Below, one piece after another: positions 1-64,000 of a stretch of DNA of 64,000 nt. Positions within the stretch are counted from its first letter, which is position 1. Each line of letters begins with the position of its first letter. Origin of the DNA: Cirrosporium novae-zelandiae (Eukaryota); assembly GCA_026023565.1 (NCBI GenBank), contig JAPETS010000018.1:124001-188000 (forward strand), given 5' to 3'. The translations under genes were made by a program, and so were the position numbers. A model generated the notes under the pieces. It was not told where the DNA came from. It ran no database searches and saw only the letters and a program-made list of their open reading frames with translations.

Positions 1-416
1 GGCAACCAACAACGAACGCTATCAAACACCCTCTCCCCCCCTTCAAAAACCTCAACTAAGAAAGAACCTTCCCATTTACTCACTCACTCACTTCACAACC
101 GAGTTATTAATTATTAATTATTACTTACTAATTAGTTACCACTTTCTCTCTCTAAATATCTATAGAATATATCTTCAAACCATCATGTGGAATCTATGTA
201 TACTTCTCTACATCATCATCATCCTTACATGACTATTTAGTTCGCTGGCGGGTACATATATACATCTTGTTCGTCACTCAATATTGTAGATTAAACCTTA
301 CATTTCTATACACTATACATTATATAGAAAAAAAAAACAGGGTACAACTTACCAACCCAACTTCCAACCCTAACCCCCCCCCGTTCCCTACTCCCCATCC
401 CCACTAACTAACCCAT

Positions 417-3317
417 CTACCTAACAAAAATCCTACAAACCGCCTGTTTCTCCGCCTCGACAAACCCCCCACTCCCATCCCCAATAGCAACAGCCAAAGA
501 AGCAGGCGGATCCCGTAACTGATCGAATCCAGTAACGGTTGCGGAGGGGAGGAGGGAACAGAAGAATGTCGGACCGTTTGCGGCGGCCGTCATTAGGGTT
601 GTTCTTTCGTTGGAGTTTTTGGTGGCGGTGGTGGTGGTTTTGATCAAGGTGGCTAGAGTGCTTGGAATTGTGCTAGATGTGGATGTAGAAATGGATGTAG
701 AAGTGGGCGTGGATGCGGGAAGGATCTCTTCTCTATAGGAAGCGGAAAAGAAAGAGGAAGAGGAAGAATAATCTAAAAGGCCTAAAAAAGGCACACACGA
801 ATGATTAATATCAATTCAATCACATAAACCACCCTACCCCATCTCATCCTCTAATTAATTTTTTCAATACCCTATAAACAAACAATACAAAAAAAGGGAT
901 ATGTGGCCCTTACATAATCCACAAAACCCCAAACCAAAAAAAAACTCCCCTTCTCAACCCCAGAAAGCAAGCAGCAAGCATAAGGAAAATCTTAACTACA
1001 TACCAATACCAACCCCATGAACAGATTCAGTAACAGCAGCAGCCACAGCCACAGCCCCCCAAAAAATCATCATGACCGTAGCCAAAACCCCCAACGTCCG
1101 TACTTTACCCCTCGAATTCGAACCCAACCCTGAGGAGGAAGTTGAGGATGATGGCGCCAGCAACTTTAAAAGCGTAGACTCCTCCGAACCGATAACCGAG
1201 AATTTATGAGACCGATCCGAGTTCAACATGCGTCGGACCCAAATTCTTTTGGTCGCTATCCCTTTAACTGTAGCCTGCTCTTCCTCAATGCCATAGTTGT
1301 CCCTCGCAAGCGCTGACACTCCATCCTCAACCATATCAAAATCAATATCCCACCCCCCCTCATCCGTTTCCCCATCCAAATTCACACGACCATAAACTTG
1401 GGCGATCAAGCGTGCGGCAAGACTGAGCCCAAAAAAGACAGTCGAGATTAAGAATATGAGAAAAGGAGTTGGGATGCGAGTTTCTCGTCCTAAGGTACCT
1501 TCGTGCAATGAGTGGACGAAGGATGTCTTAATTTCGGGAGCGGATGTGCATGATGGATTTTGCACAGGCGTTCCCAGAGTCATGAGTGGGAGGACTGGGG
1601 TTCTGGGCCGAATAAGTTCGTAGCATGCTGGGCAGGTTGAAGGATGTCCAATTGTCAGAAAGGCGGTAACTGCTTGCCATGGACTGATGGAGGAAGTTAT
1701 GGTCTGAGGGGTAGGTGTGTAAGGTATACTAGAGTCTATGGATGATAAAACGGGTGTAGTGGGAAAGACAAATCCAGAGCCTGCTGAACAGGTTGGCGGT
1801 GTTGCAGTTTCTTTCAAGGCGGCGCTTGGGGTAATGAGATAGCCTAGTAAAACTGTAAAGAGGGCTATGGAGGTATTTGATAGAAGTCGTTTTGAGCGGC
1901 CTAATTTCCTACCACTATTGCTGTTAGTATTGTCGTTATTGTCGCTATCGCTTCTATGACGATTTTCGGAATGATTAATCTCTTCACCTCCATTTTCCGC
2001 AGCATGGAGGCATATAGGTTGAACCATGGAGTCAAGTAGCATCTTAGTCTTGTTAACCCCTTGTGAAAATTTAGGAATATCTGCTTTGGGCAAGCCAACA
2101 CTGACGCGGTTTGGCTTAACAAAACGGAGAACCATAAAACCCATTACCAGCCTCAATACTGCCTGTGGAGAAAGAAAATAATAACTCGTGGATGTAATTC
2201 CTTCCATCTTCGTTGTTGCAGAGGCAGCAAAAGCCGGAGAGACAAAAAAGTTCGACATTATAAGTACTATCGTAAGTATTACTAGCGAAAATTGCAAACG
2301 CGATGCTGGTGGGTTAAACACAAGATTCCCAGGAGCTCCGCCGCGAAGTCGTAGAAACTGATATAGAGAAATAAATAATTCACTCGCTCCATTGTGCATG
2401 ACGATGCAGGATCCTGCGACACCTCCAGCTTCACCGAGAATAAATTCTTGTACGCCAGGTTCTCTAGGAGCTCCAAACATTGGTATTGATGATATTCCTG
2501 AACTCTGTTTTCCGACTGTAGCAGACAAAGCGGGGGGTATCCAACTTGTCATCGTTAGTAGGATTAGCATCCAAGCCCGAAGTGTTAGGAGGGTTGGTCG
2601 TAAGTTTCGCGCAGTTGCTACTGAGAGAGTCCAATTGTGTAGAATCATATATTCAAGCACGTATGACGATACTGCTAATAGCTCACTCGTTGAAATAGTT
2701 GACTGGCTAATTCCTACATGAACGACACCGGCTGAACTATTGGCTGTGCATATTGAATCCACGATACCAGAGGTATTAATATCATAGCCGCCATTAAGAA
2801 TCTCGACTAGATCTCGTTCGTCGCTATTTGCAGCTATTGCTTCCATAAAGCTTGGCCGTATAGCGTCTCTTATATCTAGTGAATCTGCAATGGTAGAGAT
2901 CGCTCCAAATTCCGGCAGAGCTGTAGCAGACACAACAAAACCAAGGACGATGATCCCTGCAGGAACCCATGTCCATAATCTAAAGCAAATTTGTAGTGGG
3001 GGGGTTGCAGCAGACTGAATAACAGAAGGGTCCTGAGGTGGCTCGAAATTTCCGGGCAAGGATCGATTGGCAATACCTGTTACAGGAATCGAATCTGCAA
3101 TGATTTCTGTTCCCTGGGTGGAATTAAAGAATGTTATTCTGAGGGTTATCAATGCCAGAAGAAAATAAAACGAGAGCCCAAGAGGCCGAGGGATAGGACC
3201 GTCACCAGTAAATGTAATTAGGCTATCTCGTGGCCTCATGGTTGAATATATTGCTACCGTTGTATTCACTGTAGAAGCGGCTACTATAGTCGGCATAACT
3301 GATAGCATAATAGCCAT
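417..3317 (-). CDS. Orphan secreted/membrane protein with ~8 repeated signal-peptide-like hydrophobic segments (putative polyprotein); 2 exons
   Basis: ORF 996..3440, first in-frame ATG at 3317 (MAIMLSVMPTIVAAS). Donor GTATGT at 1003 and acceptor TAG at 782 (alternative 773) join it in frame (phase 1) to the S/T-rich ORF 417..794. No known family recognised. Confidence 0.7.
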
Positions 3318-4580
3318 AATGATAAGTTTCCGCTGAAGATGAATGAAGAACAATGGGGTTCGGAAAGGCTTCTTATCGAGGTGAAATTCTGTAGTGGCAC
3401 AATAGGTAGCGACATATGAACATTCATAGAGAAGGTGCAATAATGGGTATTGAGGAAATCAATAATAGAAAATGCAATTATGAAGTAGATGATGTTTTGC
3501 TTGAATATCTTCGCAGGAATTCAAATACGAGACCAAATCTAGTAGGTAGTTATAAAAGACTTGCTCAGCAAGTAGAGAGTAAGACAGATAAAACGGGTAA
3601 GTGTGAGAACAAAACAAGAGAAACAGCATCAATTTATGAAATTGCTGACTGGAAGTGAAATGATAGTCATGCCATTAGGAGTGACAATTCTTTGATATAG
3701 CCACTGTCGGGCGATGAAGACGAGAAAATTAATTCCCTTAATTTGCGTACTGTACAAATGAAACTTCACCTAGCTACGACCAAGAGTTTTGAGTGGATGG
3801 CAAGTTGAACGGCGAGTTGGGCGGCGAATTTATAAGGTTAAGTGAATAGAACACCATATCTTCCACAAACCCATTGATCTTTTAAGTAAGTCTTTTAAGA
3901 TTATCTCTATCAATTATGTGAATGACGAATTCAAGAGTGCACATAGCCCTAGATGTTCCTGAGGACGTGTCATTAGCAAAGTGCGTTTCAAGTATTTGGT
4001 GACTGACTGTCTCAGGGCTCTTTCAAAGGAACGAGGAAAGATGTATATGATTCTTTGCTCATAGTCTCTCATCAATCCCTAGTACCCACCTTATCGACAA
4101 GGTGCCATGCATTTTCCCAAACTTGGGTTGTTGTAACAACCTAATCTGCAGGTACATGTAGACTCCCAGAGGCGTTTCGGGAGAACTGATCCTTGACCAA
4201 TGATCTCGTATCTAATTAGTTGATAGATGGGTCCATCACCCATGTAGCTACAGCATTCCGAAAATCGAAAATCAAAAATCGTCCAAGAATTCAGGTAATT
4301 AGCTGTCCGAACTTGCTAATCACTATCATGTAGAAGTTTATATATCACTTATGCTATCTCAAGAGTGGTGGCAGACTTGACGATGCACCTTCAATCTCAC
4401 GCCGTGGTAAATGAACGCCCCTATGTTAGCTTCCATATGCTTACAAAGATTCAGTAATGCTGCCATCTCAAACACCTCAAACAAAACGCCTTTCCCAACC
4501 AGGCATCGTTAGCCCGAACTCGTACAAGTAGAAATGCATCAATTAACTCCAATCAACTGTTATCAAAGTTGGCTTGGTCA

Positions 4581-6128
4581 TTAACGCTCTCGTCTCCCTT
4601 TTCTGCCTCCGCTAGAGGCACTTCCTGGACTACTAGCAACACCGGCACCGGCACCTCCACCCCCGTATACATGTCTCACCCCATCCATTTTCCCACTCCT
4701 TCCATCTCCATTGATCCTAACATGTAATCCTTTTGTTCCTCTTCTATGTCTCTTGCTCCCGTAATCCTCGTAACCATCAGGTGGCAATGGTGCTGGAGGA
4801 GGTGGAGATGGCCCCAGATGTGTAAATGCGAAAGGTTGTGGAGGAATAGTGCCATATGGTGTAGGGTTGCCATAACTATAATCATACATTGAATGATGGG
4901 AATGCCGACGGGGCGTTGGAGAATCATCCGTCAAAGGTGGAGACGGGGCTTCCGGGGGGTAGGAATTGTTTGGAGGTGAATAGGGTGGGGTTGGTGCTGG
5001 AGCACGTGTTGCCTTGCGAGATCGAGACTTGGCTTTGGGACTGGGAGACGTGTCGGACAGAGTCGAGTTGGAAGAGGAAGAGGGGGGACGCGAATGTGAG
5101 CGAGATCGATCCCGACTGCTGCTTGTATGGTAGGTGTGGGAATGATGAACGCGAGGACGCGACCTATTAGACGAAACATGTCGGAAAAATCCTGATAGTT
5201 GGTCTGGGAGACTACTCCGGCGTGGATGATGAGGTTTTGAACGGTACCGTGGTTGGGACGACGGTGTATGCTTAGACTCCGCGCCTCGCTCAGCATCCGA
5301 TGGCGACCAGCTTGTGTGCTTGCTTCTTGGAGGATGTGCAGAGATCGGCCTCCGATGGCTGGGCTGAGGAAAGTGCCGAAAGAATGGTGGTTGATTGTAC
5401 GGAGATGGAGACGCGGGGTCAACAGAAATAGAAGGACGAGGAGAGTTATTCGGACCGAACCATTCAGGTGGACTTGCAGGAGAAAATGCCCTTGTCGGGG
5501 AGAATGAGCTCTCAGCTTCATTTTCCAACCGATCCAACATTTGGTCATGCCATTTAGTCATGACCTCATCCGGTTGAGTAGGAAAGACCTCCGTGGGAAT
5601 TGATTTAGGGAACCTTTGCCCAGTCATTGGATTTGTGATATCATATTGTTTCACCGCCTCTTGCATCAACGGAATATGCTCCTCTGGGCATAGTAGCAGT
5701 TGGATGGTCTGCCATCGTGCGAATCCCGAAGGGAGTAGAGAGGGGATTGAAGGTGGAGCACGAGGATCAGAGGTAGGTTGCAACGAATGAAAGCATCCAA
5801 GAGATTGGTATATGAAGGAGAGAGAGGAATGTGGGGTTTTGAGGAAGAGAGCATCATAGTTTCCACCGACGGTATGATAGAAGTTAGCTAGCTTCTCTGG
5901 GGAGAGTCCATGGACCGAGCGTGGTTCCAAAGTGCGATTCTAGAAGAACATTAGTGAGATCTGACATTATTACGACGAGCGTTCCACGGGAATAAAAGAG
6001 TGACATACGAGCGCTCTGGCTAGTCCAAGAAGTAGCTGTTCAAATTTGGGAGATGCGCTTTTGTCTGGTTGTATAACATATTCCCAGAAATCAGGCGAAT
6101 CTGGGGAATCCCGAGCGTCACTATGCAT
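4581..6128 (-). CDS. Conserved fungal protein, N-terminal DUF7514-like domain plus Pro/Ser/Arg-rich disordered tail
   Basis: Exon 1 6128-6009 (MHSD...FWEYVIQPDKSASPKFEQLLLGLA), intron 6008-5940 (GTATGT..TAG), exon 2 in frame with ORF 4581..5930 (LSPEKLANFY..GCFHSLQP..GFARWQTIQLLLCPEEH). Confidence 0.75.
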
Positions 6129-7039
6129 ATCGTCAATTCAAATATTGAAGAATGAAGGAGGATCAGACGGAAGGGATATATGGGAGATATATATGGATAG
6201 TTTATGAGTAAAAGAGTGAAAGTAAATGAAGCTTTGTGTTGAAATGCTGTTGGGATATAACAGCTCTATCCTGTTTCCGAGGGCGGATGACAAGTTGTAG
6301 GCAAGATTGTCGGTTGGATTGATAGGGCATCATGGTTGGAATCATTGGCATCATTTGCGAGAAATGCTGATGATGTTGGACTGGCTGGGCTGGTTGGATT
6401 GTGACTTGTTCTCCCACACCCCCTCCTAAAATGCTTTAGGTTGTCTCTAATTGATCCTGATCCACCACACCGCCTGACCTAATCCGAAACAAGGATAGCT
6501 ACCGCCCTCAGGAACCAGCATGACCCCATGTGAGTATTGACAATCAAATTTCCAAACATTGCCGCAAGAGATACCAACTTAGGTACCTGGTTAACTTAAA
6601 TATAATCAAGCCAGCCGCTCGTACTTTCGAGAGTAAGGTCACTAATGTTAAGCTATTTACCTTCTGGTGCCTGGCATCGGACATTTTCTCGAGGCAACAA
6701 CCAAACATTCACCACTCACGATAAAGACTATCCCACCACCCACCACCGCTGAACATTGCCTGAGCCTCATTCAGCAGCCAACTTATCCAGGCAGTGCCAG
6801 GCAACTATTCATAGCCTAACTAGGCTTTCCCTTTGTTTATACCATCATGATTGTATTGGCTATTGTTTCGTCTTTAACACAGAGATCAGAATTCAGAATC
6901 ATCATGCATATCAATCACCCTTTCTTATCAGTCATGACTTGCTACTAGTCTTACACCCTTGATCTTGCACCCAACACCAGCCGCCCATCCTTTGTATCAG
7001 CCTTCATCCTTCTCTCACCTTCTAATTCTAACCATGCGT

Positions 7040-7989
7040 TTATTCCTTTTTCGCATACAGTGGAACATCATTATTCGTAATTTTTTTCACAAACTCTAGA
7101 TCTGGATCATTGAGCAGCACATGGAAATGGTCCGGTCCCTTGACCGATTGAATCTCTCCCCAGTTCCTGAACCAAGCAACATCTCCACGTTTTGATATTG
7201 GTTCATTGTTAGTAGGTTGTGCCAGGTTTCGTCCACATCCCCACGACTTGGGCATTTTGGCCACATCTCTCAAAATTGGAGTATCCTTCTTTGGCGCTGT
7301 TGAGGGGAACGTCTTCGCTACGAATCTATCGATTACCCTCTTGACTTGTGGAGAAAGATCATCTGGAATAAGGGTGTCGGGATTGATCGTTAACTTGAAT
7401 TTAGTCCATACCGTGAGGTGAACAATCTTTTCGGCGAGACCATATGGCCAATCATTGATAATAATTTTGTAGTCACCTTGAAGAATAAGTAATTGTCTGT
7501 GGTACTTGGTAGAACATTCCACAATGCTAGAAGGGGAAGCGTACTGGGTTCGGCAAACGCAACTTTTCCTTTGGGTTTCAAGTCATTCTCCCAGTGTAAA
7601 CGTTCTTTGATCATATAATTCTCTACTGATCCGTATTTTTTCATCACATCATACTTGAACTTGAGGTACCGCCTAAGATCCGAAGGGACCCGATGGAACA
7701 TATCATATCGTTTCGTATCTAAACAATAGCAACACCAATGAGCTTCTTGTTCATGTTGATCAATGGGGCACCAAAAAATCTACTTGCACATACAAATCAT
7801 TAATTTGGTTTCAGCCCAATCATTATGTCGGTAATCCTTGTCCTCCTTACTCAGGATAGCAATATCTCGGTCGCTCAAGTTTCGTAAATATTCAGGACAC
7901 TCTTCAACCGACTCCCCTTTAGGCACATTAACTTCCCAGTATGGTGCCAACTTGGCTGGGACAGGCAGGTTGTCGGTGACAGTAGCCAT
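7040..7989 (-). CDS. GIG1: N-acetylglucosamine-induced protein 1-like (DUF3605)
   Basis: Three exons from ORFs 7780..8001, 7390..7701 and 7040..7522; motifs YWEVNVP, RVPSDLRRY, INDWPYG, WFRNW, HFHVL. Confidence 0.8.
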
Positions 7990-8827
7990 GATGAATTGCA
8001 ATGAATCTTATCTTGCTGCTCTGGTCGCTTGCGGGTTTTGCTAAAAGCCATATATTTTAGTTCAGGTAAATATGCTCCCACGGCTCTACGTCGCAATATA
8101 ATACATATATCTACTAAGAAAGTATCTACTAGCGGCATCGGCGATGATTCAGTTGATATGGGGTGATTGTATAGATATCTGCCCCACCATCTGATGATAG
8201 AACAGGTGCGGGATTTGAAAAAGCTAAGGTTGAGGGGATCTGATTGTTGATTGCTGATCCTAATAGTTCCAATTGATCGGCCTCCGGGTTTAATGTCTTA
8301 GTTACGGCGGTTACCGTTCAGCCAGAATCGTCGGCAGAATCTCCAGTCTGCCTCTGGGAATGAAATCCGCGGGATTAAATATCATATTGTGGTACCGGTT
8401 AAACTGCTCCATTTTGCTCATCCCACCAATTCAAGTCGACGTAGAGGCCATCATGGTGGTCATGATCTTTGCCACTGTGTCGTGATTTGTTATTTTTATG
8501 TGATAGTCTAATCCTAGACCTAGAGAAATTTCTTAATTGATTTATGCATTAGGGCTTATGAGACACTTCAGTACTTTGATCATTGGATTCCATCAACTCC
8601 AAATGCCACCAAAGCACCCAAACGTATCAAAGAAAAAAGAGCAATCTGTCTGTATTTTTTGTTTCATCGTAAATTATGACGTATTCGCGTATCGGTGAGC
8701 GACGATAGCTATCTGCATGTCGGCCGAGACAATCCAGTAACTGGAATAATTTTCTCTAAAGGAGAATACTCGGCCTATAACTCGACAACACGATAACACC
8801 ATCTGCTCATCCCTTAGCAATACAGTA

Positions 8828-10781
8828 TTACCGCCCCAGCCTAATAACTCCGGCAGCAATCAACTTTTGAATCTTGCTACGAATCCCTGCGTTCCTCATA
8901 TGCTCTTGTAATGCCGCTGGATCGCTCTTCGCTTGCTGGAGGATACTCTGCATGACTGGGTCTTGTATAATGCTGACAATCTAATATTAAGTAAGCATTA
9001 GCAACCTCCTCGGACAATCAAGATCCACTATCAAAGCTTACCTCTGGATCTCGCTGTATCCTTTCCATTGTCTGCTCTTCTGTCTCTCCTTCTCTTGCGG
9101 CAAATTGAGCTTGAAGGGCTTTCTGTTGTTGCTGCTCGATTTCATGAGCATTCGAGCCATCATCGTGATGCGTGGCTTCCTCGCAAGCATCCAGACATTT
9201 GTTGTATTCCTTCATGGCAAAGTATGCTTGGGCCTTTCTTAAATGTGCCCGGATGAACTTAGGATCACGTTTGATTGCTTCGTCACAATCATGGACAGCA
9301 CTTGGAAAGGTCATGAGCTTGATCAAAGCAGCAGCACGGTTGCTGTAACCTCTAGGATCAGTAGGAGCCCTCTTGATCATCTCACTATAGGCCTCGACAG
9401 CGCCAGGCCAATCAGCTTCCTTGAATTTCTGATTCCCGAGCTCTCGTGCCTTTTCTGCCTCCTCTGGGTTGATATAAGCTTCTGTTTCAGCCTTGATCTT
9501 GGCTTTCTCGGCAGCGCGCAACTTGCTGAGGGTATCAGGTGTGCGGTGTTCAGTAAGGGACTTTTGATAGTTTTCAATGGCTTTATCGGGTTCACCCAGC
9601 TTCTCATATGCTGTACCAATACGTCCAAACGCCCTAGAAGCTGTCAGTATTATGGATGACCAAAATTATATATGAGGCCTACTTTGCAATAATCTTAAAG
9701 TCTGCTAGTATGGCCCTACCCTCGGTAATGGCTTTCTCACATGCTTCGATTGCACCTTGGTAATCTCCCTTTTCAAACTTTGCAGCTCCGAGGTTGGTCA
9801 AATAAGTAATATCTTGGTGTAATTCCCAAGCCTTGTTATAGTGTTCAATGGCCTCATCAAATTGACGCTTTTTATATGAATCATTTCCAAGCTTCTTCTC
9901 AGCGTCAGCTTCTTCCTTGGCCTTTCGTTTTGCAATTGCTTCTTCATCCTCGGGCTCAGGTTCTAGCTCAGGTTCCGGAGCTTTAGGAGGTTCTTCGGTC
10001 TTAGAATACGGAGGAGGTGCATCTGTCATGGGTGTATCTTCTTTGGCTTCAGTTGGGGCGGATGCTTCCCCACCGGGTGGGTTCGCAAATGACATGTCAA
10101 TCCCCAGTAGCACGCTCATGACCTGCAAAAACCTAGGATCTCTCATTTCTTCGCCAACTGCATTAGGATTATCTTTGAGCCTCTGTAACTTGGCCACAAA
10201 TGTTGGGTCTGCCAGTAGAGCAGCGGTCTTGGGATTATTGGCAAGTTTCTGAAGCATCTGCGGATCGTTGAACATATTGCCTAGACCCCCCATAGGATCA
10301 CCTGTTACACCGTCTTGTCGTGCCTCATTTTCAATTGCACGCTTGACAGCCTCCAAACCATTCTTCGCCTGGGCATTGTTAGGATCGAGTTCCAGAGCTT
10401 CCTCATAAGCATCATTGGCCCCAACTGATGACACCGATCAGCTTAGTTTCATAGATTGTAGACTTTTATACCATACCAAGATCGCCTTGACCATGAAGGG
10501 CAGCTCCTTTTCTACCCCACCCCTTGGGCCAGTCTGGTTTGATCTCAGTTACCTTCTGAGCATCTTCCAAAGCTTTGTTGAAGTTCTTCTGTGAAGCATA
10601 GGCGCCTGATCGGTTGGAGTAAAGGACGTGATTTTGGGGGTCAATTTCGATAGCTTTAGAAAATAGCTCACTTCGTTTTGTTAGCGGTTTCCAAGAAATA
10701 AATAGGACCTGCTTACACAGCTTTGTCAAAGTCTTTGGCTATAAAGGCCTTGTTGCCTTCGGCTTTTAAAACTTCAGCCAT
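8828..10781 (-). CDS. STI1: Hsp70/Hsp90 co-chaperone Sti1/Hop (TPR1-DP1-TPR2A-TPR2B-DP2)
   Basis: Start MAEVLKAEGNKAF at 10781; TPR motifs LYSNRSGAYA, KGWGRKGAA, GYSNRAAALIKL; DP repeats; C-terminus LIAAGVIRLGR with TAA at 8828; multiple introns. Confidence 0.97.
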
Positions 10782-10946
10782 GGGAAAGATATTTGTGAAA
10801 GTCTTATTGTCAAAAATCAGAAGTCAAGTTTCAAGTTCTTGTTGAAATAGACAAGTAACAGTTTCTCAACTGTCTATTCTAACAATTTAAAAATGTTACA
10901 GTTCTGTAGGGCCGAGCAGCTCTGTATATAGATCTATTCCTTCAAA

Positions 10947-10959
10947 TTCTAGAAATTTC
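10947..10959. promoter_or_regulatory. Heat-shock element (Hsf1 site) upstream of STI1
   Basis: Perfect three-unit TTCtaGAAatTTC, ~170 bp upstream of the STI1 ATG and adjacent to TATATA at 10925-10930. Confidence 0.85.
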
Positions 10960-11440
10960 CCAGCCCCTCGGCGCCTTCCCCGCCGCTTAACATTAGCCAA
11001 TAACCTCGCTTACCTAACAAGAGATTCACATTTCATGTTTGCCTGTTAGGATGGACGAATATACATAGTACAATATCCAAAGTAGAGAGTACTCTATGGG
11101 AATATAATCCTCTCTATAATCTTCTATAGCTTGGCTACCTGTCTGCCCTACCTGCCCTGCCTGTGCCTGACATTGATGGTCGAAGAATACTCGTATCATT
11201 ACAAACAAACATGTGGGAAGTCTTAGCGCTGTAATATTTAACTTTACTTTCGTTTTGCCCCGCGTAAAATTACCCTGACGTCCCTGACTCTTCACTCCAT
11301 TTAATTCACCATGGAAGCTTCTAACCTTGCAATACTGCCCTAATAATTTTCTCCAGTTCCATTCTCCTCTCAATTCGTCCCTCCAAGCTTCCCACCAGCT
11401 TGTCCATACTCCGCCGACTTCATTACCTCGATTTGTCGAC

Positions 11441-12576
11441 ATGGCGACCACTTCCACCAGCGATGAAGCTAAGGACCTGAAAATACTTCAAGACGAGCTC
11501 TATGCGCGTTGCAACCAAGAACCACCAGATCACCTCTTCGACCAGAAGGAACTTTTAAGCTTCGATATCATTCCTTCCGGAGACCTTATGATCTTAGTCA
11601 AGGTTATCAATGCTCTAGTGAACCATGATCTATTTCGTGTCTTTAAGAAAGATGGTCAGGCCCTCTGGAAGCTTGTCAAGAAGGAGGATGCTGCAAAGTA
11701 GGAAATCACATCAAAAAAATTGGTTAATTTCCAATTCATACACCTAATTCTGACATTTTGGCTAGGCTTCGGGTTCTCACTCGTGATGAAAAATTGGTGT
11801 ATCAACAGGTCGAAGGTTCTGGCCACGAGGGAATTTGGACCAAAACAGTAAAAGACAAGACCTCTCTTCACCAATCTGTTGTCACAAAATGCATCAGAAG
11901 TCTTGAATCGAAAGGACATATCAAGCGTATCCGTAGCGTGAAGTCTCCCAACAAGATTATATACATTCTATCTTCGATACAGGCATCCGAAGATGTCACT
12001 GGCGGGGCCTGGTACACGGATGGAGTACTTGATATAGAGTTCATCAATAGGTTGATGGATGCAATAGAAAAATATATCGAAGAACGAAGTTGGATGCCTG
12101 TGAAGTCCAAAAAGCGGAAGGTAGACGATATGCGGGCCGTACATTTCCAGTCTCGTAATATCCCTCCCCCCCCTGTCGCAGTCAATCCAAAATACACGAC
12201 GAGAACAACTGGCTGGGCTCCTTACCCCCCATCTTATAATGGCTACCCTACATGTCTCGAAATTACACGCGGCATCAATAAGATGGCCATCGCACACGTT
12301 AAAATGTCGGAAAAGGAGGTCGCAACTCTTATCCAAACCTTAATATATGATGGTCGAGTTGTCAAAGTCAACGCCACTAATGATATTGAGTCGAAAAATG
12401 TCAGATACAAAACCGCACATAAACCCTCTCTCATTGCTGGCGATGGACTTCCCCACAATGCCATGACCGAGGCTCCGTGTGCGGCCTGCCCAAAACGAGA
12501 TGTATGCGGCGATGATGGACCAGTCAACCCTCGAAACTGTGAATATTTCCAAGAGTGGCTGAAATTAGAATTTTAA
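11441..12576 (+). CDS. RPC34: RNA polymerase III subunit C34
   Basis: MATTSTS at 11441, intron at ~11698-11766; motifs GIWTKTVK, SEDVTGGAWYTDG, C-terminal Fe-S cysteines PCAACP..C..VNPRNCEYFQEWL. Confidence 0.95.
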
Positions 12577-13649
12577 CTGGTCTACCTATTTATCTAGAAC
12601 GCGGGATTGGAGTATTTTTGACATTTTGCATAGCATGGGCGTTTGGGGATGAGCCTCCCCCAATACTTGGTTTCTTGGGAGATCTAGATACTTTGGTATG
12701 AGCATGATTAGGAAGGAGCATGACCAAGGGATTTCGTGCTACTATGATACCCATAAGGGAAAAAAGGAAAAATCTGTACAGGACTTTGGGGGGGTCTTTG
12801 TCTTATAGGACAGCAGAATATGTTGGCCGTGTGAATTGATACAGTCAGTCATCCAATCAATTGATGAAACACCATTCCACTCATGCTCTTTGAGCAATAT
12901 TTAAACTTCATAAACCCTCATTATCTCATTTCGCGAGAGTATAGCTGTCTACAGCATATAGGCTAATCTTTTGAATGCTACAATCTCGTCAAATCGTCAA
13001 CTTATGAATAGGAAAGCATCCGAGAAAGCCATTAACAGGATACTCTCAGCCCAAAAAAACGACCTACCAAATCCGAATGCTCCATCATCATTCCAACATG
13101 ACAGAAATCCCTTCAAATCCGAGAAACATAAACAGATTTTACAACTATGCTTATAAACTCTACGACAATGTCATGATTCCTTCCCATTTACTGATATGTA
13201 GCTCAACCCAAACCTAGGAAAAGCTCCCAAGACGTTGAGTCCACGTCCTCTGAGTACAGGATATCATGAAGAAGCTCGCTACAGTAGCAAACTAGATAAG
13301 ACAAAATTTTCAGTCTAGATGACGTTACTTTTTTTCATTCACTAGGATATGTTTTAGGTCATTACGACCAGGCACGTACATGGGGAATAAGTCCATAATC
13401 CTACATATCTACATTTTTCAACGCAGTCATACCCAAGTACCAGTGAAGAAAAAAAGAATCTAAGTGAATCAAATTGACTCTGGGTTAGGAGATTTCCAGC
13501 ATAGCTTTTAGGTTGGGCTCCCATTGTGAACGCTGCTTTCCTTTTTTTCTGTCTTCAGTCTCCCATTATCGGCCTTTGTGGCCATTTCTTCAATGTGGAG
13601 AAATAATTATTCCTAATGGCTATACAGATATCAAGCCTACAATTATTAA

Positions 13650-15360
13650 TTATATGGCCCTTGTGTTCTAATAATCCTGTGTTTAATTCTTATTATCGGC
13701 GGTGGTATTCTCTTCGTTGAGGTTAAGAAGAAGGTAGTTGCCTTCGTTCAAAGTCCCTATCATTCAGATGGGGGACACTCAATGGTTCTCTCTTCTGTAT
13801 CTTGGGTATCTTTACTCTTTCACAGCACGGTCACATCATCTCTTTTTCTGATATTTCCATCTCTATTGGCTTGACAAGTTCAATAGGAGTCCACGACAAA
13901 CACTCAAATGATAATCAATCAAGAGAAATGATAAAATACAACTCCTTCATATGTCTGAAGGGCTTGATCCTCGAAGATATAAATTTCAGGTGACAATTCT
14001 GGAGAATCTTCTGTCCATTCACCTTTATTTTTCACGATCTTTATAAATTCGAGAGCTACATTGACTTGAGACTACCGCGTTCCAGAATGATGCCCCGTTA
14101 TAGGGAGTATGTCCATATGATGATGATGTCTCAAAGAGCCAAATTTATCTGGTTGAAACCTGTCATCTACATGGGAACCACTTACCCAGTACTAGCTTTG
14201 ATAATTTGTATTATTGGGGGATCAATCTAAAAATGACAACAGCTTATGGAAGGGGTTTTCTTTGCGATAAAGTCCATGACCACAATGTTGAGTTACGCAC
14301 TGCACCATGCTCTATATAATATGCAATATAGGTTACTCAGTAACCCAGTCACCCTTTGATAACTCAACACACAATAAACAGCGAATCCAAGGGTGATGAT
14401 AACAGTACGATCAACTCCGATATCAACGATCCTTTAGAACACCAATCTAATGCGGAAATGTTGTAGAAATAGCCAAAAGGGTCGATGGGTAAATGTAAAT
14501 GCCTATAAGTCACAACCAACTATTAGCTAATTTCATTATAGTCCAAAAAAATATATAAGTCTATCCGAGAAACACCTTGCCAAAACGATCTTACAGCAAA
14601 ATCCTTCCAAGTTGACTGCCTAAGTTCGAGCGCTGTAGAGTTGACAAGCCACGCTACTGATACAAAGCTCGTACGTTCAACCATTCGAGGTCGTTCCCTA
14701 TCGTTAATAGAAAATAATGAAAAGAACCGATGGAGAGAATGATAGAACAAGACCGGATATATGTGAATGGAATAACAACATAGGAGGCCTCAAAAGAGTT
14801 TACTATATGAGAAGCTGGAACGTGTATTTTGTCCAATTCCGGTAACACACATGTGGGTAAGATACCATTACAACTACTCCTAGCTATTGAAGAAAGTACA
14901 AGATATGATATTGTTTATAGCTTGGATTTCTCTTGCTGCGGAACTTGGTACAATGGACCATTTATTTCCAATTCCTCGTGGAATAGTTGACAAAGCCAAT
15001 GATAGGTACCGACCATCCACAATGTCAAACAGAACAGAAGCACAAATTATACTCTTTTATTGTTAGGCAATCATGAAGCTTGCTAAAAACCAATGTTCGG
15101 GATCGAAACATTTAAGCTCTACACATACATAGGCTTAAGGACATACACAGTCGAAGTCAAACACCGTTACCCATAGGCTGGAATGTTAACTAGATATCGC
15201 CGAATCGCATTGAGGAGGGGTATCTGCGCATACCCTTGAATAGGATAATCTAATGGATTTTTTACTAGGAATGTCCAAGTGGTGGTTATACCTATCCTAA
15301 AAAGCCAATGAAGTCCTTCCAAGGCCCAAGGAGTCGGATGTTTGGAACATTGCATAGCGC
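13650..15360 (-). pseudogene. Highly degenerate coding relic, possibly C-terminal half of a NACHT/ankyrin (NLR-like) gene
   Basis: Broken minus-strand frames give fragments STVYVLK, FDPEHWFLASFMI, FVNYSTRNWK, TWKDFAV, YYIEHGA, reminiscent of post-NACHT helical and ankyrin segments; many stops and frameshifts. Confidence 0.3.
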
Positions 15361-15790
15361 GAGAAAGGAAAGCATAGCATGCTATGCTTGACTTATGGGA
15401 TGTTCAGTTGATTAGTAGAAGCTCCTGTTCTTATTATTTCGTTTCAAGTTGGGGGCAAATTAGGGGGGGGAAAGGATTTGTGTACTTTCTCGATAGGGAG
15501 CTTACAACAACATAACGAACTAGATTCATAAATATCCTAAAGAAATAGATATATAAAACATGTATATTAATACTTACAACAGTGTGTTTTTGTCGTCCCT
15601 GAGCTTTTGCGCAGAGAGAGATATTTGTGCATTTTTCTCGTTGAATAACATCATAAAATCATAATACGACGGCTTTTCACTGCATCCTCACAAGCGGAGA
15701 TTCGTACGACGACAGATCGAGGCGTAATTCCAAGACTCGGTGCAACAAACATCAAAACCACCTAATTACTCCATATAAACCACCTATCTC

Positions 15791-16822
15791 CTACTTCTCC
15801 GTGACATGCACGACAATCTTCCCCTTCGCATGTCCCGCTCTCAGCTTCTCATACGCCCTTGGTACATCCTCAAACTCAAACACCTCATCAATAACAGCCT
15901 TTACCCTCCCCTCCGCCATCAACTTGCCAATCTCCCTAAGATCCTTCCGATTACTACTCACCCTCACAAAATGAAACGCTCTATTCCCGCCTCCCAGAAA
16001 AGCGGGCCTTAACGGCCTACTGAAAGCACTTCCCATGCCACTGAATGACAGGTGCACACCCACCTGCATGAACTTTCCACCTTTCTTGAGAAAGGCACCG
16101 CTACGCTCGTACAAGGAGGCGGGGCTGGCGGCATTATCGACCGCGAGGTCGAAAACCTGGCCCTTGTTTTTCAATTCTGAAAGGATATCGATTTTCTTGT
16201 AGTCGAGCACCTCGTCGGCGCCGAGGCTCCGGCACAGTTCGATGTTGCCGGTCGAGCACGTCACGGTGACCTCGGCTCCGAGGGCTTTCGCGAACTGGAT
16301 GCCAAATGTGCCTGTTCCGCCGCTACCGCCGTTTATGAAGACTTTGGAGCCGGGCTTGACAATGTTACGTGGGTAGGATTGATACGCCGTCAGCGCAGCT
16401 ATCCCAGCCGCCGCGGCGTGGTCAGGCTCAATGCCTTCGGGCAAGGGGGCGCATTCGTCGCTCGAAATGACGATGAATTGACCCAGTGATCCGAACTTGG
16501 CTGCTTTGTTAAGCGCTCCAAATACAAGCTGTCCTTCTTTAAGAGTGTCATTGGATGATGGGTGTGTCCCTACAACACGTCCACAGAAATCGAGGCCCGG
16601 GATCGCAGGCAGGGTAATCATAAGCTTCCTCAGAAAGGCCAGCTCCGGAATTTTGTAATCAACGGGGTTGATGGCGGCGGTGATAACTTTGATAAGAACC
16701 TGCCCGCGACAGAGGGAGGATAGAGCGGGTGGGGTTACAGATGTGGTGAGGTTGATGGACTTTTCAAGCTGGCCGCCGCTGATAGCCGTGTACTGCCAGG
16801 CTTTCATTGTTGAAGAAGCCAT
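15791..16822 (-). CDS. Zinc-independent MDR / NADPH quinone oxidoreductase (RTN4IP1/Yim1-like)
   Basis: Intronless 343 aa; AAINPVDYK, PGLDFCGRVV, INGGSGGTG, GHAKGKIVV. Confidence 0.92.
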   Translation of the reverse strand: MASSTMKAWQYTAISGGQLEKSINLTTSVTPPALSSLCRGQVLIKVITAAINPVDYKIPELAFLRKLMITLPAIPGLDFCGRVVGTHPSSNDTLKEGQLVFGALNKAAKFGSLGQFIVISSDECAPLPEGIEPDHAAAAGIAALTAYQSYPRNIVKPGSKVFINGGSGGTGTFGIQFAKALGAEVTVTCSTGNIELCRSLGADEVLDYKKIDILSELKNKGQVFDLAVDNAASPASLYERSGAFLKKGGKFMQVGVHLSFSGMGSAFSRPLRPAFLGGGNRAFHFVRVSSNRKDLREIGKLMAEGRVKAVIDEVFEFEDVPRAYEKLRAGHAKGKIVVHVTEK

Positions 16823-17453
16823 GATGGATATAGATAAGTTTATCGTGATACTGATAAGTTACAGTTACAATCAATCATCACAGCAACAACAAGAAGCTCT
16901 TAAGGAACGCTCCATGTCGTATGATCTTTATAGCATGGCATGGGCCTTGGCTAATAGATAGTGGAACGATACCGAGTACGAACACGAGCAATGCCTCCTC
17001 CTTCATGAACAGGGGGGGCCAGGTTATTTTTAAAATGCTCAGCAAGTTCATAACGGAAGGATTAGATATAAACATTTCCGTGCCAAGGCTATGTGGTATA
17101 GATAGCATATTTTTTATAGATTTAATTCTAACATCTTACTCTGGATAAAACTTTAGATATTGATATTCGGATATGACGATAACAATTTTAAGCTACGATC
17201 GGAAAAAAAAAGGGGGGGGGCAAGCCCCACCAAAGCCGGCTATCTAATTATCTAATTATGGGCTCCGCTTTCCAATTACTGTAGCACTATAAAAATTCGG
17301 GATATTAGTGCTTTCACAATAGATATAGCCCCGGGAACATCATGTTTATTAGCTTCGTTATTTCGAGGTATTAATGGGGGCTAAGATTCTACTCGTGTAA
17401 GAGTTTGTTCGATGTACAGTACTAATATACAATAGTATTACCAGAGAAACAAA

Positions 17454-18737
17454 TCATGACACTTCAAGCATCGCAAGTATTGCTTGCGCAATGCTTGCAT
17501 GACCCTTCATTAAGCCATCAATTGATTCCCCCCCCTGGCTTGCGGCAAGAAACTTTCTACGATCCATGACAGCAATCTTGGACTGCCACGCATGAGTCTC
17601 TCCCTGTGTGAGTTCAAATGTCACATTAGCTCCGCCTTGTTCGACATGCTTAACAAAGGCTTTAATGTCTTCGACAAAGAGCTCATCACCACCAGCAGAC
17701 ACCCACGTCTTTGCTGGTAGAATTGTCTGCCACAATCCTCGCTCTGGGACGTCCTGTCCGAAGTTCTCATATAGCGCTTGAATTCTCGGTGGGGTCGTCT
17801 GCAAAAGCAGTTTGCTGTAGGCGTCCAGCGTAGTTTTACCCATAAAATCTCTTGTCTCGAGGTCCCTCGCTCGTGGATGGCGAGTAAGTAGATCGATCCA
17901 CGGGCTTACAAGGACTGCGATCGCAGGTTTGGGCAAGGATATCGATGATTTCGACGGCAGAGCTGCTGGGTCGCCAACCGACCGTAGTTGCAGGTCAGTT
18001 AAGAAGGATAATGCGAGATGAGCTCCCGCTGATTCCCCCATGATTGCTATCTTGGATGAATCGACTCCGAGGCTGTTTATTAAATACTCATAGGCTGCTG
18101 TCGTCTCCTCCACTTGTTTCGGAAACCCTGCTCGTGGAGCAAGCGTATAGTCGAGCGAGAAAATACTCATGGTGATTTTTATCTTGGCTAGAGTTTCAGA
18201 GATGAAAAGTAAATCTGAAATGTTGTCTGAAGGGTGACCGGCCACATAGCCGCCTCCGTGAAGAAAGAGAATGACTAGATCTGACGTCTCAGGGCCAGTA
18301 TGGTCAGAAGACAGGCCCCGACATATCCAATAGCCAGCAAAGTCCGCCGTTCTGACAGGTTGATATATCTGGTCCTTGAGGTGCTTATACCGTGTCGACG
18401 ATAAAGTTTGGGTACCTTTCCGATCAGCAAAGTTGTTAAACAACGAGAGCGGCAAGCGATGTGTTGCACTAGGAGGGAGAAATTAACAGACTGTGCAAAC
18501 GTCTAAGTTGGGATGATAGCAGAACGAGCATTAAAAGTACCTTCTGAACAAAGATCGAGTCAAATCTTGTGTTAGTGATAGCCGACCAGCACTCGAGGGA
18601 GGCCATAGGTGTTGCACAGTTTTCGATAAAATGATCCATGGTACATCTATACAGATGAATTTCGTGGTATGTAGCACTTCGACAAATGTGATGTTGGTCA
18701 CAGGGTTTGGATCATCGAAAGACGTGTTGTTTTCCAT
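17454..18737 (-). CDS. Alpha/beta hydrolase, HSL family (Say1-like esterase/deacetylase)
   Basis: HGGGY oxyanion motif, GESAG nucleophile, SPW, GGDE, ETHAW; intron 18540-18469 joins ORF 18531..18737 in frame. Confidence 0.9.
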
Positions 18738-19989
18738 TTTCTTTCAGAATATCTCAGGTCTAGCTCCTGAAATTGTAGCAAACGAAGGCAGTTAAAGACA
18801 AGTTCCAAGTTATTTTTATGTGTTCGAGAATGATAGCCTAGCTGTCATTGGCATTCGGTCACCCCTCGTTCACGTTCCTATAAAATAGTATTAGAAGCAA
18901 GTATACCTAAAGTATGAAGGGAGCTAGCTTGCCAGAAGAAAACAATATGTTGATGATATTAGAGATCATTTGTGTCCAATACAACCCGAGCGTCCATAGC
19001 TTAGCTCGCCGCTAGAGCCCTGGGGAATAGTAATAAAAACAATTAGCATTATTTAGTGAATAGTGTCAAGATAATGAGAAAGAAAAATTAACACTACCCT
19101 GGAAGTGAAGGGTCAACATTAGTGAATACCCGACACTCACGGCCACCTTATTAGGTCGACTATCACCAGACCAAGAGAGAGAGAAAACACACAGCAATCC
19201 AAAGATGGTTATATATAGAAACGTTTCCAGTACAATAAAGAACTCCAGACTCAAAAACAGAATGGAGAAAATGCTATGACACGATGCCCAGAGCTTCGAG
19301 CCAAAGAAGAGGAACCTGCAGATTGGCTCCCTATCCGAGGGAATCTAGTCCTGACTGGCTACGGATCTCGAGTTATGAAATCCAAAAAACCCGGTCATAA
19401 GAAGAATAAATCAATTCAAGGAAGAACGGAGCGGAGTAACTGGATTGATATCGGAGGAGGCCAAACTTACTACTGTGACTTGCTAATTAATTATAGGAAA
19501 CGAAGTTTCCTCAAATAAAATCAAGCTCGAAATCCTTGGTTGCCGAACCAACAAACGCTCATCACAATTATCACACATCATTTCACACATTATATCACAC
19601 ATCATAGCTTTACGGATTTGAGGCTTCGGAGAAATTGTTTAAAAAATCCACAGCTCCGAGACCTGTCATTTCCATTCCCACGCAATTAAATAACAAATAA
19701 TAATTTAGCTTACAGACGCCTTTCTACATCTTTATGGGGTTGTCGAAAACTGATTAAAATAATCGTTGATAACATATAGCATACGCTATTATCTGATCCT
19801 CTTTCCTTACGGTTAATTTTCTCCCCTCTCTATTTCCTTTGGAATGAACGCTCTATCCACTATATGTTTAATATTATTACCTTCCCTATATATATTTAAT
19901 GGCCCTCCCATCCCCCAATATTTTACTCTTTAGTTTTCAAACAAGAAATTCTTTCCCGATTTTTTTTTTTGAAATTCTTTTCTTCAAAT

Positions 19990-21716
19990 TCCTTTTTTCA
20001 AACCTTCTTTTTCTCAAATTTCAATCAAAATGCCTGAACAATTCCTGTCGTGGTGACCTTGGTCGGTTTAGACCATGCGGTCTCATGGGGCCTTATGGTC
20101 ACGATGATTACTCATATAGCAGATTGGTGTTGGCGAAAGTACAAGGGGACGAAAATTTATCTCCACAGGAACAGGAAAAAAGAGCGGAAAAGAGGCCCAA
20201 GTATCTTCGTCCATCTGCTCAAATGCTCTTGCTTGCACTCCGTGAATTCCAGCCTCATGAGCTTGCGCTCTCTTACATAAGAAATCTACCTCTGTTTCGA
20301 GTCTTTAGGTCTCTCGGCGTAGACTTATGATTGTCTCTGTTGCTCGACTAACACTTGGGTCGCTATGAGATAATATTGGACTAGTATCATGTGTCATACA
20401 ATATGCAAGTAAGGGTCAACATTTACTTCCTCTTTAATGTTGAGAACAAGGGCACGACCCGATCGAAGTGAGTCGGGAGCAGCAGACGTGAACCACTCAA
20501 GGGAGTAACATAGGACCCGGAGTTAAAGATACTACAATATAATTTTACCTACTGTGGGAAAATATGTCTCGATCGAAAAATATATAAGCATAGAATAAAG
20601 AATTAGCCACACGTTTACGGTTAACGGATAAGATCATGAAATATAGGTATCCCTTAACTGATGCTCAAGCACGCCAAAGTCAGACCAGGTTATTTCCCTG
20701 AACCTTTTGGCTATATACAACGAGAACTTGTTATCAAAAATATATTAAACGGACATGCGCGTTAGACATGTATACGAGTCTCAAGACAGTGAGGAAATTA
20801 TAAAACACCTCGTTTAGAGAGATATATGACCTCAATAAGAGAGGGGATGCTATTTCCGGTGTTCATTTGGGAACATTATATTACTTACTCGTGCAGGTTT
20901 TCAGCCCATATAAATATCGAGTGTATAAGAGGAAGTGAACCAAGAACCTTTTCCTTTGACTAAGCTGGGGCTGGACAGCCATCACGCGTCACTAAGCCGT
21001 TTTCCAAAGCTTCCCCGGACTATGCTATTCCCATCGTCTACAGACTGGACTTAACAACATCAAGATTAAAGGCGGAGTTGGCAGGGCCTCGAAAGCGGGG
21101 AGGATTGGTCCTAGTACGTTGAGGAGATGGGAGACCTCGTATTACAGTCGAAGACCAGGACAATGTAGCCACACTAGGTTCTTTCGTGGATCTAACAGGT
21201 CGGCGGAAAGACTTGTGGAAGCAAATCACACTTGCCTAGGATTCTACAATCATCCATCTCATCAGATCCTCGTTTGGATTGAAACGTGTTCCTCCAGAGA
21301 GCAGATTCAACACTGACATGAGGCCAATTCCAACACTGGCCGCAATGGAGGAGAGAATCCGAGAGACGAATGAACAGATGGCCATCTCTATAAACTGCAG
21401 AGAGCTTCTGACCAGCAATCTTCGAGTTATACATAGCAAACCCGTGGTCAGAGCTCCTATTTACAGAGACGACAATCGGGGAATCACGAACCTAGACCAT
21501 TGGAACATGAATACGAAAAGAAACGTTATGGTACATCATAATATTGACAATTACCATGTTGTGGAACCTTTAGTTGCTCCGGCACAAATGATAGCGATAA
21601 TTCAAAATAATGACGACAATAGCTATCTTTTATGGCCAAAGAAAGAAGTTAAGCAGAACTACGTAATAGTCCCACATACAACTCAAATATATTTCAAAAA
21701 AAAAAACTTTAACTAA
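19990..21716 (+). pseudogene. Decayed (RIP-like) orphan coding relic of unknown origin
   Basis: ORFs 19899..20330 and 21279..21716 share a frame. From ~20810 to 21716 that frame is interrupted by only three stops (TAA, TGA, TAG), each revertible by one C>T change. Flanks are AT-rich. Confidence 0.45.
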
Positions 21717-23457
21717 GAGCTCTTGAAGGACTTTAGTGCATATATATGTAAACAAACAAACAGAAGAGAGCGCTTTAGCAAAGCTTAAGGGCAAAGACAC
21801 GCACTTCCGCGTCAGGAAAGAGAAAACCACTCCGATTCATCGTCACCGAACAGAATAGAAGTGTTGACAAAAAAAAAAAAAACAGGGGAAGCCGGATAAC
21901 AGAAGAAAGGATAACTAACTTCGAGAACATGTGTAACAAACATAGAGGAAAGAAGCAATCCTTCCTCGCTAACAAATATTGATGGTCCAAATAGTTGAAA
22001 AGCCCAATCCAAAGAACGACGAGCTTGTTCGTGTGTGTACAGTACATATATTCAATACCTTCTAGTACACACACAACAATATTATAAACAATCAATGCTC
22101 ACAGGAGGGCTTTGCATATTCATTAATTAGCACTGAAGCTTAGCTCAGTTTTGTTTAGGCCTGAAAGACTACTTAATTACTATACCTATACAATACATAA
22201 TAGCATGAAAATAACTCTCCCTAAGGGGGTTTGTTGCTACGAAGGAAGGGTCAAAGGGGGTAATCGAACCAAAGGCGGTAACTACGAAGGTGTAAAACAT
22301 AGCATAAATATGCCCCTAGAGGGGCGAACAAGTAATCCAGCAATCAAGTTTTGACCCAGAGAATTGTACAGTACCAATGGTAGCATGACCAAAAACGAAG
22401 CCACCAAGGTATAAGAAAATGGTTACCATTTTATTTACCTTATATCTATTATTATTGCTCTATTGGCTCAACCTATTAAACTGGCATCAGCGGCAGGATT
22501 ATTTTTCAAAAATCCTTCCCTTCTAAGAAGAATATTTTAGTTCAACTTGCATATTTAGGTAGATAGACACTATTTACACATACATATATAATCATCTTCA
22601 CTCATCATAAAACATCATTCTATTCCAGTTTGTTCTCTTCCAATTAATATGATCGGGTTTTCGGAGTACAAATATAGGAGATCGATATGCAGACTAAGTA
22701 TTGTTTATTCCAAATTTAAAAAAAAGTCGTTTTATTTTTGTGTAGATATAGGCTTGAAAAGAAGAGAAGGAAAAGGGCTTTGGTAATTAGCTCTTTAAAG
22801 GGCAAGGAATAGGCTGCTGTTTGTGCTGTCTCTGGCTGTGTATGGGCTTGTGGCTGTCTACTCTTTAGATATGATTTTGACATCAGTTATCTAAGGTATC
22901 AACTCAACTTTGCACATTACCGTATCATATAGTCTAATTAATTACCATACATACATAATTCCTTCAATAATATTTCCTGGCGTCAGCGGCAGGCTAGTCT
23001 GTCTTGTTTTGTTTCCTTGTCATTACAAACAATAAACCATCACCATTATAAATTTTCTTCGTTCTTTGATACCTTACCTTACATACTTACATATTTACAT
23101 CCATACCGGGTAGATTTCCATCCCAACCTTATATACATACATTACACGAAATAGGTACTTCCACCACCATACTTACTTACATATTCCTTGATTTATGTTG
23201 GGGAAGATTGATAGGTCAATTCTAGTAGCGGGTTGAAGTAGTTAAAGAGTTTTTGGAATGGAATGGGAGATGTTCATTGACGGAAAAATAATACTGTAAT
23301 GCTATGTGTTACGGAAAAAGGAACATCATGTATCAAAAAGGGAACCAACTTTCCATAGCCATAAAACGTAGCAGTTCTGCATCGAATATTCTTCTTTCCC
23401 TCCCCCTTGTTTCTGATGGAGCTATTGTATTTAGACTAAAAGACCAGATATCGATTC

Positions 23458-23481
23458 TCTACCTACCTACCTACCTACCTA
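23458..23481. repeat. (CTAC)n microsatellite
   Basis: ctctacctacctacctacctacctag. Confidence 0.8.
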
Positions 23482-24685
23482 GTTAATTACTTCCCCTCTT
23501 CTCTCTTTCTTCCTTTCAAGGTTACGAAACACACATCCACAGTGTACCTGAAAATAGAAAGAACCACAATAAAAACCACCAACCCACGTACACACATACT
23601 CAGTATATATTAATACCCACCAGATTTAAACTCATACATACAAAACAAACGTACGTGCAAAAAAGCCAAGTATATCAAATGACGTCAGCACATGCTTGCT
23701 TCCAATATTCCCAACTCCACTTGAAGTACGTAGAGGTGGCTACTTTATAAATAGAAAAAAAAATTGTTAACTGTACACGTACAACATACCACGTATATAA
23801 TTACACGTCAATCACATCACCCTGAAACAGCAGACATAACATAACGGACTTAGTACAGACACGTCTACTTATTGATTTTATGGTTTTATAATATATCATA
23901 ATATAAAGGACCACAAAATAGGTGGTTAGTTACCTAGTTCTCTATAAAACGCGAAAGGAGATTTGTATGATTGGGAGTAATTTACTTTGGATCCTTCTAT
24001 GTCATGTCTAGTAGATGACACCGGGTCTGGATCGAACCTCAGTCTTCTAGTCTAGTGGTGTTTATTCATCTTGTGAATGTGAATGAGAAAGATAGAGACC
24101 TCTCCATAACGACAAAATGGGCACACTCGACACAAAGAAAGTATAAAGAGAATAAAATCTAGAGACAAAAAAAAAACACTCGAGAATGGGGGAAAACCAA
24201 AACACATCAGTTCGTTTGACGGGGCATGACACATCAAAGGTCAGATCTGGGAGTTACTGCTTTGGGATTTGTGATTTGTGGTTTGAATTCAGCTCGAGGC
24301 TAGTCACAGAAAGTAAGGTAGTATTGTAGTCACGGAATAAAAGGTGCTACAAAACAACCGACCGGCCGACCGCTCTTTATCAGATGCATAGTAGAAAAGA
24401 TGAATAAAGGACAACGCTACCTGGGATAGATCCGTGGGTGAGGGTGTGCTCGGGAGATCAAAGATGTTGGGGGTGTAGAAGCAGGTGCTAAGAAGGCTAG
24501 GTAGCTGGACAACCGAGAGCAACCCTTAAGAAAAGGAATATTAAGAGGATTAACAGAGGATGCCTCGACCTTTGCAAGTCAATGGAATCCCGCAAGAAAC
24601 CCTTTTCTCTATCTTCTTTTCAATGCGACCCACCGATCCAAGCCATCTCCATCCTAGTAACTGGAATTTATGACGAAATTACCCT

Positions 24686-25712
<1,027 letters not shown>

Positions 25713-26810
25713 ATTGACGGATGAATCTCTGTTGTGAATAGTTAGCAGTATTCAATATGGACTCTAACAAGTAATAGACAGTGGCTGAATAATAGCGGTA
25801 AGAACGAAATTTCAATCTTCTTTTCTTGACGTGTTTGTTGGCTCGGAAATTCTTAGATTCAATGTGTCTCTGGCATGGGATGAACCTTAAGGAGAGAGAA
25901 GTCTTATGTTGACAAAGCGTTTATAAGTCAGACTCAACCTCAGCATGCCCTGGCTTGTGAGAGGGGTATCCCTGGAAAAGGAGAAGGGGGAGATCATTGG
26001 CAACTAGATCGAAGGTGTAGACCATTCGGTTTCCCGGTCAGAGACTCGGTTGAGCCAGCCATGACTCGTGTGTCGTCGGCAATCTTGTGTTGGGCTCCAA
26101 AGGCCAGTAGGGCCAACAGGGCCGGTAAAGGAAATCAAGGGAAGAATATCCTTACCAGTGCGACTAGTGTGATCTTATTGAGTTGAACTGAAAAGGAAGG
26201 GTCAGAAAAGCTGAGCAAGATGAGTGAGAGTAACGAGATGGCCTCACGGGTGTAATGGTTTGTTTTCGTTGGTGTTGATGCGTGGAAGAAGCAGGGAGTT
26301 CTCGACGATGAAGTCTGGCCTGCAGGTTGAGGTGGGCGGGTTTTGGAAGTTCGTTTAATTAGCCATTTGGGGACTAGACGGCAATTTCCGCATCAACAAT
26401 TGAGTCCGAAAGAGATCCATGGGAGCCTCATTATTTCTTACTCTACTTTTACTACATGGTACACTCTAACTACATTTAGTTGCTGTCCAATCCTACATGG
26501 GGGATCAGCGGAGAAGGACAACAGAAGGACAACAGAAAGAACAGACGTGCCGTAACAACTAAATTTCGCTTAATTCATTTGATGCTTATATAGAAGAAGA
26601 AAAAGGAAAGAAACAATAAATATGTAAGAATATCCTTCTTGTAATTAAGAGAGTTCTACTGGTCTCTCCACCATGGCGTGTTCAAGAAGAACCAAAAAAG
26701 AACCAGGAAAAAGTTACAAATAGATGTAAAATAATTAATTGCAGCTTGTGAAAATCTCCATAAGAACGGTAAAATATTTTAGAATTTCAGGGAAGGCTTT
26801 CCGCGGATCC

Positions 26811-26868
26811 TTTGATTGCTTGACTGTTTGACGGTTTGACTGTTGACTGCCTGGATGCCTGACTGCTT
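26811..26868. repeat. Degenerate 8-bp tandem repeat (TTTGACTG) in the 14-3-3/INH1 divergent promoter
   Basis: tttgattg cttgactg tttgacgg tttgactg ttgactg cctggatg cctgactg. Confidence 0.7.
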
Positions 26869-27135
26869 CTGTCTGGCAAAATTGCAAGAATTAGACACCT
26901 GATCATTGGACACCTGATACCTAAACATTTACCCAGGTAGACACCTTATTACGCAAATCGCTTAAAAGTCTTGTTACTATGAAAGTATCACAATACCCGT
27001 ACCGTATCCCGCCGAGCCGAGGAGCTACCATCTCTCTCCTGTGGTAAAGCTCCAATCATCGTTCTGTACTCTAAACATCACTGCTAACCATTCTCCTCTC
27101 CCCTCCAATATCGAACATATATCGTCCTCATAAAC

Positions 27136-27670
27136 ATGCTCCGCTCAGTCTTTTCAGGGTCTATCAGACCTGCCACTGCTCAGAGAACATCTCTTAGTCG
27201 GGCCTTTTTCACCACTTCTGCTCGCACTATGGCCGAAGGCGACACTGGCGCTCCTCGGCCTGGAGGACAAGCAGCGGGGTTCGTCCCCGCCAGCTTCCGA
27301 TAATTAATCTATTATACCTACCTGCAATTGCTCAATCGCTGATACAACCATCTTTTAAATAGTGATGCCTTTACGAAACGTGAACAGGCCGATGAGCTGC
27401 ATTATGTCAAAGAACGTGAAAAGGAAAAGTGAGCGCATCCAACTGCCTTGTCTATTTTAACCTTTGCTTGGCCTATGTATATTGATTGCTCCATTATTTA
27501 CTTAGGCTCAAGGCATTGAGGGCAAAATTGGCAGAACAAAAGAAACATCTTGAAGAACTCGACAAGCATCTGTATGCTCTAGCCACTACCCTCCGTCACA
27601 CCACACAACTTTCTAACATTTATCTTCTAGTGAGGAATATGCCAAAGAACAGGGCGGTGAACACAATTAA
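27136..27670 (+). CDS. INH1: Mitochondrial F1Fo-ATPase inhibitor (IF1/Inh1/Stf1 family)
   Basis: Mitochondrial presequence MLRSVFSG..RTM, AEGDTGAPR, DAFTKREQADELHYVKEREKEK, coiled coil LKALRAKLAEQKKHLEEL; 4 exons; TAA at 27670. Confidence 0.93.
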
Positions 27671-28192
27671 CGGCCTGTGATGGACAACTTGTTGGGAATG
27701 AGGCATAAGACACAGGGACATGGCTTTACAAAATCAATACGCTATTGAACGGTCTAAGGGTGCGGTTGACATTAAGAGAAATCAAAATTTGAGGTTGGAA
27801 TCCATGACGTATTGGGATCTCGCATTCTCTCAGCGTCCCTAACAGTATCTTGTCATTTTCTATTCCCACTGCCTTCACGTACAATATTGTTGCTACTAGT
27901 GTACACCAATGCTTTTTACCCAGGATTCTCATCTTTTCCCAGACAATCCTTTGCAAACCTTCCTGCCATGCAATGAAATTTAGGGTATTCTCTAACCCCA
28001 TTTGAAGCCCATTAGGCTTTCAGTCTGTTGACCCTCAAAAACAATGTAACCTCTGATCAGATTAAGCCATACCTGTTGCCAAGTAATGGGGTAAGGCAAT
28101 AAACATCATGCGATCAGCATGATCCATGTTTCGATGCTAGTAGCCGAGTACCCGATAATAAATCGACTATAAAAGTTGGTGACATAGTTCAG

Positions 28193-30352
28193 TTATCGTC
28201 GTCCCATGTAAGAGCGATAAAAGTCAGCTGCCGCTTCACTGGCAACGTTACTATATCCGTCGGCAGGGCCAAATGCTTGGTTAGACTTTTGGGCAGCCGA
28301 TACTTTAGCCTGTAAAGCAGTTGTTCCTTGGTCGATCGTCTGAAGTTGGGCTAGATGGGTGTTGAGAACACGAACGATTTGAGAAAGCTAGAATGTATCC
28401 TATTAGATCTTGACGTTAGGAATCGGAAAGCGCCTAAAACTTACCGGATTATCGGTCTTGCTCGTTTTACTCAGAGATGATGAAGAGTTGTTGATTTCCT
28501 CAACCATTGCTGACAAGTCTTTGCCCATCTCATCCAATCGCTCTGCGATTTTCTCAGCTGTTCTATATCTATAAATAAGTTAGCGAAATGTTTCATTTAA
28601 TCATTCCAGAGTAACTTACGTTCGTTCTCTTTCTTGGTCTGGTCCTTGAAGTGCATCGCCTTGACCAACTTGTCTTTGCATCATATCATCAACATCCCGC
28701 TCATATTGGTCGAGCCAGGTACTAAGTTCATCCTGATGGCCTTCCACCGCTTGAAGTTGTCTTTCGACCTCTGCAGTGGCTCTTTCAGCCTCCAGTGTAC
28801 TGCCGTAGAGCTTTTGGATCTTGTCGCTATTTTCTATAAGCATACGATCCCATCCAGCAACCGATACAGCTTGGGTCTGAAATTCTTTTTTATATTTGGA
28901 TAAATCAGATGCCCAACGTGTGATTATTTCATCCATGGTCTTGTTCTTCAAACGCGATGGAGCAGAAGGAGGTGGACCAGCAGTCGAAGCCCCAAATCCA
29001 GCCGTTGTTTTTGTGGAAGGCTGTGTTGTCGACGTTGTGGTTGTGGATGCGGTTGTAGCAGGTAGCGGGGTAGATGAAGTACCAGGCTGCTTGCTCAAAC
29101 CTGCGCCAAAAAGTGATGTTGCTGCAGGGGCAGTACTTGCGGCACTTGTACTCGCAAGCGGCGATGCGGTAGTAGCCGTCGCCTTTCCAAGATTTCCAAA
29201 CAAATTAGATCCCGCGGCCCCACTGGTTATAGTTGCCGAAGGAGCATTTGTTCCGCTCGAGGTTGTTCCTGTAGATCCTCCAATACTAAAATTCAGAGCG
29301 GGTTTTGATGTGTCTCCTGGTTTTGTAGTGCTGAAGCTAGTGCCCGGTGTACTACCCATGTTACCAAACAAACTAGGTTTAGTGGCATCTCCACTGCTTG
29401 TAGCAGGAGCCGATGTCGTGGGTGCAGATCCTTGAAGATTAAAGGTAGGCTTAGAGGGCGTGGTTGTAGTAGCTGCAAAGCTGAAGGATGGCGTAGCGGT
29501 TGTAGATAAAAGTGCTCCAGCAGTGGATTTTGGAGGCTCGCCAAATCCTTTGTTGAATAGACTCGTGGAGCTGGTCGAATTTTGACTGGGGGCAGATGTA
29601 CCCGAAGGTAACTTGAACCCTGGAGTTGTCGATGCGTTACCAAAGAGGCTTGATGTGGTGGTCGAGGCGGCAGTCAAAGAGGGGGCCTGCACAGAGCTTA
29701 ATGATGCACCTGTTGAAGCTGCGGTCGAACTCGAATCACCAGGTTTGCTGAAGGAAAACGATGATGAATGTTGCTGTGCTGTTGTACTGGGGAAATTAAG
29801 TTGCGAAGCTATTGTAGGCTTTGAGGAAGCAGTTTGCCCTAGGTTACCGAAATTAAAACCGTTGCCAGATGGGCTAGACACAGGCGGAGGCCCTGCAGGA
29901 GTGGTTGAAGGGTTGTTGAAACTAAAATGTCCACTAGAGGTTGGAGCTGGCGTTGTGGAACCAACTGGAGCAGAGGTGGCCGTTTTATTTCCGCCAGCGG
30001 ATGGAAATGAAAAGCTAGGCGTCGTGCCAGTACTGTTGCCAAACATACCAGTCGTTTGTCCAGAAGTGGATGGAGCAGCAGTTTTGTTTGGTGTGTTGAA
30101 CGAGAAGCCAGTGCTACCAGGCTTGTCCGCCGCAGATGATGCGGGTGGTTGCCCAAAACTAAAATTTGCACCACCAGGAGCAGTCCCCGGACCACCAAAA
30201 ATTGGTTTACTTTCTTGGGACTGAGAGGCATTTCCGAAGAGGGATGGTGTCTGAGGCTTCTGGGAATTTGTTCCTCCACTGCCAAATAGTCCACCAGACG
30301 TCGCTGCCGTCCCAAAAGAAAAGGGAGACTGGGATTTAGGTGGATTTGCCAT
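28193..30352 (-). CDS. NSP1: FG nucleoporin Nsp1/Nup62
   Basis: FSFG/SLFG repeats, then LKNKTMDEIITRW..WDRMLIENS coiled coil; spliced C-terminus ..ADFYRSYMGRR with TAA at 28193. Confidence 0.96.
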
Positions 30353-30882
30353 GGCTGCAGTCTGTAGAGGATCTTATTATGCTGGAAAGCTATCCGACTG
30401 TCCTTGGATATATGGCTACAACTCGGCGAGCTCTGAAAAGTCAGAGCTAATCAAGGTGTTTGGGAGCTTGGATTGGGGTGTTTCGAGAGCAGTTCTAGAT
30501 GAAGAATTACTGAAAGATCTCGGGGTAAAATAAGAAAGGATGGTTACTCACAGTGATCAATTGTCAATGGCCATTTGTAGACTGTAAACACCTAGTATTG
30601 TGAAAGACTGAGGGACAATAAAATGTAGCTCCTGGTAGATGAGGGATGGTATGAAGCGCGAACTTAAGCAAGCGCGAAGACAAGGACAGACCAGACCAGA
30701 CCAGACAAAACAAGCGCAAATAATCAGCCTTTCCAAAACGCACAGACCAGCTATCCAGTTGTCTACTCTCTACCTCTAAACCCTACTTGAACCGTCATGC
30801 ACATAAGGTTACTTGAAATTTACTGACATTCATTTCTCAGGATAACTGGCTTAGACGATTATAGCATTGATCACTTCCAAGA

Positions 30883-32720
30883 ATGTCTAGGCCTGTATCA
30901 CCTAACCTGGAGCCTCCGAGGAAAAGTGTCGAGTTGGAAGATCCAGGTGCACACGAACTCAGTAAGAGCCTGACTGTTAAGCTTGAGAAACGACAAGAGC
31001 TAATCTTTATTTAGGTGGTTCTGAGGTCGAGGAGGATCACTTTGAAGATGCTTTTGAACGTCCCGATAGTACTTCCAGGCCAACTTCACCCATACCAAAA
31101 ACTCGAGTAGAAAAAGTTGACGATGTCCCAAGTCACGGTGAGGTGCCAGGTACACCGGCCTACGATATGAGGGTACAAGATGCCGTACCAGATGAAATGG
31201 AGGTTGTTCCCGAAGGCTCAAGAAGCAGAAGTGCTTCCTGGGTTGATCGACCCGTGACACCTGGTGGCACTCCTATTCCACTGACGGTAGTTGAGAAGAT
31301 TGACCCCGAATCTCCTAGCCTTGGTGATATACCTGGCACTCCAGCCCACAAGATACGCATAGCCGATGCTGTCCCCGACATGATCTTGAAGGTGCCTGAA
31401 CCAGGAAAGAAACCTCCTGCCCTGACCCATCGCCGTGAAGGTAGCAATCCAGGTCCAATACCACGAACAGTGATATCCAGAGTCGACTCGGAACCAGCTC
31501 ACGGGGAGGTCCCCCGTACTGATGCGTTTGATATGCGGATGCATGATGCCGAGCCTGATTCCCTAGAAAAAACAGGCGATGTTCCAAGTGAGCACAATGA
31601 TCTTGCTTCTCATAGTGTCCTCGAGCCATTGACCGAGCCAGGTTCGCCAACAACATCTGTGAGCAGATCCCCACATCGTACCGAAGAAAGACGGAAATCC
31701 TCGATGAGCGATACCGAGCGGACGACGACCCTAGCGCCGGCTGGCTTGGAAGACGGTGATGAAGGGAATGAAGGGACGGCGGGTTTTGGTGACGATTTTG
31801 ATGATTTTGAGGAAGGTGGCGGGGAGGACGATTTCGGGGATTTCGATGATGGATTTGAAGAAGCAGCATCTGTTGAGACTGGTGGAGATGCTGATGAATC
31901 CAATGACGCTGGCGTTCACATCCCTTTGCCTACTTCCATACCTTCATTTGTGAGTAGAATGCATATTAAACCAAGTCGTACAAGACCAGTACATTGTCCA
32001 TGTATAATTTTTGCTAATGTATAATAGCCTCTCCTTGATTGCAGTAACATAAAAGCCCTCGATGACATGCTTTCCTCCACCTCCCCCTACCTCGCCTCCA
32101 TCTTCCCCCAAGACCCGTCATTAGAAGATCAACCCTCGCCAGAACCAATTCCCGATCAAACCGCCATCTTCACAACGGACCGCTCCCTCTCCCTCTGGAA
32201 CCAACTCGTAACCCCACCCCCGCTCCAACCCCCCAACTGGATAAAATCCCGTATCCGCCGTCTATTCCTCGTCTCCCTCGGCGTCCCCGTCGACCTGGAC
32301 GAAATCCTGCCAGCCTCCAAACAACAAAAACTCATCCTCCCGTCCGTCCACCTGACCACCCCCGATGACGTCAACAAACTAAAAAACTCCTCTAAAAACC
32401 CCTCCTCCACCTCCGTCAACTCCGACTCCAAAAACCCCTCCAAATCAACTAGCAGTCGACGGCGCAGGGGATCCCCCCCACCTCCCGAATGGGATTCCCA
32501 AAGCGCGAAATTGCTCTGCGCGACTACGGATGCCGCTCTGAGTGGAATGACAGACGAAGAACTCGTGGCGCACGTGAAGAAACTAGAAGAATTCAATCAG
32601 CAGGCCAGTGTGGTACTGGAATATTGGTTGAAGCAGAAAGATGATGCTGTCGACGCCAATGAGACATATATGATGGTTTTGGAGAATTCCGTAAAGCATT
32701 TTAGGAAGATAAGGAAATAG
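30883..32720 (+). CDS. Laa2/YBL010C-like AP-1 accessory protein (DUF5102) with N-terminal triple repeat
   Basis: ATG at 30883; acidic DDFDDF/DDFGDF gamma-ear-binding motifs; C-terminal LWNQLVTPPPLQPPNWIKSRIRRLFLVSLGVPVDLDEILP. Confidence 0.75.
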
Positions 32721-34148
32721 CGATGAACTCAAGGGTCGATGGGTCTAGGGGAGACGGGTGGGGTATATACAGGGGGGCGCTTACGGTTCAGGCCTTGTTT
32801 TTTTGCTACGGATTACATTTGGGGTTTTCTTTTGGTTCTTGGAAGAGGGGAGTAAATGTTGCTTGCCTGCCTTGCCTTGCCTTGCCCACCTAACCTACTT
32901 GCTTGCTCGCCTGGGGACATTTTACATTGTTATTTTTATCCGGAACGAACCCGGGAAAGAAGAATTCCATTCAAATCGATCGATCGATAAAGGGGGGGAT
33001 TGTGGAATCTTTTCCATTGTTCGTATTTATACATATTTTAAGGGTTATCCTACACACAGCAACAGAAAAAAGTTAATATGAAGAAATGATTATAAATGTT
33101 GATTTATGGATTTGCCTCGTCAATATATCTCATTTCTTATTATATCAATAATTCACATAGGCAAATATATATATGCATGAGTACAAACCTCAACCCCCCT
33201 CCGTTTCAATTCCTAGATTGTTCGATCCCATTACAACACCCCTACAATATAATTAGCAGAATCCTCTCGATCATTTAGAGCGAGCGACGCATCGACCCAG
33301 GAGTTACCCTATCGCCCTCAAGTACCCTAAAAACTACAACATCACCAGACATAAAATCATCGAAATAACTAATAACTATTTAATTATATTTCATCTCACT
33401 ATCTGTCTGACCTATTTGAGTATCAATCCCATCCCATCATATCCAAGAAACAAAAGCCCTTCATCTCTCTTTCATCAACATTGTCTCTCTCTCTCTTGCG
33501 ACTAAACCACCTACCCGCATCTGTTTGAAACAAACACCCTAAAGGGAGAAAGGCTTTGCTGAATAGGGTAGGGGTAAGGTAGAAGTGAAAATATTCCCCT
33601 TCTTTCCTCCACCGTTCTGATTTCCGATCCGAAGGAATGCCAAAGCACCCTACACACCTTCTCCAAGGAGTACCGTTATCCAGTAATAAAATAAAAGCCT
33701 AGGTTAGACTCATGTTGTCCAACAATTCCTTTCCATCCAGCCCAGTTCCTCGCAAAGATTTCTCGCTCACGCTAAAAAAACGAAATTGACCAAGAAAAAG
33801 AGGGTATGTTGATGTTCAAAATTCCACCGTAAAACATAGGGAAAAAAACGAAAGAAAAAGTTATAAAATAAATACATCAAGAGTCATATCGTGTACCTTG
33901 TACGACATTGCAGACATATCTTCCACAAAGGATAGCTTCCTTATCCAGTTCGCTTCATCGAGAAAGCACATCTCATCTTCCCTCCATTCGTTTATCATTC
34001 CCCCAACAGCAAATGGGTATTAGGCGGCTTATTATCGACTCGTCCTTTCCGTTCAATAGGTATTATGCAACTGATGCCCGAGTCTCATCAGGGCAATAAA
34101 AAGACTAAAAAAGCGTCACTTCATTCCCCCATATATTCTCTGCTTTTA

Positions 34149-37100
34149 TTAACTTTCCTCCTCTTGCTTTGTCTCCGCTACTTCTTCTTTGATATCTCCC
34201 CCTTCGTCAGCTAAGCCCACAATTCTTAAGCCTCCTTCTTTGTCGCTTCCCTTACTCTTAACACTTTCATTCTGTCCACTTCCCTGGCTATTTCTCTGTT
34301 CTTCGAGCGCCTCAGCCATTAGTGCTGGTGGTCTGGCACGTCCCTTTCTTGCCTTTTCTAGACTAATTGTCTTTTGTGTATATGTAGTAGTCACAGGGGC
34401 ATCCTCATCCCTTTGAATGGTAGCTTTAATAAGCGCGCCCATCCATGAACGACCCTGAACTATGGAATCGACGGCGAAGTAGTGAACCGTTGGTTTTGTG
34501 AAGTTAACGGCTCGGGAGAGGCCTGACCGAGGCGGAACAAGTTTGAAGATGAAGGTTGAATTGCCTGAAACTGAAGGAGAAGTGCCGTGACCATGAGAAT
34601 TGGGGGACGGAGATGCGGTTATTGTAGTCGTAACTGTGGGCTCTCTAAGATTTTCTTTGGCATCTTCGGAAGAATTGCGAGGTTGAGAAGGGTCTTCAGA
34701 AGTTAGTGTAGAGGTGGTAGTTTCTTGTTGAGCTTGAGAAGTAGCAGCGTCGGTTGCGGCTGCAGTGGGGGTTGTGGTACCTTGGGAGGGTGTTGAAGGT
34801 GTGGAGGTGGCGCGAGTAATGGTGGCATGAAGTCCGGTAAGAAAGTCACCGGAAGCGGGAAGGACTTTGTGGTTAGAGATGTCTATAAGACCCTTTTCCT
34901 CCGTATCATTCTCGGAGTAGTAGTATGAAAGCCGGCGACCACGAAGGATAAAGAGACGTGGTTTCCAGGTCGTCATAAGATTTGATGATTTCTTCTTCAT
35001 CCATCCTGAGTAATCACAATCGACCATCTGCTCGGCGGGGGTTTTGTGCTCCAGGCCTCGCGTGTAAGCAGAAGTTTCTTTCTTGGATTTGCTGCGGCGA
35101 GCTGGAGGAACTGAGGGAGCGGTGGGATTGGGGGAAGGCAAGATATGATTACTGGAGCCTGTCCCCTTGGAGGAGTTATCTGTTTCTAGCTCAATACTCT
35201 GCGATGTTAGAGACGGGGAATTTGAGCCCGTTTTTGCGGGAGAATCAAGAGGAGAGTCTTTATTTGGCGAGGTTATGGATAACGGTGAGGCTACTAGTGT
35301 TTTCTCGCCCTCTGTGATGGCATCAGAAGCTGCCCGTAGACCAAAGAGTTTTGAGATACCAGACTCTTTCTGCGTCTTCCCGTTCGTTACGGGTGTTGCT
35401 CGGTCGCTGGTCGAACTTCTATCTTGCCTTGAAAAGAACCTCAGGCTACTGGAAGCTTTCACGCCCGGCTCAAGATTTGTGACTGTAGGTGAAGGTAGGG
35501 TGATTGATAAGGGAGCAGCTGAATCCCTAGCACTCGCACTTCGAAAACGACCGCCCATCATATTCGCACTGAAGTACGCCTTCGCTGCTGGTGAGATTAA
35601 TTTTGGCGATGCATCCCGCAAGGAATCTAAACTGCCAAGCTTATGCGGCCGACTTGTGCTGGAAGCACTCTTACGCTTCTTGCTATCTGTGGGACTGTTA
35701 TAGCTTGATTGCCTCGAGTGAGGTGTGCCCATACTATCGCGTTTTCTCAGCACATTTCGTGATTTACGGTTCTCTACTTCACCTCCCGAAAAATACCCTC
35801 GATCGGGATCACTCTGTAAAGATATATCAGGTGAATGTAATGGTGAAGGGCAAGTTTGCTCTTCCGTACTGGATCCTGTCTCTTGCCTCGATATAGCTAG
35901 AGACGTCGATGGCCGACCTGGTGAACTATGAACGGGGGTGGACATTGACCAGCCTCTATCAAAAGACGGTATTCTAAAGTGATGGCCAAGGCTTGAAGTA
36001 GGCTGTGGTACTGAAGAGACGACGGTATCAATAGAATTGTTGAGACCTGCTGTGGCATCTATCGATGGGTGTTGAGATTGATTGATTTCTCGAATAGACG
36101 CAGGTGATGGACGTGGTGTTCGTTCCTGGTTTTTGGTAGAGGTCTGAACTGTAACCGAAGTTTGTGAGCTGCTTTGTGTTCGTTGACTTGGTGGTCGGGA
36201 AGAAGAATCTTCCATCAAATTCGGGACCCTTGGGAGTACTGATGTATGACTTCCAGCTTTACTTGGGCTTCTTTCAATTTTATGTGGAGACCCATTTTCG
36301 CTCTGTCTTCTAGGCTGTCTCCGTGATTTGGCGTCTTGTTGTATTGCTTTGATTTTATGCCAGGTGCGCAGCCTCCGTCCTACAGGTCCGAGATCGAATT
36401 CTTTTAAGAAAAGCGAGGCTTGATCCATACTAAGCAACACTTCACCAGAGATTTCCTGTTCTTGAAATACCTCGCAGTGGTGATTCTCTACACCATGCTC
36501 ACGAAGGTATTCAGCGGTTTGAATCGATGACCATGTCATTATCTCTTCTTCTGTGGGTGCGCCATTCTCCTCCTCATCTGTTTCATGGCCCGTTATGCAC
36601 GAGAGGCGATGGTCTATGTGGGAGCTATAATCGCTTCCGGAATCGCCTTGTCTTTCACGTGCAATCACACTTTGTCGGGGAGTGTTCAGATCCGTAATAT
36701 GCTCTTCAATAACGCTCAAAGTTTCGTTCATCACTGGACTTTCTTCACCTTGCCCATGATCATTTCCAATAGCTCTTCCTAAGCTTCGTTGTAAGGACGA
36801 GGGAGCTACCGTTTGTAATCGGCCAGAATTTGGAGGTGTGTCTATCCCAGATGTATGAGCAGAACTGTAAAGAGGTAGTGGGGCTGGTCCATTGGTGCCA
36901 AAGCTTTCAGCAAGGCTTGAATGTGGGGATGGCTGCGGGGTTCTTTCACTTCTGGAATTGGAAGAATTCGAATCGGGAGGAATGGACGATTCAGATATGT
37001 CTGTCGGGTTTTCGGGTTCGTTGGGGGCTTGCGACGAAGGATTCAAAGGTGCTTGTTCCTTCTCAACGGGAGCAGTGTAAACTACAAAAAAGTTAGAAAA

Positions 37101-37477
37101 GCTGGTTTAACATTCAAGGTGGCAACGATCCGTACCTTGAGGAAATAAACCCGTCCTTCCATCCACTAAATGTTTGCCCAAATACCAACCATCTCCAAAG
37201 TCGTCATCGCGCTCAATCAACTCGATTCGGTCGCCCTTGGTGAAGGATATTTCATCTGGACTCCGAGCTTCGAAATCGTCTAAAACACAATACAGTCAGA
37301 AAATGATCCTTAGACGAAGAATGGTTCTAGTTGAAGAGGCTGCGCAATGTGAAAAGGCGATATTTCACATGAGGGTTATAGGAAAAAGCAATGAATCAAG
37401 GGTCACTCACGCATCACTATTAGAACATCTCCAAGACTGGGTCTCCGAAGAGTCAAGGACTGGTATCGGAAAGCCAT
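34149..37477 (-). CDS. BOI2: Boi1/Boi2-like polarity scaffold (SH3-SAM-PH)
   Basis: Exons give SH3 (HDFEARSPDEISFTKGDRIELIERDDDFGDGWYLG), SAM (WSSIQTAEYL..QEISGEVLL..GPVGRRL) and PH (DYSGWMKKK..WKPRLFILRGRRLSYY). Confidence 0.92.
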
Positions 37478-38908
37478 TGCGCATCGAAAGGCGTCACAAG
37501 TTGCCTTGGAGCGGAGTTGCGCTCACGATCGAGGTCTCGGATTTAACAACTTGTGGTGGCACCTAATCAGGAACCACAATGGCATAATTCTCCAAAAAAA
37601 ATATTTGCTAGAAAGAAGTTGTCAGATAATGCAGACTATAGACAGTTGGTATGAAATAATGATAGAAATGTCTTGGTTGGAAAGGGGTCTGTACTTCGCA
37701 AGTGGGTGTTCCTGTTGGGGGGGGGGGGGAGGGGGTTTGATCCAAGATCGCAAAGGTTCCCACTGGGGAACGAAAAAGGGCCAAGGCTCAGGGTTCAAGA
37801 CTCAAGGCTCGGAAGTCGCGGTCGGGCACAAATGATGGAAAACGAAGTTGACAGCACATGTACAACTAACTCAGGAACAGGGAAGATGTCGGTAGGGGAA
37901 GATGTTGAAGATGTTAAAGGGTGTATTTCACAAGAGCAATATATGGTGAAGGGGGGGGTGACTGAAGAAGGTTTGCACGCGGTTTATTTCAAGATGTCCG
38001 TTGGCAAGCGAGTTTGAAGACAAGCATCAGAGGCTCTCTCACTCAGACTCTCCCTCGTTCTCTCTCTGAAGTTAAGGATTAGTTGTGGATTAACCTGGTA
38101 AAGTTGGGAGAACTAAGCGTACTAAGGTCTCAGACTAGTATTTTTTTTCCCATCAGGCCCTCAAGGTATTATTGGATAGTAAGATGGCTAAGAGTGAAGA
38201 GTCTAACTTACTTTATATAAGCGCACCGACATATGTTAGGTTAGCGGCCGAAACCCGAAAAACCATTGGGGTCAAAAGCTGCACGGATCCGTCCTCGGTC
38301 AATTCCACCTAATTACACATTCCAGATCAAGAAAACAAAGAACCAAGACGACAGAATTGATAGATCGATATAGTAGAAAATATAACTTGGTCGAAATAAT
38401 TAATTGCACAGTAATCTTAACCACTGCATTTGGAATACTATTATTGCAGAAATAACCATCTAATCTGATAAATGTCCCATCCAATAAAAACACCAGGGAA
38501 CTGTCTACATATAAAGGGTACTTGCACCCATATTCTAAGCCCACCTGAGCCCTTGATAGGTAACGCAACTATCCATCGTTCTCTCCCTTTTTCTTCCTCC
38601 TTCATTGTTACTTCATTTAAATATCCCTACCTGAATAATTCTTGCCTTCAAGACTTTTATAAGTCGAATACTATCAATCAAATCCATCATACTATCCATC
38701 TAGAAGTAGACTCGTTGCAGTTGTAAATGTTCTCCATTTTTTCCCTTTTACGTCACTGAAGGATGCAAAGTAATAAAATCCGATTAACCTACTTTTCTAA
38801 CAGGTAACTAATCAACTAACAAGACTATTGAGATTTGAGAAGACGACCCGGATCGACTATTATCCTTGGATCCACAATTTACTTTACCGCATTGGTAATT
38901 TTCTCGTC

Positions 38909-41900
38909 ATGGTGGCTGCTTCAGCAACTCTCTCGTCAGCCCTCATCGCGTCTAGAAATGAGAAAGCGCTGGCTTCAACAAATGCGACAGCCAGTCGCTT
39001 CTTGGGTTGCAAACGAAGACCGTGGATGAATCTTCCTGCCCACTCTCAACCCTTCCAACCCACTCGAACTTCGAACCTCAAAACCATACCTCCATTCACT
39101 TCAAACAACATCAATTGTCCAGCCCAGCCTCTCCAGAATACCAATCCAACATCATCTCTTCCCGAAGTGTCCAACGACAACCCCATTATCAACCAGCAAC
39201 CAGTTCCGATACTCTCTCCAGATTCGCAACCTCGGACCTTGTCGCGACCCCCGAGACGCCATGCTAGAGGAGCATTTGAACAAGTCGAATCATCTCATCA
39301 TTCTACCTCCGATACTCGAGATCAGTTGTTAGATACGGAACCTGAAAGATTAGTACATGCCAACCAGACCAATCCGACAACTTGTGAGAACGAGTGTCGG
39401 ACTCCATATACATCTGGTTCCGCCTCTCCAGTTGTGCATAGGATATCGGATGACGCAAGCGACGTGAGGTATAATCAATCAACCTATACAAATTCCGCTA
39501 ATTTGTAGCAGGAAATGACGCCACCAAGTCATGGCATACTCTCTAAAAGACCTCAAGCCTCTCCGCCCCCAATGTTTGGACCCTACAAACGTCCAAGGGT
39601 TGATGATAATCAGGAAACAATACCCACACAGCCCCAAGCTGGAACACAAATTATTCCAGGTGCCAGTCCTATCTTACAGAATAGGGATTCAATATCTTTA
39701 CAGGCTCCAAGTAACGCCCCAAATGAGCAAGGCGAGGGACCTGATCACTGTTTCGAGAGACTTGAAACTACCCCAACCCTTTCAATGCAACATGACCCTC
39801 TTGCAAATGATGTTCTCAGAACTAAGAATAGGCAAATGAAGAAGGCCCTGCAGATTTTCTTAACCAATTTACTGGGGGTTAGCAGACAACAGGAAAGAGG
39901 TCGCCTTAGTCTTTTGGTGCAAGCTTGTGAAATCGAGGACTACTATTTCGTAGCTCTGCATCAAATATTCTGTCTGTATACTGTAATCGGTGGAAAACTA
40001 CCTGGTTTCAAAGATGAACATGTACGGGGATTAAACATTCTTAGCAGCCTACTTTCTTCTAACCTCAACATCCCCTCAAAGCATTTAACTTACTATGCAT
40101 CACTTCCTGGTGAACCCTTAAGTTTGCTTCACTCGTCTGCCGAATATCGACGACATTACAATGATGCCCAAAATGTCTTAGCAATATTTTCGCGTGCTTG
40201 GGATGGATTTCAGAAGGCATGCTTCGACAAGGGACGACCTCCGTTTGCATATGAAATTGCTGTGGAGTTAGGTGTTTGTTCGGTCATTCTTCAAGGTGTA
40301 ATTTTTCGCGCACAATTACGACTAATCTGGGGAAAGGAAACAACAGAGCATTCGTGTCAATTAGAAGACCTTTTCAAAGAAAACCAGGATAAACATAGGA
40401 CACCAGCAAATTCTTCGACAATAGCAAATGTCACCGCTGAATATCAGCACCTTGAGCAGCAGTTTCGACAACTTCATGAGGCCCACAAACGGGAGGTGCA
40501 ATCAAGGTATCCACCTCAAGAGAATAGAAATCAAACCTGTGAACAACACTCTGAACATATCCGTCGTCCGCAGGACACTCCTCCACTACCTAGCATGTTT
40601 ATTCCGCAGAGTCAGCAAAGATTTCCTGCGAACAGCCAAAGTTGCTCGACTTATCAGACCCCATACGTACAAGCGCCATCCAATCTACAGAGAAACGTAC
40701 TTCCTGTAAGCAATGGAGGTTTTGTCCAACCTTGGAATGCACAGGTTCGCCAAAATGGTTCTCAGCCAGTACTCCATCCTGCCCCAGTCGTTGTTCCCAG
40801 CCAAAGGGTATCCCCTGGAGGGAGATTTCTACGAAACAATCAGGCGTATCTAAGCCCTATACATTTAATACCCGTGGCGGATGCCATTGCATCCTCTCCC
40901 AACGGCCCCAAAGATCCCGGCAGATGTGCACTACATCAAATACTTGCCCAACCCTTGGTTTCTAAAGTTATTTCGAATGACAACTACTCAAACGTCCGGT
41001 TTTTCCAGTATATGATCAAATTCCTTGTTGTTCCTTATGATCTTAGCTCTGTTAGTGGAAGTCACAGCCTCAAGTTTCGTGTTCAACCTACGGACATTCA
41101 CTTTCGAGCAACAGAGGCTGGACACATACAAGATGGCTCATACACTTATCGCTTCCGCTGTATCAAAATCCTTGATGGGCGAGATGTCAAACTTTGCACC
41201 GAAGAATATTGGACCATCAAGGATACAGCATGGCCACGACATATTGCTCTTTCGTTGAATAACAACACCCTTGAGATTTGCCGAGCCCGACATCATAACA
41301 AGGACCTTCCTGTGGACGTAACGCAACTTCTAAAGGAAGGCGACAATTTTCTAAACATTTATCAATTATCCGTAGCTGCCGAAACCAACCCGAAGCTTAA
41401 ATTTGCTCTGGCACTGGAGGTTATCGTTACTGAATCGGAACCTAGAATTCGTACCAAGATCTCCAACTTTTCACGGCCACTAGCCTTAAGTGAGATCTCC
41501 AAGAGTCTTTCTACAGCTGCAGAGAAAGATGACGATATTGCTATTATTGATGATCACATATCGATAGATTTAATCGACCCTTTCACGGCCCTGATATTTG
41601 AAACCCCAGTTCGAGGAAAGTTTTGTCAGCACCGGGAATGTTTCGACCTCACTGTATTTCTTGAATCTCGTCTGTCTCAAGAAGGAATCACACGTCCAGA
41701 CGAGTGGAAATGTCCAATATGCAAAGCAGACGCCCGGCCCAAAAGTCTTATATGTGATCTTTTCCTCTCCGAGGTCCGTCAACAGTTAGCAGCTCAAGAT
41801 AAGTTGAACGCTCGTGCAATCTGGGTACGCAAAGATGGTTCTTGGGAAGCGAAACTAGATGACACCACAGATACCAATGATAACAAGAGGAGTAATGAGA

Positions 41901-41965
41901 TCAAACGTTCCTCCACGGAGCCAAGTGAGATACAAAAGCAGGCCGAGGTTATTGAGTTAGATTGA
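38909..41965 (+). CDS. MIZ/SP-RING zinc-finger protein (putative SUMO E3 ligase-like)
   Basis: IDLIDPFT..PVRGKFCQHRECFDL..WKCPIC; a phase-0 intron 39464-39508/39511 joins ORFs 38828..39508 and 39515..41965. Confidence 0.88.
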
Positions 41966-42942
41966 TCCAGGTCTTCCTTTCTTGTGCTTGTTTATGATTA
42001 CGGTTCCTCTTAGTGGCATATTCCGTTATGATATCCGATTTTCCTACTTTAATGAGCTATTCCATATAGTATATGTAAATATTTGTTACTGTTTTTCGGT
42101 GTTCCCTATTTTGTTGCTTGATACCCACATTGCCGGACTATGGAATCTAGGCTGGAGTTGAAAAAGGATCTATGGTGAAAAACATGGCATATTCAACAAA
42201 GAATGTTGCTAGTGTTTTATGGTGTAATGATACATATTGTGACTATTTTGCTCTGACTCCTTATTTGACGCTCATGTTTGCTGATGCTGAGCCTGGAGAG
42301 CTCAACGCTACAACAAACAAGATCAACGCTTTTCAAGCATAAGATGGACCTTGAAATTGAATATTTTAAATTCTATCGTCCACACAAAAGTTAAAGAATA
42401 TATCTATTGAAGAAAGGTACTTGGAGCTTTGTAACTTGAATAACTCTATAGACTATCTTTGTCTTACGTGTCAAGAGAGAGATCCTTCAAAATATTATAT
42501 ATTGCGGTGGAGTTGTAAGATCCCCCCCTGTGTTTTCAAACGAAAGGTAAGGAGGGGTTAGAGGAGTATCCCTTTACCGGAGTTGGATTGTTCCGTGGGG
42601 AGAGATTCCTCTCATCATTTATAGGGAGCTGTAGTGTCACACATAAAAGGCCTAGGGGGGAGGGGAGTGTGTTTTGCGAGGAAGCACGTCATCCCTCTTC
42701 AAATGGACCCCCCGAGTGGCGATCGCTAGTAGGGGCGTGATATAAAGATGATAATAGCTTAGGTATGTCCGTGGGTCGATGCAAAAGTTGAACGAGATCT
42801 GGGCAATCTAGATAGCGTTTTCTATAAGATAGAACACTAATAGCTTAAGATCATATCGTAAGAATTCATTAAGGGTTAACATCATTGATTACCTAGGTAC
42901 TTAGGTATTTGAGCCATTTATAACATCTACAAATATATATAT

Positions 42943-44083
42943 TCATAGTTTACTCTTCTCGCTATCCTCATCTTCAACCTTGACGATGACCTTTCCCCAA
43001 GTCTCTCTCCCTCCCAGCGCAATCAACGCCTCCCCGACCTTTTTCAATCCCTTGAACTCTCTTCCGTTAAACCCCGTGCTCTTGAACTTCCCCTCCTCCA
43101 TCAACTTATAAAGCCCATCCCAGACAACCTCCATCGTCTCCGGCTCCATTTTCGCATACATCCCCCAATGCAGCCCCACCACACTCACATTTTTGAGCAA
43201 TACACGATTAAGCGCCAGCTTTTCAATTTCTCCTCCCGCAAATCCAATGACCAGTAACCTCGCATTCCAAGCAGCGCATTTCATCGATGGGCCTATCATG
43301 CCCACCGGGTCGTATACTATATCAACTCCCTTTTGTCCTGGTGTCAGCTTTTTCACTTGATTAAACCAGTTTTTATTATCTTTATAGTTGATTCCGTAGT
43401 CGGCTCCAAAGTCCTTTGCGATTTGGAGTTTGGCTTCTGTGCCCGCGGTAGCGATGACGGTGGCACCAAAGGCCTTGGCGATCTGAACGGCCGCAAGTCC
43501 CACTCCACCAGCTGCAGCATGGATGAGAACAAAATCTCCGGCTTTTATGCCTGCGCGGGTGACCAGGCCAGCATACGATGTCGGTGCCGTAACCATCAAT
43601 CCCGCCGCCTCTTCACACGTCCATCTCTTAGGTACGAGCCTCAAACTCGCCTCTGGGGCAAGAATGTGTGTGGCATAAGCACCTTGAGAGGCACCGAAGA
43701 CGAGATCGCCCGGAGAGAATTTGGGGGATTTGGAAGCGGTTGGGGTAGAGATGATGCGGCCGGCGAACTCAGAACCAGAGATGAAGGGGAAGGGGGGCTG
43801 ATGTTGGTATTTCCCTCTAATTTGGAGAAGATCGAAGAAGTTGGCTGCAGCAGCTTCAATGCGAATAAGGTATTGTTTTGAAGAAGGGGTTGGAGTGGGA
43901 AGGGTGGTGACACGAAGCTCGTGGGGGCCCTGAAACGTAGTTAGGTCTAGCCATCGTTGAGATCTTGATTGGAAAGAGTGGGTGATTTTTTATGAGATGA
44001 TTAAATTCAAACTAGTATGCTTTACGGATATCAAGAACTGAAAGACGTACAGAAACATATTCGCTAAGTTGAATTGCCTTCAT
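42943..44083 (-). CDS. Zeta-crystallin-like NADPH quinone oxidoreductase (MDR), peroxisomal PTS1
   Basis: MKAIQLSEYVS, intron ~44050-43931, AANFFDLLQIRGKYQ, HAAAGGVG, C-terminal SKL. Confidence 0.92.
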
Positions 44084-45228
44084 CCTTCTGATATAGATTG
44101 TAACTCAAGTGTTGAGATGTCGATATTCAGAAGCCAAATATTGAAATGAGAGATGACGATATAGAAATGAAAATGGAAGCGAATAACCTCTAGATAATTA
44201 GATGTAGTATACAAACAGTATCAAGTAGTATCACATAAGTGATGACAGAAAGACAGCTTCATCCCCGCCTGCTGATTGATAGGCGGGGGCGAACCGAGGT
44301 ATAGTATAATGCTAGGCCATGAGTATTTGGCCCTCAGACAGATCAGTCAGAGTGTCATTATTAGAGCCTAAAATGTCATGGGGAATTTGATTTTAATATC
44401 AAATTTTCATTTAATTTCAAGACCTCCTTAAAGCGAAATAGGGAAATGTTTTCTTCTTAGAAAGTAAATGGTTCGGTATTGAAGGGGTTAAATAAAGTAT
44501 TATCATGTCCTTCCATTGGATCTTGTAGCTGTAGGCGCCTTGTATCTGGGGAAAGGGTTCAGTGGGGGACTAAGATGAATCATTTCATGGATAAATGAAA
44601 CCTTTTCGCTGTGTATGGATAAGGTACCAGATTGGGTTAATTGTTTATCACCTGTTCTTATCCTAAGCCTTTCTTAGACGCCAGAAGCAGAGAGACCGTA
44701 ATGGAAAAAAAGACTAGAGAAGAGGCCACTGTGCCACATTAAATATCATGTAATAGACTACTAGACTATAATATTACTCTTGAGCCTCACCATCTTCTTC
44801 ATTTTTTGTAAAGGATAAAAAGGCTGAAAAAATCATAAATTTTTAGATATTGGGTAATAATTTCAAATTGCTACTTCCCACCAAGTTTATCGTCGCTTTC
44901 TATCTGGTTTTATCGGGAAACGTCATTGTTGGGATACCGACAATTTCGTTGCACTTGAATAGGTCCATTTCACCCTACCACCTACCCACCTCCACCTACT
45001 CTACCTTCTAACTATTGCCCTGCGCCTAGAAACTCCTCCAAGTGTCACCTTATTTCAACACAAATCTAGCTTCTTTAATCTATCGCGTCTAGAAACCAAA
45101 CGACTAACCCGTGAGTTATTCAACAAAGAGCTAGATAAATAAAGAGATTCCATTTCTGACTAACAAATCAGCTTACTATTGTCCCCTACCAAACAACAAG
45201 AACGAACCATCAACCTTTTCAATCCAAC

Positions 45229-46941
45229 ATGGCTGACGATGGCGAAGGCCATGAGGAGCCCCTCGTCAATGTACACATCAAATCTTCTAATGATGCTAAA
45301 TACACACTCAATTTACCCGTTTCCGTCACCGTCGCCGATCTCAAGTCCAAACTTGCAACCTCTGAATATGCCGATATTCCCGTCGAACGACAGCGTCTTA
45401 TCTACTCTGGGCGAGTATTGAAAGATGCGGACACACTTGCTAAACATGAATTCAAGGATGGAAATACAATTCATTTGGTGAAAGGAGCAGCAAGTAACCA
45501 AAGACAAAATCCAGCAAATCAAGCATCGAGTAGCGCAGCTGCCGGTGGTGCAAGTGCTACAAATCAAGGAGTACCCGGTGTACCGACTAATCTTGCTGCT
45601 GGGACGGGAAATAATCCTCTGGCCGGATTAACTGGGGCCCGTTATGCTGGGTTTACAGGTCTTCCTGGAGCAGGAATGTTTGGCCCAGATGGAGGGGTAA
45701 GTTTTTGAACTGTTTTCTCCTGTGGATTCCATGGTTTTGTGGTTTGTCATGATTAAATGAGTAGATCTTTGCGGATCTCTTTGATTTTTTACCTAATCGC
45801 AACACCTAGAAGTGCTCGTATTATATTGTGCTAACTGCCGTCTTAGATGGGACCTCCCCCTGATCCCGAATCGATGATCAACATGCTCCAGAATCCACAA
45901 TTTGCCACTATGATGAATGAAGCGCTACAAAACCCTACCGTATTAGATATGATGATCCAGCAGAATCCAATGCTACGTAATATGGGACCGATGGCCCGAC
46001 AAATTGTCAGTTCTCCAGAGTTCCGTCAAATGTTGACGAATCCGGCCATGATACGGCAAGCGATGCAAATGCAGAGAGCAATGGGAGGTATGGGACCGTT
46101 TGGAGGTGCGGGCGGAGGTGAGGGAGGCTCATTTCCGGCTCCTGGTGTTACCAATACCACCGCCGCAGAAAACAGAAATGGGGGAGGAACATCGGCAACT
46201 CCCGGCCAGGCCAATACCACCGGTACTCCTCAACCGCCTGCAAATCCATTCTCGATGCTTGGGGGTATGTTTGGCGCTCCACCTGCCCAACCCCAAACAG
46301 GCTCCCCAAATACACAAACACCTCCCAATCCATTCGCGGCCATGTTTGCAAATACTGGGAATAGACCACCAGGTTCGCCGCTACCAAATCCATGGTTTGT
46401 ACCTCCAGGCCATACTCCAGCTACTTCTCCCCCTCCTCCAGTCTCTGCTGGTCAAGGCACCCCCCAGCGCTCAGGAACCCCGTCACAACAAGAAGGCTCG
46501 AATACGTCAACACAGCAACCAGAAGGGCTGGACCAAACACAACAAGCACAGCAGCAGGCGCAACAACAAGCGTTCGCGAACCTAGCCAACCTATTTGGTG
46601 CCGCTGGACAGAATCCAAGCCCTGGTGGCCTCCCTTCAAATAATTATTTACAAGCAATGATGAATGCAATGGGAGGTGTACCCGGACAAGGACAAGGACA
46701 AGGGCAGGGAGCTCAGGGAAACGATCCCCTTGCAGGCCTTCGAGACTATGGAACATTATTTGGTGGCATGGGCTCACCTCCGCCACCGCCAGATAACAGA
46801 CCTCCAGAAGAGAGATATGCGGAGCAGCTTCGGCAACTAAATGACATGGGATTCTATGAATTTGAACGAAATGTGGAGGCATTGCGAAGGTCAGGAGGAA
46901 GCGTAGAGGGAGCGGTGGATTATTTGCTGACACACCCATGA
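45229..46941 (+). CDS. DSK2: Ubiquilin Dsk2 (UBL-STI1-UBA)
   Basis: UBL QRLIYSGRVLKD..TIHLVK; STI1 repeats; UBA PPEERYAEQLRQLNDMGF; intron 45697-45846. Confidence 0.96.
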
Positions 46942-47928
46942 GAATGATTATGGGGACGAGCACAGGTGGATGTTGTATTAGTTAACCTTGAGGATAAGGG
47001 CCTCGAATGGAGGGGAAGTTTACTTTTACTATGCGGTCTCTGAATGGTACCATGGCAATAAAGTCTCAACAGGCCATTTCTGTGAAAATATTCCCTTCGG
47101 TTTTTTTTTTTCTTGAACAGACTCTGATTTTTGAGAGAGCATAGCGTTATTTCCGGTTGACATTGTAGGGATACATGCTTGAGTTGCAATGATAGCTATG
47201 ATGTTTAGTGCAGGGACAATCTACATGAAGCGGGTGCATAAAGATGACAGAAATAATTCCAAGTCAAGATATGTATGTTTTTTTTTCTGCATGAAGCCAG
47301 AAGGTGGATTAGTTATGATGTCGTACAGTACATGGTAGATGTAATTAAGAATATGTGATAAGGATCATGTCTCATCAAGTGTCTCAGGAGGGTTGGAAGT
47401 TAGAAATGCAGGAAGTTGAAGGTTTGATATTGAGATGATTAATCATTCCTTTGGAAGAATAAGAAAGAAGGGTTTAGGGCTAAATTCCTTTAGTGGTGGT
47501 GATATAAGATTTAATAGTGAACTGTTGTCAGTTCATTTCCACCGATAAAAGTGTGGCTTGACGCTCAGTTGGTTCATGGATTTATTGTGGACATGGGAGG
47601 AAAGGAGGGAGAAGCTGTTGGTTGAAGGCGTGTCTGGGGCCTTAGCGGGAGTTCCGAGATTAGTCCAATCAGAAACCGTCACACACTTCGAGTTCTTGAG
47701 TTCTAGTTAGCCAACAAAGCATCATTGCATGCAGGAACCGCAGGAACAACATCAAGTCTCAACAATTGAAGTGGTTTGGTTGGTGTACAAGGGCCCTATT
47801 GTTATTTTGTTGTGCGGCAGATTGATGCCAGGGTGGGGATGATGGATGATCCAGCAAGCAATGGCAAGCAATGGCATGGCAATCTTATTTTTATAATTAT
47901 CCTGAAACTCCTAATGGAGAACTATGCA

Positions 47929-48018
47929 GTAGTCCAGGATAGTCGAGGATAGTCCAGAGTAGGTCCAGAGTAGTCCAGAGTAGTTCAACATAGTCCCGAA
48001 CAAGTCCAAAATAGTCGA
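47929..48018. repeat. Degenerate 10-bp minisatellite (TAGTCCAGAG)
   Basis: About 9 units: tagtccagga tagtcgagga tagtccagag taggtccagag tagtccagag tagttcaaca tagtcccgaa caagtccaaaa tagtcgaa. Confidence 0.75.
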
Positions 48019-48892
48019 AAGGAAAAGGCACGTACCACTAAAATGCCATAGTAGATTCGTACTCACGGTACTCTGACACCTGGGGCTCTCCAACCTTGTT
48101 CTCTCTTGTTGGACTTTGTTGCAACTGGCCCTTCAAAGTCCCCCCCCCCCAAGAACCCTCCTTCAATGCCAGCTTTTCCCTAACCTTTACTATGTACGGC
48201 CAATTTCAAGGCCTATCGTCACCCTGTTGATCATTCCTTTTACTTTCCTTACTGCTTTTTTTACTACACACTGCAAAGAGTCCTGCCATCCTGAGACCTT
48301 TCATCTTGAAGTCTTTCGTTGCTTTCCTTTGGTCCTCGCTTGCTCTTGGCTCTTCTCGACAATTTTTTCATTAGATATCCATTATCCCATTATCCATTAC
48401 AACCCCATTACCCATTATCCATTGTTTCCAAAGGAGTATCATCAACCTTTACCATTGGTTGATCCGACGGTCGTTTATATCATATAATCTTAAGGACCTT
48501 GTTATGTCTTTTGTAATAATTGGTAGGTCCAACATGACCTCCGTTGACTGAACATAGCTAACTCTTTTATGAAGCTTGACTGGCTGCTATCGTTTCAATT
48601 CCTACCTTGACTTTCCATCTGGCAACCAATTCCTTTGGGTCTTGTCCCCAAGAAACCTATCAAACGTATCAAACCTAATCGACGACCCAGTTCACCACCC
48701 GCTGTTGACCAACAAATATCATACGCCTTTGTAGCGGGCCTACAAATGCGTGATCCGTCCGATTGAACACCGCGCTGGCATATCTGCCCTTGTTATTGTG
48801 AGAAGGGGAGGGATCTGGAGTCTTAACTGATATCTGGACTTGCATATATTATTTCTATTGAAGGGAGAAACATTTGGATGAAAGAATAGATC

Positions 48893-50458
48893 ATGTCTGG
48901 CCCCATGCGATCAGAAGACCAACTTCCAGTTCACGAACCAACATCCCCTCAGGCATCCTCTTCGAGATCCAGGCGAGCCGACAATGCGCGCAACTCATTC
49001 TCGGCATTGTTCCATAGCACATCGGAACATGCATCTGAAAATCTGAATGAACAAAAACCTATATCTTCTAAATCACCTCGACTTAATGAAATACTTGGAA
49101 ATCGTCGTCTCAGCATCCCCCCACCCGCCGCAGCTAGTCCATCTCGAAGGTCACAAACTTCTACTCGTTCTGTAATCGATCCCGATTCCTCACCTATGAG
49201 CACTACTGGGCCCGCCAGTGCCATTCCTACCCAGACTTTAGAAGCTATTATGACCGCGTCATCGTCAGAACGATCAAGATCCCATACACATTCAACATCA
49301 GGACGATCAGGATCACATTCGCATCGACATTCGCATCACCAATCCAGATCAACATATCAGCATCGCCGTCACTTGACACCCGAGGAAGAAATTCTCTCAG
49401 CAATGGGAATGAGTATGCACAACCATCGCCATAATCATAGACGGAGACGGAAACATCGGAGAGCAGGAGAACGGAGAGGGAGACGATTTTTTCCGCGAAA
49501 GGGAGAAACACGGACTAAAGCTCTGAGTTGTCTTATTTCAGGGGTTTCTTTGGGTATTGTGTTGAGTATTTGTATGTCGTCTAACCCCGATTATGTCCTG
49601 ATATGCCACGGCGTATATTCCAGATACTAACAATCAATAAATATAGATCTTGCACTCGCCCTCTCTAATACAGGAGCAACGTCAGAATTCCAAGTGTTCC
49701 TCTTGCTCCTCATCCTTATCATTACTATTCTCTTCTGCCACTCTCTTGTGCGTTTGTGTATGGTCCTTCTGCGAAATCCTTCCTACAACGCCTTCCCATC
49801 TGAGGCTGCTGTCGGACCTGGTGGTTATGCTCAGCTTGATCGTCCTATTAGGGTTGTTTTGGCTAGGGATGAGGAAATTGCAGAAGATTCCCCGGAGTCA
49901 GATGTAGAGACTGGGCAGCGGCCAAAAGAAGCGGTTAAAATGCCGCCGCCGGCCTATGGGCTTTGGAGAAGTAGTGTGGTATGTATAATGCATTGAAAGA
50001 CTGTTCTGGCAAGACAGCAAAATGGAGGTGAAGCTAATATATAAATCCAGAGAGTCGACCCCAACCTTATTTACTGGCAACGCGCCGATGCCCCACCATT
50101 ACCACAACACCCATCTCTGTCCACATCTTCACATCCCACATCACGTTCCCGCTCCCATACCAACGACTCCACCAACCTCAGCCCCGTTTCCGAAATGAGC
50201 TCCTCTCCTAGTTCAAGCCCTAACGAATACCGCTCAAGCCAACAGTTCCCCAGACGTCCTACATCCGTCATGTCTAATATGTCCATAATGTCCGCAAACT
50301 CGACGAGACCTCCGAGTTATCTCAGTGATGATGGAGTAAGATATGTTGTAGAGGCAACTCCGAGGAGTGTTGCCCCAGCAGAAGTATCAGGAGGGTTAGC
50401 ACGGGGACCGAGTGTCAGGGGTGGTCCTACAGGTCTGAGAAGGATAAGGGAGGTATGA
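48893..50458 (+). CDS. Conserved fungal two-TM membrane protein with PPPAY motif, function unknown
   Basis: S/R/H-rich N-terminus, TM1 (CLISGVSLGIVLSIYLAL), TM2 (VFLLLLILIITILFCHSLVRLC), PPPAYGLWRSSVRVDPNL, RPPSYLSDDGV; introns ~49572-49646 and ~49979-50050. Confidence 0.75.
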
Positions 50459-53399
50459 TTTGTGTTAGCCAGCAACGGAACGACTTTATTTCAAAAATCC
50501 AATTTTAGGCCATTCATTAGGCAATTGGCCCCTTTAAAAAAAAGAGAACAAGCCAGTTAATTTCTTGCTTGCTCAATTTTTCTTGGGAGACCTGACCCCC
50601 CACACCTTCTCCCCACGGACCCTCTAGGGTGTGTAGAATCAACTTTCTACTTTGTAGATTTTACCTATTATTATCAGGGAAAGACGGAACCGGCATGACA
50701 TTTTTAGCGTTTTTTATGGTGTAATGGCGTTTTCGAGCTTTAGACAAGATATATACAAACTTAGATTTATTTTAATGCGGGGTAGGATGGATGGGAAGGA
50801 GGTGGAGGGGGGGGTTGTGATGTAGTTTTTATTGAAAAGAATAAAATGCCCCCGGGGGGAATTCACCTTTTTAAACGAGAGAGGGGGGGGGGAAGTTAAG
50901 AAAAGAGCAAAGAACGTAGCTGGAGATGTATTTTTTGTTTGTCTGTTCCCTCCTAATAGTTCTAAGATAGCTATGCAAGCTATCTAGGATGACTTTCGTA
51001 TCATGTATTCTTGTATTCATACATATTTTTTTATCTGTAAACGTTAGCTTTGGCTCCGGGTTATGGGGTTATGTAGAAGTCTTGTGAATATTTGATTTTT
51101 TTGGTTTTTTTGGTTTTTGGTTTTTTGATATGAACGTATAGATATATATAGGCTCTCGCAATTTTTTGTTAGTTAGTTTGATTGTTTGTAACAAAAAGAA
51201 AAATTGGGAGTTTGGAATTGGAATGGTATATATATATATAGGGAGAGAGAGAGAGAGGTGGTTAGTTAGTTATGAATAGAAAGGCATGTTTTTCTACGGT
51301 AATTGTGGGATCATATCATTTTTCTCATTGTATGCGCTGGGATGATTTTGTGAGTATTTATTATGGCTGTAGTTACATCTAAGTTCAGGTTTAAGCTGGC
51401 GAGCTGGGTGGGTTGGGTGGGTAGGAGGTCGTTATGAAATGGAGTGAAATAAATAAAGCAATAATGTCTTCCCGCCCCTCTCGTCCTCCTTTTTTGATGG
51501 GTTAGATTAGATTGTTCGGGTATGGATGCATAGAGGTATGAGATAGATAAGCTGGGTTGAAGTAAATTGAATAGCTTGCTCTGCTCTGACTTGGTATTCT
51601 CTGAGGATATTTTGCCTGCTTGCTTGGCTGATATGCATGCATGCATACATACATACATACATATGTTGCTGTGACTTTAGCTTTGGACTTGAGTTTGGTT
51701 TTGGGTTTGCTGGCGTGGACTTCCAGTGTTGAGGCTGAGGTTGAGGTTGGGTGAGGTTGAGGTTAAATAGATAGATAATAGAGTTATATGGAAAGAAAAA
51801 GAAGAACAAGGAATATCCATCCATCCATCTATTCCTAAAATCCGGGATTCATGTTGAGAGTTTTAGAATTAGGAGGGGAGGATAATAAAAGGATAGGATG
51901 GGTCCATATAATAAAAACCTAGATTGTGAGAATTGAGGGTAGTAGAAATACATCCTCGACGAAGTGAATAGAGTGGAACATTATCAGTAGTAATAGTGAC
52001 AAAATATATTTACTTTCTTCAAGTCCACATCCTCTTATAACATATAATAAGATATTACCATCAATCATTCTGTTGTTTTTTTTCTTTTCTTGGTTTCACA
52101 TGCAGTGAAACCTACTGACTGGCTGGGGAGGCCTGGGAGGAAAATCATAGGAATATAGGAGATTAATTATCAACTTGTTGATTAGAAATTGAGGCCTTGA
52201 TTGTAAAAGTCAAAGTGGAGGTGGATTCGTGGCTGAAGTGACGGTTTGTTACCTAGTAGATAAGGACTTATTTCAAAATCTTGGCATGGATTGTGATGCC
52301 TGATGCAGCCCTATCTGTGCCCCAGGTAAGTAGGAAATGCTGTTTCGGATCTCGGATCTCGGGTCTGGGATAATAGTTGCTATTACTTCCTTTAGTTTAT
52401 CAGCGCTTACACTCTGTACTTCATAATAATATAATCTAGTACTTCTGTAACTTTCTTAGAGGCGACGATGATAATTGCAGGAACGATGGGTCAACCTTCT
52501 CGAAATTTGGGTTTTGTTGGGATTTATATGGTGAAGTAGGTGTGTGGGGTTGCGGTGTAAGGATGGGATAGGGTAGGTCTATTGGCTGAAGAAATATATA
52601 AATGGATGAATTGGTTTGATACGAGTCGAGAGACAGAGAGAGAGAAGGTAGTGAGAAGTGTGACACCATTGTGAAGTATTGCGATCAATCATAAGAGGGT
52701 ATTAGTTACTGGTGTTAGATAGTTATGGGACCATAAGACGGAAGAAAAAGAAGAGGAGGAAGAGGGAGATAGATTATTTGTAGGGAATAGCAAGATTCGT
52801 AGTTGGGAGAGGTGTGAAACATTCCATGTGATATTGTTCGATTAGTAATTTAGAGCACCGATTACAGCCAAAATAATTTGTATCAATGGGGCATCATTGC
52901 ATTATTTACTAATGTGGTATTAAAATATAAAAGTAAAGGTTAGGGCAATTATGTACGGCTGTCCTTACTTTCTTTGAAAGAAATGGACCTACGGGTATGC
53001 CACCCGTCTTAAACCCAAACCCAATCCCAAACGTATATCCGAAATCCCTAAAACGTTTTATGTCCTTTTCTCAGCTTTCCCATTTCCTAAATGGCAAGCT
53101 TCTGTCTGTCGTCATAAGTGAAATACTATTTGGTATCAAATTTAATACAAGGAAATTCGTTCTAAAGGCCGTGTCTGTTTAGGCTGTGGAGCTTTGAACT
53201 TCGAGCTTCGTTGGTCCACGGAATTCGGAGTTTTTGCCTGGCTCAGCCAATCTCGTATCGACGTTAACTCCGCTTCTGGAATGAGGTTTTGGCCGACCTC
53301 TCTCTCCGATACCGCGTTATTTCGGAGTGTTTTCGTTATCTTCGACTCATTCTAGATATCACCATCCTGTCGACTGACCGCTAGATTATTTTATCCTAC

Positions 53400-55125
53400 T
53401 CAATATCGAGGCATAACGTTCGCCGCAGCAATTGGTCCCGGCGCTCCAACTCCGTACAACCCTAAACTCGCCCATCGCTCGGTTGCTGAAAAGGCGTAGA
53501 CAGGCGGATCATTTGAACTATCATCTGCTGTCGGTAAAGCACGGCCGCTGGTCGCGCCCTCGTCATCACCGACTTCTGATGCTGAAGTGGATGACGATGT
53601 GAACGATGCGGAGTCTGCTAATGACGAGGCAGAGGACGGGGTGGAGAGAGATTCCGGGTGCATACAGTCTGGGCTGGGTGGAGCAACGCTCCGAGGCACG
53701 AAGAAGCTAACGGCTTCCCGAGCAGCGATGGCGTGGGCTTCTGAGCTGGAAATTGTAGCCGTTGCATTTGGATTTCCCATGGCAGCAATCTGAATCGGAA
53801 CTTTTAGAGAAAGGAGAGACGTTGAGCCTATTCCGGAAGATGTGTGGTAGGATAGGCCTAGATCGAGCTTGTAGACCCTGCTGACAAGACAGCTGTGGAA
53901 TGTTGGCACAAACGCCTTTTTTGATGGAAGGCTTATCGGGACCAACACGCTGGCTGTGTAGAAAGTGGAGCCTGTGTAGGAAAGGCTTGGTGAAGGGAAG
54001 GTGAGAGATGCAGTCGTAGAGGTTACGGAGTCCCTGCGAGCATCAGGGTAAGGCGATGTGTGAGAGTGCCACTGCGCGGATTCGATACACCTGGAAGAAA
54101 GGTGCTGACTTGCATCGTAGAAACCCCGAGTGCTGTCGAAGATGGTCGTAGAATTATGAGTAGGAAAGGAATGCATGGGCTGCGTGGAGAAATAAGTCGT
54201 GATTTTCAGCTTCGCGAAGAGGGTTGCAAGACGAGGAGGCTTGGAGTTGGCTTCTGCAGGGTCGAAGCGGAGGTTGACAGTCGCCATAGTGTTTGGAGTC
54301 GAAGAATCGGATCCTGGAGCTGGGAGATAAAATGCTTTTGGTTGTGAGGCCTCAATGGTAATACGTCCAGTTTTGCCTTTGAAGACGCCTTTCTTGACAT
54401 CCTTCTCCTTCCGAAGGCAGTATTCCTCATCGTCGGAGACGTGGAGAGGTGGCTCTTCTTCGATGGCAGGAATAATACGTATTTTCTTGGCCGCTTCTAC
54501 CAGGACTATTGGTTTGGAAGGGCTGTTGCGAGTGAGTTTCACCTTGATCATATACGCGATTCGGACCATCTCCGGAGCAAGATCATCAAGGAGAGAGGTA
54601 CCATCACTAGCAAGCATTGGGTCACCTAAGCTCGGTGGAAGACGAGTATGAGCATCGTGAATTTGAGCACCAGCATTGCGATGAGAGCACACTTGGGGAA
54701 GTAGTTGTTCAGGAACAACGAAAGTAAAGGGGAATTTGTAAGTCTGCCCAGCTTTGGCGATATGCGATGCAGGCAAAGACCGCTCTCCAATTGGTTGTTT
54801 GAGCTTGAGGAAGTTGTGTTGAGCTCTCGTTTTGTTAGTTGTAGGAGCCGACATTCCTGCTTTCTCTACCCATGTCTTTGTTACGCCTGATAAAAGATGT
54901 CAGAGATGTCGAGGAGACTATTGATAGGGACTAACCTTCAAAGGTGATCTCAATGTTATCGATTTTGGTGTCCAATGGCACCATTATCGAGACTTCCCCT
55001 TCGATCTTCTCCAGAGTTGTGTAAGAACTGACATAGGTATCTCTGTTATTTTTTAACAAGATATCAATAACAGGCTTACTCTTTTGGGAGAAAGATCGAA
55101 GGGAAGAAACAAAATTTGTTGACAT
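53400..55125 (-). CDS. Arrestin-fold (Bul1-like/ART) ubiquitin-ligase adaptor
   Basis: YTTLEKIEGEV, HNFLKLKQP, YKFPFTFVVP, LPPSLGD, PTFHSCLVSRVY, C-terminal PPVY; intron 54935-54887. Confidence 0.85.
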
Positions 55126-56591
55126 GGTGATGATTGATTTAAAGAGTTTGAGAAGGGAATGAATGATTGCGATATAGATATCTAGCTATTAGCCTTGCAG
55201 CCTTGTGACAGTGCCGCAAGATTGAGGGGTAGGCTAATTAATAACTTGGTGGTGGTTGATTCCTCGCAAGCAACAACAAAGAATGATATATGCGACAATT
55301 AAGACAATGCTGCAGATGATATTTGGTATGGATTGATCAGAATTATTAGACAATTTCTTGAATAGGAAGTTGATGGATAATAAAAATTGATTTATGATTA
55401 ATTACCCATCTGGGGGAGGGATGGCTTTATATACGGGATTTAGCTGTGAAGCAGGAGATGATGACTATCAGTTGCTGAGAAATTCCACCCGACGTATTAA
55501 GAAAGTGTAGCCAGGTACGGTCAAGAAATTTCAGAGTCATGACCTACGGAATTCAACTACGGAATTCATTAAGCAACGGATCAGTGCATTAGTAGGATGC
55601 ACCAGGATATAGGAGGGTTCGAAAATCCATGGGGCCATAGTGCAGTACAGTACTCGTGGAGAGAAGCTAAGATGTTAGTAATATGATTCGACGGCTCAAG
55701 GGAAGGAATATCGATGGAAGAAAATAAAGACCAGAAATAATTTAGTCAGTGCATAATTAGTTCAGTTTATGTGATGTTAGTGGATATTATCAGGCCTTTT
55801 TTGATGCTGTAAATAAGCACGAAATCTGACAAGAGAGGGATCATCTCACGCCCTTTGAGACCTTGATTGAACGCATCCAAACCAAAAGAGGATTAGTGAA
55901 TGAGGTTTCGCAATATGGCTGAATTCCGACAAAGAAAAACTACTCCTTTGGAGATAGAAGATTTATTATGGTGGACATGATGTGGATATGGGAATTCCAA
56001 GTACCAAGTAACTTGTCATGTTGAAGCGAAAGTTTGATGGCTACGCCTTTCGATGACCACACGTGGATTGACAAGCGCTCTCTCAAGGTCCTTTAAGGGT
56101 TTTACCATAACGTTAGGGGTAACCCCTCCATGTCGACATGTCTTCCAGGCCTTGGTCCCTTCAGTTAACGACAGGCCTTGGCGACCTCCTCATTTTCCTT
56201 GACTCATAGAAATTCCAATGCGCAGGTACACACGAACACCGCATTTTCTATCGAGATTTGATGCAATTCCGTGCTGAAATTTTCAAACAAGCTTCGTTGT
56301 CCACTCCCCCAATACCTATGAGTATTAGCCCGGCATTTTTATCCCTCAAATTTTAACCTGTCCAAGTTTGCTGGGGTAGCTACCCAGGTACTTAGTAGCT
56401 ATCCTGCGGCTACTGTCGGCATTGTACCTTGGTGTCTTTTTTTAATAATCGAAATGCTTTTTGGAACTGGTTTGCATGAGATCATCTGACAAATAAATCC
56501 CAAGTAATTCATCACAGCCCTACGAAGCTATTCTTATAATGTCCCAAATGGGAAGTATCAGCGTTTCGGGGAAGTACAACCTTCGATATTT

Positions 56592-56630
56592 GCTTATCAA
56601 AGACCTCGAGATAAGCACAACAAACTTATC
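56592..56630. promoter_or_regulatory. Inverted pair of GATAAG sites plus a third CTTATC (GATA-factor element) in the arrestin/TenA divergent intergenic region
   Basis: TGCTTATC-N11-GATAAGCA followed by CTTATC. Confidence 0.5.
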
Positions 56631-57042
56631 TTTTCAGCCATTCAGACCCCGATTTTCGGAGAGAAGCCTATCTAATAGTGACTCAGGCCTGCATATCAAG
56701 AATGCGGGGTGAAGATCTTTCCCCCCATCGATTTCTTTTGGATATTTTTTATATTCTTCACTTTGGTTGTACTTCAAGATGGATCAATCGTTGACTGTTT
56801 CCCATGACAGTTGGAAATTGATTTTTGTGACTAAAAGTCATGAGAGCCCCGAACTTCGTCGAAAATTCATTCCTGGCCACCTGCCATATGAGGTTTAGTT
56901 GGTACGCGGAACGGGAAGTCCCTTTTTCTCTTCTTTTCTTTTTGTTTGGTCCTTTCCTTTTTTTGGAAGCGGGAACAGGAACAACGAACAACGAACATCT
57001 CAAGTCTCCAGTCTTCAGTCTCCAGACCTTCGACTCTGCCCG

Positions 57043-57071
57043 AACCTCTGACCTCTGACCTCTGACCTCTG
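57043..57071. repeat. (ACCTCTG)4 tandem repeat upstream of TenA
   Basis: acctctgacctctgacctctgacctctg. Confidence 0.8.
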
Positions 57072-57342
57072 TTCTTTCCCTCATCACTAAACACCCTCAA
57101 CCATCTCCCCACATTAATGAGCTATATAGGGTTGACACCCTAACCTTCCATTCTTAAATCTACATTGGATTGGAAACCCTAGACGTCCTCCTCGTATTCA
57201 GGCAATGCTCCACTTTAGGAAAAGTCTTTTTCACGTTCACAACTCTTGAAAATTTGGTGTTAAAGAACGAATAATACTGACAGTTGGGACCTACAAAGGA
57301 CAATAGCAATTATCGTAAATCTAGAATCAATTGCTCGCAATC

Positions 57343-58107
57343 ATGCAAGGAATCGCCCTTAGCCAATACCTTCTGAAACTTGACCCCAGCGCCTTTGCCC
57401 GCGCAACTCAAGCACCATTTCTCCGTGCAGCTGGTGCAGGTGACCTTTCAAAATCCACCCTTTCGCGTTGGCTCAGCCAGGATCGTCTCTATGCCCAGAC
57501 CTATATCCGGTTTGCCTCTTTGCTCCTCTCAAAGATTAACCTGCCCACGACTCGTCACCTCTCAGGCAGCCGTCCACCAGTCTCTTCCCTTTTAGTCGAC
57601 TGCATCATTGGAGCTCTCAACAATGTTCGCCGTGAACTCCGATTTTTCGAGACCGTAGCTGAAGAATATGGCTTGGACCTCAATCATCCGTGGGACGAAT
57701 CCGCTCCACGGTTTGGCCCAACACCTATCACACGTGCGTATGGAGATCTCTTCATGTCCTGTGCTGCACCAGGAACGCCCGTCTTGCATGGAATGGTTGC
57801 CCTCTATGGTACTGAGATATGCTATTTGACTTCATGGCTCTATGCCAAAGGCGTGTCGGGAGAAACATCCAAAGACAATGACAATGGCAATGACCAAAGT
57901 GCTTTCAAGAAGGATCAAGATGGGGGTGCATTGAGGACCGAGTTCATTCCGAATTGGACAAACAACGAGTTTCAAGATTTCGTAGATGAGATTGGTTCGC
58001 TCATGGACAAGCTGGCAGAGAAGATTGGAGCGGAAGAACTGAGAGGATGTGAGGAGGTATGGAGACAGGTTCTTTGGATTGAAGAGAGATTCTGGCCAGA
58101 AATATGA
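57343..58107 (+). CDS. TenA/Thi-4 heme-oxygenase-like fold protein, TenA_E (Pet18-like) subfamily
   Basis: ATQAPFL..AG, WLSQDRLY, RELRFF, GTEICYLTSW (Glu-type, no catalytic Cys at the TenA_C position), FIPNW, EERFW. Confidence 0.88.
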   Translation: MQGIALSQYLLKLDPSAFARATQAPFLRAAGAGDLSKSTLSRWLSQDRLYAQTYIRFASLLLSKINLPTTRHLSGSRPPVSSLLVDCIIGALNNVRRELRFFETVAEEYGLDLNHPWDESAPRFGPTPITRAYGDLFMSCAAPGTPVLHGMVALYGTEICYLTSWLYAKGVSGETSKDNDNGNDQSAFKKDQDGGALRTEFIPNWTNNEFQDFVDEIGSLMDKLAEKIGAEELRGCEEVWRQVLWIEERFWPEI

Positions 58108-58294
58108 AGAAAGAAATCGAGGTGGAAATAGAAGTGAGCTATGTAGGAACCCGTTATGATTTTGCTATGATTTGTTGAGCGTTATTAAGACTGGACGTTA
58201 TTTCTGGATTGAGTCGATTGAGATGGCTGAGATGAGATTATAGAAGCTCGGCAATTGTCTTGATCTCAATCTTGGTACTCTGCCGTGTAACAAG

Positions 58295-58735
58295 GATAAG
58301 CCGATAGCCTCGCGATAATAATCCCCGGTTGTGTTACATAATTCTAGACAATGCTAGATATGCTATCTGACATCTCAGCTCCATGTTTTCGAATCATTGG
58401 TGAGAACAACCGCCATCAAACGTCCGGTTCCGTAAACCAATCCAATTCTACCCGCCTTGGCGGTGCACTTCGCAACAATTCATTCGCAACTTGCCAACCT
58501 CACTTCTGGGCGGCACAGAATGACGACGAATCTAATAAAATTTCAGCCCACACTGCCAAGGACTCTGGAGAGTTTTTGATCGCCTCTGTTATCTATGGGG
58601 TTTGGTCACGTCCACTCCGCGCCATGAGGTTATTGAAGTACTCCACAAGTTCGCAGGATTGATCCCATATTTCTCCCTCCTCAACTTCTATACTTTTTTT
58701 TTATCGCTCTTCCTTTTGAGTAGGCAGGTTATCTT
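58295..58735. promoter_or_regulatory. Cluster of GATA sites (AreA/Nit2-type) upstream of the permease
   Basis: GATAAG 58295, GATA 58303, GATAAT 58314, plus TTATC at ~58589, ~58701 and ~58729. Confidence 0.45.
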
Positions 58736-58752
58736 GCCTATTGCACTTCATT

Positions 58753-60671
58753 ATGGATCCTTCTAACAATACCAACGTTACGCGCACCAGTAGTGGCAAG
58801 AAGTCTGAAGAAAAGATCCCTTATGATGCCGACGTTGAAGGACGACGAGACTCTCTGAGTTCTGTTCAGCCAACTTATGATCACACACATCGTCAACTTA
58901 AGTCTCGCCATATTCAATTGATCGGTATCGGCGGTACAATCGGCACAGCGCTATACGTCAACATTGGAAAAGGATTGATCAACGGAGGTCCGGCAAGCTT
59001 ATTCTTAGCCTTTACACTATGGTAGGAAAACTCGATCCTTTCGCCACATAGAAGGCCTGAAAATAGGAAATAGGTGGATAAGCTATGGGCTATGGAGAGA
59101 AGTTGAAAGACCAACTTAAATTGGATTATTACTTCTCGATTACGATAAACTTCCGCAACTGATGGAGTTATCTTGGCTTATTCTGGTGCAAAATTTAGGT
59201 GTACGTTTATTCTGGCAGTGACAATATGCATGGCCGAAATGGTGACCTGGCTTCCCATATCGTCGCCCTTCATACGCTTTGCGGGCCGTTATGTCGACGA
59301 GGCGTTTGGTGTGGCCGCAGGCTACAACTTTTTCGTCTTCGAGGCTGCCTTGGTCCCCTTTGAGGTGGTTGCGTGCAACGTCATCATTCATTACTGGAGT
59401 GATATCGTTCCAGCTGGCGGTATTATTGCTATTATATTAGTTCTCTATGGGTGAGATTAAATTGAGACTCGGAACATTGCCTCATAAGTTTAGATAATAC
59501 TAACTTTGCGCCATCTAGCTTAATCAATGTTTTTGCTGTTCGCTGGTATGGTGAATCTGAATTCTGGCTCGCGCTCGGAAAAGTCTTGTTGATTGTTGGC
59601 CTTATCATCTTTACTTTTATTGCCATGCTCGGGGGTAATCCCCTCCACGATCGCTATGGCTTCCGCTACTGGAAGAATCCTGGCTCTTTCGCTCCATTAT
59701 ATAAAGAAGGAGACCTTGGCCGCTTTCTAGGCTTCCTTCAGTGTCTCATTCTGGCCTCTTTTACGATTGCCGGCCCTGACTATGTGAGCATGGCTGCAGG
59801 AGAGGCCGAGAACCCCCGCTACGTAATGCCAAGGGCATATAACGCTGTTTTTTATCGCCTCACCTCGTTTTTCGTCCTTGGATCCTTGGCTGTGGGAATC
59901 AACGTGCCATACAACGACCAAGAACTGATAACAGCCTACGAGACTGGCCAACCAGGAGCAGCCGCCTCTCCTTATGTGGTGGCAATGAATCGTCTTGGCA
60001 TACCAGTCCTCCCACATATCGTCAATGCCATGGTTCTCGCCTCAGCCTTTTCAGCTGGAAACTCTTATGTTTATTGCGCTTCAAGATCATTGTTTGGACT
60101 TGCACTGGAGGGCAAAGCACCCCGAGCACTGGCATACTGCACGCGAAGTGGTGTCCCCGTCTACTGCGTTGGAATTGTGCTGCTTCTAAGCCTGTTGAGC
60201 TTCCTGCAAGTATCCAACTCCACTTCCGTTGTCCTCCAATGGTTCGTCAACCTCGTAACGGCTTCCCAGCTCATCAACTTCGCCGTTATGGCCTTCACAT
60301 TCACACGCTTCATGAAAGCCTGCGAAGCGCAGGGGCTATCCCGGGATACCCTCCCCTACAAAGGCCGCTTCCAGCCCTACCTGGCCTGGTACGCCTTCAC
60401 AGGAACCTTCATCATGGCATTCGTGGGCGGCTACACCGTCTTCCTGGAAGGCCAGTGGGACGTTCCCACCTTCTTTTTCTCCTACACCATGATCGGCGTT
60501 TTCCCGCTGCTGTACATTGGGTGGAAGGTGGTGAAGAAGACAAAGATTATCAAACCTGAAGAGGCGGATTTGTGGACGGGGGTTGAGGAGATTGAAGAAT
60601 ATCAGAGGAATTATGTGCCAAAGCCGCCGAGGAATAAGTTTATGAAGTATTTTGATAAGATATTTGGATGA
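58753..60671 (+). CDS. Amino-acid permease (YAT/APC family, Agp2/proline-permease-like)
   Basis: LKSRHIQLIGIGGTIGTAL, AEMVTWLPISSPF, YGESEFW, AAGEAENP; introns ~59022-59199 and ~59451-59518. Confidence 0.95.
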
Positions 60672-61237
60672 GGGGGATTGGGGGGTTTTGTTTTGTTTGG
60701 CGTGGCTTTGGTGGAGGGTTTGCGAGTAGAAAGAGAGGGAGGGAGGGAGGTTCAATTCTGGATTTCCAGCTGCTGTGTGTGGTACCGGATATACAGTATC
60801 ATTCCTTTCCACGGATTATGACTTATGGGTAATTGCCCCTTCACTCTTTTCTTTTCTGGAAACACAACGACTCTTGGGACGTGACCTACTGTTACTGAGT
60901 AGTTGTAATATATATAACAACAATATCCTCTAGATGTATATCAAATACGGGATATTACACTAGTACTTGTAGTAGGAAGAAATAATCTAAAAGTGTTCTT
61001 TTTATATATTGAGTAAATATTTTTTTCGAAGGAGGGGAGGAGACAGAAAATCTATAATCTTGTTAGGCGAGTAATTATTCCTCTTGCAAATGTTGTTGGC
61101 TGCATTAATAGTGCCTCTAAAAATCCTGGGAGACTCTCTGGAGGACAATCCCCTCTTCCGTGACTATTGTAATCAATTTTGCTAGAAACTTAGTCATAAA
61201 TACAGTAAGTAACAAGTAAACAGACACACATATATAA

Positions 61238-62761
61238 TCATGTTTCCCCAGTTTTACCCATAGTACCCTCCCACTCCTCCCGAACCCTTGCATAAAACTT
61301 ATCATCCATCAACACATCCAAACCGATCAACGCGTTAGCTTTCCCAGCCCGCAGGGCTTCCGTATGAGCGAACTCGGATCCAGCTGCTTCTCGGAAGGGG
61401 ATACTGTGGGGGGAATCTGTGGCACGGATGCTGAATAGGGCTTGGATGCCGGGGGTTATGTATGTACAGTTGCCCATGTCTCTGTTTGATAGGGAGGGGG
61501 GAGGGGCTAGGTTAGCTTATTTTTTTTATTTTTTTATAGATTTGTATGGGTTATGATGGGGATTGGGAATAGAAGTAAAAAAAACGTACGAGCTGCCGTT
61601 TTGGTCGTATTTGGTGATGGCTTCTTGACATGGTATCATGTCTGAGGGATTTGTCCCGAGATAGGAGATCATGTAATTTCGGTATTGGTCTGCTAGAGTG
61701 AAGTTGGTGACTACGTCTTTGTAGAGGGCGTCCCTGTGAAGGGAACTATTAGTAAAGTTCGGTATGTTGCAAGGCTGCTGGAGGAATAAGGACGTACCAG
61801 AAAATCTTGACTGTACAGCCGGTGGCACTAGCGGCCCCTTGAAAGATGGGCGCTACACGCTTCTTGAGCATTTTAAGTGAGTCTGTGTTTTTTGACCGTA
61901 TGGAATAGGTGCCTTTTGCGAAATTCGGGATGAGGTTGGGTGCCTTTCCAGCTTCAAGAATGACTCCCTGAATGCTATCTGTCTTTAGGATCTGCTGCCG
62001 AAGCATCGCGAGACCGTTGTACGCCATTACAATAGCGTCACATGCGTTTTTCCCGTTCCATGGAGCGGCCGCTGCATGCGATGATTCGCCGTGGAATTCC
62101 GCTCGGAACTTCAGTGAGGCCCTCAGGATGCATACGGGGGTAGAGAAATCGGGCATCGCGTGTGTCATCATGCACGCGTCACAATCTTTCCATGCACCGT
62201 TGTTGGCCATGATGTATTTACCTCCACCGGTCTCCTCTGCAGGCGTACCCATGACGACGAGAGTGCCAGCGATCTGGAACGTGGACATGGCAGCGGAGGC
62301 ACCCACGGCGGATGCCAAAGTAGAGGTTGCAATTAGGTTGTGTCCACATGCGTGGCCAACTTCAGGGAGTGCATCTATACCAGAGAAGCCATCGTTAGAG
62401 AGCCTTTCTAATCCGAGAATAGCAAGGTAAATACCATATTCAGCATTATAACATATCGTTCGGCCTCCATCCTTTACTGAAAACCTCGCCTCAAATGCCG
62501 TGTCGATACCATATACACCTCTTTTGACTTTCCAGCCTCGACTCTCAAACCAATCCGAAAGGAGCTTGCAGGCTCTTAGCTCCTTGAACATAACCTCAGG
62601 GTTGTTGTAAATCTCTCCATCCCATCATGTCAATGTCAAGTACCAAGTTCGAAGGATACTGCATTTCTTACCTCATGGTTCATGCGATGCAATTCATCAC
62701 TTGCCGAGTCAACTGCAGAAGATACAGCTTTGATGATATCGGGCGACGACATGGTAGGCAT
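61238..62761 (-). CDS. M20 family amidohydrolase (PM20D2/Acy1L2-like)
   Basis: IYNNPEVMFKE, NAEY-DALPEVGHACGHNLI, GTPAEETGGGK, HAAAAPWNGKNA, DMGNC, PHSIPF; 5 exons. Confidence 0.92.
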
Positions 62762-62995
62762 GCAGTGATTGGTCATCCTGAGATGTGGATGGGGAGTTTA
62801 GGAGCTTTTGGGGCTTGTGGGTAGAGTATCATATTTTTGCTGGCCTCGCGGGGTCCGGAGGACTGATATAGGATCTCCAGACATGATCCGATCTAGACGG
62901 ATCAAGGAAAGGTCTGGTCTTTAATGGGGGATAAAGTCGGAGACCACCATAAAACTAAACAAATGATATAATCCCGTTGATAGTGGGCGGTTGCA

Positions 62996-63026
62996 GTCGG
63001 CCGGCCCGACCGACGGTCGGACCGAC
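62996..63026. promoter_or_regulatory. Nested GTCGG/CCGAC palindromes (candidate Zn2Cys6 factor site) in the M20/MFS divergent promoter
   Basis: GTCGG-ccggc-CCGAC, CCGAC-g-GTCGG and GTCGG-a-CCGAC overlap within 31 bp. Confidence 0.55.
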
Positions 63027-63249
63027 ACCAAAGCCATGATGCCAAGCTTGATAGGGAGTTGAACTGCCTTGAAAAACACCCAATTCTACATGGTATGATT
63101 TGGAGAAGATAACAAACTTGAGCTTGGCCAGATAAACATAATGCATATAAACAGCTATCAAAGGTTCAAAATGAGCCGTGGACAATTGGAGAATCAAGTT
63201 CTCCTGCTACTTCAATCAGCTCTTAGTTAGCAACAACCCCCTTGGAACA

Positions 63250-64000
63250 ATGGCCCCAGAAAAGACGGATTCTATGGGCGTGTCCAACATTCGCTCGGTA
63301 GAGGACCTGGGAGTTGGCGATGATGCTGCCTTTGAGACCATCCAAGCTTCTGGGCTGCTTGACATATCAAAGGCCAAGGACCGTCAAGTGTGTCGAAGAA
63401 TCGACTTTTTCTTACTCCCACTGGTGAGATGTCATCCTGAAACACTATGCACAACCTGAATTTAACTGACTCGGAATGCAGATGATGGGAACGTATCTTG
63501 TACAGGTGGGCATTATCCAAGAGTCAACTGTAATTCCTACATCACGCTGATGGCGTTGCAAGTTTCTGGACAAGTCTTGCATTTCTTATGCAGCTCTATG
63601 GGGAATGGAGGAAGATGCTCATCTCGAAGGAAGCCAGTATTCTTGTAGGTTGTGCAGATGCCTACCCTCGGGGTTGTTGGACCAGTCACTGAGTAAGATT
63701 AATCATCTCTATTATAGGGCTGACAACCATCTTTTACCTCGGATATTTGGTTGGTGAATTCCCCATGAATTACCTGTTTCAGAAAATCCATATCACTCGG
63801 GTCTGTGGAGTGCTCATGTAAGTTTACCTCCAAAGAATCTTCATGGCTACATATGAAGGCATTTTATTGATGTAGTGTAATTCCTATAGCTTCTTGTGGG
63901 GTGCTGTTCTTCTTTGTATGACTGCTGCCAATGACTTTCAAGGTCTTATGGCGTCACGCTTCTTTCTAGGATTATTGGAGAGTGGCGTTAGCCCATGCTT
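63250..64000 (+). CDS. MFS transporter, Dal5/allantoate permease (ACS) family; 3' truncated by the window end
   Basis: RRIDFFLLPL|MMGTYLVQ|FLDKSCISYAALWG..GSQYS|WLTTIFYLGYLVGEFP..|..SRFFLGLLESGVSPC. Confidence 0.92.

Follow-up and report, generated by a model that had tools for sequence, protein, structure and literature searches.

Can one fungal gene encode a string of secretory proteins that are separated in the endoplasmic reticulum (ER)? The question is raised by a long open reading frame (ORF) in the window studied here, a 64,000-nt stretch of Cirrosporium novae-zelandiae contig JAPETS010000018.1 (positions 124,001 to 188,000; coordinates below are those of the window). An earlier note had described this ORF as a series of hydrophobic cassettes of one polarity, parted by mutually dissimilar, S/T/P-rich spacers.

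Gene model and coding status

The ORF lies on the minus strand at 996..3458 and has 820 codons from stop to stop. Exon 1, taken from the first in-frame ATG (1004..3317, minus strand; A at -3 and G at +4), is followed by a predicted intron of 222 nt (782..1003, minus strand) with GTATGT...TAG ends and weak branch-like words, and by a predicted S/T-rich exon 2 (417..781, minus strand), the C-terminus of which lacks a hydrophobic GPI tail. Predicted splicing of 1003-782 gives a frame identical to the database model P0002, and the spliced gene, starting from the ATG at 3317 on the minus strand, would encode 892 aa. Residue numbers in the earlier note equal those of P0002 plus 41; P0002 numbers are used hereafter. 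Upstream of the ATG, 47 in-frame codons are open (3318..3458, minus strand) and the start codon is provisional; if translated, the last of these codons would give signal 1 a basic n-region. No convincing donor was found for an additional upstream exon. The search of its own genome indicated a single-copy gene. A tRNA-like gene is located approximately 550 bp beyond the stop codon, and the neighbouring genes are ordinary fungal genes.

The gene is real and is encoded on the minus strand. A chance ORF or a wrong frame was ruled out by shuffling and by comparing codon scores between frames. Exon 1 has 773 open codons, whereas none of 500 base shuffles of the exon gave an ORF longer than 253 aa, so the ORF is not a product of chance; the all-codon score of its frame is within the coding range and exceeds those of all five other frames. 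It is very improbable that the ORF is young, under weak constraint or silent, carrying a functionless pattern or yielding pieces destroyed by ER quality control. Such an ORF would agree with the low codon scores, which exceed just 9% and 13% of 85 long ORFs, with the several out-of-frame ATGs upstream of the start, and with the absence of a homologue from every library searched (see below), but not with the open length, the frame comparison, the good start context or the absence of a RIP signature. The genus is part of an isolated lineage (PMC6712537, excerpt), which may account for the missing relatives.

Hydrophobic segments and spacers

All eight cassettes described earlier were found where they had been placed. 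The count itself fell short, since a ninth, weaker segment (c5b) had been overlooked, and cassette 1 is present except that its "RKLII" lies upstream of the first ATG. The S/T contents of the nine spacers, A to I, are about 30, 16, 21, 12, 38, 14, 29, 18 and 31%, and all features in this section are on the minus strand.

The predicted N-terminal signal peptide, c1 (aa 1-14; 3276..3317), ends in VAA, with Pro at P6 and a von Heijne score of 4.2. Beyond spacer A (aa 15-43; 3189..3275), predicted to be luminal, c2 (aa 44-69; 3111..3188) is a predicted anchor or GPI-type signal without an AxA end (score 4.2), and spacer B (aa 70-112; 2982..3110), predicted to be cytosolic, bears one sequon, at N84. 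A predicted internal signal, c3 (aa 113-133; 2919..2981), has an ATA-LP end and scores 5.1; it leads into spacer C (aa 134-239; 2601..2918), predicted to be luminal, with 3 sequons, at N181, N193 and N228. In the alternating model c4 (aa 240-265; 2523..2600) would be an anchor or GPI-type signal, an ambiguous assignment as its PPALS is strongly signal-like (7.8). Spacer D (aa 266-339; 2301..2522) is predicted to be cytosolic, and c5 (aa 340-364; 2226..2300), with a PAFA end and a score of 8.4, is a predicted internal signal.

The next spacer, E (aa 365-385; 2163..2225), is predicted to be luminal and is closed by c5b (aa 386-400; 2118..2162), a predicted anchor of marginal hydrophobicity with basic residues on its C-side. 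Spacer F (aa 401-475; 1893..2117), predicted to be cytosolic, is approximately 28% charged and has two sequons, at N422 and N448. The predicted internal signal c6 (aa 476-500; 1818..1892) has 5 basic residues upstream, a PSAA end and a score of 3.3, and precedes spacer G (aa 501-613; 1479..1817), predicted to be luminal, S/T/P-rich and containing 4 Cys. The anchor role of c7 (aa 614-634; 1416..1478) in the alternating model is again ambiguous, its SLA being signal-like (8.0). Spacer H (aa 635-737; 1107..1415), predicted to be cytosolic, is approximately 28% charged with KR and RR pairs at 690 and 695, and c8 (aa 738-761; 1035..1106), a predicted internal signal with an AVAVAAA end, scores 2.8. 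Region I (aa 762-892), which follows c8, is S/T-rich and has 2 Cys. The predicted ectodomains are small and Cys-poor.

Segment ends compared with controls

The segments were compared with 81 membrane helices of the same contig, 19 GPI tails of the fungus itself and 21 hand-picked signals. A basic residue combined with an [AVS]xA end occurs in 6 of the 9 segments and in 9 of the 81 helices (p = 0.0005); no other ORF of at least 200 aa on the contig has more than 2 segments of this type. Pro at P4-P6, a published signal feature (PMC13385932, excerpt), together with small residues at -3 and -1 was found in 4/9 segments, 4/81 helices (p = 0.003) and 5/21 hand-picked signals. The uncharged stretches ahead of the predicted cuts measure 17-24 aa, and those of the hand-picked signals 16-28 aa. 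By the rule of at least five hydrophobic segments, each 40 aa or more from the next, this gene is the only one among the 202 ORFs of at least 200 aa on the contig, which represents approximately 2% of the genome.

The von Heijne matrix ranks the segments between helices and true signals, with medians of 4.2 for the segments, 7.1 for the signals (p = 0.01) and 3.4 for the helices (p = 0.08; p = 0.13 with eight segments, the ninth left out). Taken alone, this score does not tell the segments from ordinary helices. Both c6 and c8 score below 3.5, and the supposed anchors c4 and c7 reach 7.8 and 8.0. Shuffles of the post-core residues alone yield at least 6 AxA ends in 3% of cases; local composition therefore accounts for much of the AxA signal.

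These controls bear on a somewhat unlikely alternative, an uncut polytopic glycoprotein with a cleaved N-terminal signal, 8 helices, large loops on both sides and incidental AxA-like ends, which would be an orphan sensor or scaffold of the membrane or wall. Ordinary helices do score at least 3.5 in 40/81 cases and end in [AVS]xA in 16/81, and signal anchors bearing cleavage motifs often stay uncut (PMC11579918, excerpt). The nearest language-model look-alikes, which are leads only, are ascomycete hypothetical proteins (scores 0.77-0.90), some with DUF3433, DUF6536 or DUF3176. The Pro-enriched c-regions and the spacing of neighbouring segments, at least 44 aa and unlike that of transporter controls, argue against this alternative, as does the lack of a match to any membrane family in the libraries searched, the kind of match that the earlier note had named as evidence against its own reading.

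Spacer alternation and predicted topology

Odd and even spacers are completely separated by S/T content (1/126 splits, p = 0.008) when nine segments are counted; six composition measures were tried once the sequence had been seen. Thr alone gives the same separation (p = 0.008), trimming of 3 or 6 residues changes nothing, and no alternation appears in charge measures (p = 0.21 and 0.28). The S/T richness reported for the spacers thus holds for alternate ones and fails for the rest (16, 12, 14 and 18%). The alternation depends on c5b, itself marginal as a helix, with an approximate dG of 4.3 against a 90th percentile of 3.6 in the controls.

If the topology alternates, the odd segments would run from cytosol to lumen. 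All five end in [AVS]xA, compared with 9 of 39 basic-led helices (p = 0.002), and all five have a positive upstream net charge. For the internal ones (c3, c5, c6 and c8) the comparison is 4/4 against 9/39 (p = 0.006), which also speaks against the uncut glycoprotein; the S/T alternation supports cut and uncut products equally, as their topology would be identical. Flank charge fits a signal/anchor alternation in 7/9 segments, c2 and c4 having more basic charge upstream, contrary to the anchor orientation.

The single polarity claimed for all cassettes and the placing of every spacer in the lumen were both weakened by the ninth segment, the basic residues of which sit C-terminally, by the strict S/T alternation and by topological considerations; net flank charge favours an N-cytosol orientation in 7/9 segments, not in all. 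Sequons, offered as further evidence, number 9 against 6.1 expected (p = 0.14) and lie on both predicted sides, so they carry no weight.

GPI and Kex2 features

In the model built on the earlier note, each cassette would be a GPI signal plus a signal peptide, GPI transamidase would cut before it and signal peptidase after it, and 8-9 small GPI-anchored or secreted peptides would be released from spacers that are all luminal. We regard this as improbable. It draws on the nearest upstream charge, which is basic in 8/9 segments and in 39/81 helices (p = 0.02), on the scores of c4 and c7, which equal those of true signals, and on an internal GPI signal that functioned in an engineered chimera (PMC2288913, excerpt). 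It leaves the S/T alternation and the C-side basic residues of c5b unexplained. It also calls for an unusual topology in which a segment has luminal sequence on either side, for which the pestivirus Erns-E1 junction is a precedent, but an inefficiently cut one (PMC7601889, excerpt). A single segment is normally unable to leave both its flanks in the lumen.

GPI likeness of the segments is weak. Omega-like triplets, which had been reported upstream of several cassettes, are indeed present in 5/8 internal segments, but this is near chance (23/81 helices, 18/19 GPI tails); they occur in 3/4 even segments (p = 0.08). An omega site with a small-residue stalk was found in 2/8 internal segments, 17/19 GPI tails and 1/81 helices, and the small-residue fraction upstream is 0.50 for the segments compared with 0.91 for the 19 GPI tails (p = 7e-5). 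A C-terminal hydrophobic tail is absent from both the spliced model and the unspliced frame.

No repeats were seen among the spacers, which had been described as mutually dissimilar; the highest score in the 36 pairwise comparisons was z = 2.9 (p = 0.013, uncorrected). No convincing DNA repeats were found either. A tandem repeat or a KEP (fungal repeat precursor) was rejected, there being no repeated peptide cores and no KR/RR sites flanking units. The four dibasic pairs (470, 476, 690 and 695) all lie inside predicted cytosolic loops or at their margins, and none is at a unit boundary.

Searches for relatives

No known relatives appear to exist among the libraries searched. In a set of 5.8 billion proteins, nothing beyond its own database model was found among the top 8000 near-length candidates scored; among shorter proteins, no homologue was found for aa 100-420 in 3360 candidates or for aa 470-892 in 8000 scored. 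Exon 1 had no match among 1.84 billion representatives and none in Pfam, and NCBIfam gave none. Metagenome contigs gave no match, nor did viral contigs in a scan sensitive to close relatives alone. The PDB sequences contained no relative (best E = 0.58), and comparison with Atlas folds stayed under TM 0.4 with low-confidence models; single-sequence AlphaFold models (pLDDT 35.0 and 36.7) were unusable. In its own genome the best extra match had E = 0.2, at a locus without a related ORF on reading. No RNA record of the gene was listed, which says nothing about its expression; the one DNA record listed is identical to it and may be the source of the sequence itself. The literature searches yielded no description of a natural fungal precursor of this kind.

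Capture of a viral envelope polyprotein gene, an origin compatible with the explanation preferred below, is extremely improbable. The layout is akin to that of viral signal/anchor polyproteins (PMC7601889, excerpt) and the tRNA-like gene past the stop codon counts in favour of this origin. The searches of viral contigs, in which close relatives alone were detectable, and of the 1.84 billion representatives were negative, the GC and RIP indices of the gene are in line with those of the window, the ectodomains are small and Cys-poor, and the neighbours are ordinary fungal genes.

Proposed processing and significance

Our preferred explanation, held tentatively and short of probable, is a viral-style polyprotein made of four units of signal-ectodomain-anchor-cytosolic loop and a final Ser/Thr-rich tail, with signal peptidase making the cuts. 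From the ORF, its segments and their statistics against controls, we infer topology, cleavage, glycosylation and function as follows. The product would be a lineage-specific ER precursor with the layout of viral envelope polyproteins. The first signal, c1, would open the translocon and then be removed; a luminal S/T-rich ectodomain, a stop-transfer anchor (c2, c4, c5b or c7), a cytosolic loop and an internal signal would follow in that order. The internal signals c3, c5, c6 and c8 would restart translocation, and the signal peptidase complex (SPC) would cut at their [AVS]xA ends. A single mRNA may thus yield four small membrane glycoproteins with ectodomains of approximately 29, 106, 21 and 113 aa, each retaining its own anchor, its loop and the stump of the next signal, and a fifth, soluble S/T-rich C-terminal protein of approximately 131 aa. 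GPI may replace some anchors. A likely use would be an O-glycosylated surface or wall set, co-expressed in equal amounts.

That one precursor is cut internally by signal peptidase, as first proposed in the earlier note, is partly supported by c-region statistics and mechanistic precedent (PMC11579918 and PMC2288913, excerpts). The [AVS]xA enrichment, Pro at P4-P6, the S/T alternation, the odd-segment ends and the uniqueness among 202 ORFs favour the polyprotein; the sub-signal von Heijne scores, the high c4 and c7, the poor c5b and the two-sided sequons count against it. Yeast SPC cleaves an engineered membrane segment whose 14-Leu core precedes a cleavage cassette; it disfavours long n-regions and 17-20-Leu cores, which counts against the polyprotein (PMC11579918, excerpt).

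If cut as predicted, this would be a cellular fungal gene with the processing logic of a viral envelope polyprotein, delivering several surface or secreted proteins together. Proteins for which numerous membrane helices are predicted are discarded from secretome and effector catalogues; precursors of this kind would therefore be overlooked systematically, together with their products. How signal peptidase distinguishes internal signals from anchors is an open question, and the precursor would also offer a natural substrate with which to address it. If uncut, the product would be an orphan glycoprotein of the membrane and of limited interest. With greater reserve, we consider it possible that a hidden class of fungal nuclear polyproteins, unrelated in sequence, joins in one ORF small surface-protein units, each made up of a signal, a mini-ectodomain and a membrane or GPI anchor. 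In such a class signal peptidase, possibly aided by GPI transamidase, would part the units in the ER in place of Kex2, this gene being one instance with 5 to 9 products. The class would be a eukaryotic substitute for the operon, misread by secretome pipelines as multi-pass membrane proteins.

Comparison with known systems

The closest parallel is with the structural polyproteins of Flaviviridae, in which C-prM-E-NS1, HCV C-E1-E2-p7-NS2 and pestivirus Erns-E1-E2-p7 are cut by ER signal peptidase (PMC7601889, excerpt). In both, several signal peptidase sites lie within a single ORF, anchors alternate with signals, and each precursor gives several membrane glycoproteins, all of these being predictions here. 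This gene differs in that it is fungal and nuclear, with a predicted intron, predicted cleavage and tiny S/T-rich ectodomains, and in that it shows no likeness in sequence. In Flaviviridae, anchor and signal form tight hairpins, whereas cytosolic loops of 43-103 aa would part them here.

In DAF-hGH chimeras (Caras 1991; PMC2288913, excerpt), GPI anchoring of the preceding part can be directed by a hydrophobic segment within the chain, which may even be a signal peptide; these were artificial, with one junction, in mammalian cells, and the omega context in this gene is much weaker than in the same fungus's own GPI tails. Non-terminal membrane segments are also cleavable in cellular proteins cut by SPC, such as quality-control substrates and iRhom2 (PMC13385932, excerpt), and yeast LepCC model substrates indicate that the host enzyme is able to cut after internal segments (PMC11579918, excerpt). 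The cuts in these cases are engineered or occur singly, in degradation or signalling, with no serial output of surface proteins. Like KEPs (PMC9769878, excerpt) and like candidalysin and killer-toxin precursors, the gene would encode a fungal secretory precursor giving several products per ORF. Unlike KEPs, it has no repeats and its dibasic pairs lie off the unit borders, the boundaries here being formed by hydrophobic segments.

Gene structure and genomic context

The ORF lies on the minus strand at 996..3458 (820 codons from stop to stop), with the first ATG at 3317 in a good start context and a predicted intron at 1003..782. This intron, proposed in the earlier note as 782-1003, is also used by P0002, a sequence-identical database model of 892 aa that its source assigns to Cirrosporium novae-zelandiae (Xylobotryomycetes) and labels hypothetical, and splicing the window sequence at 1003..782 gave P0002. 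Since the longest ORF obtained in 500 shuffles reached 253 aa, the reading frame is not due to chance, and a chance ORF was ruled out. The all-codon score of the frame was within the coding range and exceeded those of the five other frames; it was low among 85 long ORFs. A functionless ORF appears very unlikely. No RIP signature was found in the gene, which is single copy in the 31.4-Mb assembly at the sensitivity of own-genome searches.

Upstream of the first ATG, 47 in-frame open codons were observed (3318-3458, minus strand), which may be a sign of a non-AUG start, an unseen upstream exon or a formerly longer ORF; the last few, if translated, would supply a basic n-region for signal 1, resembling the internal cassettes. 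An acceptor-like pyrimidine run ending in CAG at approximately 3332 would fit such an exon. This region also contains out-of-frame ATGs at 3427 and 3415, with a short frame (3427-3284, minus strand) that overlaps the main start codon and is a possible regulatory uORF, if within the transcript. In exon 2, a tenth, weakly hydrophobic signal-like stretch follows an S/T-rich stalk (520-750, minus strand); its predicted cut is before aa 857 (von Heijne score, 5.3), and the stretch might be what is left of an additional, degenerated unit.

The upstream neighbours on the minus strand, at 4581-5939 and 7040-7582, are ordinary fungal genes matching DUF7514 (E=9e-51) and DUF3605 (E=1e-26), respectively. 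In L002, a separately numbered stretch covering the region past the stop of the gene, ARAGORN predicted a tRNA-like gene on the plus strand (9782-9866, anticodon not assigned) approximately 550 bp beyond that stop. Near it is a 138-codon open frame (8875-9288, plus strand) with no NCBIfam match, and a second tRNA-like, intron-bearing sequence, without ARAGORN prediction, was seen by eye at about 7945-8055. Identical family matches on contigs C35 and C47 (same coordinates) and on C32 and C94 suggest redundant contigs in the assembly.

Search for relatives

No relative of the gene was detected in Pfam, NCBIfam, a set of 5.8 billion proteins, 1.84 billion representative sequences, viral contigs, metagenome contigs or the PDB. 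A language-model atlas returned unnamed ascomycete clusters with scores of at most 0.90, some carrying DUF3433, DUF6536 or DUF3176; these clusters count only as leads. Capture of the gene from a virus is highly improbable. The genus is described as an isolated lineage (PMC6712537), and the lack of relatives may therefore be due to sparse sampling.

Hydrophobic segments and their resemblance to signals

An automatic hydropathy scan gave nine hydrophobic segments, 44-134 aa apart from core to core. They included all eight cassettes described in the earlier note (c1-c8) and one absent from its list, c5b (aa 386-400). The same contig has 202 ORFs that reach 200 aa, and only this one had at least five hydrophobic segments, each at least 40 aa from the next; six of its segments combined a basic lead with an [AVS]xA end, versus at most two in any other ORF. 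No repeats were found among the spacers, and the cassette alignment had zero invariant columns. The pattern noticed earlier is largely real and unusual.

The hydrophobic segments that served as negative controls came from 16 ORFs of this contig; 14 of these matched a Pfam membrane family and 2 were kept on inspection. They remained from 21 candidates once the gene under study, a soluble protein and three apparently antisense ORFs had been removed. The 86 initial segments served in the eight-segment matrix comparison, and 81 were used later, after five that lay no more than 25 residues from the beginning of an ORF were left out. Positive controls were 21 N-terminal signals and 19 GPI tails, hand-picked from six secreted or GPI families of the same genome; these are predictions filtered for hydrophobicity rather than validated signals or tails. 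Scoring used hydropathy scales and the von Heijne count matrix, in which every column sums to 161.

By matrix score, the segments are intermediate between helices and signals (medians of 4.2, 3.4 and 7.1, respectively), being below signals (p=0.01) and above helices at p=0.08 with nine segments and p=0.13 with eight. Discrete signal features, by contrast with the scores, show a clear enrichment. An [AVS]xA following an uncharged core was present in 6/9 segments, 16/21 signals and 16/81 helices. Two rules chosen after the sequence had been seen gave 6/9 segments versus 9/81 helices for a basic lead with [AVS]xA (p=0.0005), and 4/9 versus 4/81 for Pro at P4-P6 with small -3/-1 residues (p=0.003); both are textbook signal features, as described in PMC13385932 and PMC11579918. 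Local shuffling of the residues past each core produced at least six AxA ends in 3% of cases, so that a large part of the AxA effect is due to how rich the c-regions are in small residues.

The segments are weakly GPI-like. The omega-like residues reported before the cassettes were found as a triplet upstream of 5/8 internal segments, compared with 23/81 helices and 18/19 GPI tails; the upstream small-residue fraction was 0.50, higher than in helices (0.41, p=0.015) and much lower than in GPI tails (0.91, p=7e-5). No C-terminal GPI tail was found in the protein, and a standard GPI protein was rejected as its class. The sequons cited in the earlier note are at chance level (9 observed versus 6.1 expected, p=0.14) and occur on both predicted sides of the membrane.

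Predicted topology and processing

With c5b included, the nine segments would permit strict alternation starting from a cleaved N-terminal signal, c1, c3, c5, c6 and c8 being signals and c2, c4, c5b and c7 anchors. S/T contents of spacers A to I, which follow the segments in order, were 30, 16, 21, 12, 38, 14, 29, 18 and 31%, each predicted luminal spacer exceeding each predicted cytosolic one (1/126 splits, p=0.008). S/T-rich regions in fungi mark O-mannosylated luminal parts. Thr alone gave p=0.008, S/T/P 0.016, Ser alone 0.095, and charge 0.21 and 0.28. Upstream net charge was positive in all five predicted cytosol-to-lumen segments, all of which had an [AVS]xA end (versus 9/39 basic-led control helices, p=0.002); among the four predicted anchors, only c7 had one. 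The two spacers with an even Cys number and disulphide potential, G and I, are both predicted to be luminal.

Several features count against alternation: c2 and c4 carry more basic charge upstream, predicted anchors c4 and c7 both rank in the top three by signal score, and c5b is a marginal helix. A further one is the nearest upstream charge, which was basic in 8/9 segments (p=0.02) and bears out the basic residue noted ahead of the cassettes. A chain of dual signals in one polarity, as originally proposed, fits the flank charge of 7/9 segments, the same number as the alternating model, but the alternating S/T content of the spacers speaks against it, and it is unlikely.

Once recast with alternating signals and anchors, the proposed internal signal-peptidase processing is plausible. 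The most likely reading, which we hold tentatively, is that signals and anchors alternate and the product is cut by the signal peptidase complex (SPC) into four membrane glycoproteins and one soluble protein. The chain would be inserted co-translationally and cut after c1, c3, c5, c6 and c8, releasing four small membrane glycoproteins and a soluble S/T-rich protein, probably an equimolar set for the surface or wall. Yeast SPC disfavours long n-regions and, of engineered membrane segments, cut one whose core was 14 Leu but left those of 17 or 20 uncut (PMC11579918); internal cutting is therefore feasible, yet not assured. An uncut eight-helix protein would have the same topology and, though somewhat doubtful, is nearly as likely as the cut polyprotein. 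GPI exchange is possible on some of the predicted anchors, because their orientation suits a GPI signal and 3/4 carry an omega triplet (p=0.08); an internal GPI signal was functional in an engineered chimera (PMC2288913).

Comparison with known systems

Among the titles and abstract beginnings of the literature matches listed, a scope mostly outside subscription papers, no fungal precursor that is naturally cleaved at several signals within its chain was found. KEPs, as defined in PMC9769878, were excluded, since the gene product is without repeats and dibasic boundaries. The structural polyproteins of Flaviviridae, as described in PMC7601889, have no homology with the gene, but they would resemble its product in mode of working, if that product is cut.
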